Shown here: in pieces, positions 1 through 64,000 of the stretch | Position numbering within the stretch: the stretch's first letter is position 1 | Layout: each line of letters starts with the position of its first letter | Virus record (IMG/VR): IMGVR_UViG_3300040801_001158 | Span: 9,359-73,358 of that record | DNA from: a virus | Taxonomy: Duplodnaviria; Heunggongvirae; Uroviricota; Caudoviricetes | Direction: 5' to 3' (one strand) | Length of the DNA stretch: 64,000 bases | Notes under the pieces: generated by a model | Told to the model about the DNA's origin: nothing | Database searches by the model: none | The model's input: only the letters and a program-made list of their open reading frames with translations | Program-made: the position numbers and the translations under genes

Positions 1-12
1 AAGGAATAAATA

Positions 13-270
13 ATGAATAAAATAAATTATGTAATATATGGTACATTAAACTGCGGATACTGTATCCGTGCAAAAGAATTACTCGAAAGCCAAAATGTTG
101 AGTATACATATGTTGATATAAACGAGATATCACAAGATAATAAAGAAGCTTTAATGGAAATTGCAGGTCAGAGATTTGAAACTGTACCTCAAATTTTTCA
201 ACGCACTAATGAAGGATTATCTTATGTTGGTGGTTATACTCATTTAGAAATTAGGATAAACGGCTTATGA
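13..270 (+). CDS. nrdC: Glutaredoxin (NrdC-like)
   Basis: CGYC active site, TVPQIF and VGGY glutaredoxin motifs. Confidence 0.9.
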   Translation: MNKINYVIYGTLNCGYCIRAKELLESQNVEYTYVDINEISQDNKEALMEIAGQRFETVPQIFQRTNEGLSYVGGYTHLEIRINGL

Positions 271-521
271 AACCATTAAAGAATTATGTGCTTGTAACTG
301 AAGTAGCAAGAGATAAGAAAACATCAGCAGGTGGTATTATATTAACTACAGAAGTTCAAGATGGTTCGGCACCTGGATTGGTTTTAGAAGTTGGCCCTGA
401 AGTTAGCGACATGACACAAGGAAATAGTGTCGCACTTGACTGGGCAAAAGGATTACCTGTGATTGTTGATGGCGTTAAATGCGTTTTAGTATCTGATGAA
501 TTTATTCGTGGTGTTTATTAA
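267..521 (+). CDS. groES: GroES-like co-chaperonin
   Basis: MKPLKNYVLV...TSAGGIIL mobile loop, GLVLEVGPEV, typical Cpn10 size. Confidence 0.85.
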   Translation: MKPLKNYVLVTEVARDKKTSAGGIILTTEVQDGSAPGLVLEVGPEVSDMTQGNSVALDWAKGLPVIVDGVKCVLVSDEFIRGVY

Positions 522-530
522 AAATAATTG

Positions 531-559
531 TTGACATGTGAACGGTATTGTTATATAAT
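531..559 (+). promoter_or_regulatory. Sigma70-type early promoter
   Basis: TTGACA(531-536)-17 nt-TATAAT(554-559), followed by the leader ATCTATAAATTGAAATAAGGAAT. Confidence 0.85.
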
Positions 560-590
560 AGATCTATAAATTGAAATAAGGAATTAAATT

Positions 591-836
591 ATGAGAAGAA
601 TTTCGTCTGTTTTTACTAAAACAAATACACTATTATTTGCAGTTTCTTTATGTATTTTATCTTATGGGTTCTATACACGCTTTACCGTGGGGTCAGCATC
701 TTTTGCGTTAGTGGCATGTGCAATCATATCATATTTTTATATATTGTTTTTTATAAAAGGTTCAATAGATGAAATTATCTACAAAAAACGCAACAAAGAA
801 AGAAAAACAAAGAAATTTCGTAGCGAAACATTCTAG
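591..836 (+). CDS. Small membrane protein
   Basis: Two hydrophobic segments; strong RBS directly after a promoter. Confidence 0.6.
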   Translation: MRRISSVFTKTNTLLFAVSLCILSYGFYTRFTVGSASFALVACAIISYFYILFFIKGSIDEIIYKKRNKERKTKKFRSETF

Positions 837-909
837 GAAATTTAACAGAGCAGTAACAATGATTGATCGTAAAAGGGAATCGAAAAAGAACGGTTCCTAT
901 TACGACTAA
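769..909 (+). CDS. Small basic protein (46 aa; not in ORF track)
   Basis: MKLSTKNATKKEKQRNFVAKHSRKFNRAVTMIDRKRESKKNGSYYD; AAAAGG RBS at 755-760; VAKH.RKFN...DRK motif as I recall it from small T4-like phage proteins. Confidence 0.6.
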   Translation: MKLSTKNATKKEKQRNFVAKHSRKFNRAVTMIDRKRESKKNGSYYD

Positions 910-919
910 AGGAGTATGA

Positions 920-1495
920 ATGTCTCTAACACTGAAAGAACAAACCAAAGAACAGCATAATAATATTGAAGGTTCTGAATTTGCCGAAATATTATTAGGT
1001 GGAAGAATCTCTCCTGCCCTATACCATGCTTATTTAAGTGCACAATATGAATGTTATAAAGCATTAGAAAATATAGTTGGGTTACCGGAAGATTTACAAT
1101 CAATATTTAGAGCTCCACTCATCATGGAAGATATGATAGAACTTGAGCGCCAATATGAATTGGATGAAATAGAAACAACGTTAAAAACAGTTAAACATTA
1201 TATTAGTTATATTAACGGGTTAGCATATTGTGGTGAAAAAGATAGGATTCTTGCTCATTTGTATGTGCGCCATTTTGGTGATTTACATGGAGGTCAAGTT
1301 ATTAAGAGAAGAGTTCCTGGATCTGGGCTCATGTATGAATTTGTAAATAGAAAAGGACTCATTATAGAAGTACGTAAATTATTAAATAATGAAATGGGTG
1401 ACGAAGCAAAAACATGTTTTAGAATGGTTGAAGATATCTTTGACGAATTAATCGAAGGTTTTGATGAAGCCCAATATGAAGTAGACGATTTATAA
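920..1495 (+). CDS. hemO: Heme oxygenase
   Basis: LKEQTKEQHNNIE (proximal His) and HLYVRHFGDLHGGQVI (distal helix) motifs. Confidence 0.9.
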   Translation: MSLTLKEQTKEQHNNIEGSEFAEILLGGRISPALYHAYLSAQYECYKALENIVGLPEDLQSIFRAPLIMEDMIELERQYELDEIETTLKTVKHYISYINGLAYCGEKDRILAHLYVRHFGDLHGGQVIKRRVPGSGLMYEFVNRKGLIIEVRKLLNNEMGDEAKTCFRMVEDIFDELIEGFDEAQYEVDDL

Positions 1496-1499
1496 AGAA

Positions 1500-1590
1500 C
1501 CCTCCTTAGGACCGTTAAGTTAACGGCTGTGGGTTGGTCCGCCGATGCCATCTCTAAGGATTCGCTACCCTAAAAGTAAAAATCGGCAAT
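1500..1590 (+). ncRNA. Candidate structured RNA / cis-regulatory element
   Basis: GC-rich intergenic island; stems 1503-1509/1554-1560, 1512-1517/1521-1526, and pseudoknot-like 1541-1546/1582-1587. Confidence 0.45.
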
Positions 1591-1606
1591 TTATTAAGAG
1601 GTACAT

Positions 1607-2281
1607 ATGAGTAACCCTTTATGGGATAAACTAGACGACTTTGTAATGTCTCTTACTGAAGAGTTCAATAACTATTTAGAAGAATATCATAATGAAAAAC
1701 ATATCCAAAACTTTGATGGTTGGATAGATACTTTTTGGCACAGTGATAACATACGCAAGTGCCATCTGAAAACGATTAACGATGGTAGGATGTGGTTATT
1801 GCATATCAACATATTCCCAAAAGATGGTGTTAATTTACCTATTCTTGGATTTGATATAGTTGCATCTAAATCTAAAATCAGTGGATCATTCTTTGATTTC
1901 TCTCCAGTATTTAAAGATTCCAATCATCATTTATCTTTGATGTTTAAAACAGCCACAAAAGATCTTGTTTGGAATAAACCTAGAGAACTGCCTGAATGGG
2001 CACAAGCAATATTCTCAGATGATATGGTTGCTGCTGGTTCTATTAAAGAAGATGAAGAACTTACACAGTTAATGAGCATATCGTCTAGTCTTATTAAAGT
2101 GTACTTAATGTCTTGTAACGATAAAAGATTAGTTACCAACAAGTCTACATTACCTGCTATTAACAAATATTGCAAATGTCAAAAGATGAATAAACATTTA
2201 CATAGGTCTATACTCGCAATGGGTATACCTGAAAAAGAAAAAGACTATTATATTAATAATATACTATTCGAGGAAATATGA
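1607..2281 (+). CDS. pcyX: Ferredoxin-dependent bilin reductase (PcyX/PcyA-like)
   Basis: LLHINIFP...LPILGFDIVA...FFDFSPV and PRELPEWAQAIFS motifs; adjacent to heme oxygenase. Subfamily assignment is inferred. Confidence 0.8.
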   Translation: MSNPLWDKLDDFVMSLTEEFNNYLEEYHNEKHIQNFDGWIDTFWHSDNIRKCHLKTINDGRMWLLHINIFPKDGVNLPILGFDIVASKSKISGSFFDFSPVFKDSNHHLSLMFKTATKDLVWNKPRELPEWAQAIFSDDMVAAGSIKEDEELTQLMSISSSLIKVYLMSCNDKRLVTNKSTLPAINKYCKCQKMNKHLHRSILAMGIPEKEKDYYINNILFEEI

Positions 2282-2284
2282 TGT

Positions 2285-2458
2285 ATGATATTGAAAAAGC
2301 GTGCTATGAAAAACAATGGATTTTGTAGAGGTTGTGATATATCGTTAGAAAAAGGTGATGAAGTCATATATACATATTCTCTGCGTAATAGAGGACAGCG
2401 TATATTCTTTTATATGGAGTGCGCAAATAAAATATCGGAATTGGCAAATAACCATTGA
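2285..2458 (+). CDS. Small hypothetical protein (57 aa, CxxC)
   Basis: MILKKRAMKNNGFCRGCDISLEKGDEV...; open frame fills the gap after the bilin reductase. Confidence 0.4.
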   Translation: MILKKRAMKNNGFCRGCDISLEKGDEVIYTYSLRNRGQRIFFYMECANKISELANNH

Positions 2459-2483
2459 CATACATATCTACATGTTATATAAT
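2455..2483 (+). promoter_or_regulatory. Sigma70-type early promoter
   Basis: TTGACA-17-TATAAT. Confidence 0.85.
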
Positions 2484-2516
2484 AGCATCTACAAATTGAA
2501 TTAGAGGAATTAAATT

Positions 2517-2720
2517 ATGACACTCTCACTACAAGTCGCACTAACGCTCATCGTATTATTTATCTTTCTAAGGTTTATGATTAGATCATGGTTTATTGAT
2601 GAAAGCTCAAACTTTTCTATAGAAACATATAAAAAAGTCACTACCTGGTTTGGCTTTTACATAGCGTTAATGATCATTAGTATAATTGTGGCCGCAATTG
2701 ATTTAATTTGGTTTAATTAA
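2517..2720 (+). CDS. Small membrane protein
   Basis: Two TM segments, GAGG RBS. Confidence 0.65.
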   Translation: MTLSLQVALTLIVLFIFLRFMIRSWFIDESSNFSIETYKKVTTWFGFYIALMIISIIVAAIDLIWFN

Positions 2721-2729
2721 AAATATCCA

Positions 2730-2758
2730 TTGACATAACCTCAAAAATATGATATAAT
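2730..2758 (+). promoter_or_regulatory. Sigma70-type promoter upstream of gp33
   Basis: TTGACA-17-TATAAT. Confidence 0.85.
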
Positions 2759-2790
2759 GGTCCTTACAACAACAAAAAGTAGGAGGTATT

Positions 2791-3030
2791 ATGTCGGTAG
2801 TCACTTTGACTCCAGAAAAAATACACAAAGATATATCTTATATGATTACAAGTGGTATCCCATACATTGATGCTCTTGTGGAATATTCTGAAAAGAATAA
2901 TTTAGAAATTGAAGTAGTAGCAAGCGTTGTAAAAAAGAACTCGGTGCTACGTGAAAAAGTAAAAAGTGAAGCTATCAAATTGAGAATGGTGAATAGCGAT
3001 GATATCGACATCACAGAATTTAGTAAATGA
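2791..3030 (+). CDS. gp33: Late promoter transcription co-activator
   Basis: YIDALVEYSEKNNLEIEVVASVV...LREKVKSEA pattern; T4 33-59-32 synteny. Confidence 0.85.
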   Translation: MSVVTLTPEKIHKDISYMITSGIPYIDALVEYSEKNNLEIEVVASVVKKNSVLREKVKSEAIKLRMVNSDDIDITEFSK

Positions 3031-3601
3031 AAAAGCATTCAACGCGTATGTAAAATATCTTGCAATGAAGAGACACTTTACGACAAAAGGTTATGATTAT
3101 CAAAAATATCATGGCAAAGTTAAGGCCAACTTTGAAACATTTCGCACTCGCAATGATGCTTACTTTTTTGCTAAACTTGCCAAGAAAGATGATTATGAAA
3201 ATCTACTATTGGCGAACATGGTACAAAAACCAGAAATATGGATACGTGAAATTGTTGATGATGTTGGGTATCAAATCTATATAGAATGGATACGCAAGAT
3301 TGAATCATTAGGATATATTTTTAAATCGGAGCTTAATGAACTCAAGGATGATTATAAAGAAAACTTTATGTCCTACAATGGTCAACATCCGTATATTGCG
3401 ACACTATACATGCAAAGGAAAATATCTTTGGAAACATTTACAATTTTATCTCATTCGGCAAATATATTTGCATATTGGGAAGAAAAAGTAGTTGATAAAA
3501 TTATATTTTATGATATAATAACTAAGAGCAAAAAATACAAACCCTTCTTGGTTTACGACCAAGTACGATTTAAACAAATCATTAAAGATAAGTTTTTTTA
3601 A
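2999..3601 (+). CDS. gp59: Helicase loader
   Basis: AYVKYLAMKRHFT..YDYQKYHGKV..FETFRTRND.YFF motif; synteny. Confidence 0.9.
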   Translation: MISTSQNLVNEKAFNAYVKYLAMKRHFTTKGYDYQKYHGKVKANFETFRTRNDAYFFAKLAKKDDYENLLLANMVQKPEIWIREIVDDVGYQIYIEWIRKIESLGYIFKSELNELKDDYKENFMSYNGQHPYIATLYMQRKISLETFTILSHSANIFAYWEEKVVDKIIFYDIITKSKKYKPFLVYDQVRFKQIIKDKFF

Positions 3602-3638
3602 ATAATTTCATATTTTTTACTTAGTCTAGTTTTCCGGT

Positions 3639-3646
3639 TATAAATA
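3639..3646 (+). promoter_or_regulatory. T4-type late promoter
   Basis: TATAAATA upstream of the gp32 leader. Confidence 0.7.
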
Positions 3647-3731
3647 AATAGTCGGTAACGACAATATACTAAGAAATACGAAGTTATACAATATTACTAT
3701 ATAAACTGCTATATATTCAGGAGAATACTAT

Positions 3732-4649
3732 ATGTCATTTGACGCCCTAAAAAAGAACCGCTCTAAATCACTCGACAAGCTTAATTCACAGCTTGAAAAA
3801 ATAACTCAAAAGTCATACGCCGATCCTAATGAAGGAAAGATGTGGAAACCTACCCGTGATAAAGCTGGTAATGGTTTTGCTATCATTCGTTTCTTACCTG
3901 CATGTGAAGGTGAAGAAATTCCATTCATTCGTTTATGGGATCATGGATTCCAAGGACCAACCGGTTTGTGGTATATTGAGAATTCACTAACGACCTTAAA
4001 TAAAGACGACCCAGTGTCGGAGTTCAACAGTAAGCTATGGAATTCTGGCATTGAATCGGATAAAGAACAAGCACGTAAACAAAAACGTCGCCTTAAGTAT
4101 GTTGCTAACATTATGGTTATTAAAGATCCTGCTAATCCTGATAATGAAGGTAAAATATTCATGTATCAGTTCGGTAAGAAAATCTTTGATAAACTAAATG
4201 ATTTAATGAATCCTCAGTTTGAAGATGAAACTCCAGTAAATCCATTTGATTTTTGGGCTGGTGCAAATTTCAGATTAAAGATTCGCAAATTTGAAGGTTA
4301 TCCTAACTATGACAAGTCTGAATTTGATGCACCATCTGAATTATCTGATGATGACTCTGAGTTGGAAGCAATTTGGAAAAAACAACATAAACTCCAAGAT
4401 TTGCTTGATCCTAAAAACTTCAAGACATATTCTGATTTAAAAACCAAGCTATATCGTGTACTTGCTCTTGATGAAAAAAATTCTGCTGATTATTCTGTTA
4501 CTGCTGAACAAGAATCCGACGAATTAGATTTAAGTGGTATTGCATCAGAACCTGAAGCAAAAACTGCTAAGCCAGACGTTGGCAGTTCAACAACTGATGA
4601 CGAAGATGATGATCTTGCAATGTTTAAGGAATTAGCAAGTAAAGGCTAA
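3732..4649 (+). CDS. gp32: Single-stranded DNA binding protein
   Basis: WKPTRDKAGNGFAIIRFLP, WYIENSLTT, FGKKIFDK, acidic C-tail. Confidence 0.97.
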   Translation: MSFDALKKNRSKSLDKLNSQLEKITQKSYADPNEGKMWKPTRDKAGNGFAIIRFLPACEGEEIPFIRLWDHGFQGPTGLWYIENSLTTLNKDDPVSEFNSKLWNSGIESDKEQARKQKRRLKYVANIMVIKDPANPDNEGKIFMYQFGKKIFDKLNDLMNPQFEDETPVNPFDFWAGANFRLKIRKFEGYPNYDKSEFDAPSELSDDDSELEAIWKKQHKLQDLLDPKNFKTYSDLKTKLYRVLALDEKNSADYSVTAEQESDELDLSGIASEPEAKTAKPDVGSSTTDDEDDDLAMFKELASKG

Positions 4650-4661
4650 TAGGAGATATTC

Positions 4662-4946
4662 ATGAAATCGACTGAAAAAGTCCTTGACTTTGATTTCGGG
4701 TTCAGTGCTATCTCTGAAGATGAATTAGAAAGTGTTCAGGTTGCCCAAAAACAATCTGAACAACTTTCATCTCAACTTCAGGAGGTTGATAATAAAGCCA
4801 ATCTTCTATTTGAAGCAATGATACCTCTAATCAAAAATCTCAAAGCGAATCCAGAAAAAGACTATATTTACTGGCCAAATCGCGTAGAAAAGCTTGATGA
4901 ATTCCTCAAAAAGCTTAAGCAAATTAAAAATGGAGATCCTTCGTAA
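4662..4946 (+). CDS. Conserved hypothetical T4-like protein
   Basis: FDFGFSA..E.EL and NPEKDYIYWPNR motifs; GGAG RBS. Confidence 0.7.
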   Translation: MKSTEKVLDFDFGFSAISEDELESVQVAQKQSEQLSSQLQEVDNKANLLFEAMIPLIKNLKANPEKDYIYWPNRVEKLDEFLKKLKQIKNGDPS

Positions 4947-5855
4947 ATGAGTAGTCTTTTAGATAAAATGTTAAAATCCGGCTCAATCAAACAAGCAGGT
5001 GTTGTAAATAAATCTGCATTCTTTGATGAAAAGGTACCAATTCAAACGGAGTTGCCTATTGTAAATATTGCATTTAGTGGTTCTTTAAATGGTGGATTAA
5101 TCCCAGGTCTTACTGTTGTAGCAGGTGCATCAAAAAGCTTCAAAACTTTACTATGTCTATATTGTATGAAAGCCTATCTTGAAAAATACAAAGATGGCAT
5201 TGCTTTATTATATGATTCAGAATTTGGTATTACACCAGATTATTTAGAAAGTTTTGATATTGATACGTCACGAGTATTGCATATTCCAATCGAAGATGTT
5301 GAGCAACTAAAATTTGATATTTCTAAACGTTTAGAAGAAGTTGGGAAAAACGATAAAGTATTCATTATGATTGATTCTATCGGTAACCTTGCTTCTAAAA
5401 AAGAAGTTGAAGATGCAATGAATGAAAAGTCAGTTGCCGATATGTCACGCGCTAAACAACTCAAATCGTTATTCCGTATCATAACTCCTAAACTAACAAC
5501 GAGAAATATTCCATGTTTGGCTGTAAATCACATCTATGCCGAGATTGGACTCTTTCCTAGGAATATCGTCTCTGGTGGGTGTGTTGTTGAAGGTACAGAA
5601 ATCCAAACACCGGATGGTCTAGTTGAAATACAGAACATTAAGGAAGGCGATGTAATCACAACAAACTATGGTACAAACACAGTTAGTCATATTTGGAATC
5701 CTGATACGTTAGAAGAAGGTAACCCTGAATGTTTCGAAGTTATGTTTGAAGATGGCCATAAAGTAGTTTGTTCCGCCGAGCATAAATTCTTAATTGGTGG
5801 AAAGTGGATATCAGCGGAAAATCTATCTGTTGGAATGGAATGTCAAACAGTATAA
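4947..5855 (+). CDS. uvsX: UvsX recombinase N-fragment fused to split-intein IntN
   Basis: RecA fold (GASKSFKT Walker A, DSIGNL, VNHIY); after SGG an intein N-part begins (CVVEGTEI, 5580; CSAEHKF block B) and ends at a stop. Confidence 0.93.
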   Translation: MSSLLDKMLKSGSIKQAGVVNKSAFFDEKVPIQTELPIVNIAFSGSLNGGLIPGLTVVAGASKSFKTLLCLYCMKAYLEKYKDGIALLYDSEFGITPDYLESFDIDTSRVLHIPIEDVEQLKFDISKRLEEVGKNDKVFIMIDSIGNLASKKEVEDAMNEKSVADMSRAKQLKSLFRIITPKLTTRNIPCLAVNHIYAEIGLFPRNIVSGGCVVEGTEIQTPDGLVEIQNIKEGDVITTNYGTNTVSHIWNPDTLEEGNPECFEVMFEDGHKVVCSAEHKFLIGGKWISAENLSVGMECQTV

Positions 5856-5866
5856 TTTGTCATTTT

Positions 5867-5909
5867 TATAAATAATAGTATCTATGGTTATCATACTTAA
5901 GGTACTATT
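5867..5909 (+). promoter_or_regulatory. Late promoter plus RBS-sequestering hairpin
   Basis: TATAAATA 5867-5874; stem 5874-5883/5900-5909 covers AAGGT. Confidence 0.65.
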
Positions 5910-6599
5910 ATGAAATATAAAATAATGATAAAGACTCACTCTAAAACGAAATTAAAATACTTATGTGTAACTCATAATGAAGATTATGAAAAATATAAGG
6001 GAAGCGGTTTATATTGGAAGAATCATTTAAAAATACATGGATCTGAATATATTGATACTGAATTACTATATGAAACCGAATGTAAGGAAGAATTGAGAAA
6101 TAAAGGATTATATTATTCTTCCTTATATGATGTTGTTGAAAGTAGTGAGTGGGCAAATCTGATACCAGAAACTGGCTATGATTACGATGGTATTACTAGG
6201 GATGGGTGGTTCGGCTGGTATAATTCTTTATCTGATGCTGAAATAAAACAAAGAAACTTAAATATTTCAGCTAAAGTTAGAGAAAGATATGCTAACGAAG
6301 ATCCCGAAAAAATATCTAAAGAGCAACGAAATAGAAGATTAAATATGTCACCGGAAGCAAAAGAAAGAAGAAAGAAGAAAATTCAGGAGGTTTGGGCCAC
6401 TGGTAAACATGATCATTTATTTGAACGTTATTCTAAAGAAAGACAAGGCTCTAACAACCCAGGCGCAGTTTCCGTAACAATAGAAGGTGTCGCTTATGGC
6501 AGTATTAAAGAAGCGTGTGATGATTTAGGATTAACTAGATCCATGATTAATACGAGATTAAATTCAACATCAGAAAGATGGAAAGAGTGGGTGAAATAA
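5910..6599 (+). mobile_element. Free-standing GIY-YIG-like homing endonuclease between split-intein halves
   Basis: KYLCVT...YKGSGLYWKNHLKIHG degenerate GIY-YIG; C-terminal NUMOD1/HTH-like YGSIKEACDDLGL. Confidence 0.75.
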
Positions 6600-6764
6600 A
6601 TGATAAACTTTGATTCTTTAACCGAAACAACTAAAGAAAGCTATTATATGAAAGCGGAGGATATGATTAATAATGGATTGACATCAGACACTTTTATTGA
6701 TATAATAGCGTTAGCTAAAAAGCTATATGTAAATGACATAAGGAAACAAAATGAAAATAGTTAG
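6600..6764 (+). CDS. Small hypothetical protein inside the uvsX insertion (54 aa)
   Basis: MINFDSLTETTKESYYMKAEDMINNG...; ATG abuts the nuclease stop and the ORF overlaps the IntC start. Confidence 0.55.
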   Translation: MINFDSLTETTKESYYMKAEDMINNGLTSDTFIDIIALAKKLYVNDIRKQNENS

Positions 6765-7293
6765 TGTAAAACCGGTTGGCAGAAACCCGGTATATGATTT
6801 ATCAATTGCTACTGAAAATTATGATGAGCAGCATTACGTACTTAAAAACGGAGTGGTAACGCATAACACTGGAATTTACTATTCCGCAAATCAAATCTTC
6901 ATTATCAGTAAAGCCCAGGAAAAAGAAGGTACTGATTTGGCAGGTTGGAAATTTACTATTAATATTGAAAAGTCAAGATTCGTTCGTGAAAAAGCAAAAT
7001 TACCTTTCACTGTGTTATATGATTCAGGTATTCAAAAATGGTCTGCATTATTCGATTTAGCAATAGAATCTGGTCATATAGCAAAAGGTTCAACAATGGG
7101 TTGGTATAATGTCGTGAACCGCGAAACCGGTGAATTAATTGAGCCTAAACGTCGTGCCAAAGATTTAGGTGCTGATGAAGAATTTTTTGAAGGTCTTGTT
7201 AAAGATGCAGACTTTAATAAATTCATTGAGCGTAAATATAAATTGACAATACCTGGAAAAATTGAAGATGATGGAAACGACGATATTATCTAA
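6751..7293 (+). CDS. uvsX: Split-intein IntC fused to UvsX C-fragment
   Basis: MKIVSVK..VYDLSI...NGVVTHN (6751-6867), then TGIYYSA matching the UvsX continuation SGG-TG..YSA. Confidence 0.93.
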   Translation: MKIVSVKPVGRNPVYDLSIATENYDEQHYVLKNGVVTHNTGIYYSANQIFIISKAQEKEGTDLAGWKFTINIEKSRFVREKAKLPFTVLYDSGIQKWSALFDLAIESGHIAKGSTMGWYNVVNRETGELIEPKRRAKDLGADEEFFEGLVKDADFNKFIERKYKLTIPGKIEDDGNDDII

Positions 7294-8692
7294 TCTTGTC
7301 TATAATAAGGAATATTATGCAAAGGTATTCCCATTTATTAAAGATGAGTATTTTGAAAACAATTCCCACCGCAAAGTGTTTGATACATACGCGGACTATG
7401 TAATACAGTACAAATCGCCTCCTTCATTGGAGGCTTTAAAACTATCTTTGGAGAAAAGAACTGACTTAAATGAATCATTGTATTCTGAAGTCATGGATGC
7501 TGTAAGTCAGTTGAAGGTAGATAAAGATACAAACACTCAATTTTTATTTAACGAAACTGAAAAGTTCTGCCAAGATAAAGACTTATATAATTCAATAAGA
7601 AAAGCAATTACCATTCTTAATTCTGAATCTACCGACGATGGGAGTACAGAAGGTAAAGGTTCAATACCCAAGATGCTACAAGATTCTTTAGGAATTAGCT
7701 TTGATAGCAGTGTTGGGCATGATTATCTTGAAGAATTTGAAAGCCGATATGATTTCTATCATAAGAAAGAAGAGCGCATTCCTTTTGATATTGACTTGCT
7801 TAATACAATCACCAAGGGTGGTCTACCTCGCAAATCAATGACAGTCCTATTGGCTACCACAGGCGGAGGAAAAAGTTTACTTAAATGCCACATGGCAGCG
7901 AATCATATGATGTACGGAAAAAATGTTCTGTATATTACAATGGAGATGGCTGAAGAACGTATTGCTGAACGTATTGATGCAAATATGATGGATATTACAA
8001 TTGACCAAGTAAAAGAAATTCCACGCGATGTATATGAAAAGCGTATTAACAGATATAAGAGTAAGACGACTGGTAAGTTAGTTATTAAAGAATATCCTAC
8101 AGGTTCTGCCCACTCAGGTCATTTTCGCCATCTATTAAACGAACTAAAAATGAAGAAAAACTTTACACCAGATATAGTATTTGTTGATTATTTGAACATA
8201 TGTTCGTCTGCTCGAGTTCGTGGTGCAGCTGCAGCAAATTCATATACGTTAGTTAAGTCAATTGCCGAAGAAATCCGTGGCCTTGCAATGGAGTTTAATT
8301 GCGCAGTTGTTACATCATCTCAATTCAATAGAGATGGTTATGGAAACAGCGACGTAGATTTGACGAATACGTCTGAGTCAATGGGCATTACTCATACCGC
8401 CGATTGTATATTAGGTTTGATTACGTCTGAAGACCTTGACGATCGTGGGCAGCTTATGATTAAACAATTGAAAAATCGTTGGGGTGACTTAGCACATTAT
8501 CGAAGATTTCTAGTAGGAATTGATAGAGCAAAAATGAAAATTTATAATCTCGAAGAATCTGCCCAAACAAATATGATGGATGGTGGAAACAAACAACCAA
8601 AAGATGACGGTCCTGCTTTTGATAAAGGTGCATTTGGTTCAAGAATGGGTGGTAAAAAAACAGGACAGTTTAAAACCGACGGTCTTTTATAA
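7262..8692 (+). CDS. gp41: Replicative DNA helicase
   Basis: LATTGGGKS Walker A, YITMEMAE, IKEYPTG, VDYLNI, QLKNR. Confidence 0.97.
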   Translation: MKMMETTILSNLVYNKEYYAKVFPFIKDEYFENNSHRKVFDTYADYVIQYKSPPSLEALKLSLEKRTDLNESLYSEVMDAVSQLKVDKDTNTQFLFNETEKFCQDKDLYNSIRKAITILNSESTDDGSTEGKGSIPKMLQDSLGISFDSSVGHDYLEEFESRYDFYHKKEERIPFDIDLLNTITKGGLPRKSMTVLLATTGGGKSLLKCHMAANHMMYGKNVLYITMEMAEERIAERIDANMMDITIDQVKEIPRDVYEKRINRYKSKTTGKLVIKEYPTGSAHSGHFRHLLNELKMKKNFTPDIVFVDYLNICSSARVRGAAAANSYTLVKSIAEEIRGLAMEFNCAVVTSSQFNRDGYGNSDVDLTNTSESMGITHTADCILGLITSEDLDDRGQLMIKQLKNRWGDLAHYRRFLVGIDRAKMKIYNLEESAQTNMMDGGNKQPKDDGPAFDKGAFGSRMGGKKTGQFKTDGLL

Positions 8693-8695
8693 ATA
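8688..8695 (+). promoter_or_regulatory. T4-type late promoter
   Basis: TATAAATA. Confidence 0.7.
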
Positions 8696-8735
8696 ATGTT
8701 AGAATATTAAACATAAAGGATAAGGTATACCTAGA

Positions 8736-10058
8736 ATGATGAATTTTAAAGGCTACTTACAAGAGACATCGCAAAACATCATGTTAGAAGCCTCTTTAAG
8801 GAAAAATCAACAAGAGCTAAAAAACTATATAAAGAAAAAACTGAAAGGTGTTAAGTTCACTAATTCAAGCCGAGGCGCGTATCATATACGTTTCCCAATG
8901 AATGGAACGGATTTAGAACTTGCAAATATTTTTAGAAAATATGACTTGGAAATTCTTGAATATGATAAAGCGCCAATATCATCTAAATTCCCAACTTCAG
9001 TCTTAAGACTTACTAAAAATATTTCAACAGATCTTGTAGCTGGTACTGAAATACCTTGGGTAAATAACTCATCTGCTGCGGCCGTTACTGGTGCGCAGCT
9101 TTTTGGTAACAAAGATCTTAATCCTGATAGTTTAGGTTTAGCTGGCAAAACTTTAAAAAGTTCTCAGATTATAGCTGAAATTACACCATACTTACAAAAT
9201 AAATACGATGCAAAAGTTGCAAACGAATTAATTGGCATGGCAGAGGCTGCAAGATCAGTTGGTTCAAAAATTGATTATACTAACTCATTTTCCAAGAAAG
9301 ATCTTGCAAAGGTATCTGCTGACTTTGGCGAAATACTCTCTGCTATCTGGGCTGAAACCAATCTTTCATTCAAAGCATGCTACTTTCCTGTAGCAAGCAA
9401 TGAAGCTCTAATTGATTTTTATGGAATGCGTTTAGGCATACCGTATCCAATATCAGTAAAATCTGGTGCTGGTGGTAAAGTTACTGTTCAGAACATCATA
9501 GATTCAATTAACAATAGATCAAAAACTGCAACAACTGCTGAATTGACAAACGAACCTTCTTTGGCAATATTTAAAATTGTAAATGATATGCCTATGAAAG
9601 AACAGATGTTTGAATTGCACAAATATATGAAAACCGAAGCAATAATATTACTTGCTAAGATTATGGATATTGATGTATCAAGTATCAATTTAAAAACTGT
9701 TCTCGATTTTGTAAACAGTTTTGAAGAACAGGAAGATCTGATAAAAACATTGGAACCATTTTGGTCACTATTGAATATGAATCTTACCGATAGAATTAAA
9801 CAAGGTGACGATAGATTGAGATTGGTCTTATCTCCTTTAGGTGAATCTATTTGGAAAATTCTTAATAATGATCAAGAAATAAAAGATTCTTTAACACGAG
9901 TTGCTAGGCAAGTTGCGCTCATTCAGATTAACGTTGATGTAACAAGCAAACAAATCAGGTTTAAAAACAACAGATTTAAAGATGCATCATTTCAATTTGG
10001 CTGGGCTGGATATGCTGCCAAAAATAAATTGGGATTTAAAATGAAGGTTAAAAGATAA
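8736..10058 (+). CDS. Hypothetical virion protein, possible PD-(D/E)xK nuclease fold
   Basis: Capsid-targeting-like N-terminus MMNFKGYLQE; DFGEILSAI...LIDF...ISVKSG. Confidence 0.45.
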   Translation: MMNFKGYLQETSQNIMLEASLRKNQQELKNYIKKKLKGVKFTNSSRGAYHIRFPMNGTDLELANIFRKYDLEILEYDKAPISSKFPTSVLRLTKNISTDLVAGTEIPWVNNSSAAAVTGAQLFGNKDLNPDSLGLAGKTLKSSQIIAEITPYLQNKYDAKVANELIGMAEAARSVGSKIDYTNSFSKKDLAKVSADFGEILSAIWAETNLSFKACYFPVASNEALIDFYGMRLGIPYPISVKSGAGGKVTVQNIIDSINNRSKTATTAELTNEPSLAIFKIVNDMPMKEQMFELHKYMKTEAIILLAKIMDIDVSSINLKTVLDFVNSFEEQEDLIKTLEPFWSLLNMNLTDRIKQGDDRLRLVLSPLGESIWKILNNDQEIKDSLTRVARQVALIQINVDVTSKQIRFKNNRFKDASFQFGWAGYAAKNKLGFKMKVKR

Positions 10059-10060
10059 CT

Positions 10061-10714
10061 ATGCATGGGTTTATTTACAAAACAACGAACTTAATTAATA
10101 ATAAACAATATATAGGTCTTTGTACTAGAGAAGATGACAATTATTTAGGATCAGGCAAGTTGCTCAAACAAGCAATAGCAAAATATGGCAAAAATAATTT
10201 TAAACGAGAAATATTAGAAATATCTGAATCATTTGACGAGTTATTAGAATTAGAAGAGTATTATATAGAAAAATTTTCAGCGGTTGAATCTCCTAATTAT
10301 TATAATTTAGCTAAAGGTGGAAAGGCTGGTAACTCTAATCTTCTTAAAGAATATTAGGGATCCATGACAGAAGAAGAAAGAAAGACTGCTAGAAATTGGA
10401 ATGGACATTTTATCAATAATAAATTTGAAGGGTATGACAATCCAGAATATAGAAAAAATATGTCCACTAGTGTTAAAAAGTCTTGGGATAACCATAGTGA
10501 AGAAGATCGTGAAGAAGATCGTAAAGAACGTGCTAGAAAATCAGCAGAAACATTTAAAAGAAACCGTACAGGGAAAGGGAAAAATAATTCAATGTATGGC
10601 AGGTCTGCTGTTAAAGAAAATAACTTAAAATGGTGCACAAATGGTTTTAAGACGATTTATGTTACAGAAGGAACTCAACCCGACGGGTTTATTAGAGGAA
10701 GGAAAATAAAATGA
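10061..10714 (+). pseudogene. Seg-like GIY-YIG homing endonuclease with in-frame TAG
   Basis: GFIYKTTNLINNKQYIG and YYNLAKGG; TAG at 10355-10357, frame continues into a NUMOD3-like NNSMYGRS region. Confidence 0.75.
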
Positions 10715-11949
10715 TTCGGTTTAAACAATATTTAAACGAAAACAAGAATGGTAAAAATACCCACCTTCGTCATGCTGAAGATTCCGTTATTGATGGTGGA
10801 GTCAACGGTATAAGAAATGTGATAAATTATTTTAGAAGCTTACGTGATATGCTTTCTGGAAACGCAAGTGCGCCTATTAACTTGAGTGTTAAGTGGGATG
10901 GCGCACCAGCTATATTTGCCGGCATTGACCCATCAGACGGTCAATTCTTTGTCGCTAAGAAAGGCGTATTTAATAAGAACCCAAAGGTTTATAAAACCCA
11001 ACAAGACATTGATGATGATTTAAGCGGCAGCCTTCGTGATAAATTTACGCTTGCCCTTAAAGAACTACGCAAACTTGGTATCCAAGGAGTTGTTCAAGGT
11101 GATTTCCTCTATTCGAGCGATGATATTGAAGAAGATACGATTGATGGAGTACCGCATATTACTTTCCATCCTAACACGATTGTTTATGCGATACCAAAAG
11201 AAAGCCAACTCGCTAAAACAATACTCAGATCCAAGATCGGTGTGGTTTGGCACACAACATACCGAGGAGATTCTTTTGAAACAATGTCAGCAAGTTTTGG
11301 AAAGGCGATTGCGTCAAATCTCGAAACAGTAAATAGTGTATGGTCTGTTGATGCTGTATTTGAAGATAAATCAGGATCAGTTACATTTACGAAACAAGAA
11401 ACTGATGAAGTAAATGATTTAATATCAAAAGCAGGTAAAGTATTTAGAACTATTAAAAAACCTATATTGGCCGAGCTTGCGAATAATAAAGAATTGAATT
11501 TGCGTGTAAATACTTACATTAATAAGATGGTAAGAGACGGTGAACGTGTTAGTGATCCAAGATCATTTACAATGGGTTTAACAAGATTCATCGAAGATTA
11601 TTATCAGGCACAAGCCGATAAAAGAAAAACTCCAAAAGGCAAAAATGCTCAGATGGATAAAAAGAATTCTGTATTATCTATGTTTGAAAAATATAATCAA
11701 AGAGATATTGAAAACGTTTTTATATTATATAACATCTTGGTTGATATTAAATTAGTCATCATTGAAAAATTAAACAAAGTAGATGGTCTTAAAACTTTAC
11801 TAAAAACGAAAAATGGTTATGAAGTCACAGGTCAAGAAGGATTCGTTGCGATAGATCGTTACGGTAAAAATTCATTAAAACTGGTTGATAGGTTACAATT
11901 CTCTAAAGCAAACTTCTCATCCGAATATATTAAGGGCTGGCAAAAATGA
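10711..11949 (+). CDS. Conserved T4-like hypothetical protein with KWDG motif
   Basis: KNTHLRHAED, VKWDGAPA, QEGFV..D, LKLVDRLQFS; N-terminus MIRFKQYLNE. Confidence 0.7.
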   Translation: MIRFKQYLNENKNGKNTHLRHAEDSVIDGGVNGIRNVINYFRSLRDMLSGNASAPINLSVKWDGAPAIFAGIDPSDGQFFVAKKGVFNKNPKVYKTQQDIDDDLSGSLRDKFTLALKELRKLGIQGVVQGDFLYSSDDIEEDTIDGVPHITFHPNTIVYAIPKESQLAKTILRSKIGVVWHTTYRGDSFETMSASFGKAIASNLETVNSVWSVDAVFEDKSGSVTFTKQETDEVNDLISKAGKVFRTIKKPILAELANNKELNLRVNTYINKMVRDGERVSDPRSFTMGLTRFIEDYYQAQADKRKTPKGKNAQMDKKNSVLSMFEKYNQRDIENVFILYNILVDIKLVIIEKLNKVDGLKTLLKTKNGYEVTGQEGFVAIDRYGKNSLKLVDRLQFSKANFSSEYIKGWQK

Positions 11950-13369
11950 GTAAGATGGATGAGCTAAAGAAACTCCTTGAAGAGGCGGTACAAGAAGAGA
12001 AAAGACGAAAGTTAACGATTGTTGAAGACGTACAGTTTTTAAATAAACCGTTAGAAGCACAAGAAGAATCTTCGGCTCATAAAATTGCTTCAATGCTAAA
12101 TAAGAAAACATTTAGCGAAAATGCGGAATCGACTCGATGGAAAGATCCTCTTACTCCAGTTGATAAAAAGTTTGTAACGTTTAAAGAAATGAATGATCAT
12201 TATGGCGCGTTTCTTCAAAGAATACAACAACAAATGTCGAGCATTGGCGGTGGCGGTGAAGTAAACTTAAGAGGTCTTGATGATGTAGATAGATACTCAA
12301 TGCTACCTAATAATGATAGTCATATATTAGAATATGATGCAGCAACTAAGTCTGCCAAGTTTACAGATCGTGTTGGCCCAATTACGTATTTAAGATTTGA
12401 CGAAACAATAGATGCAGATAATATAGAGCAGGCAGTTGGAACACTATCTTGGGATGTTAAAGACCAAACATTAAATTTACAGCACCCAAATGGCGTAAAC
12501 CAACAAATCGGTCAAGAAGTTTATGCTTATGTTAGAAACGGTACAGCAAATACGATAACTAATGGTACTAGTGTAATGTTTTTCGGCGCTGGTAATGGCG
12601 GGCCTGGCGAATCAAAATTACTTGCTTTTCCTATGGTCTCAGATGGAACGTCTTCATCTATAAACGGTTTAGGTATTGCAACACAAGATATATTACCAAA
12701 TGAAGATGGGCGTATTACCGTTTGGGGAAAAATAAGAAACGTTGATACTTCGCAATATTCGGTAGGAAATATACTTTATGGCGATCCTTCAATTTCGGGT
12801 GGTCTTACTAATATAAAACCAACCACACCAAATAATGTCACTCCTATGGGAACAGTGCTAAGGTCAGACATGACCCACGGGAAATTTTCGTTAGGCCAAT
12901 TATAGAACAAAGATTAGACTATGGTACGATAATAAGTTCAAACACTCAAACACTAAATCTAGTAAATACAGCTCAAGAAATAGCATTAACATCATCACAA
13001 GATAATCTAAATATAGATATAGACCCTGTTTTCAATACCCGTGTTTTATTCGTACAATCCGGTTTGTACTCAATAAACCTTAACGCTCAAGTTTTAAGCA
13101 CTAATTCTTCTGCAAAGAATGTGTATTTTTGGATAAGAAAAAATGGCGTCGATGAACAAAATACTAGAAGAACACTAACGTTGAATGGAAATTTAGTATA
13201 TACTGATTTTAGTGTATCTTACAATATTAAAATAGAACAAGCTAGTGATTATGTTGAATTTATGTGGGCGGCGGATAATGATACTGTTGAGCTAGAAGCC
13301 GCCGCCCAAACAACATTTGCACCTTCTTCACCATCAGTGTTTATACACATTGACCAAGTTGTGTTATAA
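11946..13369 (+). CDS. Virion structural protein split by a frameshift near 12880
   Basis: IGGGGEVNL..LDDV motif; the -1 frame is open from 12881 (EIFVRPIIEQ...) into ORF 13064-13369. Confidence 0.6.
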
Positions 13370-13372
13370 ATA
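13365..13372 (+). promoter_or_regulatory. T4-type late promoter
   Basis: TATAAATA upstream of the glycosyltransferase pair. Confidence 0.7.
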
Positions 13373-13395
13373 AATCCATATAATGGGAGTATATA

Positions 13396-14058
13396 ATGAA
13401 TATAGAGAAAAAGATAACTCATATTTGGATTGGCCCAAAACCTGCGCCAACCAAATGGATGAATACGTGGAAAGATAAACACCCTGATTGGGAATATAAC
13501 ATTTTTACAGATAAAATGTTAAAAGAACGAACTTGGATTAATCAGCATTTAGTTGATAAGTATTATAACGCAGGTTGTTATGCAGGTGCTCACGATGTTA
13601 TTCGTTACGAGCTCATTAATGAACGTGGTGGATTTTGGCCATCAGCTGATTCTATTTGTTTGGAACCAGTTGACGAGTTATTTACAAGTCCACCTAATCA
13701 CGCATACACAGTGTTTGAAAATGAAAAAGCAAAACCTGGGTACACGTCACCAATCCTTGCTGCAAATAAAGATAATGAAATACTAAGAATAATTATTTCA
13801 ATTCTAAATAAATTACCCGCAAACCGACTAAATACATCACATCCGTATCTATTCACAGGAAACCATTTCTTATCTGAATTGTGGAAGAAAATACCTGACA
13901 TTGATAATAAATTGACAAGATGGCCTTCTTATACACTAATACCTCAATGGTATGCAAAAGGATCAAAACGATATGATGGCCCAGGTAAGGTATACGCAGA
14001 ACAATATTGGGGATCAACTGGGTTTGCATGGTTGAAAAAATATTCGGATGGTGTATAG
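13396..14058 (+). CDS. Glycosyltransferase (GT32/OCH1-like)
   Basis: KKITHIWIGPKPAP, DVIRYELI..RGGFW..ADS. Confidence 0.8.
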   Translation: MNIEKKITHIWIGPKPAPTKWMNTWKDKHPDWEYNIFTDKMLKERTWINQHLVDKYYNAGCYAGAHDVIRYELINERGGFWPSADSICLEPVDELFTSPPNHAYTVFENEKAKPGYTSPILAANKDNEILRIIISILNKLPANRLNTSHPYLFTGNHFLSELWKKIPDIDNKLTRWPSYTLIPQWYAKGSKRYDGPGKVYAEQYWGSTGFAWLKKYSDGV

Positions 14059-14060
14059 TG

Positions 14061-14783
14061 ATGAAAACAAAAGCATTCATATTAAAGATCGATGATAAAC
14101 TATCAAATGAGTATGCAAAGGTATGTTCAGACTCCTGTGATGATGTTGGTTTAGATTGGGAATACTTTAATGGATATTCTAAAACGTCTGGCAAACATGC
14201 TTGGGCATTAACAGGAATTAATCTAACAAGAAGTGAGGGTCGGCCTATTCGTTTACCAGATGTAAAGAATATACCAAGAATTGAAAATCCACATGCCAGA
14301 GAAAAGGCAGAATGTTGCAGTGCAGGACATGCTGCCATTTGGAAAAGAATAGCAGAAAGTGATCTTGATGTTGGCGTTGTATTAGAACATGATGCTTATA
14401 TGTATTATAATATAAATGACATTAAAATACCAGACGGTGTCATCGTTGTGTTAGGATACAAAACAAATGATCCAAATCGTTATGATCATAAGTTAGCAGG
14501 CAGGCCCAAAGAACTTATCGGTCTAAGAGGGCATGAAGGTGCTCATGCATATGCAATGACTAAAGGAACTGCACGTTTTTTAATACATGAAATAGAAACA
14601 ATTGGCAGACTGGGTTGTGTTGATAACGCGTATTTCATACTTAATCAACGCAAAACGAAAGTTCCTTTAGCGATCGTATCTCCCACTCCAGCAGTCGGAT
14701 GGTTAAGAGAATCGACAATATGGGATAAATCAGCAAATAGAAATTATCCTTTCATTCCATCCTTTCTTCAAAATTATAAATAG
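14061..14783 (+). CDS. Glycosyltransferase (GT25-like)
   Basis: KAFILKI, CCSAGHAAIWKRI, VVLEHDA, GAHAYAMT. Confidence 0.75.
   Translation: MKTKAFILKIDDKLSNEYAKVCSDSCDDVGLDWEYFNGYSKTSGKHAWALTGINLTRSEGRPIRLPDVKNIPRIENPHAREKAECCSAGHAAIWKRIAESDLDVGVVLEHDAYMYYNINDIKIPDGVIVVLGYKTNDPNRYDHKLAGRPKELIGLRGHEGAHAYAMTKGTARFLIHEIETIGRLGCVDNAYFILNQRKTKVPLAIVSPTPAVGWLRESTIWDKSANRNYPFIPSFLQNYK
14775..14782 (+). promoter_or_regulatory. T4-type late promoter
   Basis: TATAAATA. Confidence 0.7.
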
Positions 14784-14820
14784 ATCAAATATAATAAAGT
14801 AATTAAAGAGGCATTATCTT

Positions 14821-17800
14821 ATGGACGACAAAAAACCAAATAATAAAAAGTCTATATCTCGTAAAGAATTTGATCCTAAAAAATATATTAATACTGAACC
14901 TAGACTAAACGAAGCAAAGAAGCAAGACCTTGCTGTTATTAGTTTTGGTCGTATGAATCCTATCACAATCGGTCATGAAAAACTCGTGAATAAAATAATT
15001 AGCATTGCTGGTAAAGAAAATGCTACTCCTATGATATTCTTATCGCATAGTAACGATGCTAAGAAAAATCCATTAACGTATGACCAAAAAATAAAGTATG
15101 CACAACGTGCGTTCGGAATCATTATTACTAAATCAAAGGCAAAGACTCCTATACAGGTTTTGGTGGAACTTCAATCCAAGTATAAGAATATCATATTCGT
15201 TGCTGGTTCCGACCGTGTAGATGCGTTTGATGATTTGCTAAACAACTATAATGGAAAAGATTATACATACGATTCAATTGAAGTTGTGTCAGCAGGTGAA
15301 CGTGATCCTGACGCAGAAGGCGTATCTGGCGTGTCTGCGTCTAAAATGAGAGCATTGGCTGTTGATAATAACCTTGAAGAATTTACTAAAGGTCTTCCTA
15401 GAAAATTACAGTCAAGTGCAGAAGAGATTTTAGTCACTATACGTAAAGGTATGAATATTAATGAAGAAGTTATATATGAAGCGCTAACGAATGCACAGCG
15501 TAGAAAACGTGCAATTATTATGAGAAAGGCTGCACCTAAAATAAAGCGAGGTCGAGAAAGAGCTGCTAAGAAATTGGCAACTGGCTCTAAATTGAAAGAC
15601 CGAGCTCGTAAACAGGCGATAAACGTGATGAAAGATAAATTTGCGAAAGAAAAATCCTTTAGTGAGTTAGGATATGCGCAAAGACAGCAAATAGATGATA
15701 AAATTAAAAAAATGCCAACAAGTAAAATTGATAATCTCGCAAAGAAACTGTTACCTTCTGTAAAGAAAAAAGAAAAAGAAAGATTTAGTAATAGAACAAA
15801 GAAAGAGAACATTAATATTGCGTTTGAGAATTTTTTAGAAGAAAGAGAAATATCAGAAGGTTGTACAGATATTAGTAAAGTTATGAAAAGACCACATTTG
15901 TTATTGACAAAAGACGGTGCAGTAAAATACGACAAGCGCTTTAAAATGTATAAAGCACGTAATAAAGAAGTTGCTGATATATTAGACAAAGAACAAGAAG
16001 TTTGCGAAAGTACAGGAGATGGTGTGTTAAATTTTAAAGATATAATTGAATTAGCAGAAAGCGTTGAAGATTTAGTCGAAGTTGCTAAGATTGCATGTTT
16101 AAAATGTGATGAAGTATCGACTGCAAAGGCATGGGCTAAGAACGACGATGTTTGTCCTAAATGCAAAAAGTCAACTCAAGGTGTTGCTGAATCTTTAGAC
16201 GAAGCTATCAAAATTGGATCTAAAGTAAAAGTTAATAATGGCAGAAATAAAGGTAAATACGGAACAGTAACCGCTATTGAAAAGGACAATGTACACGTTG
16301 GCTTTGGTGGAAAGATTAGTGTTAACCAAGGATTCGGTTCAACTCAAGATTATCCTGATAGTTATTGGGTAAAAAGTAAATACATTGAAGAATCACTAGA
16401 CGAAGCTAAAGGCCCAACCGATAAAGACGTTGATCTTATTATTAGAACCATGAAGGATTTTGAAAATGGCGTTCAAATTATGGATGCTAAATATGGCTTA
16501 AGCCGTTCTAAAGCACAAGGTTTAATGATTCAGAGAATGAAAGATACTAAACAGAACGAAGCTAAAGGTGATAAGCCATACGAAAAGTCTTTCTTTGGCG
16601 TGGGTGATAGTCGTACTGAAAAAGAAATAGTTGACCAAGTAAAGGGATTAACTGATAAGACACTGCAGATATGGGCAAAAGACTCAGTTGGGCGTTTTGG
16701 TTCTAAGATTGCAAAATTACAATCTAAGCTTGTTGCTGACGAAATGAAAAAACGCGGTCTATCAGAAGCAAAGAAAATGGACGATGATCCATGCTGGGAT
16801 AGTCATGAAATGGTTGGCAAGAAACTGAAAGGTGGAAAGTTAGTACCAAATTGTGTACCAAAAGAATCTTTAGACGAAGCAATCAATAAAGATTCTCCTT
16901 TATATAAAGAATACGAAGGACTTAAATCTAAATCAGTCAAAGATCTAAGAAGAATCTATCAACAAAATAACCGTTTAGATACGAGTGGAATGGATCTTGG
17001 TGGTAAAGCAGATATCATTGCAACCATTTTACGTGATAGACATGGTACTAAACGTCTTAAGGTTTTATATAACGAATCATTAGAAGAAAGCAGACCATCT
17101 CTTAACGAAACAAAAAAGATTGGGACATATGTTGAAATAACAAAAGGCCCATATAAAGGAAAGCGTGGCACCATTCGTTCTATTCGACGTGGGGAGTATG
17201 GCAATCCTACCGCGCGCAAATTTTACTTAGATCTTGAAGACGGTAATGAAGCTGTCGCATATTCTCAAGAAACAAAGGTAATAAAAAGAATAGAAGAATC
17301 TTTAGAAGAAAAACGATTCTTCGATGGTGCAATTAGTTTTTATGCTCCTACTATTTCAAAGTTTTTAGATAAAGCAATATTTAGAAAAAATTATGAACAA
17401 GCTCTAAAAACATTATTTAATATGAACGCTAAAAATCCAAAAGATTTTAGCCGAAACCTTGTGAAAGCTGCTGGTGTATGGGATGTTAACGTTAGACGTC
17501 TGAGAAATATGTATGATGAAATTAAAGACAAAACGCAAACTGAAAGTCGTAAACCCGGGTTTAGGTATAGCGTATTAGATATAAAGAATAAAAAAATTAT
17601 TAACGTTAAACTTACAAGGAATGCAGCTCAAAAAATAGTAAATAAAAATCCACAGGATTATATTATGGGGTCTTCAGATTGGATTGAAGATAAATTCAAA
17701 TCAATGAATGAGGAAGGAGGTGCTGGTGATATCGGGACTAATAAACTAGTAAACAATTATAAAGACTCTACTCCTGGAGAAGGCAAAAAAACATTTAGTA

Positions 17801-18135
17801 AAATTAAAGAGTCGTTTGGCAAAGGCCGATGGAGTCAAAATAGTCTAAGAAACAGAGAACGCAATACTGGATTAGAAAAAGAGAATGATCCTAATTTTAT
17901 ACCAATTGCGAATAGAAAAGCAAAAAGTGTATTCAAACTTACTATTGATGGCAAAGTACTTAAGAATAAGGCTGGTGACCCAATGACTTGGTTTACGTCT
18001 GATTCTGCTAAAAAAGCTGCACGAACTATGATGAATAAATCTTTTAATAAAGGTAAACAATTTAGATTAGTAACTGAATCACTTAATGAAGACGATGCTA
18101 ATTCTGAAAGTATTATAGGATTAACTAATGAATAA
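14821..18135 (+). CDS. Cytidylyltransferase-like domain plus modular Lys-rich polyprotein
   Basis: FGRMNPITIGHEKL (HIGH-like), AGSDRV, SASKMR; then zinc ribbon, two KOW-like modules and repeated ESLDEA linkers. Confidence 0.8.
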   Translation: MDDKKPNNKKSISRKEFDPKKYINTEPRLNEAKKQDLAVISFGRMNPITIGHEKLVNKIISIAGKENATPMIFLSHSNDAKKNPLTYDQKIKYAQRAFGIIITKSKAKTPIQVLVELQSKYKNIIFVAGSDRVDAFDDLLNNYNGKDYTYDSIEVVSAGERDPDAEGVSGVSASKMRALAVDNNLEEFTKGLPRKLQSSAEEILVTIRKGMNINEEVIYEALTNAQRRKRAIIMRKAAPKIKRGRERAAKKLATGSKLKDRARKQAINVMKDKFAKEKSFSELGYAQRQQIDDKIKKMPTSKIDNLAKKLLPSVKKKEKERFSNRTKKENINIAFENFLEEREISEGCTDISKVMKRPHLLLTKDGAVKYDKRFKMYKARNKEVADILDKEQEVCESTGDGVLNFKDIIELAESVEDLVEVAKIACLKCDEVSTAKAWAKNDDVCPKCKKSTQGVAESLDEAIKIGSKVKVNNGRNKGKYGTVTAIEKDNVHVGFGGKISVNQGFGSTQDYPDSYWVKSKYIEESLDEAKGPTDKDVDLIIRTMKDFENGVQIMDAKYGLSRSKAQGLMIQRMKDTKQNEAKGDKPYEKSFFGVGDSRTEKEIVDQVKGLTDKTLQIWAKDSVGRFGSKIAKLQSKLVADEMKKRGLSEAKKMDDDPCWDSHEMVGKKLKGGKLVPNCVPKESLDEAINKDSPLYKEYEGLKSKSVKDLRRIYQQNNRLDTSGMDLGGKADIIATILRDRHGTKRLKVLYNESLEESRPSLNETKKIGTYVEITKGPYKGKRGTIRSIRRGEYGNPTARKFYLDLEDGNEAVAYSQETKVIKRIEESLEEKRFFDGAISFYAPTISKFLDKAIFRKNYEQALKTLFNMNAKNPKDFSRNLVKAAGVWDVNVRRLRNMYDEIKDKTQTESRKPGFRYSVLDIKNKKIINVKLTRNAAQKIVNKNPQDYIMGSSDWIEDKFKSMNEEGGAGDIGTNKLVNNYKDSTPGEGKKTFSKIKESFGKGRWSQNSLRNRERNTGLEKENDPNFIPIANRKAKSVFKLTIDGKVLKNKAGDPMTWFTSDSAKKAARTMMNKSFNKGKQFRLVTESLNEDDANSESIIGLTNE
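16189..18093 (+). repeat. Dispersed ~17-bp module-junction repeats (GAATCWYTAGAMGAAG-like)
   Basis: Copies at 16189, 16390, 16864, 17074, 17296 and 18076 (divergent) encoding ESL(D/E/N)E. Confidence 0.75.
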
Positions 18136-19468
18136 ACATAATATAGAAGAAGCTATGTCTGACGGTATCGACAGAAGATTAAATAAATTTTCGTGGAAGT
18201 TTTCAGGCTATGGTAAACCAAGAGACATTCAAAAAAAAATTAGTTCTTTGAGTGACGACCAACTAAAAAAATTAGCAAAAACTGGTATACCGGATTATGA
18301 AGTAGGCGGATCTGGTAGTACAAGAGAATTTCAAATAAAGGTCATTGGACGAGAACTAAAGAAAAGATTTGGTTCGATTCCATATTATTTCGTCAAGGAA
18401 GCTACAGAAGTTGATCTTGATAATATAAATACAACAAATAATAAAGAACTTAAGGAAACAAAGATGTTAAATAAATCAATGAGTGAGTTAGTCGACTTAT
18501 TCGTAAACAACGCTCTAACTGAACAAAAGTTAACTATTGATGTTGACCACACAGGCGATGGTATTAAAAACGCCGAAAGAAAATATGGTATTAAAATCAA
18601 ACACAATGGTAAAAATCAAGCATTTATAACCGGCGATAAGAAAAGTTTATTAGCGTTTCTAAAGGGTCCAGAATATGACATGGACACAGATGATATTAAA
18701 GATTTTTTCCCAGAACTTTATGAAGGCAAAAAAGCACCAGTAACAAAAAAGCTTGATGACGGTGATGGAATGGATCCAGTTGGTAAAGGCGATGCCGATA
18801 TTGACAACGACGGGGATGTTGATGATTCAGATAAGTATCTTAAAAATCGCCGTAAAGAAATAAGCAAGGCTATTAAGAAAGAAGATAATCTTTCAGAATC
18901 TGAATCTGTGGAACTAGCCAAATCAATTTATAAATCTAACAACAAGTTAGATCAAAAAGGTATTTTAGGTGCAATGAATAAGATGCTTTCCGCTGATAAA
19001 AATAACTCAAGAATTAAAGTAACACGCTTAATGAATGACGACGATTTTGTTAGTGATACTGTTTCAGCATACAATAGAATGAAAAACGAATCTTTTAATA
19101 TTTCTGAAAGTTTTACAAAAGGCGATTCTGTTAAAATCAAAAACGCAAAGTCATATAACGCATTATCCAAAGATGAAGTGTCAGGTACAGTTATTCGTAT
19201 GGACGGTGATAGGGTACAAGTCAAGGTTGGTACAGGTTCAATGACAGTCGATAAAAAAGATTTAATTGCGGAAGAAGTTAATTTATTTGAAGGGGCAATC
19301 GGTGATTATAAAGAGCTGATTAAATTTGCTAATTCTGGCGGTGGAGCTGATAAAGGTGATATGCTAAAAGCCGCAGCACTCATGGCAAAAGGTGATAAAG
19401 CCGCGTTCGAAAAGCACCTAAATGGCATGGATTCGTACCCAGCTGATATAGTAAAATCGTACATTTAA
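18128..19468 (+). CDS. Putative internal head/core protein, modular
   Basis: DPVGKGDADIDNDGDVDDSDKYLKNRRK motif, many LxE/IxE sites, SH3-like module. Confidence 0.65.
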   Translation: MNKHNIEEAMSDGIDRRLNKFSWKFSGYGKPRDIQKKISSLSDDQLKKLAKTGIPDYEVGGSGSTREFQIKVIGRELKKRFGSIPYYFVKEATEVDLDNINTTNNKELKETKMLNKSMSELVDLFVNNALTEQKLTIDVDHTGDGIKNAERKYGIKIKHNGKNQAFITGDKKSLLAFLKGPEYDMDTDDIKDFFPELYEGKKAPVTKKLDDGDGMDPVGKGDADIDNDGDVDDSDKYLKNRRKEISKAIKKEDNLSESESVELAKSIYKSNNKLDQKGILGAMNKMLSADKNNSRIKVTRLMNDDDFVSDTVSAYNRMKNESFNISESFTKGDSVKIKNAKSYNALSKDEVSGTVIRMDGDRVQVKVGTGSMTVDKKDLIAEEVNLFEGAIGDYKELIKFANSGGGADKGDMLKAAALMAKGDKAAFEKHLNGMDSYPADIVKSYI

Positions 19469-19483
19469 ATGGGAGAAACTCCA

Positions 19484-19615
19484 ATGATAATAAAAATAAT
19501 AAATTTATTTAAAAAGATATTTGGTTTAGATAAAAAAGCTAAAGATAATGAAAAGAAGGCTACTCACAACAGTGGACACAGTAGCCGAAATACTGCAGTT
19601 AGGAAAGAGAAATAA
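19484..19615 (+). CDS. Small hypothetical protein (43 aa)
   Basis: GGAG RBS; MIIKIINLFKKIFGL... Confidence 0.45.
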   Translation: MIIKIINLFKKIFGLDKKAKDNEKKATHNSGHSSRNTAVRKEK

Positions 19616-19680
19616 TTATTATGATAGCGTTCTGATTTTTTCTAAGTATTAAATAATAATAATAACTAAGAAGAATAAAC

Positions 19681-20046
19681 ATGGTAACGTTAAACAAAAT
19701 AATATATGATATTAAAGTTGAAAATAACAAATCTGTCTCAATTGATGAATTGGTAGATGGTATATATGTATTCAGGATTATAGAAGAAGGTATTGCCGAT
19801 AAAGATAATCTTTTGATGAGTTGTCTCGTAAGAGATGAAGGTAATGGCTCGTGCTCGGCGCATGCGCTAACGAAGGAGGATACATGCAAACCTAAGGATG
19901 GTATTAAAAGAATGATATATATGAAAAGTCTTTTTGAGTGTCTTAATTTTGATATAATATACTTTAAAAGATCGTTAAATGGTAAAACTAGAAAAATTGT
20001 TATAAATAAAAACAATGCAAAACAAATGAGAGAATTTTATGAATAG
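19681..20046 (+). CDS. Hypothetical protein
   Basis: Open frame overlapping the next start. Confidence 0.55.
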   Translation: MVTLNKIIYDIKVENNKSVSIDELVDGIYVFRIIEEGIADKDNLLMSCLVRDEGNGSCSAHALTKEDTCKPKDGIKRMIYMKSLFECLNFDIIYFKRSLNGKTRKIVINKNNAKQMREFYE

Positions 20047-20425
20047 TATTAAGTCTAAACTATTTTTATTAGCAATTGCTTTATTGTGGTTAAGATTAAT
20101 CTTAGCCGAAGTAGAAACAATACCATGTACCATTGCACTTTTATGGAAAAAAGATAAAGAATATAAAAGATACGTGTGGGGTATATGGATTGGACAAGAT
20201 CAATTGGTAAATAGGACGTTAGGTGGAAATCCTGACGTGACTGTTTCTAGTAAAGTTGGATACTTATCAAATAAATTCGGAAAACACAGTAATACGCCAT
20301 CCATGACTGCAAGAGCAATGGAGAAATTCATTGATTTTGGTTTTAAGAAGCTGGCAGGACAGGATAACCACTGCGACGAATCGTTCGAAGCAGATGAAGA
20401 ACACTATTCATATTTTTGGAGATAA
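20039..20425 (+). CDS. Conserved phage membrane-associated protein
   Basis: DQLVNRTLGGNPDVTVSSKVG...FID..F....NHC motif. Confidence 0.65.
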   Translation: MNSIKSKLFLLAIALLWLRLILAEVETIPCTIALLWKKDKEYKRYVWGIWIGQDQLVNRTLGGNPDVTVSSKVGYLSNKFGKHSNTPSMTARAMEKFIDFGFKKLAGQDNHCDESFEADEEHYSYFWR

Positions 20426-20431
20426 AAGAAA

Positions 20432-21061
20432 ATGAATTTACAAGATTTCGATACCCTTGCTATTGCTCGCGGTGAAACACAAATCAAATATAGTCCAATT
20501 AGTCCTGGGAAGGCTGGGCAGTTTTTTGGAACGACTGGGATGTTATCAAAAATAGAAGCAGAATTTACTAATCCAACGTTAGTGCAACTTTTACCTTCTT
20601 TACCGCCAACTACAGTTGGCGAATTATGTCGAACTATTATAAAGAGTTCTGAAACCATTGGTTTCGCTATTGACCCGAATACTCCTGAAGGGGATTTAAA
20701 TAGAGCAGGTGCAGCTATTCTTGTAAATGAAGGTATTATTTCACAAGGTTTAGTTGATGCTTTCTTTGGTATAGGAGAGACAGTTACATATCCGTTTGCT
20801 AATAAAACAGAGTATGATTTTGCTATTGCGAAAGGCACAGTGGATAGAGTTGTATTAACAAAGACGGCAAACGGTGACTCTGTTATAATTCAAACATCAG
20901 CAGAGTGCGAATTACATTCTCCTAGAATAACTAATCAAGCTGGTACTATGATTACGAGATTTTTTAATGTTTCGAAAGTAGGGTTTTATACTCAGGTAAT
21001 ACCAAATGAATATAAGGGTCAGACACTATATGTAGATAACGCTTTTAATGTAGTGACATAA
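20432..21061 (+). CDS. Hypothetical (probably virion) protein
   Basis: Tightly packed ahead of the giant structural gene. Confidence 0.6.
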   Translation: MNLQDFDTLAIARGETQIKYSPISPGKAGQFFGTTGMLSKIEAEFTNPTLVQLLPSLPPTTVGELCRTIIKSSETIGFAIDPNTPEGDLNRAGAAILVNEGIISQGLVDAFFGIGETVTYPFANKTEYDFAIAKGTVDRVVLTKTANGDSVIIQTSAECELHSPRITNQAGTMITRFFNVSKVGFYTQVIPNEYKGQTLYVDNAFNVVT

Positions 21062-21066
21062 TTATA

Positions 21067-24000
21067 ATGGAATATTATTTAAAGTTAAGAGGTGGTAATT
21101 CAGTATTAGATATAGCATCCACTACTTTAAGTGCTATAAATAGCGACACTTTTAATATTGTATTAGATGGCTTATTCTACGAGAATGGTAGCACTTACCC
21201 AGTAATATGTGCTTCAAACACTTCTATTAGCGGATTGCAGTTCATTTCTTCTTCTTTATCCGTCACAAACATCAATTCTGTCAGAATTGGTTACACCAAT
21301 ACTACATATGATTTAAATACAACTGTAGATTTATCAGTTAGAAGAACAATTGAAATATCAGCAAGTAACTCATTAATTACTATAAGAGTTGATGGCAATA
21401 TAGTTGTGTCTAACATACCATTCCAAACAGATAGTGTTAATTCTTTATTAAGACTTGGTAATACATCTAACGGAAGCGCCTTGTGCGATTTATACGGGTT
21501 TTCAATTACTAAAAATGGCGTATTATTGAATGATTGGCAACCATCGTTATCTGCAGCGACGGGTGATATACTTTTTGACTCAACTGGCAATAGTAATATA
21601 TTAATACTAAATTCAATTCCAAGCGATGATAGTAAGTGGGTACTCGGCGCGTTTGATCTTGATGTATTAAACTGGCCAAAACGAGCCGAAATAACAAAAA
21701 GATCACCGTCATCATCTATTAATAGTTTTACGGCTGTCGTAACTGAAAAAGATTTGCCAGGAGAGATCTTTGACTTAGCAGAACAGTCTGATGTATATCT
21801 TAAAGTTAATCCTAATAATACTAGTGCTAATATATTTATAGACACAGGTTTATCAAGTCCACTCGCGAATCAAAAGGTAGAAGTTAAATATAAAATAGGA
21901 TTTGATGAACCGGTATTCGATTATCCTGGTGTTTTTTCTAACGCAAGATTGATAACTGTAGGCGATACTTCAAAAGGTTTTGAGTGGGGTACATCTTGTA
22001 CTATACAAGATTCAGCACCATATATACGTTTTGCTGAACACAATAATATCCTTGAGAATTCTACTATTACTTCATCTGACGTATATGAAATTTCCGTCGT
22101 GAGAGAACCAAATGCAGCAGATATAACACTAACAGAACTCACCAGAAACGAAGGCGGTATATTTGCGGTAGAAGACTATACAAATTCTGTTTTTGGTGCC
22201 CCAGTCACTCTTAGTTTAGGCGGTGATTTTAGTGGCAGGTCAAGAAATTTTAATTTTTATTATTGCGAGATATACTATGATGATGTTTTGGTATCGAGAA
22301 TAAGTGCTGGAGACTTCGATGCTAATAATGTAGCTTTAATAGATAGTGTAAGTAATACAAGTTTCCCATTACCACAGCCAGCTTATTCTGCTAGTAGCTT
22401 AAGGAGCACTAACACTGGTAGTGATATAAGATTATGTTTAAATCGCGACGGTACAGGGCAGTTACCAATAGAAATAGCCGAATTTAATACAGTTACCAGA
22501 AAGGCGACAATTTGGACAAGATTTGATGAACTATCAAATGGGAAATCATTTTGGATTTTTTACGGTAATATTGGTATAACTGGGTTTAAACCTTGGGATA
22601 CATATGGTGAGAATAATGTATGGCAAGATTCTGTTTTAAGATCTGGCCCTATATTAGAAGAAATAGATTCAACTGCGACGTATGCACCATCAGTTACAGG
22701 TAACGTAACTGTAACCGATGGCAAGTTTACCTTAGGCGCATATATAGAAAACGGCGTAGTAACGTACCCGTCAGAAGTAGTTTCATCAAGAAATTTCTCA
22801 ATATCGTTATGGGTTCGAACACAAGATTCAAACTCGACAGGATATATTTTTACAGATGGCGCAAACGTTAATAACATTTTTGCTGAATTTTTACCAGATG
22901 GTATAAGCAGCTCAATTGGTACCGGTACAACAGTAGTATCTTCAGACTTTAACGGTTTAATAGTCAAACAAGAATACAATCATTATGCATTTACCCATAG
23001 CAATGATGGCACATATTCAATATACGTAAATGGTAATTTGGTTGGATTTGGTTTAAGTAGCCCATTTACGTCGCTAAGTGAAAATCTTTCTATAGGAAAT
23101 AACACTGCGCTAAGTAGAGATTTAATTGGATCTATAAGTGATTTGGATGTAAGGAATTACACTAAAAGTGACGTTCAAATATTAGAGGAATATAAAAACC
23201 AATCGGATCCAGCTAGTTTTTGGGTTTCATCTACGCCAGAATCAACTTCGCTAACTGGAATACAATTAAGCGAATTCTTAAGAAGATTTGAATTAGAAGG
23301 CATAGCACCTAGCAACTCAGTAGAAGGATTGCCTGTATTAATTACCGAAGATAATTTACCATCAGAATTTTGGGATATTACTGAATCTGGTGAAAATTAT
23401 CTACAGTTTGGTGCAGGATCTGGTATACGTATAGAGAAAGAAACTAGATCAACTAATGTTGCATATATATTTGATCTTAAGATTAATACGTCAGATTTGG
23501 TATTTACGACCAGTCAAGCTTCATCTGTCTACACATTTATACAATTAAGTATAAACAGTAACGGTAGTTTTCGAGTTACATCTCTTTTAGATGGTACTTC
23601 ATATGATATAACGTCATCAACTGGACTTTTTACAGCTGGTGAGAAAATAACAGTAGATTTTCGCCTTTCATTTGATACACAAACAAGTTATGAGTTATAT
23701 TTAAACAATATTTTAGTTCTAAACAGCGCTAATATTGGTAATGTTCTTGACCCTCAATGGAATCTTATTAACGCCTGGCACCTTAATGCTTTAAGCACGT
23801 CTAATGGTTCACTTACTTATAGTATTTCTGACGCAGATTTATACAGGCTTAATGTATACACAGTAAGCGGCGGACTATTAAATAATCTATTAAAAGACTA
23901 TGATCCAGCCGTATCAACTAATCAAACTTTAGTTGATGTTGCCGGAAATGCTAATATTGCACTAACTGCATTCCCAGGATTTGAGCAACAGCAGTACTTA

Positions 24001-27000
24001 TTTCAGAGCGAAGGCGGTGGCGATTTACGTATATGCGAAAATAGAGATGGCACAAGAAGACTGCCGATAGATATAGTTAAATTTAACACAATTAATCGCA
24101 CCGCTGAGATTTGGGTAAGATTTCCAACATATTCAACAATTGATAGAAATATATGGCTATTCTATGGAAGAGAAGGTAGTGTACAACCTTTACCTAATGC
24201 ACAATACGGCAAATACGAAGTTTGGCAGGAAAGATACCAAAGATTCAATTTAGACGAAACTTCAGGCGTAATTGCTAGTAGTAGCACAGGAACAAATGAT
24301 GCAACTTTCAATTTACCATTACCAAGATTAGGTCCAAACCAAGGCCAGTTATTCATACCAGAATCTGGGGATAGCGGTGTCATAAATCTTGGATCAAACG
24401 ATAATTTAAATACATCACAGTTTACTTTTTCTGCAACTATAAGACCAAATTCGTCTCTATTAAACAGACAAATATTGAGTTCTGACAATTCAGTGGCAAT
24501 TACAGATAGATTTTGGCAATGGTTCTTAACTGATACAAATTTTATTAGTATTATTGTGTGGTCTGGCAGTAGTATAATAATACAAGAGACTGGTACAATA
24601 TCTCTTACGGATAATGTCACTCATAAAGTTGATTTCGTATACGATGGCTCTGCTTACAAAACATACGTGAATGGTGTGTTAGATATAAATCAGACAGATT
24701 CAAGACTTATGTCGGTTGGCGGCATAGGAAACACTGATTATTATTTGGGATCTAGAGGATTTCAGGACGGTAGTAATCCAGGGAGTGAAGATGATTTTGC
24801 TGGAGAAGTATTTGACGCAGAGATATTGTCTGGTATTTCAAAACCTATTGAATACATAGAAGTAGAATCAGCTAATATACTTTCACCATCAACATTTTGG
24901 TCTGTAAATTCAGCACCAGAAGACGCGTTTGATAGAACACCACCAGTGATTACAGTATCAGGTGACCCAATCACCTTTATTGGTCAATTTGGGTCGTTTA
25001 CACCTTTCACGTTCTCCGCAACTGACGATTTTGATGATGATGCTGAAATAACTAGTAGAGTTGTAATTACTGGCGAAGAATTAGTTAATACTAATGTCGT
25101 TGGTTCTTATATAATAAGATATAATGTAAGTGATATAGTTGGTAATCAAGCTCAAGAAGTCATTAGAACTGTTGTTATTACAGATATAACACCGCCTGAA
25201 TTAATTGTAGAATTTGAAAATAACCCAGTTATTGTAAGAGAGTTTGGTTCACCTAAACCTATTATAAACGCACTCGCGACAGATGATATAGATGATGATG
25301 CTGAAATAACTAGCAGAATACAAGTCACTGGGTACGACGATGTTAATATGAATGTTATTGGATCTTATGAGGTAAGATTTGATGTAAGCGATTTAGCTGG
25401 TAATCAAGCTCCAACCCAAATTAGGACAATACAAGTAATAGATACGATAGGCCCTAATTTAACTATACTACCACAAACAACACAGACTATAAGACAGTTT
25501 GAGTCTCCACCAGAATGGATTATAATTGCAAATGATGACTATGATGGGGCAATTGCCACATCTGAAGTTATTATAGGTGGAAATTTAAATGTAAACGTGG
25601 CTGGTACATATACTGTAACCTTTATAGTGGCAGATTCTTCTGGTAATTTTTCTGAAGAAATTTCTAGAGAAGTTATAGTTCTTGACGCGCAGGCGCCAAC
25701 TATCACTGTTTTTGGTAACGAACCGACTGTTATAAATGAAGGAGATACTTTAGCAGAATTTGGTTATGAGGCTTTTGACAATATTGATGGTAATATCACT
25801 GCCAATGTAAGTGTTAGTGGATTTAACGAAATTGACACAAATCAAGTAGGTGAATATCAAGTAATTTATAGTGTAACAGATTCAGCAGGAAATGTTGGTG
25901 TTACAATACGAACAGTTATAATACGTGATGTAACTAAACCTACACTTGAAGTGAATGGTAAAGAAACTACGATAATTCGCGAAGGATCAACATTCGTACC
26001 ATTTATACCAACCGCGTTTGACGACGTTGATGGCGATATCAGTGCAAACGTTATAGTTGGCGGTGATACGGTTAATACCACAGTTCCTGGCACATATATA
26101 TTAACATTTAATGTTTCGGACAGTGCAAATAACGCTGCCGATGAGGTTGTAAGAACTGTTATAGTAAGAGATAGATCTGTACCAATTATAACTTTACCAC
26201 CTGAGTTTGGTGATGTAGTAAACATTGACGAAGGTGATCCAATACCTGATTTCAATGCACAAGCTTTTGATGAAGAAGATGGCGACATAACCAATGATAT
26301 TGTAGTTGATGGATTATCCTTAGTTGATGTAAATACGCCAAATTCATATCCAATAACTTTTACAGTTTCAGATTCTGACGGTAATCAATCGGACCCTATT
26401 ACTTTAACGTTAATTGTTAACGATATAACACAACCTGAATTTTTTGTCATATCAGGGCAAAACCCTGTTAACGTTGAACAATTTGGAAATATTCCACCGT
26501 TTGAATTGGGTGCGTTTGATAATGTTGATAATATAATAAGTGACAGAATACAAGAATCTGGTCTTAACGATATTAATACAGATATTGTAGGCACGTATGA
26601 AGTATTATATAGTGTAACAGATGTCGCTGGAAATAGCGCACAGTACATAAGAATAGTAAATGTCCTCGATGTTACTAGGCCAACCCTTACTGTGACTCCG
26701 ACCACAAATATAATTGAAGTTTTTGCTAAAGAAGATGAACCCCAATTCGTAGCAACCGCGATTGATGAAGTTGATGGTGATATATCAGATAGAGTTGTCG
26801 TGACTGGATTTGTAGATATGAATACACCGGGTGTTTATATTTTACAGTTTGACGTAACTGATAGATCTGGAAACGCTGCGTTTCCATCTGTGCTTAGAGC
26901 TGTTAGAGTTCTTGAATCACCGGTTCAAACAATTGTTACATCACAGGCTCCAGACGCCAAGCCAGTAGCGACAAGTATAGTTGTTGGTGAAGATTGGGAT

Positions 27001-27339
27001 GTATTAATATCAGTTCCAAACTACGAAGTTCCTGAGTTAATATTTGGTGGTTCAACAACAGTAGAAACAGGCGTTGGTGAAGTTATAAGTCCACTTATGT
27101 GTTGCAATATAACAGCTAATACCGAAACCGTTGATGTTGAAGTTTACAGGTTAGCAGAAGATACAAGATACGGATTCGTATCTGGATTGGCCATTCCAGG
27201 TTTTGATACTATACCAATTCCAATGAACGGACAATTTTTCAAATCTGGAGATTTGCTTGAAATAAGAAGTAGTGCGAATGGGTCAATTCACGCGATCATA
27301 TCATATACACTAGGCCAATCCGAAGAAGACGATGTTTAA
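21067..27339 (+). CDS. Giant virion adhesin: DUF2341-like and LamG/ConA-like domains plus 8 Ig-like repeats
   Basis: Two DI/LR.C.NRDGT..LPI.I..F...A.IW.R domains, LamG-like FSISLWV/YAFT...IYVNG, tandem D.T.P...A.D..DG.I...V..G.Y...V.D..GN repeats. Confidence 0.8.
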   Translation: MEYYLKLRGGNSVLDIASTTLSAINSDTFNIVLDGLFYENGSTYPVICASNTSISGLQFISSSLSVTNINSVRIGYTNTTYDLNTTVDLSVRRTIEISASNSLITIRVDGNIVVSNIPFQTDSVNSLLRLGNTSNGSALCDLYGFSITKNGVLLNDWQPSLSAATGDILFDSTGNSNILILNSIPSDDSKWVLGAFDLDVLNWPKRAEITKRSPSSSINSFTAVVTEKDLPGEIFDLAEQSDVYLKVNPNNTSANIFIDTGLSSPLANQKVEVKYKIGFDEPVFDYPGVFSNARLITVGDTSKGFEWGTSCTIQDSAPYIRFAEHNNILENSTITSSDVYEISVVREPNAADITLTELTRNEGGIFAVEDYTNSVFGAPVTLSLGGDFSGRSRNFNFYYCEIYYDDVLVSRISAGDFDANNVALIDSVSNTSFPLPQPAYSASSLRSTNTGSDIRLCLNRDGTGQLPIEIAEFNTVTRKATIWTRFDELSNGKSFWIFYGNIGITGFKPWDTYGENNVWQDSVLRSGPILEEIDSTATYAPSVTGNVTVTDGKFTLGAYIENGVVTYPSEVVSSRNFSISLWVRTQDSNSTGYIFTDGANVNNIFAEFLPDGISSSIGTGTTVVSSDFNGLIVKQEYNHYAFTHSNDGTYSIYVNGNLVGFGLSSPFTSLSENLSIGNNTALSRDLIGSISDLDVRNYTKSDVQILEEYKNQSDPASFWVSSTPESTSLTGIQLSEFLRRFELEGIAPSNSVEGLPVLITEDNLPSEFWDITESGENYLQFGAGSGIRIEKETRSTNVAYIFDLKINTSDLVFTTSQASSVYTFIQLSINSNGSFRVTSLLDGTSYDITSSTGLFTAGEKITVDFRLSFDTQTSYELYLNNILVLNSANIGNVLDPQWNLINAWHLNALSTSNGSLTYSISDADLYRLNVYTVSGGLLNNLLKDYDPAVSTNQTLVDVAGNANIALTAFPGFEQQQYLFQSEGGGDLRICENRDGTRRLPIDIVKFNTINRTAEIWVRFPTYSTIDRNIWLFYGREGSVQPLPNAQYGKYEVWQERYQRFNLDETSGVIASSSTGTNDATFNLPLPRLGPNQGQLFIPESGDSGVINLGSNDNLNTSQFTFSATIRPNSSLLNRQILSSDNSVAITDRFWQWFLTDTNFISIIVWSGSSIIIQETGTISLTDNVTHKVDFVYDGSAYKTYVNGVLDINQTDSRLMSVGGIGNTDYYLGSRGFQDGSNPGSEDDFAGEVFDAEILSGISKPIEYIEVESANILSPSTFWSVNSAPEDAFDRTPPVITVSGDPITFIGQFGSFTPFTFSATDDFDDDAEITSRVVITGEELVNTNVVGSYIIRYNVSDIVGNQAQEVIRTVVITDITPPELIVEFENNPVIVREFGSPKPIINALATDDIDDDAEITSRIQVTGYDDVNMNVIGSYEVRFDVSDLAGNQAPTQIRTIQVIDTIGPNLTILPQTTQTIRQFESPPEWIIIANDDYDGAIATSEVIIGGNLNVNVAGTYTVTFIVADSSGNFSEEISREVIVLDAQAPTITVFGNEPTVINEGDTLAEFGYEAFDNIDGNITANVSVSGFNEIDTNQVGEYQVIYSVTDSAGNVGVTIRTVIIRDVTKPTLEVNGKETTIIREGSTFVPFIPTAFDDVDGDISANVIVGGDTVNTTVPGTYILTFNVSDSANNAADEVVRTVIVRDRSVPIITLPPEFGDVVNIDEGDPIPDFNAQAFDEEDGDITNDIVVDGLSLVDVNTPNSYPITFTVSDSDGNQSDPITLTLIVNDITQPEFFVISGQNPVNVEQFGNIPPFELGAFDNVDNIISDRIQESGLNDINTDIVGTYEVLYSVTDVAGNSAQYIRIVNVLDVTRPTLTVTPTTNIIEVFAKEDEPQFVATAIDEVDGDISDRVVVTGFVDMNTPGVYILQFDVTDRSGNAAFPSVLRAVRVLESPVQTIVTSQAPDAKPVATSIVVGEDWDVLISVPNYEVPELIFGGSTTVETGVGEVISPLMCCNITANTETVDVEVYRLAEDTRYGFVSGLAIPGFDTIPIPMNGQFFKSGDLLEIRSSANGSIHAIISYTLGQSEEDDV
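24931..26913 (+). repeat. Eight tandem ~83-aa Ig-like (DUF5011/HYR-like) repeats
   Basis: Counted in the translation: DRTPP, DITPP, DTIGP, DAQAP, DVTKP, DRSVP, DITQP, DVTRP. Confidence 0.85.
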
Positions 27340-27400
27340 TCTTCTTCGGATCATTCAATTGATAAATAGTAATTAATAATAACAAAAAGAGGAAATGCTA

Positions 27401-27694
27401 ATGGCATCTTGGGGTAAAACAGATACACTTGCAGACACACCAAAATATTTAACTAGCGCTGAGGCAGCTGATGCAATATTCGTTGACACTACTGAGGCAA
27501 AAGTTGCTTCGAATAGATCAAAGGGAATTAAAACTCCTGGTTGGAATACTTATACTGAATATACTGACCAAAACGGTAACACACGCAGAAAGGTCGAAAA
27601 TCTTGTCGTGATGAAGGTTGCTGCCGTAGACGCAGGTGATCTTGGTGTAACAGGAAACACAATTGATGAAGATTCTATTGTGGCTGATAGTTAA
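27401..27694 (+). CDS. Conserved T4-like virion-associated hypothetical protein
   Basis: MASWGKTD...GIKTPGW..Y..YTDQNG..RRKVE.LV. Confidence 0.7.
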   Translation: MASWGKTDTLADTPKYLTSAEAADAIFVDTTEAKVASNRSKGIKTPGWNTYTEYTDQNGNTRRKVENLVVMKVAAVDAGDLGVTGNTIDEDSIVADS

Positions 27695-27729
27695 TAAATA
27701 AACTATGATAAAGCGATAAGATAATAAAT

Positions 27730-28104
27730 ATGAATTTGACGGATGATACCTTTCTTTTATACGCAATGAAGCATTACGATAATCCTCATTGTACCGATAT
27801 TTCAGAATTTGAAGATGATCTAAAAAGATTTCAATATATTAGGAAACTCTTTGGTCGGTATAGGCAGGAAAACGATTTAAAGGAAAGGTTGATTCTTAAC
27901 CATCTTATAGTTATTTACAATGTATTTGGACACGAGGCAACTGAAATGTTATTTTTTAGATTACACGAATATCATGAATTCTTGAGACCATTTATAGAAT
28001 ATTTAAACTTTATGCCTAATGTTGTTAGTTATGATAATATACAAATTGCAGCGGAATCAATTGTACCTGACGAATATATTGTAAATATACTAAAAGGAAT
28101 ATAA
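27730..28104 (+). CDS. Conserved T4-like hypothetical protein
   Basis: YAMKHYDNP.C....EF.DDLKRF.Y..KL; ERLILNHLIV.YNVFG. Confidence 0.75.
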   Translation: MNLTDDTFLLYAMKHYDNPHCTDISEFEDDLKRFQYIRKLFGRYRQENDLKERLILNHLIVIYNVFGHEATEMLFFRLHEYHEFLRPFIEYLNFMPNVVSYDNIQIAAESIVPDEYIVNILKGI

Positions 28105-28105
28105 A

Positions 28106-28660
28106 ATGATAGATCTATTTTTAGTCTATAAATTTATTCGAAGACTTGCAGAACCATTCATTAAATGGGATGCGTTTAAAGAAGGAATTATCGACAAAAA
28201 CGGTAATATACTTATAAGTCGTAAAAAATTAAAAACAAGAAAACAGAAAGATGCTTTTGGTGTATTTGATTTAATGATTCTCAATTTAAAGAAACTGTTA
28301 TCAAAGGTACCTGGCGGGCAATCTAAATTAGCTAGTTATGCGTCTGCTCTATGGTTAATACGAGAATGGAATCACTTTACGAATGGAACATTATTAACTG
28401 AAGAAGTGACAGATAAACAGATAGAAGAATCAGTTACTATATTCAATAACCGATATGGTAATTATATCACAGATCAAAAAAATGTCAATAGTTTTTTTGA
28501 TCTAAATGAAAAAAAGTATATCGAAGAAGAACCTGTTGTAAACAACGTTGGATCTGGTAATATTGCTGGTGTTGACCCTGATGGAGAACCAGTGTTTACG
28601 AAGATTCAACAACATAAATATAGGAAAAAGAATCTAAAAGATCTAATGAGTAGAAAATGA
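28106..28660 (+). CDS. Conserved T4-like hypothetical (head-associated) protein
   Basis: LVYKFIRRL..PF.KWDAFK.GIID.NG; C-terminal EEP.VNNVGSGNIAG. Confidence 0.7.
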   Translation: MIDLFLVYKFIRRLAEPFIKWDAFKEGIIDKNGNILISRKKLKTRKQKDAFGVFDLMILNLKKLLSKVPGGQSKLASYASALWLIREWNHFTNGTLLTEEVTDKQIEESVTIFNNRYGNYITDQKNVNSFFDLNEKKYIEEEPVVNNVGSGNIAGVDPDGEPVFTKIQQHKYRKKNLKDLMSRK

Positions 28661-29112
28661 ACGAGCAAACGCGCAAAAATATATATGAACAGTTGAAACT
28701 AGATGAAGGTGTTGTCCATGAAATATACCTAGATCACTTAGGATATAAAACATGCGGGGTTGGGCATTTAATTGTTGAAGGTGATGATGAATATGGGTTG
28801 CCTGTAGGAACACCAATTACAGAAGAAAGAACGTTTGAATTATTTAATAAGGATTTAGACTTATATATTTCTGAATGCAATATTTTATATGGAACGTTCT
28901 TTTTTGATACACTGCCTGAAGAAGTAAAAGAGATTCTAGTGAACATGATATTTAATTTAGGTAGAACGAGATTATCAAAATTTAAGAAAATGAATAAAGC
29001 AATTTTTAGTCTTGATTGGAAAAATGCAGCTAAAGAAGGAAGAGATAGTCTTTGGTATAATCAAGTAACAAACAGGGCCGAGAGACTAATGTCTCGATTA
29101 GAATCTGTATAA
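28657..29112 (+). CDS. Lysozyme (GH24, T4 e-like endolysin)
   Basis: LKLDEG....YLDHLG..T.GVGHL; DSLWYNQVTNRA. Confidence 0.92.
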   Translation: MNEQTRKNIYEQLKLDEGVVHEIYLDHLGYKTCGVGHLIVEGDDEYGLPVGTPITEERTFELFNKDLDLYISECNILYGTFFFDTLPEEVKEILVNMIFNLGRTRLSKFKKMNKAIFSLDWKNAAKEGRDSLWYNQVTNRAERLMSRLESV

Positions 29113-29115
29113 ATA
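29108..29115 (+). promoter_or_regulatory. T4-type late promoter
   Basis: TATAAATA. Confidence 0.7.
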
Positions 29116-29143
29116 ATCAATTAAAATTAATTAGGAGAACAAT

Positions 29144-29323
29144 ATGTCTTTAGAAAAAATAATACAATGCGCAATTAACAATGACGCCATTCAAATGCAA
29201 GAAGCATTCGAAGAAGAAATTACCGAAAGAGTAAGAGACGCTCTAGAAGAAAAATATAAGAAAATGATGAAGAAAGAAGATGAAGAAGAAGATGATGAAG
29301 AAGATGAAGATGAAGAATGCTAA
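29144..29323 (+). CDS. gp67: Prohead core protein gp67-like (59 aa; not in ORF track)
   Basis: IIQCAINNDA...AFEEEITERVRDALEEK plus poly-acidic tail; late promoter and AGGAG RBS. Confidence 0.6.
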   Translation: MSLEKIIQCAINNDAIQMQEAFEEEITERVRDALEEKYKKMMKKEDEEEDDEEDEDEEC

Positions 29324-29500
29324 TAAAGTATTAGTTTAAACTATGGATAAGCGAGATGGTCGTCTTATTCAGAAGCTACGGTAGATGATTACGAAATATG
29401 CATATTAGTTCTATATGAAGGAGACGATGAAGCCAGTGAGTCGAGCTGTAATAAAAGGAAAAGAGTAGTAACTATATAATAATAGTTTAAGGAAGTTAAA

Positions 29501-30154
29501 TTGTCGAATAATAACTTAGATCAAAATACAATGAAATTGGATTTTGTAACAATATTTACTATTATTATAACAAACATCGTAACGCTATCTGGATCTTTTT
29601 TGGCTTTTAAATCCAATAATGATCAAACACAGACGGCCTTTGTCCAAACAACACTAAACCAAGTTCAACAACAAAGTAAAGAAATTGTTGAACTTAGGGG
29701 TTTATTGTTGAGTGCACAAATAAAAATAATTGATCTTGAATCGCAATTAAGATCAAATGTTAATGCGAAAGAATTATTAGGAGAATTTTTAGACGTTTTA
29801 CCTTTCCCTGCGTGGGTTAAACGGTATGATGAAGAGAGTGGCCAGTTTATTATGATTTTATTAAATCAACAGTATACGGCAAGTTTTGGGTATACTGAAA
29901 ATCAATATATAGGTAAGAGTGATTTTGATATACATAACGCAGACCTTGCTGAAAGCTTCATGAAAGCTGATCTAAAAGTTTTGAGATCCGGTTTGCCTAA
30001 TATTTCTCACCAAAGTGTAGTAAATGCTTTTGGTATAAAAAAATATCTGTATGTGTATAAGTTTATAATTTATTTGCACGATGGTTCTATTGGTATAGCT
30101 GGTGTCGCAATTGATATTGAATCTGCCAGTAATTCATATAGTGAGGAAAAATAA
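29501..30154 (+). CDS. TM-coiled-coil-PAS domain protein
   Basis: N-terminal TM, heptad region, then LDVLPFPAWVK...N..Y...FG......IGKSDFD...D..VLRSG...GIAGVAIDI (PAS_4-like). Confidence 0.75.
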   Translation: MSNNNLDQNTMKLDFVTIFTIIITNIVTLSGSFLAFKSNNDQTQTAFVQTTLNQVQQQSKEIVELRGLLLSAQIKIIDLESQLRSNVNAKELLGEFLDVLPFPAWVKRYDEESGQFIMILLNQQYTASFGYTENQYIGKSDFDIHNADLAESFMKADLKVLRSGLPNISHQSVVNAFGIKKYLYVYKFIIYLHDGSIGIAGVAIDIESASNSYSEEK

Positions 30155-30157
30155 AAA

Positions 30158-30649
30158 ATGCAATGGTCTGATATTAAAGATGTAGTTGGTAAATTTGCGC
30201 CATTAGTAGGAACAGCCGTCGGTGGTCCTGCCGGTGCAGCAATAGGCGCAATGGTCTCAAATGCATTAGGTGTTGATAATACTCCTAGTGCAGTTGCGCA
30301 AGCATTAAAAACTGACCCGGAAGCTGCAATCAAATTGCGCAAATTTGAGCTCGATAATGAAGCTGATATTAGAGAGCATGCGTTTAAAGTTCTTGATGTT
30401 GAACTAAAAGATAAGCAGAGCGCTAGAATAGCACATAAACATAATCCTATGCCAATGATAATATGTTGTGCTTTAACACTCATGGTAGGAGCTGGCGCAT
30501 ATTTATTATTTACTCTTGAAATACCAGACACAAATAGACAAATATCATACCTGTTGTTTGGTACTTTACTAGCGAAATGGGGTGACTCTATTGCGTATTG
30601 GGTTGGAACTACTCGCTCAAGTAGTGAAAAAACAATGATGATGAAATAA
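30158..30649 (+). CDS. Holin-like membrane protein
   Basis: APLVGTAVGGPAGAAIG, AR.....C-terminal TMs, YWVGTTRSS..K. Confidence 0.6.
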   Translation: MQWSDIKDVVGKFAPLVGTAVGGPAGAAIGAMVSNALGVDNTPSAVAQALKTDPEAAIKLRKFELDNEADIREHAFKVLDVELKDKQSARIAHKHNPMPMIICCALTLMVGAGAYLLFTLEIPDTNRQISYLLFGTLLAKWGDSIAYWVGTTRSSSEKTMMMK

Positions 30650-30653
30650 TAAG

Positions 30654-30761
30654 TTGACATACTAGTCTAACTGTATTATAATAAGTACAACAAAAGAATC
30701 AAATATTATATAGAAAATAAGTTAATTAATTATTGACATGTACAGTTGTATTTGATATAAT
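30654..30761 (+). promoter_or_regulatory. Two tandem sigma70-type promoters
   Basis: TTGACA-17-TATAAT at 30654-30682 and 30733-30761. Confidence 0.8.
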
Positions 30762-30797
30762 AGTCTATTATAATATTAATTAATTGAGAAGTAATGC

Positions 30798-31820
30798 ATG
30801 ATTGACTTTGTAGAAGTAAAGTTCGCTCAGATGCTAGCAGGACGTTTAGATAATTTCAGAATTAAATCAACAAGCCCATACAGAATCAATTTTAGGTGTC
30901 CTTTATGCGGTGACTCTGACAAGAGCCGATCTAAGTCTCGTGGATGGCTCTTAGAAAGGAAAAATAAATTTCATTATTTTTGCCACAATTGTGGTGAAAG
31001 TCATTCTTTTTATGATTTTTTGAAAAGCCAAGATGTTATGTTACATAATGAATATATTGCCGAAAAGTTCCTTAGCAAAAATGAGATAGCGAATACAGAA
31101 ATAAAAAGAGAAATAACAAAGGACATGTTCACCTCACCTATATTTAATAAAAAAGATCATCCACTAAAAAAACTCAAAAAGGTAAGTCAGCTCGAATGGG
31201 ATCATCCCATTAAAAAATACGTAGAACGAAGAAAAATACCACCAAAACAACATTATAGAATGTATTTTGCAAACAAGTTTATGACTTGGATTAATACGAT
31301 TATACCAGACAAATTTCCTAATATTAAAAAAGATGAACCTAGATTAGTCATCCCTTTCTTTGACGAAAATGGAAAAATGTTTGGTGTATCTGCTCGTGGA
31401 TTTAATCCGAACGGATTAAGATATATAACTATAATGTTTGATGAAAGGCCGAAAGTATTTGGTATAGATACAGTTGACTTTAATAGAGAATATTTTATTC
31501 TTGAGGGCGCGTTGGATAGTATGTTTATAGAGAATTCAGTTGCAATGGCCGGAGCTGATGGTAATATCGGTGGATTTCAAAACATGGAAAATGCAGTGTA
31601 TGTATTTGATGCAGAACCACGTAATAAAGAAATACATAAAAGAATGGAAAGGATTATAAAGGCTGGATATAAAATATGCATATGGCCAAAAGATGTTCTT
31701 GCGAAAGATGTGAACGAAATGATTTTAGCAGGTGTGGAAAATCCACGAAAATTAATAAAAGAAAATACATTTAAAGGTTTAGAAGCACAATTAAAATTTA
31801 CAGAATGGAGAAAAACATGA
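30798..31820 (+). CDS. gp61: DNA primase
   Basis: CPLCGDS...CHNC zinc finger; EGALD TOPRIM; KDVNEM. Confidence 0.96.
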   Translation: MIDFVEVKFAQMLAGRLDNFRIKSTSPYRINFRCPLCGDSDKSRSKSRGWLLERKNKFHYFCHNCGESHSFYDFLKSQDVMLHNEYIAEKFLSKNEIANTEIKREITKDMFTSPIFNKKDHPLKKLKKVSQLEWDHPIKKYVERRKIPPKQHYRMYFANKFMTWINTIIPDKFPNIKKDEPRLVIPFFDENGKMFGVSARGFNPNGLRYITIMFDERPKVFGIDTVDFNREYFILEGALDSMFIENSVAMAGADGNIGGFQNMENAVYVFDAEPRNKEIHKRMERIIKAGYKICIWPKDVLAKDVNEMILAGVENPRKLIKENTFKGLEAQLKFTEWRKT

Positions 31821-32314
31821 TTAGTATGATATTAGCAATGGACCTTGAAGGTGGTATTGGTAAAGATGGTACATTACCTTGGCACTACTCAGAAGACTTA
31901 AAAAGATTTAAAACATTAACAAAAGATAGTGTTGTTGTAATGGGCAAGAAAACATGGAATGATCCAAAGTTTCCTAAACCATTAAAAGATAGACTCACTT
32001 TTGTTTTTGCAAGAGATCGTGATACCGTAATAGAACCACAGCATATCGACGGAATTTTAGAATGTGATCCTATTGAAATGCCGCGAATAATTGCATCTCT
32101 AAAAGACATTGGAAAACCAGTATGGGTTATTGGTGGTGCAACTCTATACAATGAAATGTTGCCGTACGTTGATAAAGTTCATTTGACTTTAATTAACAAT
32201 ACACATCAGTGTGATACATTTTTTGATACTGAAAAGTTATATGATAATTTTATGTTAGTCAGAGAGAATAACTTTGAAGATTATTCCTTCTTAACATATT
32301 CAAAGGTGAAATAG
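31817..32314 (+). CDS. frd: Dihydrofolate reductase
   Basis: GIGKDGTLPWH..EDLKRFK..T...VVMGKKTW; IGGA. Confidence 0.96.
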   Translation: MISMILAMDLEGGIGKDGTLPWHYSEDLKRFKTLTKDSVVVMGKKTWNDPKFPKPLKDRLTFVFARDRDTVIEPQHIDGILECDPIEMPRIIASLKDIGKPVWVIGGATLYNEMLPYVDKVHLTLINNTHQCDTFFDTEKLYDNFMLVRENNFEDYSFLTYSKVK

Positions 32315-33205
32315 ATGGATAGACAATATAAAGAAATGTTAGCATACGTGCTACACAATGGCGATTATAGAAAAGACCGAACTAGTGTTGGCACAATTAG
32401 TGTATTCGGATATGAAACAAGATTCGATTTAAGTAAAGGATTCCCTGCAGTTACAACTAAAAAATTAGCATGGAAATCTGTTGTAAGTGAATTACTTTGG
32501 ATGTTAGAAGGTTCACAAAACGAAAGAAGACTTGCTGAACTTTTATATGGTGAACCACGTTCATTATTATCAAATAAGAAAACAATATGGACAGAAAACG
32601 CCGATAAACAGGGTAAAGAGCTTGGTTACGCAAATAACGAACTTGAAAAAGGATTAGGCCCAGTTTACGGCTCACAATGGCGTAATTGGTATAATGGCGA
32701 AACAAACAATTATTATGACCAAATTAAAGACTTAATTTGGAATCTTAAAAATGATCCACGTTCTAGGAGACATATATTAACGAGCTGGAACGTTGGTGAA
32801 ATTGACCAAATGGCATTACCACCGTGTCACTTCGTGTGCCAATTTCATGTTATGAATAATAAACTAAGCTGTAAACTTAATATGAGATCTAACGATCTAT
32901 TTTTAGGAGCACCTTTTAATATAGCAGGATATGCATTATTGACTCATATCCTAGCAAGAGAATGTGGATTTGAAGTTGGTGAACTTGTCTATTCAATAGG
33001 TGATGCGCATATATATAGTAATCATGTTGAACAAGTACAAGAGCAATTAAAACGAGTACCTTACGACATACCAACATTACAAATTGACAAAAACTTCGAT
33101 TTGCAAACTGGATTAAGTAAAGGGTTTAGCAATAAAACAGTTGACATGTTTAAGTTAATAGATTATAATAGCCATCCAGCAATAAAAGCACCAATGGCGG
33201 TATAA
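32315..33205 (+). CDS. td: Thymidylate synthase
   Basis: DRTSVGT, LGPVYG.QWR, MALPPCH, RSNDLFLGAPFN; no intron. Confidence 0.97.
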   Translation: MDRQYKEMLAYVLHNGDYRKDRTSVGTISVFGYETRFDLSKGFPAVTTKKLAWKSVVSELLWMLEGSQNERRLAELLYGEPRSLLSNKKTIWTENADKQGKELGYANNELEKGLGPVYGSQWRNWYNGETNNYYDQIKDLIWNLKNDPRSRRHILTSWNVGEIDQMALPPCHFVCQFHVMNNKLSCKLNMRSNDLFLGAPFNIAGYALLTHILARECGFEVGELVYSIGDAHIYSNHVEQVQEQLKRVPYDIPTLQIDKNFDLQTGLSKGFSNKTVDMFKLIDYNSHPAIKAPMAV

Positions 33206-33221
33206 ACAAATTGGAGAATAA

Positions 33222-34853
33222 ATGAGTACAATAAAAGTAACGAAACGGGCAGGGCATCAAGAGCCTTTTGATATTGAAAAAGTGCATAAAGTACTTGAAT
33301 GGGCTGCCGAAGGTCTTACTGGTGTTTCTATATCAGAAGTAGAACTGAGAGCAAATCTACAATTATATGATGGGATACCAGCATACGATATCCATGAAGT
33401 ATTGATAAAAAGCGCAGCTGAATTAATATTAGAAAGTACTCCAAACTATCAATATCTTGCTGCAAGGTTAATTAATTATAAACTACGTAAAGAGGTATAC
33501 GGCCAGTATGAACCGTGGTCTTTATCACAGATTATAGATTTCAATGTTCAGATTGGGGTATATGATGACCAGATATTAGAAAAATATACTCAAGAAGAAA
33601 TAGAAAAGTTAGATTCTTATATTAAACATGATCGTGATGCAGAATTTACTTATGTTGCAATGGAGCAAATGCGTGGTAAATATTTAGTACAGAATCGCAA
33701 AACTGAAACTACATATGAGACACCACAGGTTCTTTATATGATGGTTGCGGCAACATTGTTTTCAGAATACCCGCGAGAAACAAGAATACGATATGTTAAA
33801 GATTTCTATGATGCAACATCGCAGTTTTTTATATCTTTACCTACACCTATCATGGCCGGCGTTCGTACATCTATTCGTCAGTTTAGTTCTTGTGTATTAA
33901 TTGAATCCGGTGATAGTCTTGATTCAATTAATGCAACTGCGTCAGCTATCGTTAAATATATTTCAAAGAAAGCAGGTATTGGCATAGGAGCAGGTCGCAT
34001 TCGCGCGATTGGTTCAAGTATTGGCGACGGTTCAACGATACATACTGGACAAATACCATTCTTAAAATATTTTCAATCGGCAGTTAAGAGTTGCAGTCAG
34101 GGTGGCGTTCGTGGTGGCGCAGCAACTACGTATTTCCCAATATGGCATAAAGAATTTGAAAACCTTGTCGTATTAAAGAATAACAAAGGTACTGATGAAA
34201 GTCGAGTTCGTCAAATGGATTATGGTTTTCAATTCAATAAACTAATGTATGAACGTTTATTATCAGGTGGTGATATTACATTATTCTGTCCTAATGATGT
34301 TCCTGACCTATATGACGCGTTTTATGCCGACCAAGAGTTATTTGCAAAGCTTTATGTTAAGTATGAAAAAGATAAATCAATTGATAAAAAGACAATGAAA
34401 GCAATGGATGTATTTGTTCAGTACATATCAGAACGTAAAGACACTGGCCGCATCTATTTGCAAAACGTTGACCATGCGAATGACCATGGTTCTTTTTTGC
34501 CTAACCTTGCACCAATTCGCATGAGTAACCTTTGTTTGACATCTGACACAAAGTGTGATATAATGGTAGATGATGTTCCGATGTGGGGAATTCCTATTAC
34601 AGAAGTTATTGAATATGTTAAAGGACTAAAATACGTTAAGATTAGTTCATACGATATTGACAGTGACACTTATGTTTATAAGTCAGTTACCGATGGTAAA
34701 ATGACTGGACAAAATCGTGAATTGCTTGAAATTGAAGATGAGGCGAGTGGTTATAAAATTACTTGTACACCTTGCCATTTAGTATACACAAAAAATCGTG
34801 GTTATGTTGAAGCAGGTAAATTAGTTGAGACTGATGAACTTTTGTTACAATAA
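33222..34853 (+). CDS. nrdA: RNR class Ia alpha fragment 1 plus IntN-1
   Basis: ATP cone, PTPIMAG, FSSCVL, GVRGG; after RMSNL the intein starts (CLTSDT, 34533; CTPCH block B). Confidence 0.95.
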   Translation: MSTIKVTKRAGHQEPFDIEKVHKVLEWAAEGLTGVSISEVELRANLQLYDGIPAYDIHEVLIKSAAELILESTPNYQYLAARLINYKLRKEVYGQYEPWSLSQIIDFNVQIGVYDDQILEKYTQEEIEKLDSYIKHDRDAEFTYVAMEQMRGKYLVQNRKTETTYETPQVLYMMVAATLFSEYPRETRIRYVKDFYDATSQFFISLPTPIMAGVRTSIRQFSSCVLIESGDSLDSINATASAIVKYISKKAGIGIGAGRIRAIGSSIGDGSTIHTGQIPFLKYFQSAVKSCSQGGVRGGAATTYFPIWHKEFENLVVLKNNKGTDESRVRQMDYGFQFNKLMYERLLSGGDITLFCPNDVPDLYDAFYADQELFAKLYVKYEKDKSIDKKTMKAMDVFVQYISERKDTGRIYLQNVDHANDHGSFLPNLAPIRMSNLCLTSDTKCDIMVDDVPMWGIPITEVIEYVKGLKYVKISSYDIDSDTYVYKSVTDGKMTGQNRELLEIEDEASGYKITCTPCHLVYTKNRGYVEAGKLVETDELLLQ

Positions 34854-34860
34854 TTAATTA

Positions 34861-34930
34861 TGTTTCGTAGGTAGAGAAATTTCATAAATTATAAATAAAA
34901 TTATAACGAAATAAATCTACTTACGAGGCA
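34861..34930 (+). promoter_or_regulatory. Late promoter in the loop of a 15-bp RBS-sequestering hairpin
   Basis: Stem 34861-34875/34916-34930 covers GAGG; TATAAATA 34890-34897. Confidence 0.75.
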
Positions 34931-34935
34931 ACTAA

Positions 34936-35655
34936 ATGTTTATTGTATACGAACATACTAATTCTATTAACGGTAAAAAATACGTGGGATATACGTCAAA
35001 AACTATTAGCGAAAGATTACACAAACATTATACAAATGCAATGGGCGGAATGGATAATCATTTTTATAAAGCAATACGCAAATATGGTTTGGGTGTTTTT
35101 GAATCTAAAATAATTGGTGAATATCTTACAAGGGAAGAAGCAAAGACTAACGAAATTCGCTATATCGAAGAATGTAATTCTTTTAAAGAAGGTTACAATA
35201 TGACAAAGGGTGGAGATGGTGGTTGGGTTGTTCCTGATGAAAAATACGATTCTTGGGTTCAGAAAATATCTGAAACGAGTACAATGGAAAATAATAGTAG
35301 GTGGTCTGGTATAAGCGATGATAAAATACTTGAACTTGCTAGAGAATATTATTTAGAATACGGTCATCAAATGGGTATTAAAAAGTTTATGGATTGGGGT
35401 AATGAAAATCATTCAATACCAAAGTCCTTTTCAAAAAATCGATTTGGTGGAAAAACTCTAAAAGAATCTTATTGTGAAAAATATAATATTGACCCTAAAG
35501 AAATAAGATATGTTAAAACAAAAGAACACAAGGAAAGTTTGTCTACTGCTGGTACTGGTAAACATTGGTACTATAATGATCAAACTAAAACTAATAAACA
35601 ATTTTTAACTCCACCAAACAATGAGTGGAAACTAGGACGAATTACATGGGAATAA
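34936..35655 (+). mobile_element. GIY-YIG homing endonuclease between IntN-1 and IntC-1
   Basis: IVYEHTNSINGKKYVGYT..R, FYKAIRKYG, E, GYNMTKGG. Confidence 0.9.
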
Positions 35656-36635
35656 AAATTACGAAATTAACACGCAGAGAAGATGTATTTGACATAACAG
35701 TTGAAGGTACACATAACTTCTTTGCAAATAATATATTAGTACACAACTGTGCTGAAGTTGACTTGCCAACTAAACCATTAAGCGATATTAATGATCCCGA
35801 CTCCGAAATCAGTTTATGTACGCTTTCAGCAATAAATTGGGGTTTAATAAATGATCCTTCCGAATTTGAAAAGTACTGTGACTTAGCTGTTCGCGCTTTA
35901 GACGAATTGCTGGATTATCAAAAGTATCCTGTTCTTGCTGCTGAAAATTCAACAATGAATAGACGTCCACTTGGGGTTGGTATAATCAACCTTGCTTATT
36001 TTCTTGCAAAGCGCGGGCTTAAATACGATTCTGAGGCATTAGCGACAATTGATGAATACGCGGAAGCATGGTCTTATTATCTGATTAAGACAAGTGCAAA
36101 CCTTGCAGCCGAAAAAGGTAAAATTCCTCTTAATCATGAAACGAAATACGGTCATGGTATTCTTCCAATTGATACATATAAGAAAGATGTTGACGATTTA
36201 ACTCAACGTATTGAAAGAATGGATTGGGAAGGGTTACGCAATCAATTAAAAGAAACTGGTATTCGTAACAGTACTTTGATGGCTCTTATGCCTGCTGAAT
36301 GCCAATCTTTATATAATAAAATTTTAACTGAAGATGGTGGTGTCATGCTAGGTGAATTTATTACATTAAATTCTAATATAGATATCAACAAAGTGCACGA
36401 AACTGGTATACCAGGACAAAGATTTGAATTTAGAAAACCTGTTAAACTTGGCGACGGGTCTACTGCGTATGAATGCTATTATAATGGTTACCAAGAATTA
36501 ACTGAGATTGAGTTTGAAGATGGTAATGTTTATAAATTCACAGGTAACCATCAATTGAAGGTTATAAGAGAAGGTAAAGAAATTTGGGTTACTGTAGACA
36601 ATTTACTTGAAACTGACGATGTGATTGTAATCTAA
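35646..36635 (+). CDS. nrdA: IntC-1 plus RNR alpha fragment 2 plus IntN-2
   Basis: VFDITVEGTHNFFANNILVHN (ends 35747)|CAEVDLP; RRPLGVG; STLMALMPAE|CQSLYN (36300) with FTGNH block B. Confidence 0.93.
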   Translation: MGIKITKLTRREDVFDITVEGTHNFFANNILVHNCAEVDLPTKPLSDINDPDSEISLCTLSAINWGLINDPSEFEKYCDLAVRALDELLDYQKYPVLAAENSTMNRRPLGVGIINLAYFLAKRGLKYDSEALATIDEYAEAWSYYLIKTSANLAAEKGKIPLNHETKYGHGILPIDTYKKDVDDLTQRIERMDWEGLRNQLKETGIRNSTLMALMPAECQSLYNKILTEDGGVMLGEFITLNSNIDINKVHETGIPGQRFEFRKPVKLGDGSTAYECYYNGYQELTEIEFEDGNVYKFTGNHQLKVIREGKEIWVTVDNLLETDDVIVI

Positions 36636-36644
36636 CTGTATTAT

Positions 36645-36688
36645 CTGTTATGCCAAATAACATATTTTTATAAATAATTGCATAACAG
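36645..36688 (+). promoter_or_regulatory. Late promoter within a hairpin upstream of the second nrdA nuclease
   Basis: CTGTTATGC 36645-36653 / GCATAACAG 36680-36688; TATAAATA 36669-36676. Confidence 0.65.
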
Positions 36689-36707
36689 CTATATAGGTTA
36701 AATTAAT

Positions 36708-37826
36708 ATGAACAAGATATCACTCGGTAAAAAAATATTCCAATATAAAAATGCGACTGATGAAGAAATAGAAATATATTGTGATCTAATTAAATTGGAT
36801 CCTAGTTATGTTAGAGAAATTTCTAAAAAGATAAAAAACTACAGAAAGTATTTTGAGCATTACACTCGCTTTGGTGATAAAGTAACGATAGAAAAATTTC
36901 TATCACGCCCAATTACATCAAATAGTAATAAAATTGCAGAACATTATGGTGTTAATGTAAAAAAGAAAATACGCAGGAATGTATATGATCCAGAATACAT
37001 TTCCAGACGTGAAGGAATTACTTTTAGCGAAGCGGAAATTTATATAGAAAAATACAAAAATAATAAGTCAACATCTTTAGCTAATTTTATCAAAAGATAC
37101 GGTGAAGAAGAAGGATTGAAAAAATACGACATGTGGTATAGTAAATCTTTAAAGAAAGGTCACGACCCTAGTCTAAATAAAATTAAATCCAAATTTTCAA
37201 AACATTATTATTTAAAACGCGGTTTTAGTGAGTGTGAATCAATAGAAATGGCCAATCAATATCAATACCAGAATAGCCCGCTTCACATTGAATATTACAC
37301 TCTCCGCGGTTTGGATATTGATTCAGCAAGAAAAAAGATCCGTAAAATACATGACAAAAAAATAGGAATCGATTCTTATAGACAAAAATTAGAAAAAGAC
37401 GGGTTGACATCTTTAGAAATTAATGATATAATAAAAGATTCTAAAGGTTACTTCACCAGAATAAAATTAGGCGATGACAAATTTGAGGAAATATTATCTA
37501 AAATTAGAAATACATTTGAATTGAATGGTAGATGGATACCTCTTGAAGATATGTCAGACTATGAATTATATCGTAAGAGTGTTTGGTTCTTTACAAATCA
37601 AAATGAATTATGCGAGCTCAAAAATTTTGAAAAAAGAGGTTTGGCTGGAGTTGAAGGTGCCTACCAATTAGACCACAAATATTCGATACTTACAGGATAT
37701 ATTAATAGTGTACCACCAGAAGTAATAGGTTCTTTACCAAATTTGGAATTTATACCGTGGTTGGAAAACGTAAAGAAACAATCAAAATGTTCTATAACAA
37801 TAGAGGAATTAAATGAAAATCAATAA
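36708..37826 (+). mobile_element. Putative HNH-type homing endonuclease between IntN-2 and IntC-2
   Basis: C-terminal YQLDHKYSI...NLEFIPWLENVKK; Lys/Tyr-rich N-terminus. Confidence 0.7.
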
Positions 37827-38316
37827 AATCAAAAGAAATATCACAAAGGAACATACCTGGGACATATCGACAGATACTGAACAGTATGCACTATCAAACG
37901 GGTGCATCAGTCATAACACGTCTGCTCAAATTTCCAATAGCACGAATGGAATTGAACCACCTAGGGGGTTTATAAGTTACAAACAAAGTAAAGATGGTGT
38001 CATGGCTCAAGTTGTCCCTGGCTATCATAAGTTAAAGAATAAATATGATTTACTATGGGACCAGGAAGATCCTACTGGTTATTTAGAGATTTGTGCAGTA
38101 TTGCAAAAATGGATTGACCAGGGTATTTCTGTAAATACGAGCTACAATCCTGCAAAATTTCCAGATGGTAAAGTTCCAATGTCACGTCTAATAAAGGACA
38201 TTGTTACATTTTATAAACATGGTGGGAAGCAACTATATTATAACAACACATTTGATGGTGCCGGTGAAATAGATACGGGCGACGATGATTGCCCAGACGG
38301 TGCTTGCAAAATTTAA
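37813..38316 (+). CDS. nrdA: IntC-2 plus RNR alpha fragment 3
   Basis: MKINKIK...TWDIS...NGCISHN (ends 37917)|TSAQISNSTNGIEPP; QKWIDQGISVN; KQLYY; C-terminal CPDGACKI. Confidence 0.95.
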   Translation: MKINKIKRNITKEHTWDISTDTEQYALSNGCISHNTSAQISNSTNGIEPPRGFISYKQSKDGVMAQVVPGYHKLKNKYDLLWDQEDPTGYLEICAVLQKWIDQGISVNTSYNPAKFPDGKVPMSRLIKDIVTFYKHGGKQLYYNNTFDGAGEIDTGDDDCPDGACKI

Positions 38317-38330
38317 CGTAAGGAACATAA

Positions 38331-39470
38331 ATGTCTGTATTTACAAAAAGGACAGAATCTCATCTCTCATCAAATATGTTTTTTGGTGAGGGAGTTGACA
38401 TTGCCAGGTACGACCAAGTTAAGTATCCATCCCTTGAAAGGTTAACTTCTACCATGCTAGGATTTTTTTGGCGCCCAGAAGAAGTAGATATCACAAGAGA
38501 TAAATCAGATTTTGCAAAACTTTCTAATAGAGAAAAACACATCTTCACTGCGAATTTGAAAAGACAGATATTATTAGATAGTGTACAAGGTAGAGGTCCA
38601 ACTGAAACCTTTATGCCTATCGCTTCATTACCAGAAATAGAACCTTTAGTTCAAACTTGGGCGTTTATGGAGACAATACATTCAAGATCATACACTCATA
38701 TTATAAGAAATATCTACCCTAATCCTAGCGCAGTTTTTGACACAATGCTGGATATAAAAGAAATAGTTGACTGTTCTAACAGTATATCAAAGTACTATGA
38801 CGATTTTATTGAAGCGTGCAAATGGTATCAGCTATTAGGTGAAGGCCGATATAAAATTCTTAATAAAGTAACTCAAGAAGAAACATTTGTTAATGTAAAT
38901 CTTTACGAAATAAAAAAGAAATTGTGGTATGCACTCAATTCAATCAATGTATTAGAAGGTGTTCGGTTTTATGTTTCATTCGCATGTTCTTGGGCATTTG
39001 CTGAAAACAAGAAAATGGAAGGTAACTCTAAAATTATTAAGTTCATTGCACGTGATGAAAATGTGCACTTAGCTGCATCACAAACAATAATTAAACTTTT
39101 AGTGAAGGAAGATACTGACTTTGCAAAAATCGCAGAAGAATCAAAAGAAGACATTATTAACATGTTTATCGAAGCAGTAGATCAGGAACGAGATTGGGCA
39201 AAATATTTATTTAAAGATGGAAGTATCTTGGGTCTAAACGAAAATATTTTAGTGCAATATATTGAATGGATTGCTACGAGGCGTATGAGGACTTTAGGTT
39301 ATCAATCTCCTTATACGGTTCAACAAGCAAATCCATTACCGTGGACTGAAAAATATATTGGTGGTGGTAATGTGCAGGTAGCTCCACAAGAAACAGAAAT
39401 ATCTAGCTATGTTATTGGCGGAGTAAACCAAGATATGACTGATGATAAATTATCGGAACTATCTTTGTAA
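38331..39470 (+). CDS. nrdB: RNR class Ia beta subunit
   Basis: FFWRPEE, LDSVQ, ETIHSRSY, EGVRFYVSF, RDENVH. Confidence 0.97.
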   Translation: MSVFTKRTESHLSSNMFFGEGVDIARYDQVKYPSLERLTSTMLGFFWRPEEVDITRDKSDFAKLSNREKHIFTANLKRQILLDSVQGRGPTETFMPIASLPEIEPLVQTWAFMETIHSRSYTHIIRNIYPNPSAVFDTMLDIKEIVDCSNSISKYYDDFIEACKWYQLLGEGRYKILNKVTQEETFVNVNLYEIKKKLWYALNSINVLEGVRFYVSFACSWAFAENKKMEGNSKIIKFIARDENVHLAASQTIIKLLVKEDTDFAKIAEESKEDIINMFIEAVDQERDWAKYLFKDGSILGLNENILVQYIEWIATRRMRTLGYQSPYTVQQANPLPWTEKYIGGGNVQVAPQETEISSYVIGGVNQDMTDDKLSELSL

Positions 39471-39616
39471 TGGAAAAACCGATACTAAAAGAAGAGTCTG
39501 ATAACGAGATAAATTCTTGCTGTCAGACTTTATGTATTTCATCTGTAGTAAAAGAATATATAGAACAATTAGAACAAGAAATAAAAATACTAAAAGAGAG
39601 ATTAGGCGATGATTAA
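39470..39616 (+). CDS. Small coiled-coil hypothetical protein (48 aa)
   Basis: ATG overlaps the nrdB stop; KEYIEQLEQEIKILKE. Confidence 0.45.
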   Translation: MEKPILKEESDNEINSCCQTLCISSVVKEYIEQLEQEIKILKERLGDD

Positions 39617-39795
39617 TTTCAAGTCATCTATAACATAGAAAAACACCCGAGGTAAAGGTCTTACAATATTTGATATTGATGAGACATTATTTTAAACTAA
39701 AAGATAGTGAAGAGTATAATTATGGCGAATTTAGAGATGCTGATGTATTCGTAAACACATCTATTACTATAATGAAAATGATCGAAAAGGAAAGT
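39609..39795 (+). pseudogene. Decayed HAD-family hydrolase remnant
   Basis: MINFKSSIT*KNTRGKGLTIFDIDETLF*TK (DxDxT motif; stops at 39636 and 39693), then shifted EEYNYGEFRDADVF. Confidence 0.65.
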
Positions 39796-40239
39796 ATGAA
39801 AACACTATATGTAAGCAGACCATTAAAAAACGCAGAAGTTTTAATGGATTGGGCGGCTAAACAAGGTTTTAAGAAAACTATTGAGGAAGATCAATTCCAC
39901 GTGACGATTGCATTTTCAAGAGAAAAGATTGATTGGGATAAATTAGAACCACAAACTGAGATTATGACAGTCGCTGGTGGTAAGAGATTAGTTGAACCTC
40001 TCGGTGATGAAGGCGCAGTTGTACTTAAATTTAAATCTACATTTCTGCCTAAAAGATGGCAAGAAATAAAGGATGCCGGCGCAAGCTGGGATTATGAAGG
40101 TTATACTCCTCATGTTACAATTACATATAAAGGAACCGATATCGATCTATCAAAAGTTGAACCGTACACTGGTGAGTTAGTATTTGGCCAAGAGGTGTTT
40201 ACAGAACTTGACGAAAACTGGTCGGCGGATAAAGAATGA
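39796..40239 (+). CDS. acb1: Anti-CBASS 2H phosphodiesterase (Acb1/T4 57B-like)
   Basis: LYVSR, HVTIAFSR and YTPHVTITY twin HxT motifs, GASWDY, C-terminal NWS. Confidence 0.85.
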   Translation: MKTLYVSRPLKNAEVLMDWAAKQGFKKTIEEDQFHVTIAFSREKIDWDKLEPQTEIMTVAGGKRLVEPLGDEGAVVLKFKSTFLPKRWQEIKDAGASWDYEGYTPHVTITYKGTDIDLSKVEPYTGELVFGQEVFTELDENWSADKE

Positions 40240-40628
40240 ATATACGTAAAAAGTTATGGTTCGTAGCAGGAATATTTCTGCTAGGTTTAGCATATATTGG
40301 TGTTGTTATGCCAGGTATTCCTTTTAGTATTCCTTTAGTTGGGTCTGCATATTGTTTCGCAAAAAGTAGTGACAAGATGCATGCATGGCTATATAATCAT
40401 AAACACTTTGGACCTTTCCTTACAAATTTTAAAGAAAAGAAAATATTCCCAACGAAAGCAAAATATAGCATGATTATAATGATGTCAAGTAGTTTAGCAT
40501 TGATGTGGTTTATGACATATAATGTAATGGCTTGTTTCTGGGCTGCATTATTTATGGCAGCCGGGGCAATATGGGCCTGGCAATTGCCTGGATCCGAAGA
40601 AGAATGGAAAAAACGAAATAGGAAGTAA
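40236..40628 (+). CDS. ybaN: YbaN-family membrane protein
   Basis: LGLAYIGVVMPGIP...AYCFAKSS...WL.NH..FGP. Confidence 0.85.
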   Translation: MNIRKKLWFVAGIFLLGLAYIGVVMPGIPFSIPLVGSAYCFAKSSDKMHAWLYNHKHFGPFLTNFKEKKIFPTKAKYSMIIMMSSSLALMWFMTYNVMACFWAALFMAAGAIWAWQLPGSEEEWKKRNRK

Positions 40629-40630
40629 TT

Positions 40631-40936
40631 ATGAGTGATAAAAAGTACGTTATTATAGAAACAGTCGCAACATTTAAGATGCAATATGCAATACCGGTTG
40701 AAGATCTTAGTGATGAAGAACTTTCAGATAAAACCGCTATCGAATACGCAAGCGATTCTGTTGTATGTGAAGAAGTGAATGAAATTGGGCAATCTTATCT
40801 AGGCGAGCAAATTGTGAATAGCCTTATATTGAATAAAGAAGATACTTTAGCCAAATTTGATAAAGTGAATGAATACGCAAAAGACTGGGATGACGATAAA
40901 AAAATGAATTTGATAAATAAATGGAAGATTAAATAA
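40631..40936 (+). CDS. Hypothetical protein
   Basis: Open frame with RBS. Confidence 0.65.
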   Translation: MSDKKYVIIETVATFKMQYAIPVEDLSDEELSDKTAIEYASDSVVCEEVNEIGQSYLGEQIVNSLILNKEDTLAKFDKVNEYAKDWDDDKKMNLINKWKIK

Positions 40937-40959
40937 AATTAATAATTAAAGAGGAAATC

Positions 40960-41334
40960 ATGAAACTCATTCTTAAATTATCGGTTGTGGCCGCACTAAT
41001 ATTATTATCTATAATTTTCTTAGGTAGCTGTAGTGAAGATGGCAGCAGTGGAATAGCTGGTACACATGACTATAACAATAGAGAATTTATTATAACCGTG
41101 CATGTATACGATAGTGAAGCTCAACTAAATGAATCGTTAGCAGACTTATTTCCAAATGAACCAAGAGATGAACGCTTAGGCTTCGCGAAGTGGATTGTAA
41201 ATACCGATATGAGTAGAATGTATGGGTGCAATCTGTATGTTGTAAAACCACGCCACGCAAACGATAACGAGCAATTAGAAACGTGGGGGCACGAATTAGC
41301 TCATTGTGTATATGGAACGTTCCACGCAGAATAA
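40960..41334 (+). CDS. Lipoprotein with HExxH motif
   Basis: Signal peptide with LGSC lipobox; WGHELAHC. Confidence 0.65.
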   Translation: MKLILKLSVVAALILLSIIFLGSCSEDGSSGIAGTHDYNNREFIITVHVYDSEAQLNESLADLFPNEPRDERLGFAKWIVNTDMSRMYGCNLYVVKPRHANDNEQLETWGHELAHCVYGTFHAE

Positions 41335-41363
41335 TTTTATTAGAAGATAATCACAAATAACCA

Positions 41364-41392
41364 TTGACAGTTCTTTATGAATAGATTATAAT
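41364..41392 (+). promoter_or_regulatory. Sigma70-type early promoter
   Basis: TTGACA-17-TATAAT; further copies at 41859, 42442, 44572 (16-nt spacer) and 48346 (TACAAT). Confidence 0.8.
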
Positions 41393-41412
41393 AGATTTAT
41401 AAATTAATAAGC

Positions 41413-41862
41413 ATGCTACTATATATTATGGATTTTAAACCACTTCTCTCCCCCTACCAAATGCTTGAACTAGGTGTCTTTGATGGTACCTATTTCAAAG
41501 GTGATCATTCTGACTTCATAAACGAAGTTAAAGTTAAATCTACAAATCTTTTTAAAGAAAAAGCATCTCAACCAATGTCAGTTTGGTTGGAAAAAGGATG
41601 GATAACTGAAGAAGATCCTCTTGGATGGTTTCAATGGTATACTCGTTATTATCATGGCCGGCGCATTCCAAAATTAGACGATTGGCAAATAAAACGTTGG
41701 AGATCATTCACCGCAAGACACTCTGCACAAGTTAAGAAAAACGGTAACGGCGATCTTACAAAAAGACTAAAACAACGACAGGCTTTACTTCATTGGGGTT
41801 CAGATCCTATTCCTGATGTTGATATAGAAAATAAATTTAACTTTTTAAAAGAAAACTGTTGA
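41413..41862 (+). CDS. Conserved hypothetical protein
   Basis: LSP.QMLELGVF.G.YF, GWFQWY.RY..GRR, RQRQALLHW. Confidence 0.7.
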   Translation: MLLYIMDFKPLLSPYQMLELGVFDGTYFKGDHSDFINEVKVKSTNLFKEKASQPMSVWLEKGWITEEDPLGWFQWYTRYYHGRRIPKLDDWQIKRWRSFTARHSAQVKKNGNGDLTKRLKQRQALLHWGSDPIPDVDIENKFNFLKENC

Positions 41863-41917
41863 CATATCCTTATGATTAGATTATAATTATATCATAAATT
41901 GAGAAAAGGAATAAATT

Positions 41918-42121
41918 ATGATGAAAAATATTTTTAAAAAATTAACAGGAAACCGTGAAGTTACTAAATATGAAAACTGTATCGTCGTCAAGTGTGATGA
42001 TGAAATAGATAGAGAATTTCTGGCAATTGAAATTAACGAATTTTGTTATAAAAAAGATATCATTACTGATATGGTATTTAGTGATTTGGATAACACACTA
42101 ACTTTGGATTATACATTATGA
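41918..42121 (+). CDS. Hypothetical early protein
   Basis: Promoter plus AAGGA RBS. Confidence 0.6.
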   Translation: MMKNIFKKLTGNREVTKYENCIVVKCDDEIDREFLAIEINEFCYKKDIITDMVFSDLDNTLTLDYTL

Positions 42122-42438
42122 GAAATTTATATGATATGTGCTATGCGTTTAAGCGCATGTATGTTTACAAAAGACAAAACGTTCGTGTTGAATTTGACCA
42201 TCCTAACATGAGTAATCCTGAAGCCCGCCTCCAATATAAAGTTAAACTGTTTGGAATCATTCCATTCTGGAAAACTGTTTTCAACGATAATTACTGCGTC
42301 TGGGATAGACCAACCGCAATCGAAGATCCATTCGAGTATTCACGTAGAATGATGGTAAGGTATAAAACCCAAGTATATGCACGTTCACAATTGCGTAAAG
42401 TCAGACAAATGCAAATAAAGTTAAAAAACTCAAAATAA
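42118..42438 (+). CDS. Hypothetical early protein
   Basis: ATGA overlap with the previous gene. Confidence 0.6.
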   Translation: MRNLYDMCYAFKRMYVYKRQNVRVEFDHPNMSNPEARLQYKVKLFGIIPFWKTVFNDNYCVWDRPTAIEDPFEYSRRMMVRYKTQVYARSQLRKVRQMQIKLKNSK

Positions 42439-42500
42439 GTGTTGACATTTCGTTTCGATTATGTTATAATAGTCTTATCAAATGAGGAAAGGAAATAAAA

Positions 42501-42683
42501 ATGATCAGACAACTTCAGAAAGAAAAAGAAAGACTACTTGAAGAATATCATGCAAAAATTGCTTTGATTGATAATCAGATCGAAAATATACGCGAAGCTC
42601 GTGGTACTAAGCTTAAAGAAAAACCAATGACTGGTTACCATGAAACTGGTCGTGATAGAGTAAATCAAACTCCTTACGGATAA
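42501..42683 (+). CDS. Small coiled-coil hypothetical protein
   Basis: Promoter plus RBS. Confidence 0.6.
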   Translation: MIRQLQKEKERLLEEYHAKIALIDNQIENIREARGTKLKEKPMTGYHETGRDRVNQTPYG

Positions 42684-42770
42684 TTATATTATGAAAAATA
42701 TCTATGATGTGTACTATTTGTTTAAGGGCATGTACGTCTATAAAAGATTAAATGAAATAGGATTTTAATT

Positions 42771-43931
42771 ATGGATTTAAAAATGACAAATGCTGCCGAC
42801 TATGTAAAAGAATCAGCAGCTGCAGACTTCACCGACGTTATCGATGCTCTTAATGCAATTGGTACTGACGGCCTGACTGAAAGATACGGTATCAAAGTTT
42901 CTCAAAACGAAAACTACCCTAACCTATACGTGTTAAACTACCACCAAATTGATTCTGCTAAATTCAAGGATCACCCTGTTGTAGTTCAATGTCGTTCATT
43001 AGTTGTTGAATATGTTGATTTAGAATGGCGTATCGCATCTCGTGCGTTTGATCGTTTCTTCAACTACGGTGAAATGGCAAATGATGAATACGAAAACATT
43101 AACGAATTAATTGCTTATGAAAAAGTTGATGGTTCATTAGTCTCAGTATTCAATTATAATGGTGAATGGTTATATCGCACAAAGTCAATGTTGATGCCTG
43201 CTGCTGAAATGCAAATGACTTCAGGTCGCTCATGGAAAGAATTGATTGAGTCGACTATTAACCGTGATTGTCTTACAAATACTGACGCGACATATATCTT
43301 TGAAGTTGTTTCTCGTGACAATCGCGTAGTAACTCGTTATGATGGTGACCAAGCATACTTGTTAGCAATGCGCAACAATAAAAGTGGCAGATACGCATGT
43401 TACAAATCTCTTGCAAGAGTTGCTGCAATTTCACTTAAAGATATATTAATTCCACACATTTACAAGTTTAAAACAATGGAAGATTGCTTAAAATCTTCTA
43501 CTGAGTTGCCAAACCTTGAAGAAGGTTACGTGATGTATAACAAATTTGATGTTCCAGTTATGAAAATCAAATCACCTGCATATGTTGCTGCTCATCGTCT
43601 TCGTGGTGAATCTGTGTTAACTCCAAAGCGCATCTTAGAAATGTACCGCATTGGTGAAGATGCTGAATACCTTGCAATCTTCCCTGAAGATGCTGAAGCG
43701 TTTGGTGAAGTTGCTATTAGGTTTGAAGGAATGATTGATGATTTATCTTCTCTTTGGTATGACAAGTTTCAATATATCCAAGACCAAAAGGAATATGCGT
43801 TAGAAGTTATGAAGGACTGCAAACAATACCAAGGTTTCATGTTTCAAAAGAAAAAGAATCGCGATATGTCTTTTGTTGAAATGTCTGATAAATTGCCAAT
43901 CAACAAATTGGTTGAACTTTTGGGGTATTAG
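42771..43931 (+). CDS. rnlA: RNA ligase 1
   Basis: YEKVDGSL (motif I), FEVV, EEGYV, KIKSPAY. Confidence 0.88.
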   Translation: MDLKMTNAADYVKESAAADFTDVIDALNAIGTDGLTERYGIKVSQNENYPNLYVLNYHQIDSAKFKDHPVVVQCRSLVVEYVDLEWRIASRAFDRFFNYGEMANDEYENINELIAYEKVDGSLVSVFNYNGEWLYRTKSMLMPAAEMQMTSGRSWKELIESTINRDCLTNTDATYIFEVVSRDNRVVTRYDGDQAYLLAMRNNKSGRYACYKSLARVAAISLKDILIPHIYKFKTMEDCLKSSTELPNLEEGYVMYNKFDVPVMKIKSPAYVAAHRLRGESVLTPKRILEMYRIGEDAEYLAIFPEDAEAFGEVAIRFEGMIDDLSSLWYDKFQYIQDQKEYALEVMKDCKQYQGFMFQKKKNRDMSFVEMSDKLPINKLVELLGY

Positions 43932-43933
43932 AT

Positions 43934-44308
43934 ATGTGTATTCGTGAATATTATCACCACTTAGTAAATCCTGTAATTGATGAAATGAATAGAGATCTTA
44001 AACATATTAATACGAAAATCATAGTTAGGCATCATCATGTAATAGATAGGTTAATTGAGAGGAATATTCCACCAGTTGATGTTATGACGGCGTTAAACTT
44101 GATGTCTGAAAAATTATGTCAGTTAGTGTATTATACTAAATTGGATAGACCATTTTACTCTTTTGATATAAGAACAGCGTATATAATTTTGGCAGTTGGA
44201 TTTGAGTCTGGTGATGATTCTAGGTTTATTGTGAGAACTGTTCTTGATCCTGAAAAACATAATAAACACTCAGATGAAAAACATCACATAATTTCTTTCA
44301 CGAAATAA
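43934..44308 (+). CDS. Hypothetical protein
   Basis: Open frame; HVIDRLIER. Confidence 0.6.
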   Translation: MCIREYYHHLVNPVIDEMNRDLKHINTKIIVRHHHVIDRLIERNIPPVDVMTALNLMSEKLCQLVYYTKLDRPFYSFDIRTAYIILAVGFESGDDSRFIVRTVLDPEKHNKHSDEKHHIISFTK

Positions 44309-44629
44309 GGAGGCAAATATCATAAGAACTAAAAAACTGGGTAGGAGATCTTGTTAAGGTCTCCAACTCTTTAATTGATTTTTTAACAGAACAAGAATTA
44401 TTAGAAGCTAGATTTAGAGAAAACTTTTACCAACAATCTACTATAGATTTAAAAGAGTTATTTTATGAAAATGTCGGTGAAGAATATATTCTGTTATGTG
44501 ACACTGTTTGGAAAAAATAAAGCAACTGAAGATGATTGTTATGATATACAAATAATGAATAAAAATAATTGTTGACATTCTCTATAGATTTGTTATAATG
44601 GTATCACAAATTGAAAAGGAACATATATT

Positions 44630-44914
44630 ATGCAAAAGATACTTACTCCAATTCTCACAGAGACTTTAATTCAACAACTTGATGGTGCTGGTTATCATGA
44701 CAATGAAACAGAACATTATCCGCTTGTTGCCCAGCTTGATAATATCTTGTTATTTGTAGTTTATGACTTTCAAAACGACTCATGGATTGTAAGTAACTGG
44801 GATGTTTCAAAACAAGACTTTAGATATGACGCGTACGCTTACTGTGATACGTTTGAACAGGCACTTCTTGCTTTTACTAATACACATCAAGATTTATTAT
44901 TATCAGGTGAATAA
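44630..44914 (+). CDS. Hypothetical early protein
   Basis: Promoter plus RBS. Confidence 0.6.
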   Translation: MQKILTPILTETLIQQLDGAGYHDNETEHYPLVAQLDNILLFVVYDFQNDSWIVSNWDVSKQDFRYDAYAYCDTFEQALLAFTNTHQDLLLSGE

Positions 44915-44919
44915 AAATA

Positions 44920-45342
44920 ATGACAATGCATATGATCCAGGGTGTGAACTCTCTCAATAAGAAAGTTCCTAAGGCACCTAAAAGAACAAAAGCTAACATG
45001 GCTAAATGGTCTAAAGATCGGGTGGATTACAACAGAAATCTTTCTAAAGCAGATAGAGTGACTTTAGAGGATTACATTAGTATCATACATGGTAAATTGC
45101 CGGTACAACAAAAGACTTCTAATGAACCAGAAGGTTCATACACATTTGAAACAAAAACTCCTCGTCGCGGCAGTGTAAATGATATTCCGTCGCATCAAGG
45201 AAAAGAATATTCTTGTATAAAGGTCGAGCCACAAAAATACACCGGTATATTAATTAAAGGAATCTCTCAGACACATAAAAGTAATGCAGTGCCTGTTATT
45301 AATGAACAAGAAATGAAAGATCACGCAAATATGAGGAGATGA
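44920..45342 (+). CDS. Conserved T4-like hypothetical protein
   Basis: YTGILIKGISQTHKSNAVPV motif. Confidence 0.7.
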   Translation: MTMHMIQGVNSLNKKVPKAPKRTKANMAKWSKDRVDYNRNLSKADRVTLEDYISIIHGKLPVQQKTSNEPEGSYTFETKTPRRGSVNDIPSHQGKEYSCIKVEPQKYTGILIKGISQTHKSNAVPVINEQEMKDHANMRR

Positions 45343-45495
45343 TTATGATAACCTTGTCAAAGATTGTTCAGTTTTTATCCATATTCAATAAACATGAACG
45401 GAGAACTAATTTGAACAGTAAGGACTACGGTAGGCAGTGTTGTGTTGATGAAGACTTCTATCACAACCCAATAGGTAAAAAAACTAAAAAGAGGA

Positions 45496-45807
45496 ATGTT
45501 AGAAATGGAAGTGTTAGTAGAAATATCTGATGAAAAATTGAATGAAGTAATCATTGAAGACTTAGAATGCCAAATGAAATATTCTGATGATGAATCGGTC
45601 GTAAAATCGTGCGAAATTCTTATTAGTTTTTATAAAAATGATCGTGTTGGTTTACAAGAACAAGAATCTTGTACAACTACCTCGCATCAAGATATTCGTG
45701 AAACTGATAGTATTAATGATTTAAGCCGACCTGACTATGATTCAGTTAATTGGCAGTATAACGCCAATGTAGAAAATAGTGTATTAACGGAATTCGGCAG
45801 ATTCTAA
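45496..45807 (+). CDS. Hypothetical acidic protein
   Basis: GAGG RBS, open frame. Confidence 0.55.
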   Translation: MLEMEVLVEISDEKLNEVIIEDLECQMKYSDDESVVKSCEILISFYKNDRVGLQEQESCTTTSHQDIRETDSINDLSRPDYDSVNWQYNANVENSVLTEFGRF

Positions 45808-45852
45808 TAACATTCTAATAAATACCTTATTATAATAGATGAGGTATTTAAT

Positions 45853-46401
45853 GTGGTTGTTGCTGGAATAGATTATAGTATGACAAGTCCTGCGATTTGT
45901 ATACATGATGGTGATGAATGGTATTACGATAATTGTAAGTTTTTCTATATCGTAAATAAAGAAAAATTGTTAATAGAAAAAGATCAATATAAAAGTTGTT
46001 TGTACCCTGAATGGGATACAAACATTCAGAGGTTTGATAATCTTGGTAGTTGGTCAATCAATATACTCACGAGTCATAATGTAGATGTTGTATATATTGA
46101 AGGGTATGCTTTCGGCGCTTCAGGTTTAGTTTTTAATATGGCAGAAAATGGTGGGATACTTAAACATAAAATATGGATGAGTGGAATTCCAATGGACGTG
46201 GTCCCACCAACAACAATTAAAAAATTCGCAACTGGAAAAGGTAATGCAAACAAAGAAAAGATGCATGCATCTTTTATTGAAGAAACTGGTGTTGATGTCA
46301 GAAAGGCAATTGACATTCCTAATAAATCTTGGAATCCTGTGTCAGATATCGTTGACGCGTATTATATAGCAAAGTATGCATTTGCGCAAAAGGTAAAATA
46401 A
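45853..46401 (+). CDS. RuvC-like nuclease/resolvase
   Basis: AGIDYS, IEGYAF, P.TIKKFATGKGNA.K, DIVDAY. Confidence 0.8.
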   Translation: MVVAGIDYSMTSPAICIHDGDEWYYDNCKFFYIVNKEKLLIEKDQYKSCLYPEWDTNIQRFDNLGSWSINILTSHNVDVVYIEGYAFGASGLVFNMAENGGILKHKIWMSGIPMDVVPPTTIKKFATGKGNANKEKMHASFIEETGVDVRKAIDIPNKSWNPVSDIVDAYYIAKYAFAQKVK

Positions 46402-46404
46402 ATT

Positions 46405-46746
46405 ATGAAAAGATACATGTACCAATTGAGTGATGAAGAAATACTTGAAAAGTTGTGTAAAATATTACCAAAACTGAAAGACACAATAGAATCGTACGGT
46501 TTAGAAATATTCAACGACTCACATAAAAATCCAACCTTGTTTTGTATCAACTTGATGAGAGAAGAATACATATCATACGAATACGAACCATATGACTTTT
46601 TAGGATGGAGTTATGGTTATTATGATATGGGCGAATTGGAAAAATCTGGAATATCTCTTGAAAGATTTAGAACTGACGATCATAGTCACAATAAAGCAAT
46701 CTGTATGGCCGTTGTCGCAAAACATACAAAGGCAAATGAAGTATGA
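46405..46746 (+). CDS. Hypothetical protein
   Basis: Open frame, coupled to the next gene. Confidence 0.55.
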   Translation: MKRYMYQLSDEEILEKLCKILPKLKDTIESYGLEIFNDSHKNPTLFCINLMREEYISYEYEPYDFLGWSYGYYDMGELEKSGISLERFRTDDHSHNKAICMAVVAKHTKANEV

Positions 46747-47396
46747 TAATACTGTTTAATGGACCGCCTGGATCTGGTAAAGATGATGCGTGCGAACTTT
46801 TAGAAAAATATAAATTTACACACCTATCCTTTAAACACGCGTTATATAAATCCGTATGTGAATTTTATAATGTTAACTATGACTGGTTTATGAAAGGTTA
46901 CGCTATTAGGGATATCAAAGAAAATAAAAGAGAACAATCCTTAGGTTGGAAAACCCGCCGTCAAGCAATGATATATGTTGCTGAAGAACACATTAAACCG
47001 ACTCACGGTAAAGGTTATTACGGAAGACAAGTAGCAAATCAGATAGATCCTACAAAAAACTATTGCATATCAGACCTCGGTTATGTTGAAGAACTTGAGG
47101 CAGTAGTAAATAAAGTTGGCGAAGAAAACGTAAAGGTAGTTCAAATCGAAAGAGAAGGGTATGATTTTGCATGCGATCGACGCAGATATGTTGGTAATGT
47201 AAACGCTGAAGTTCTTCCTGTGGTTTTTGACGTAAATAAAAGGCCAAAATATTATACGGAGTTTCTAGAAACCACTATGAATGTTGAGACATTTAAAATA
47301 TATAATAATAGTACATTAAAAAACTTTCATCGTAATGTACATTACATATTATTCATGTTATTAGAAGAAGGTAAAAATTATGAGTGTAGTATATAA
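46743..47396 (+). CDS. gp1: Deoxynucleoside monophosphate kinase
   Basis: NGPPGSGKD P-loop, SF...L, TRRQAM, ISDLG..EE. Confidence 0.8.
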   Translation: MIILFNGPPGSGKDDACELLEKYKFTHLSFKHALYKSVCEFYNVNYDWFMKGYAIRDIKENKREQSLGWKTRRQAMIYVAEEHIKPTHGKGYYGRQVANQIDPTKNYCISDLGYVEELEAVVNKVGEENVKVVQIEREGYDFACDRRRYVGNVNAEVLPVVFDVNKRPKYYTEFLETTMNVETFKIYNNSTLKNFHRNVHYILFMLLEEGKNYECSI

Positions 47397-48336
47397 AGGT
47401 AAAATAATTGAGACGTCTGTTTCAACGAATGCAAGAGGTGGAACTGAAATGATGCGTGATCGTTTAATACGAAACGCAGACTCAGAACTGCTTAGTAAAG
47501 TTGCTGTTCATTTTTCTAGGCCAAGGCAATTATACGATGATGTTCCAAATATTTTGTATTGTCACGATTTAGCAGAAGATCCTGAAAATAAAATTTTAGA
47601 AAATGAAGGTTGGTCTAAGTTTGATCATATCGTATTTGTATCAGCATGGCAACGAGATCAGTTTATTGTAAAATATGGCATACCACATTCAAGATGTACT
47701 GTTGTCCATAATGCAATCGAAAAAATCTACGATCCTGTTGAAAAGAAAACTGATAAAATCAAATTTATATATCATACAACTCCACATAGAGGGTTAGAAT
47801 TGTTATATCACGTGTTTGATGCATTATGTAAAAAACATGATAATATTGAGCTTGACGTATATTCTTCATTTGATATTTATGGTTGGCCTGAAAGAGATGA
47901 ACCATATCAGGAATTATTTCGTAAAATAAAAGATCATCCAAATATGAATTACTTTGGTACAGTGAGTAATGAAAAGGTGCTTAAAGCATTAGATGAAGCT
48001 CATATTTTTTTATATCCATGTATATGGAAAGAAACATCTTGTATTGCATTAATCGAAGCAATAAAGAGCCAAGTTCTTTGTATTCATCCTAACTATGGGG
48101 CATTACCTGAGACTTCCGCTGCGGCGTCTGTAATGTACGAATATACTGAAAACATACAAGATCATGTAAATTACGCGTACAGTGTTACAAATGCAATTCT
48201 TAACGTAATGAAAGATAATGAAAAATATTTTAATGGTGTGACACTATCTGACCGATATTCGTTAGTGAAAAATAACATAAGTTCATTTACTTCACTTTGG
48301 AATTCTGTGCTTTTAAACGTAATAGAAAATAAATGA
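47380..48336 (+). CDS. Glycosyltransferase (GT-B fold)
   Basis: GGTE, FVSAWQ, YHTTPHRGL, YPCIWKETSCI...EA. Confidence 0.85.
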   Translation: MSVVYKGKIIETSVSTNARGGTEMMRDRLIRNADSELLSKVAVHFSRPRQLYDDVPNILYCHDLAEDPENKILENEGWSKFDHIVFVSAWQRDQFIVKYGIPHSRCTVVHNAIEKIYDPVEKKTDKIKFIYHTTPHRGLELLYHVFDALCKKHDNIELDVYSSFDIYGWPERDEPYQELFRKIKDHPNMNYFGTVSNEKVLKALDEAHIFLYPCIWKETSCIALIEAIKSQVLCIHPNYGALPETSAAASVMYEYTENIQDHVNYAYSVTNAILNVMKDNEKYFNGVTLSDRYSLVKNNISSFTSLWNSVLLNVIENK

Positions 48337-48410
48337 AAATAGTGGTTGACATTGTAACTTCAATATGATACAATGGCTAATCAATTAAATATAAACAATG
48401 GTAAATAAGC

Positions 48411-49271
48411 ATGGCTATATTAGTAGACTACAATCAGGTAATAATTGCGTCTCTATTTGCAAGTATTGGAAATCATCACAATGTCGACTTAGATGAAAAT
48501 CTCGTTCGCCATATGTTTTTGAATTCCATACGTTCAAATAAGAAAAAGTTTGGTAAAGAATACGGTGAAATTGTCATATGCGTAGACAGTCAAGATGTTT
48601 GGCGTAGAGATGTATATCCTTATTATAAAGCAAATCGTCGTAAAGCAAAAGGCGAATCAGATTTAGATTGGAAAGCACTATTTGAAATTATGGATATGAT
48701 TCGTAAAGAATTAACTGAATACTTTCCCTACAAGGTCGTCAAAGTTGACCGCACAGAAGCTGATGATATCATTGGCGTAGTAATACATCACGTTGGAACA
48801 GTGTTAAATACTGGTTCTGAAAGATATCTTGTATTATCTGCGGATAAAGATTATCAACAATTATTAAAATACGCAAACGTTGACCAATACGACCCAATTC
48901 GTAAACGTTGGTTGAAACACGCAAATCCGGAACTATTCCTCCAAGAACATATTCTTAGAGGAGATGTGGGTGATGGAGTTCCTAATATACTATCTCCCGA
49001 CAATTGCCTTGCAGTTGGAGATCGTCAAAAACCAATGACTGCTAAACGCCTTGAGTTGTATATGCAAGGTGTTGACAAGATGGATGAAGAAACTAAACTA
49101 CGTTACCTAAGAAATAAACGCATGATTGATTTGTCCGAAATTCCGCAAGAATATAAAGATAAAATTCTTATTGAATTTGCGAAGGAAAGCGAAGTAGGTA
49201 AAGAAAAGCTATTTAACTTCTTCGTAGAGAAAAAACTTAAACACTTAATAACAGATTTACAGGATTTTTAA
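48411..49271 (+). CDS. rnh: RNase H / 5'-3' exonuclease
   Basis: LVDYNQ, WRRDVYPYYKANR, EADDII, SADKDY, GDVGDGVPN. Confidence 0.95.
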   Translation: MAILVDYNQVIIASLFASIGNHHNVDLDENLVRHMFLNSIRSNKKKFGKEYGEIVICVDSQDVWRRDVYPYYKANRRKAKGESDLDWKALFEIMDMIRKELTEYFPYKVVKVDRTEADDIIGVVIHHVGTVLNTGSERYLVLSADKDYQQLLKYANVDQYDPIRKRWLKHANPELFLQEHILRGDVGDGVPNILSPDNCLAVGDRQKPMTAKRLELYMQGVDKMDEETKLRYLRNKRMIDLSEIPQEYKDKILIEFAKESEVGKEKLFNFFVEKKLKHLITDLQDF

Positions 49272-49697
49272 ATGAGACTTTCTATTTCAGAGATAATTAA
49301 CAAATTATCGGATATTAAAAACGTTCAAGAGAAAATTGATTGGTTGAAAAAGCACGAATCAATACCACTTAAAACTGTCTTGAGATTAACTTACGATAAA
49401 AATATTGAGTTTTTAATACCAAACACTCCACCGCCTTGGAAGAAAAACGCATACATTGGTGTTGAAGGTATGCTATATAACGAAGCTCGAAGACTACGAA
49501 TTTTTATTAAAGGCGGAGGGTATGACACACTTAACCAAGTAAAAAGAGAAGCTTTGTTTATATCATTATTAGAAGATGTAGATAATGGTGACGCAGAGTT
49601 GTTATGTAAAATGATTACACAAAAACCATTTAAAGGGCTATCTCTTAAAACTTTAGAAAAAGTATTCCCTGATTTATTTGAGATGAAAGTAGGTTAA
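49272..49697 (+). CDS. Conserved T4-like hypothetical protein
   Basis: ISEII....K...LK......L; KRE.LFI.LLE. Confidence 0.7.
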   Translation: MRLSISEIINKLSDIKNVQEKIDWLKKHESIPLKTVLRLTYDKNIEFLIPNTPPPWKKNAYIGVEGMLYNEARRLRIFIKGGGYDTLNQVKREALFISLLEDVDNGDAELLCKMITQKPFKGLSLKTLEKVFPDLFEMKVG

Positions 49698-49700
49698 TAT

Positions 49701-49844
49701 ATGAAAAGTTTCAAAAAGTTTAAAGACGATGATGAATGGGGCGATGATAATGAAGATCGTCTTCGCGAAAAGGAAAAGAAAACAAGATTAAAAACCAAAC
49801 GCAAACGTAAAGAATCTGAAAAGTTTTCTGCATTCGACGACTGA
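49701..49844 (+). CDS. Small charged protein (47 aa)
   Basis: MKSFKKFKDDDEWGDD...KRKRKE. Confidence 0.5.
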   Translation: MKSFKKFKDDDEWGDDNEDRLREKEKKTRLKTKRKRKESEKFSAFDD

Positions 49845-49901
49845 CTTTATCACAAGGGTGTGATATAATATTCTTTTTAAAATTGAATACGGGATTATAT
49901 A

Positions 49902-50492
49902 ATGAAAGATAAAGTTATTTTGGTCGACTGCGATGGCGTATTATTAGATTGGTATTATTCTTTTACCCAATGGATGGAACGGCATGGGTATGGAAAACCA
50001 AAAATGAAAGATGGTAAAATCTATTATGATATCACAACACAATATCAATTAAAGGAAGGTGAAGGCCTTAAACTTATTAGAATATTTAATGAATCCGCAT
50101 GGATAAGAAAATTAACTCCTTTACGAGATTCCATTAAATATGTTAAGAAATTACACCAAGATCATGGATATGTATTTCATGCAATTACTTCGTTGAGTAA
50201 TGATCCATACGTACAAAGCTTGCGTACTAAAAATCTTATTGATTTATTTGGTAGCACCGTATTTGAAAGGTTCACTTATTTAGATACTTGTGGTCCTAAA
50301 GATGAAGCTTTATTGCCGTATAAAGATACTGGCTGTTTTTGGGTTGAGGATAAGTCAAGTAATGCTCAATTAGGTTACGATCTTGGTTTAGATCCAATAT
50401 TAATGAAACATCCGTTTAATTTATATGATGAACCAGTCGACGCTCGTAAGGTTAATAATTGGAAAGAAATTTATGAGATTATCACTGGATAA
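49902..50492 (+). CDS. HAD-family 5'-nucleotidase-like phosphatase
   Basis: LVDCDGVLLDW, ITS, WVEDK. Confidence 0.85.
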   Translation: MKDKVILVDCDGVLLDWYYSFTQWMERHGYGKPKMKDGKIYYDITTQYQLKEGEGLKLIRIFNESAWIRKLTPLRDSIKYVKKLHQDHGYVFHAITSLSNDPYVQSLRTKNLIDLFGSTVFERFTYLDTCGPKDEALLPYKDTGCFWVEDKSSNAQLGYDLGLDPILMKHPFNLYDEPVDARKVNNWKEIYEIITG

Positions 50493-50503
50493 TCTCTTTC
50501 CAT

Positions 50504-50511
50504 TATAAATA
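50504..50511 (+). promoter_or_regulatory. T4-type late promoter
   Basis: TATAAATA. Confidence 0.65.
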
Positions 50512-50548
50512 AGATTATACACAATGATATACTAACTTCGGAACATAT

Positions 50549-50791
50549 ATGCCAACATACAGTTTCAGAAACAAAGAAACGCTCGAAGAATTCGACAAAT
50601 TCCTAAAAATGTCAGAGCGCGAAACCTACCTCGAAGAAAATCCAGAAATTGAACAAATTCATAGAAAAACTGCTTCACTAATTGATCCTATGAATGCTGG
50701 CTTAGGTAAAGCAAGACCTGATGCTGGATTTCGTGATGTCCTTAAAAAAATAAAATCTCACCATAAGATAAACAACATCAACGACTTCTAA
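50549..50791 (+). CDS. FmdB-like small protein
   Basis: MPTYSF.N.ET.E......MSE...YL..NP; PD.GFRDVL.KI. Confidence 0.7.
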   Translation: MPTYSFRNKETLEEFDKFLKMSERETYLEENPEIEQIHRKTASLIDPMNAGLGKARPDAGFRDVLKKIKSHHKINNINDF

Positions 50792-50803
50792 TAAGGGGTA
50801 CTA

Positions 50804-51547
50804 ATGGGAAAACAACGCCGCACTAACTATCGTGATAAACGCAAACAAGCAAGAGATCATAACCCTCATTTAAACACGAGATTCGCTATGGCAGAAATTC
50901 AGCCATTAACTGAACATCAAGAGGATATGTTTGACGCGTATTATGAAGATCGCAATATTGTAGCAGTGGGTTCAGCAGGTACAGGAAAAACAATGTGTGC
51001 AATGTATTTGGGATTAAGTGACGTATTAGCTAATACTGAATATAAACGTATTGTTATTGTTCGTTCCGCAGTACAAACAAGAGATATGGGTTTCACACCT
51101 GGAACCAAACAACAAAAGGAGGCTGAGTTTAGTACACCTTATTCGGCAATCGTCAACGAACTATTCCAGCGTGGAGACGCATGGGAAATATTGTTAAAGA
51201 AAGGACAAATAGTATTCACAACAACATCATTCATTAGGGGGATCACTTTAGATAATGCAATCATAATATCAGATGAATGTCAATCATTAACATTCCATGA
51301 ATTGGATACCGTTATAACTCGAGCAGGAAAGAATACAAAAATTATATTCTGTGGTGATACGAAACAAGATGATTTAAAGTCATCTCGTAATAGAGCCGAT
51401 GTTTCTGGATTGCCAATGTTTTTAAATATATTAGAAAATATGAATTCTTTTGAGTTTGTAGAATTTAACCGCGACGATATTGTAAGATCTGGTTTGGTTA
51501 AAGAATACATAATTGAAAAAGAAAAATATGAGTCGATGGCTGCCTAA
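50804..51547 (+). CDS. phoH: PhoH-family ATPase
   Basis: GSAGTGKT, RDMGF.PG, FIRG.T.DN, DECQ, TRAG, GD..Q.D. Confidence 0.95.
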   Translation: MGKQRRTNYRDKRKQARDHNPHLNTRFAMAEIQPLTEHQEDMFDAYYEDRNIVAVGSAGTGKTMCAMYLGLSDVLANTEYKRIVIVRSAVQTRDMGFTPGTKQQKEAEFSTPYSAIVNELFQRGDAWEILLKKGQIVFTTTSFIRGITLDNAIIISDECQSLTFHELDTVITRAGKNTKIIFCGDTKQDDLKSSRNRADVSGLPMFLNILENMNSFEFVEFNRDDIVRSGLVKEYIIEKEKYESMAA

Positions 51548-51549
51548 CT

Positions 51550-52074
51550 ATGAGTACTATTCGTTATGAAATAGGCAACACTGTAAACTTCACTTCGCCA
51601 GATATCCAACCGGATCTGGCGAATACATTCCCTCATATATTCGGCAACAAAGATTTTGAGTTTTTCGTTACGTTCTTTACTAATATTGGACTTGTCGATT
51701 CTCCAGCGAGCGACGTGTTTGTTCAGTCTGCCCCAAGTTATGTCACTATCGAAGGTGTTAGTCCAAGTACGATTAAGATTTCAAAGGTTGCAAATACTTC
51801 TCTATTTGAAGAAGGATTTGCATTTACAGATCCCGAAACTCAAACACAAGAAACAGTTAACATTACTGAAGTTTTAGATTATAATATAGATAATAACTTG
51901 ATGATTGCTTGGGAAACTCCTCCTGACGAAACCGCAAATTCAAATGCAGTTGAGGTAGGTACATATGAGTTTATAATAAATAACACTAACAATGTTATAT
52001 CGTATACGCAAGATTATTTTTGGTCACCAGATGAAGGTTTTGGTATTTTCGAAGATATCTTAGCAGACATATAA
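51550..52074 (+). CDS. Hypothetical acidic protein
   Basis: Open frame between phoH and PAAR. Confidence 0.6.
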   Translation: MSTIRYEIGNTVNFTSPDIQPDLANTFPHIFGNKDFEFFVTFFTNIGLVDSPASDVFVQSAPSYVTIEGVSPSTIKISKVANTSLFEEGFAFTDPETQTQETVNITEVLDYNIDNNLMIAWETPPDETANSNAVEVGTYEFIINNTNNVISYTQDYFWSPDEGFGIFEDILADI

Positions 52075-52083
52075 GGAAAACAC

Positions 52084-52386
52084 GTGAAAGCTGCAGTTCG
52101 TTTACAAGATAAAGTTTATACAGGACACTTGTGTTCAATTATAGTACCACTAATATCAACACCGCAATCATTAGTGACAATTAATAATATTGATGCAGTA
52201 GTACTAGGTGCTGCATTAGAACCACATTCAATTGACGCAGGATCTACCTGTGTTCCACACGCAGGTATTGTGACTACCGCGTCTACAAAGGTCACAATGG
52301 GTGGTATACCCGCGGCAAGACTAGGTGATGATGCCGATCTTGGCAAAATTATTACAGGTTCGCCGAACGTTTTTATTGGTGGCTAA
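52084..52386 (+). CDS. gp5.4: PAAR spike-tip protein
   Basis: AAVRL.D..TGH, PAARLGD, TGSPNVFIG. Confidence 0.9.
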   Translation: MKAAVRLQDKVYTGHLCSIIVPLISTPQSLVTINNIDAVVLGAALEPHSIDAGSTCVPHAGIVTTASTKVTMGGIPAARLGDDADLGKIITGSPNVFIGG

Positions 52387-52394
52387 GTAAATGA

Positions 52395-53114
52395 GTGAAA
52401 TATATTATGAGGTTACATGAACCAATGAATTTAGATCCAAAACCAACTTTTAAACATCACCCCCACGGTATCGTCTTACCAAAACTAACAAGAGAAAATA
52501 CTCCAAAAGGGAGAATGTATTCAACACCAACTGGTAATGCGTATCCTTCCATCACAACTGTGCTTGGTGTAACTGACGACAAGAAGTGGTTGTTTGAATG
52601 GCAAGCTCGTGTTGGTAAAGCAGAAGCTGCTCGTATTACAGCACAATCAGCAAGACGCGGAACAGCGGTACACAAATTAGCAGAAGATTATTTAGACAAT
52701 GTTGAAGATTGGAAAGGTAAAGCGCAGCCAGCAAATCTGCATATGTTTAAACCTTTACGAAAAATCCTTGACGAAAAAGTAAACAATATATGGTTCCAAG
52801 AAGAATTCTTATACAGTGATAAATTAAGAACAGCTGGCCAAGTCGACTGTATCGGAGAATACAGAGGTGTACTAAGTGTCATTGATTTTAAGACTGCTCG
52901 TCGCCCAAAGACAGTAGAAGATATTCTAAATTATTTCATTCAAGTTACGTTTTACGCTGCAGCCTTTTTTGAAATGACAGGTGTTGCGATTAAGCAAGGA
53001 GCAATATTAATAGCAGTTGAGAATGAAGAACCGCAGGAATTCATCTTTGATATTTACGATTATTTTCCACACTTTCTGGCTGTAAGAAAGAAATTTAAAG
53101 AACTTAAAGAATAA
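52395..53114 (+). CDS. PD-(D/E)xK exonuclease
   Basis: YPSITTVL, RGTAVH, AGQVDCI...IDFKT. Confidence 0.88.
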   Translation: MKYIMRLHEPMNLDPKPTFKHHPHGIVLPKLTRENTPKGRMYSTPTGNAYPSITTVLGVTDDKKWLFEWQARVGKAEAARITAQSARRGTAVHKLAEDYLDNVEDWKGKAQPANLHMFKPLRKILDEKVNNIWFQEEFLYSDKLRTAGQVDCIGEYRGVLSVIDFKTARRPKTVEDILNYFIQVTFYAAAFFEMTGVAIKQGAILIAVENEEPQEFIFDIYDYFPHFLAVRKKFKELKE

Positions 53115-53122
53115 GGTGAATT

Positions 53123-53491
53123 ATGAAATATATTATAGTTGATAAACATCGTGGAGTGTTCTTAGGTAGTTACTCTGTTCCTTTATCTAAAAATGAAAAC
53201 GAATTGGCAAATGAACTCTATGTTGATAAAGGTAAATACAGAATATACATGTTTTATGCTTGTACGAATCCATTTATGACAGCCCATGTCCCAACTTTTA
53301 ATTCCATTACTGAAGTAAACGAATATATTGAAAATTATATGTTCGATGAAAATATGCATAGAGCAGAACCTGCGCCAATTGATGCATCAGAAGAATACGC
53401 AACATTAGTTGAAGTAATCAAAAGCGGTTACGAATCTTATACATATGACATGCTAATGAATCTTAAACCACACAACAACACCGTTCACTAA
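53123..53491 (+). CDS. Hypothetical protein
   Basis: AAGG RBS, open frame. Confidence 0.55.
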   Translation: MKYIIVDKHRGVFLGSYSVPLSKNENELANELYVDKGKYRIYMFYACTNPFMTAHVPTFNSITEVNEYIENYMFDENMHRAEPAPIDASEEYATLVEVIKSGYESYTYDMLMNLKPHNNTVH

Positions 53492-53553
53492 TCCCTATAT
53501 TCCTTTTAGTTATACCATACTTTTTTTGATTCTAACTGAAGGGAACATTACTA

Positions 53554-53582
53554 TATACATTTCCTTATGAATAGATTATAAT
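53554..53582 (+). promoter_or_regulatory. Early promoter, variant -35 (TATACA)
   Basis: TATACA-17-TATAAT; near-identical copy at 59976-60004. TTGACA copies at 53886, 54526, 55680, 56756, 60647 and 61860. Confidence 0.75.
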
Positions 53583-53612
53583 TGTATCATAAATTAAAAA
53601 AGGAAATAAATT

Positions 53613-53882
53613 ATGAATAGCACTGATATTGCCAAATCCATCCTCGCTCGCTCTGTTGTCTTAAATGATGGAATTGTAGATGATGAGTTTGAATATTGTG
53701 GCTGCTTTCGTTTTCTTACTGACGACTTCTGTATCTCCGTAAATACAATAGACAATATCAATGCCGAGGTTTCTGTTCATTGTTTTGAAAGTGACCACGA
53801 AGTATATCTTTCTTTAAATGGCACGTCACCTACGGATGCTGTTGAAAACGGAATAAAATTCATTTCACAAAACTTAAAATAA
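53613..53882 (+). CDS. Hypothetical early protein
   Basis: Promoter cassette plus RBS. Confidence 0.6.
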   Translation: MNSTDIAKSILARSVVLNDGIVDDEFEYCGCFRFLTDDFCISVNTIDNINAEVSVHCFESDHEVYLSLNGTSPTDAVENGIKFISQNLK

Positions 53883-53945
53883 TTGTTGACATTTCATTAT
53901 GAATAGATTATAATATATCTATAAATTGAAATAAGGAATACAAAT

Positions 53946-54308
53946 ATGAAATACGAAGTTCATCAGTTAGATATACCAAGTTGGGTATATGACGAAGTTA
54001 ATGCCATTGGCCATGAGGCTACATGTAACAAATATCCAATATGGAAATACAAATTAGATTCATCATTTCGCGATTTCGCAGAAGATGGTCTTACTGTTGA
54101 CGAGGCATGCTTTTATAAAAAAGTTTGTGAAATTGATGCCAATTCTTTAGATGATGTTTTCCATATTGGGAATATGGGGCCAGAAGAAAAAATAAAAAGA
54201 CTTAACAAGATGCATTCAGTAAGTGTTGGCGATATCATTGTGAACAAAGAAACAAAAGAATCCCATATTGTCGCCGGGTTTGGTTTTACAAAAATAACAT
54301 TTGTTTAA
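53946..54308 (+). CDS. YodL-like domain protein
   Basis: YEVHQL...LDDVF..GN...MHSVSVGDIIV. Confidence 0.6.
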   Translation: MKYEVHQLDIPSWVYDEVNAIGHEATCNKYPIWKYKLDSSFRDFAEDGLTVDEACFYKKVCEIDANSLDDVFHIGNMGPEEKIKRLNKMHSVSVGDIIVNKETKESHIVAGFGFTKITFV

Positions 54309-54606
54309 AATGAGGAATTAAAATGAATATACAGTTAATGAGAGAAATTGTTAAAGACACCGATTTCTTAGAAGATGTTTTGCGCGATGAATCTAAGATT
54401 CCATTCAATGCTCATGAAGAATATGTTACTGCTGAAAACTTAATTGAATTCGCTAAAGAAAATGCTTGGGTATTAGAAATGGTAATTGAAATCGTAAAGA
54501 AATATGAAAAATTGCAAAATAACTATTGACATTATCTTCTGACTAGATTATAATAGATACATAAATTGATAAAAACTTTTAATTAAACTTGATAGGAAAC
54601 TATATT

Positions 54607-54882
54607 ATGAAAATCTCAAAAACTGTTTTAAACGCCATTGCTAAAATGAATAAAGAAGAGTTACATGCTTTAAATTGCATCGTCGTTGATGCAATCAATA
54701 CACAGGCTCGTGCAACTCGCATGGCAGCTAAATCTCAATTCTCAGTTGGTGATAAGGTTTCGTTTAACGGAAAGCGTGGTTATGTTGAAGGCAAAATTGA
54801 AAAAATCAATAAAGTTAATATTGTTCTTCGCGCAGGTCATACTCGTTGGACCGTTTCTCCTAACCTTTTAAATAAGGTTTAA
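54607..54882 (+). CDS. SH3-like small early protein
   Basis: FSVGDKVSF.GKRG..EG.I.KIN. Confidence 0.6.
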   Translation: MKISKTVLNAIAKMNKEELHALNCIVVDAINTQARATRMAAKSQFSVGDKVSFNGKRGYVEGKIEKINKVNIVLRAGHTRWTVSPNLLNKV

Positions 54883-55749
54883 TTTTCAGCTTTACAAAGG
54901 AAAAATAATGCTATTTAATTTCATGATGATTATATTTAATATTTTGGCACTTTTTCGATTATCTTATATAGGCGATCTGGGCGAAACTACGCATTGGGTT
55001 GTATTACATTCATTTGCGCTTGGTTTTCATTTTACATATTGGCTAGAAGAAGTGAAATCCAAAAATGAATAATGAAATCTGCCGAATCGTAAAATACGAA
55101 GCAGTAAGTGGTACATTCTATCACGCTGAAAGACACGTGCTCAAAAAGAGATGGTTTCGCCAAAATGAATGGGTCTGGGAAAAATTTTATATGCATAAAA
55201 ATAGTTTTGGATATATTTATTTTAAAAAAATGCTCGATTATGAATACACGTTTATTACATATAAAGATCATAGACTTGCTGAGTTTTATTGTGAGCAATG
55301 GGCAAGAGCAAGTCAAGCTGATGAAGTGATTAAAGTTTGGAGTATTAACGATGGCAGCAATTAAAAGATACTATTCACCGGGTGATAGAATAGAATTCTC
55401 ATTTGGTGAATGGTCAGATTTTGACCAGACTGCAATGTATAAAATACTTGAACCGTTTGATCTCGTCAAGAGTATTGAAAAATATAAAGGGGAAGTCCGT
55501 ACGCAAAGAAATTTCAATGGTACTGAAGAATATTTTCATACTCGTGATTGTGCGAGGTGGCTAACAAATAATCTACCATTAAGAAAAATAACGGTTAATC
55601 ATGTGTATCTCGGTTCTTATGAATTAAAAACCGAAGAATTGGAATTTGGTGATGAGTAAAAAATATTTTAAAATAACTATTGACATCATCTTCTTATTAG
55701 ATTATAATAGCTACTCAATCAAATTAATACAAACTAAAGGAAATATATT

Positions 55750-56706
55750 ATGTCTCATGAATTAGAAATGGTTAAAGGTCAAGCCCAAATGGCTTATCGC
55801 GAATCTGCAGGTCTACCTTGGCACGGCCTTGGCACTCCAGTCTCTGACGATATGACACCACGTGAAATGATGGTTGCGGCAGGTCTTGATTGGCGTGTAG
55901 AAAAACACGATAACTTCATCAATTTAAATGGTGAAATTATCAAAACTGGTCAACAATCCTTAGTCCGAGAAACTGATGGTAGAATCCTAACCAACGTTGG
56001 TAAAGATTGGAATCCTGTTCAAAACGAAGAAGCATTTGAATTCTTTAATGAATTCGTTTCCGCAGGAGATATGGTCATGGATACAGCTGGTTCGATTAAA
56101 GACGGTGAAATGATCTGGGCTGCTGCTGATATAAAAGACGGTTTCTCATTATTTGGCGGTGACGAAGTGAAAGGTTATTTAATGTTTTCAAATCCGCATC
56201 GTTATGGCAAGTCAATTGATGTTAAATTCATTATGACTCGTGTTGTCTGTAACAACACACTATCAATTGCGTTAGCTGAAAAGAATCAACCTGCTGTTCG
56301 TATGTCTCACCGTAGCGAATTTGATCCAAGCAAAGTTAAACAACTACTTGGCCTTTCACAACAAACAGTACAAGCTTTTAAAGAACGTGCTGAATTCCTA
56401 GGTAGCAAAACTGTTAATCCTAATGATTTTAAAGCGTTCCTTGGTAAAGTATTTGGTGTAACTGCTAAAGACAAAGATGTATTATCTCGCACTGCTCAAC
56501 GTGCAATGGATATCGTTGAAACTCAACCAGGTGCTGAATTCCAACGCGGTTCATGGTGGCAAGCATACAACGCAGTCACCTTTATGACTGACCACGAGTT
56601 GGGTCGTACTGATGATGCTCGAGCTGAATCTGCTTGGTTCGGTTACAATGCAAAACGCAAATTAGATGCTCTTGATACTGCAATCAAATTTGCCGAAGCT
56701 GCATAA
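55750..56706 (+). CDS. DUF932-family protein
   Basis: PWHGLG, AGLDW.V, PVQNEEAF.FF, RVVCNNTL, W.AYNAVT. Confidence 0.88.
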   Translation: MSHELEMVKGQAQMAYRESAGLPWHGLGTPVSDDMTPREMMVAAGLDWRVEKHDNFINLNGEIIKTGQQSLVRETDGRILTNVGKDWNPVQNEEAFEFFNEFVSAGDMVMDTAGSIKDGEMIWAAADIKDGFSLFGGDEVKGYLMFSNPHRYGKSIDVKFIMTRVVCNNTLSIALAEKNQPAVRMSHRSEFDPSKVKQLLGLSQQTVQAFKERAEFLGSKTVNPNDFKAFLGKVFGVTAKDKDVLSRTAQRAMDIVETQPGAEFQRGSWWQAYNAVTFMTDHELGRTDDARAESAWFGYNAKRKLDALDTAIKFAEAA

Positions 56707-56713
56707 TCTAACT

Positions 56714-56735
56714 GGGGAGAAATTCTCCCCTTTTT
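56714..56735 (+). terminator. Rho-independent terminator
   Basis: GGGGAGA-AAT-TCTCCCC-TTTTT. Confidence 0.8.
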
Positions 56736-57298
56736 CAAACTTTTTCATTTACCTATTGACATATTCTTCTTAACATGATATAATAGCTACATAAATTGAG
56801 ATAAGGAATTAAATTATGAATATTCGTGAAATGAAAAAAGATCTGCAAAATATAGAAGTCATCAAACATGCTTGCCGCGGTGTTCGTTGGGCAAAGAAAT
56901 TTGCTAAAGTAAATAAAGTTGTTCATGTCACAGCAACTATCCGCGAAAATGATGATATTGTTCTAAAGGCAATGGTTGATGTTGCATATGAAAATGGTAA
57001 AAAAACTATCATTGAAATGATCAAATTCAATAATGAAGATTGGTTGCAAGCTTACTAATTAGGAAACTTATGATACAGATTGACCCATACATAGTCGTTG
57101 ATAACTTAATTAATCAATATGACTTGAACCCTAAAGATGATAAAAAGACGATATTTAATAAGACACGAGAATATCTTTATGACTATTTTAGGAGTGTTGA
57201 GCAAGAAAACTGTATCGAAGCTATGGATTGTGCAAACACAATCGCGTGCGATACCCAAAATTTAAAACAAATTTTTAATGAAATAAAGGAGAGACAAC

Positions 57299-57571
57299 AT
57301 GTCTGATATGCAAAGCGTATTAAGAGAATCTATAATTGAACATCTATCTAAAGGTGAAGTTGAACTACAATTTACAAAAGCAGATGGTTCAATTCGTAAA
57401 ATGTTAGCTACTCGTTCAAACGAACTAATCCCAATAGTTCATCAGCCAAAAGATAGTAAATCAACAAACACCGAAAATCTCGATATAGTAAAATGTTTCG
57501 ATTTAGAAAATGACGGATGGCGTTCATTTAGAGTAGATTCATTAATTAGTTATAGTGTTAACGGAGAATAA
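57299..57571 (+). CDS. WYL-like/SH3-fold protein
   Basis: FTKADGSIRKM.AT; FDLENDGWRSFR. Confidence 0.75.
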   Translation: MSDMQSVLRESIIEHLSKGEVELQFTKADGSIRKMLATRSNELIPIVHQPKDSKSTNTENLDIVKCFDLENDGWRSFRVDSLISYSVNGE

Positions 57572-57780
57572 TATTAAAACTGTTGAAATATTACAAGAAG
57601 TCACTAATTGGGAGAATTGCCCATGGATGAATAAATGTAATGGTATATATTGGGTCGAGAAAAAGACTGGTTGGTTAATAGCGCATCAACCAATAGGAAA
57701 GGAAAAGAATTTATTTAAGACACCAATGAAAAAATTTAGCAAATCTCGACGTAAATTTAAAAAAATAGGAGAAGAAATAT

Positions 57781-58071
57781 ATGAATAAGATAGTAACGGT
57801 AATGACACCAACTGGCGAGTATGTAGGCGTGTTAGTTTCAAATAGCGAGACAGGTGTCACTCTTAAAGATCCAAGAATGGTCGTAATGAACGAACAAGGT
57901 GGGATGGGGTTTGCGAATGGTATTGCAATGACAGGAGCAGAGAAACCGCAAAAGGCAGAATTCTCAAATTTTATTTTCGTTACGCCGACAATGCCTGAAG
58001 TCGCAGATGCTTATCGCGAATTCACTGGACAGATAATGGTTCCAAACAATGGCGGAATCATAGGAGCGTAA
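57781..58071 (+). CDS. Sm-like fold protein
   Basis: IVTV....GEYVG....L.DPR.V. Confidence 0.55.
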   Translation: MNKIVTVMTPTGEYVGVLVSNSETGVTLKDPRMVVMNEQGGMGFANGIAMTGAEKPQKAEFSNFIFVTPTMPEVADAYREFTGQIMVPNNGGIIGA

Positions 58072-58072
58072 A

Positions 58073-58306
58073 GTGAGTAAAAGAAAGGCTTTTAAAGAAG
58101 CAGTTGTAGATACGAGTATTGGTCTTGTGATTAACGCTCCGTTAAATTTCTTCTTCATCTCTATAGCCTTTCATTTTGAATTAACTGCGCTTGTTACGAG
58201 TATACTGCTAACAATACTTTTTACTATTTTCGCTCTTGTTCGTAAAACTGCAGTACGATTATATTTTAGTAGGCCCCATAAAGAGGAAGTGAAAAATGAA
58301 AGTTGA
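58073..58306 (+). CDS. Small membrane protein
   Basis: EAVVDT.IG..IN, two TMs, VR...VR.YF. Confidence 0.6.
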   Translation: MSKRKAFKEAVVDTSIGLVINAPLNFFFISIAFHFELTALVTSILLTILFTIFALVRKTAVRLYFSRPHKEEVKNES

Positions 58307-58730
58307 ACTAAACGAATGTACGATGAATGATATTGTAGGTCAAAGCTTACGTGATACACTGTCTTACTTAAGAGAATCAGTTACTCGTAGAGCTGAAGGT
58401 AAAGGTATTCCTTATTATGACGACGATCCTATAAAGGACATTCAATGTATTGAAGAAAAAATTGAAGCCGTTGAATCTGTACTGGAGTTATACGGATTGG
58501 AGTTTGAATATGGTAAAAAGAAAAGTTAACGAAGATTCGGCAGCCCTTCTACAAAAGCAGATGGCTCAATTGAAAAGGGAAAAGTCAGAATTGTGGCTCG
58601 AAAACGAAGATCTGAAAAAAACGATAAATACATACCGAGACATAGTTGTAGCACTTATCGATGAGCCAAGTTTTTGGTCTGAAAAAGCTATTAAAACTGG
58701 CCTCATCTCTAGGCTAAAAAAATTGATAAA

Positions 58731-64000: not shown

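Follow-up and report, generated by a model that had tools for sequence, protein, structure and literature searches.

Two different split inteins very probably join three NrdA proteins in an uncultured T4-like phage

An uncultured T4-like phage encodes NrdA, the large subunit of ribonucleotide reductase (RNR), as three separate proteins. How could a complete enzyme be made from them? We analyzed a window of 64,000 nucleotides (positions 9,359 to 73,358 of the IMG/VR record IMGVR_UViG_3300040801_001158; positions below are those of the window). We conclude that two different split inteins very probably join the three proteins, with the splicing itself read from the sequences.

The nrdA gene is broken at two sites

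The nrdA locus consists of five ORFs on the same strand, in the order NrdA(1-437) plus IntN-1, a GIY-YIG gene, IntC-1 plus NrdA(438-621) plus IntN-2, a 372-aa HNH-like gene, and IntC-2 plus NrdA(622-753). The ORFs lie in differing frames and each has its own Shine-Dalgarno sequence (SD), start and stop. The locus belongs to the operon frd-td-nrdA-nrdB. The NrdA pieces and nrdB are:

33222-34853, + strand: fragment 1 (543 aa), extein 1 plus IntN-1
33222..34532, + strand: nrdA extein 1 (NrdA 1-437, ending IRMSNL, the last residue being E. coli L438), from Pfam PF03477, PF00317 and PF02867 and the E. coli NrdA alignment
35646-36635, + strand: fragment 2, IntC-1 plus extein 2 plus IntN-2
35748..36299, + strand: nrdA extein 2 (184 aa, CAEVDLPT...LMALMPAE, E. 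coli C439-E623), from PF02867 profile positions 212-396 and the E. coli NrdA alignment
37813-38316, + strand: fragment 3, IntC-2 plus extein 3
37918..38316, + strand: nrdA extein 3 (132 aa, TSAQISN...CPDGACKI, E. coli T624 to the C-terminus), from PF02867 profile positions 460-522 and the E. coli NrdA alignment
38331..39470, + strand: nrdB (RNR small subunit), intact, from the ORF list; its identity is inferred from its sequence and its place after nrdA

A sequence-only reading of this DNA had proposed a three-ORF nrdA, and when we re-read the ORFs and aligned them to E. coli NrdA, we recovered the same coordinates, lengths and junction residues. It had also suggested aligning the joined exteins to an intact NrdA. 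Over its full length, the joined sequence of 753 amino acids can be aligned to E. coli NrdA, with 453/753 positions identical (60%) and no gap at either of the junctions. In E. coli numbering, the breaks are at L438|C439 (site 1) and E623|T624 (site 2), so that the radical-forming cysteine (C439) is the +1 residue of IntC-1, as had been claimed.

All of the class Ia NrdA domains (ATP-cone, all-alpha and barrel, by Pfam) and hallmark residues (C225, N437, C439, E441, C462, Y730, Y731 and the C-terminal pair of cysteines) are found in the joined extein. Extein 1 covers the ATP-cone, the all-alpha domain and the initial part of the barrel; extein 2 bears the thiyl-radical Cys439, Glu441 and Cys462; and extein 3 bears Tyr730, Tyr731 and the C-terminal cysteine pair. 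The 753 extein residues show neither frameshifts nor internal stops, and the catalytic residues are complete. The seamless alignment, together with the recurrence of the arrangement in independent contigs (see below), implies that the fracture is not due to chance.

The 137-kb record, which is about 75% complete, contains no other gene for an RNR large subunit of class I/II or class III, although a second RNR could be encoded in the remainder of the genome. NrdA had been described as an essential enzyme, which holds for cells; the phage might be able to do without an RNR of its own. Mutants of T4 in the nrd genes are viable on normal hosts, where the phage RNR is dispensable. Selection on the phage NrdA may thus be weaker than "essential" implies. 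The sole RNA run from the same sample did not contain the phage's sequence.

Two different split inteins at the breaks

Each break is flanked by the two halves of an intein:

34533..34853, + strand: IntN-1 (106 aa plus stop; Cys1 in CLTSDT..., block B TPCH), phmmer match to the NrdJ-1 intein (8ubs), E 1.7e-12
35646..35747, + strand: IntC-1 (34 aa, MGIKITKL...NNILVHN), Pfam Intein_splicing positions 125-155 of 155
36300..36635, + strand: IntN-2 (111 aa plus stop; Cys1 in CQSLYN..., block B TGNH), with C1, T and H invariant in 32 relatives
37813..37917, + strand: IntC-2 (35 aa, MKINKIKRN...NGCISHN), with T-W-D, S-H-N and the +1 Thr invariant in 32 relatives

Both inteins have the residues expected of class 1 (C1, TPCH and VHN|C for intein 1; C1, TGNH and SHN|T for intein 2), and these splicing residues are invariant across 29-32 relatives. 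For intein 1, blocks A and B of IntN-1 are kept among relatives and IntC-1 is kept in 22 relatives. Fragment 2 scores 49.5 bits against PF14890 (cut-off 35.8), and the best-scoring stretch is IntC-1. By sequence similarity, intein 1 is kin to the NrdJ-1 split intein. The dS of IntC-1 to its closest relative is 0.10, versus about 1.3 for the exteins.

Taken in isolation, the halves of intein 2, IntN-2 (19.7 bits) and IntC-2 (12.7 bits), fall under the Pfam intein cut-off of 35.8, and a sequence search of the PDB with either gave zero significant matches. As we read its sequence, IntC-2 is without the usual block-F histidine. Fragment 3 has 847 relatives, of 91-293 aa; we aligned the N-termini of 31 of these, 30 being full-length, and all 31 keep the motifs of IntC-2. 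In three relatives (P0017, P0041 and P0067), intein 2 is a contiguous mini-intein whose C-terminal part is closely similar to the window's IntC-2. Furthermore, the IntN-2 and IntC-2 halves are predicted to bind each other. The predicted complex scores 0.82, versus 0.00 for the best of 3 controls; the contacts agree by at least 91% between runs, and the partner pLDDT is at least 77. When the tool was calibrated, 58 of 80 solved complexes and 2 of 110 mismatched pairs attained this mark. Since split inteins have solved structures, the result may mirror likeness to known complexes. For intein 2, then, the contiguous homologues and the predicted complex are indirect evidence of a HINT fold.

The comparison with the closest relative (L093) gave dN 0.131 and dS 1.286 for IntN-2, dN 0.036 and dS 1.318 for IntC-2, and dN 0.121 and dS 1.355 for extein 2. 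The ratio dN/dS is about 0.1 or lower in both the exteins and the intein halves, and purifying selection on intein 2 is as strong as on the exteins.

Free-standing endonuclease genes and translation signals

Between the halves of each intein lie a potential RNA hairpin and a free-standing gene:

34861..34930, + strand: RNA hairpin 1 with a 15-bp outer stem, MFE -23.2 kcal/mol, z -6.24, 0/200 shuffles as good
34936..35655, + strand: GIY-YIG homing-endonuclease gene (239 aa), PF01541 32.2 bits versus a cut-off of 22.6 over residues 2-88; phrog_314 'homing endonuclease', 2e-23
36636..36696, + strand: hairpin 2 with 9-bp and 6-bp stems, upstream of the HNH-like gene, MFE -14.7 kcal/mol, z -2.0 (weaker)
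36708..37826, + strand: 372-aa putative endonuclease gene with a C-terminal HNH-like (beta-beta-alpha-metal) domain at about residues 300-370, from a motif and weak fold matches

The Pfam match bears out the earlier assignment of a GIY-YIG gene between the halves of intein 1. L084 (34% identity) and Klebsiella phage KP13-7 (41%) have homologues of it at the same site. For the HNH-like gene that had been proposed between the halves of intein 2, the separate ORF is indeed present, and the protein carries an HNH-like motif with a weak fold match. A Pfam search of the 372-aa protein gave no match, HNH families included; a few of its homologues match DUF7487. All 38 homologues share the residues R, D-H, S, N, N and K, and in the AF2 model (pLDDT 94) the D-H...N...N residues fall on a beta-beta-alpha element. 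Its structural matches are nearly all HNH domains but are weak (Foldseek E of 0.25 or worse; VIA Z of 4.6 to 4h9d). Homologues occupy the same site in L081 (50% identity), L084 (41%) and KP13-7 (27-28%).

In hairpin 1, the 3' arm covers the GAGG Shine-Dalgarno sequence of the GIY-YIG gene (34925-34928), and the loop holds a T4-type late-promoter box, TATAAATA (34890-34897); a transcript begun downstream of this box does not fold. The loop of hairpin 2 also holds TATAAATA (36669-36676). This box is not enriched in the AT-rich window (15 observed, 14 expected). The spacers ahead of the two endonuclease ORFs are 82 nt and 72 nt, as compared to 27-51 nt in the loci of PMC2677866.

The translation signals of all three NrdA pieces are intact. 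Fragment 1 has the SD GGAG upstream, and fragments 2 and 3 each have a strong SD and an ATG in the 3' end of the upstream endonuclease gene: the SD for IntC-1 is AGGA (35634-35637), within the GIY-YIG gene, and that for IntC-2 is AGAGGA (37802-37807), within the HNH-like gene. The final 10 nt of the GIY-YIG gene overlap the start of fragment 2, and the final 14 nt of the HNH-like gene overlap the start of fragment 3.

The split nrdA recurs in divergent phages

A middle fragment with both IntC-1 and IntN-2, which marks the double fracture, was found in at least 22 other metagenomic protein clusters (at 90% identity). The cultured Klebsiella phage KP13-7 has the same two-site layout, while its relatives carry fewer or zero breaks in nrdA; phiKp_21, for instance, is broken at site 2 only. 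L081-type relatives go further, with three split inteins and four NrdA pieces. The sequence-only reading understates the case: the locus represents one state of a system that spans the population, in which nrdA genes of this clade have split inteins at up to three sites. In six relatives (P0022, P0024, P0030, P0035, P0037 and P0042), the middle fragment has an acidic leader instead of IntC-1, and this sequence feature suggests that the break at site 1 is bridged without an intein.

Across close relatives, nrdA sites are found empty, with a contiguous mini-intein, with a split intein and an endonuclease, and with a split intein after loss of the endonuclease. In L093, little is left of endonuclease 2, but neither half of intein 2 has been lost and the two reading frames are intact. 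The series suggests that splitting traps an intein, even if its selfish nuclease later decays.

A model for three-piece splicing and its alternatives

We propose that nrdA was invaded at two sites by cassettes of an intein and a homing endonuclease, and that each intein was since split by its own free-standing endonuclease gene. Ex1-IntN1, IntC1-Ex2-IntN2 and IntC2-Ex3 would be translated from their own ribosome binding sites, most likely on one read-through transcript. IntN1 would then pair with IntC1, and IntN2 with IntC2; the two pairs are presumably orthogonal, as only about 25-32% of their residues are identical. By the standard class 1 route, each assembled HINT domain would undergo an acyl shift at Cys1; the +1 residue (Cys439 at site 1, Thr624 at site 2) would attack; the terminal Asn would cyclise; and another acyl shift would form the peptide bond. 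The product would be a scar-free NrdA of 753 amino acids. Because site 1 splits the finger loop of the active site just before the radical cysteine, no activity is expected before splicing. Early in infection, the endonuclease genes are probably silent, as their ribosome binding sites are sequestered in hairpins, and by analogy with I-TevI of T4 and mobE of Aeh1, they are probably turned on late from the TATAAATA promoters in the hairpin loops.

The intein halves might instead be dimerisation handles at one or both sites, so that the RNR would work as a non-covalent complex of several chains. There is precedent in phage Aeh1, whose fragmented NrdA (NrdA-a/NrdA-b) is active without splicing (PMC2677866; PMC3045599), and the six relatives without IntC-1 hint at such bridging. 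However, the residues that are invariant in both inteins include those for splicing chemistry (C1, T..H, the terminal HN and the +1 Cys or Thr) and not just those for binding. Also, at an unspliced site 1, the radical Cys439 would directly follow a bulky HINT domain, and the catalytic finger loop of the complex would still contain some 140 additional residues. Finally, intein halves are present at both breaks in the window, unlike the intein-less break in Aeh1. We consider non-covalent assembly quite unlikely.

That nrdA has been wrecked by selfish elements, with the phage relying on the host's RNR, would fit with the dispensability of the T4 enzyme. Also, a multiply-interrupted nrdA in a Campylobacter phage was read as degenerating by Dwivedi et al. 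(PMC3653736). A decaying gene would not be expected to retain 753 extein residues free of lesions, a dN/dS of about 0.1 or lower in exteins and intein halves alike, the translation signals of three pieces, and an intact nrdB immediately downstream, nor would the layout persist over many divergent phages; we view decay as very unlikely. The source is a metagenome assembly and group I introns are frequent in phage RNR genes (PMC3653736), so we also considered that sequencing or assembly errors had broken up a gene holding two ordinary inteins with internal endonucleases, or that the endonuclease genes lie in self-splicing introns and are cut out of the mRNA. But contigs from the source run span the locus with zero differences, the five ORFs have their own signals in differing frames, and two finished phage genomes in GenBank share the layout, as do independent assemblies that come from several sources. 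As for introns, no Rfam family matched within 32500-39800, even at E up to 1, and RNA splicing cannot account for in-frame intein halves. Such artefacts or RNA repair seem extremely improbable.

In contrast, three-piece trans-splicing came through every computational test that was able to count against it. It is supported by the anatomy of the locus, the conservation of motifs, the seamless exteins, the recurrence of the layout and the purifying selection; that the halves associate and splice, that the two pairs are orthogonal, and when the genes are expressed, are inferred. The balance also tips, if modestly, towards a broader view: that two orthogonal split inteins (three in L081-type relatives) ligate three (or four) polypeptides into an active NrdA during infection, that this phage runs at least four split inteins (in uvsX, twice in nrdA, and in terL), and that these are widespread, selection-maintained, apparently undescribed and pre-evolved orthogonal sets.

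Split inteins are central to protein engineering, and ligating three or more fragments requires pairs that do not cross-react. Such sets have hitherto been put together by hand from unrelated sources. If phages run two or three split inteins on a single protein, and four or more in a genome, these would have been selected to work side by side, and this locus would supply pre-evolved orthogonal sets. RNR activity might also hinge on the efficiency of splicing or on redox sensitivity at the radical cysteine. The close relatives cover the full succession of states in the "fractured gene" model. And since the cultured phage KP13-7 shares the layout, its relatives having fewer breaks or none, direct tests of three-piece splicing and of its fitness cost are possible.

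Comparison with known systems

Genes with a single fracture have been known since 2009, when Dassa, London, Stoddard, Schueler-Furman and Pietrokovski described NrdA-1 to NrdA-7, NrdJ-1 and others (PMC2677866); what seems new here is two split inteins in one gene. The literature statements of the earlier reading agree with that paper, and we found no description in the literature of two split inteins in one gene or of a natural three-piece ligation. The loci of Dassa et al. have the N-terminal part with IntN, a short hairpin spacer, a free-standing endonuclease (GIY-YIG in some loci) and IntC with the C-terminal part, all on one strand. [quoted passage not shown] A break in NrdA directly N-terminal of the thiyl-radical cysteine is also among their loci and corresponds to site 1, and their gp41-7 locus has no endonuclease, which is comparable to L093. 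However, each of their loci is described as fractured in two, while here one gene has two cassettes (three in relatives), and the middle protein begins with an IntC and ends with an unrelated IntN. The Dassa loci include neither site 2 (E623|T624) nor its HNH-like endonuclease family; their second endonuclease family is Vsr-like.

NrdJ-1 (PDB 8ubs, 9omb) is an ultra-fast split intein that is used in protein engineering. Its alignment with IntN-1 spans 85 residues (E 1.7e-12) and takes in the block CTPxHxVYTKNRGYV; the two sequences are clearly diverged. Both inteins lie at or beside the radical cysteine of an RNR, but NrdJ-1 is from a class II RNR and is inserted one residue further downstream (PMC2677866).

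In Aeh1, too, a free-standing homing-endonuclease gene breaks the nrdA of a T4-like phage, the pieces (nrdA-a/mobE/nrdA-b) share an operon, and a hairpin together with late expression keeps the endonuclease in check, as we propose here (Friedrich et al. 2007; Crona et al. 2011, PMC3045599). The Aeh1 break is intein-less and its assembly non-covalent, whereas the window has full sets of splicing residues at both breaks.

Some other phages also have more than one intein in a single gene for replication or nucleotide metabolism. Those of the Campylobacter phages are distantly related to IntN-2 (38-42% identity over 62-66% of the query, E 1e-4 to 4e-4). These multi-intein genes are described as single-gene inteins that splice one polypeptide in cis, whereas here three separate proteins would have to meet.

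There are also engineered parallels: in tandem protein trans-splicing (PMC7210297) and with an orthogonal library (PMC7090010), a middle fragment carries the IntC of one pair and the IntN of another, and two split inteins that do not cross-react are used. Those systems are man-made mixes from different sources, whereas the pairs in this nrdA are natural and would have co-evolved in one gene.

Fragments of nrdA encode a complete NrdA

The locus sits among the nucleotide-metabolism genes of a T4-like phage (about 33% G+C), downstream of a gp61-like primase gene, frd, and td and upstream of nrdB. The DNA came from a microbial-mat metagenome. A near-identity DNA search against the phage collection gave no match, and next to none of the sampled sequence words were present in the source sample's one metatranscriptome.

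Features of the nrdA locus
33222-34853, +: nrdA fragment 1, 543 amino acids; ATP-cone, all-alpha domain, and RNR barrel positions 1-212 (Pfam)
34936-35655, +: endonuclease 1 ORF, 239 amino acids; GIY-YIG (Pfam)
35625/35646-36635, +: nrdA fragment 2 ORF; RNR barrel positions 212-396 and an intein-splicing match (Pfam)
36708-37826, +: endonuclease 2 ORF, 372 amino acids
37813-38316, +: nrdA fragment 3, 167 amino acids; RNR barrel positions 460-522 (Pfam)

For fragment 2, we rejected a start at GTG 35625 in favor of ATG 35646, as relatives begin at the equivalent ATG. The ORF lengths and junction residues of the sequence-only reading proved exact. Its assignment of the endonuclease between the halves of intein 1 also stands: endonuclease 1 is a clear GIY-YIG protein with a Pfam match.

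We removed the putative intein parts and concatenated the three exteins (437 + 184 + 132 = 753 amino acids). Along its whole length, the joined extein aligns with E. coli NrdA (761 amino acids; 453/753 identical) and with an intact phage NrdA, as the sequence-only reading requires, and neither junction has a gap. In E. coli numbering, and with a slash marking the break, the gene is broken at L438/C439 (site 1) and E623/T624 (site 2). The joined extein retains C225, N437, C439, E441, C462, Y730, Y731, and the C-terminal pair of cysteines. We found no second gene for an RNR large subunit (class I/II or class III) in the 137-kb IMG/VR virus record to which the window belongs, which is about 75% complete (CheckV).

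The split intein at site 2

IntN-2 begins with CQSL and has TGNH as its block B, while IntC-2 contains TWDIS and ends in SHN, followed by the +1 threonine. Taken singly, neither has a significant match in PDB or Pfam, and a PDB sequence search with IntN-2 gave chance-level matches (the best was block B of a DnaE intein, E = 0.65). IntN-2 and IntC-2 are most likely two halves of one intein, as indicated by fused relatives, invariant motifs, a predicted complex, and dN/dS.

In three relatives (P0017, P0041, and P0067), both parts are fused into an uninterrupted mini-intein between MPAE and TSAQ, and the C-terminal part of this mini-intein is nearly equal to the window's IntC-2. C1, T..H, T-W-D, S-H-N, and the +1 Thr are invariant in 32 relatives. 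The predicted complex of IntN-2 and IntC-2 scored 0.82 (the best of three controls scored 0.00). In the calibration of the prediction tool, 58 of 80 solved complexes and 2 of 110 mismatched pairs reached this mark; because split inteins have solved structures, the prediction shows likeness, not binding. At least 91% of contacts are shared between runs, and the partner has a pLDDT of 77 or higher. Finally, we compared the window to its closest relative, contig L093 (whose middle fragment is 84% identical). The values for IntN-2 (dN = 0.131, dS = 1.286) and IntC-2 (dN = 0.036, dS = 1.318) are indistinguishable from those for extein 2 (dN = 0.121, dS = 1.355).

The split intein at site 1 and its cassette

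IntN-1 has cysteine as its first residue and a TPCH block, and among solved structures it matches the NrdJ-1 split intein (8ubs, E = 1.7e-12). IntC-1 ends in VHN, followed by Cys439, and its Pfam alignment covers the final 31 positions of the model for inteins. Five other loci keep the block CTPxHxIYTKNRGYV in the corresponding fragment. The break at site 1 is at the site of the seven fractured nrdA loci of Dassa et al. 2009 (PMC2677866). Several relatives, including Klebsiella phage KP13-7, are cut one residue further downstream (SNLC/C-E), which is the position of the NrdJ site in the same study (PMC2677866).

IntC-1 (35646-35747) and the adjoining 3' end of the endonuclease 1 gene are nearly identical to L093 (dS = 0.10). 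The rest of this comparison is saturated, with dS of about 1.3 for the nrdA exteins that flank cassette 1 (intein 1 plus endonuclease 1). Also, marine metagenome contigs show about 93% identity to 34507-35519 (IntN-1 and most of the endonuclease 1 gene); the marine match ends at that contig's start, 26 nucleotides upstream of intein 1. The low dS for IntC-1 and the marine match suggest that cassette 1 has moved recently.

Endonuclease 2 and expression signals

Endonuclease 2 belongs to a family with 2283 phage relatives, and only the C-terminal ~100 residues are common to all of them. The invariant residues of this domain are R, D-H, S, N, N, and K, and in the AF2 model (pLDDT 94) they fall on a beta-beta-alpha element. 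The best structural matches are almost all HNH domains (Cas9 HNH, Gme HNH, I-HmuI, and colicin E9), with weak scores (Foldseek E of 0.25 or worse, Z of 4.6). Endonuclease 2 matched no Pfam family, even with the cutoff relaxed to E = 10, and a PDB profile search with the domain gave only spurious matches to leucine-rich repeats. Judging from the invariant residues, the model, and the structural matches, endonuclease 2 is probably HNH-like. Each endonuclease family keeps to its own site, even in distant loci (a Klebsiella jumbo phage).

Upstream of each endonuclease gene lies a hairpin with the T4 late-promoter box, TATAAATA, in its loop. In the case of endonuclease 1, the hairpin (-23.2 kcal/mol, z = -6.2) covers the GAGG ribosome-binding site, and a transcript begun 3' of the box would not form the fold. 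TATAAATA is not enriched across the whole window (15 found versus 14.2 expected); its placement in both loops, on the coding strand and just 5' of each endonuclease gene, is suggestive. This scheme agrees with the description by Dassa et al. of their own loci and of mobE from Aeromonas phage Aeh1 (PMC2677866), and we infer that the endonucleases are expressed late. A strong Shine-Dalgarno sequence and an ATG for fragment 2 lie within the final codons of the endonuclease 1 gene, and those for fragment 3 lie likewise within the endonuclease 2 gene.

Split inteins within the window

Inteins 1 and 2 are 25% identical in their N halves and 32% identical in their C halves. Such low identity would be expected if cross-reaction must be avoided. 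The window holds another fractured gene, uvsX (4947-7293), and across the three pairs (uvsX and two in nrdA), the IntN halves are 23-32% identical and the IntC halves are 29-40% identical.

Features of the uvsX locus
IntN from 5580: UvsX-N with a 91-amino-acid IntN (CVVEGTE...)
5867: TATAAATA
5910-6599: endonuclease-like ORF, 229 amino acids; weak NUMOD / I-TevI DNA-binding matches
6751-7293: 39-amino-acid IntC (ending in VVTHN, then TG) with UvsX-C

Relatives in other states

The middle fragment has 2336 relatives; among the best 120, 22 clusters span its full length, including both intein halves. For fragment 3, there are 847 relatives of similar length. In the contigs of relatives, we saw every combination of site states. 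L084 has the same layout as the window. L081-L083 have a four-piece nrdA, three split inteins, and three endonuclease genes (L081:2093-8549). The extra site is KSC/SQGG (C292/S293 in E. coli), and its intein is atypically split, with an IntN of 24 amino acids and an IntC of 132; this split resembles that of the AceL-TerL type, which is used for peptide labelling. L085 and L086 have splits without an endonuclease gene, and L094 has contiguous mini-inteins at sites 0 and 2 and an endonuclease-less split at site 1. In L093 (1137-1290), all of the endonuclease 2 gene but its last ~110 nucleotides (...NNVPPELIGSLSNLEFIPWLENIKKQSKCSIRIEELNE) has been deleted and the split intein is kept; the remnant still provides the Shine-Dalgarno sequence and start of fragment 3.

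Six proteins (P0022, P0024, P0030, P0035, P0037, and P0042) are middle fragments that have IntN-2 and lack IntC-1 and the CxE active-site loop. An acidic leader of ~25-30 residues stands at their N-terminus instead, which suggests that the gene is broken without an intein, as in Aeh1, a few residues downstream of site 1 and has a split intein at site 2.

Two phages in GenBank carry the system. The cultured phage KP13-7 has the two split inteins with their endonuclease genes as well as one further break, and in phage phiKp_21 only site 2 is fractured. Extein 1 is matched as one uninterrupted piece in the related phages RaK2 and K64-1, so their nrdA is presumably intact. The first break in KP13-7 (L091:1757-2453; OP617745.1 31756-32452) follows KSCSQG and holds an insert of ~700 nucleotides with a 128-amino-acid classical HNH ORF. 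The next annotated piece starts with MWHLE, leaving ~13 NrdA residues unaccounted for. No Rfam family reached gathering scores in the KP13-7 locus. The insert may be an intron, or this break may simply lack an intein.

Alternatives to trans-splicing and comparison with known systems

If the breaks arose from assembly error or were removed by RNA splicing, we would not expect to see them in independent assemblies or with the pieces in different frames; both are observed, and a search of 32500-39800 against Rfam with E up to 1 found no family, which also contradicts these explanations. Decay of nrdA is likewise contradicted: the frames are intact, each piece has its translation signals, and dN/dS is low. 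It is possible that the pieces of NrdA assemble non-covalently, as in Aeh1, whose split nrdA lacks an intein. This would leave unexplained the invariance of residues that are needed only for splicing chemistry, which trans-splicing at both sites would account for.

We found no description of a natural gene with two or more split inteins in the literature searched, which included few subscription-journal papers and so is not proof of novelty. What is already known is single fractured genes (PMC2677866), multi-intein genes whose inteins are contiguous (PMC3322345, PMC10643990, PMC6195587), and engineered tandem trans-splicing (PMC7210297, PMC7090010).
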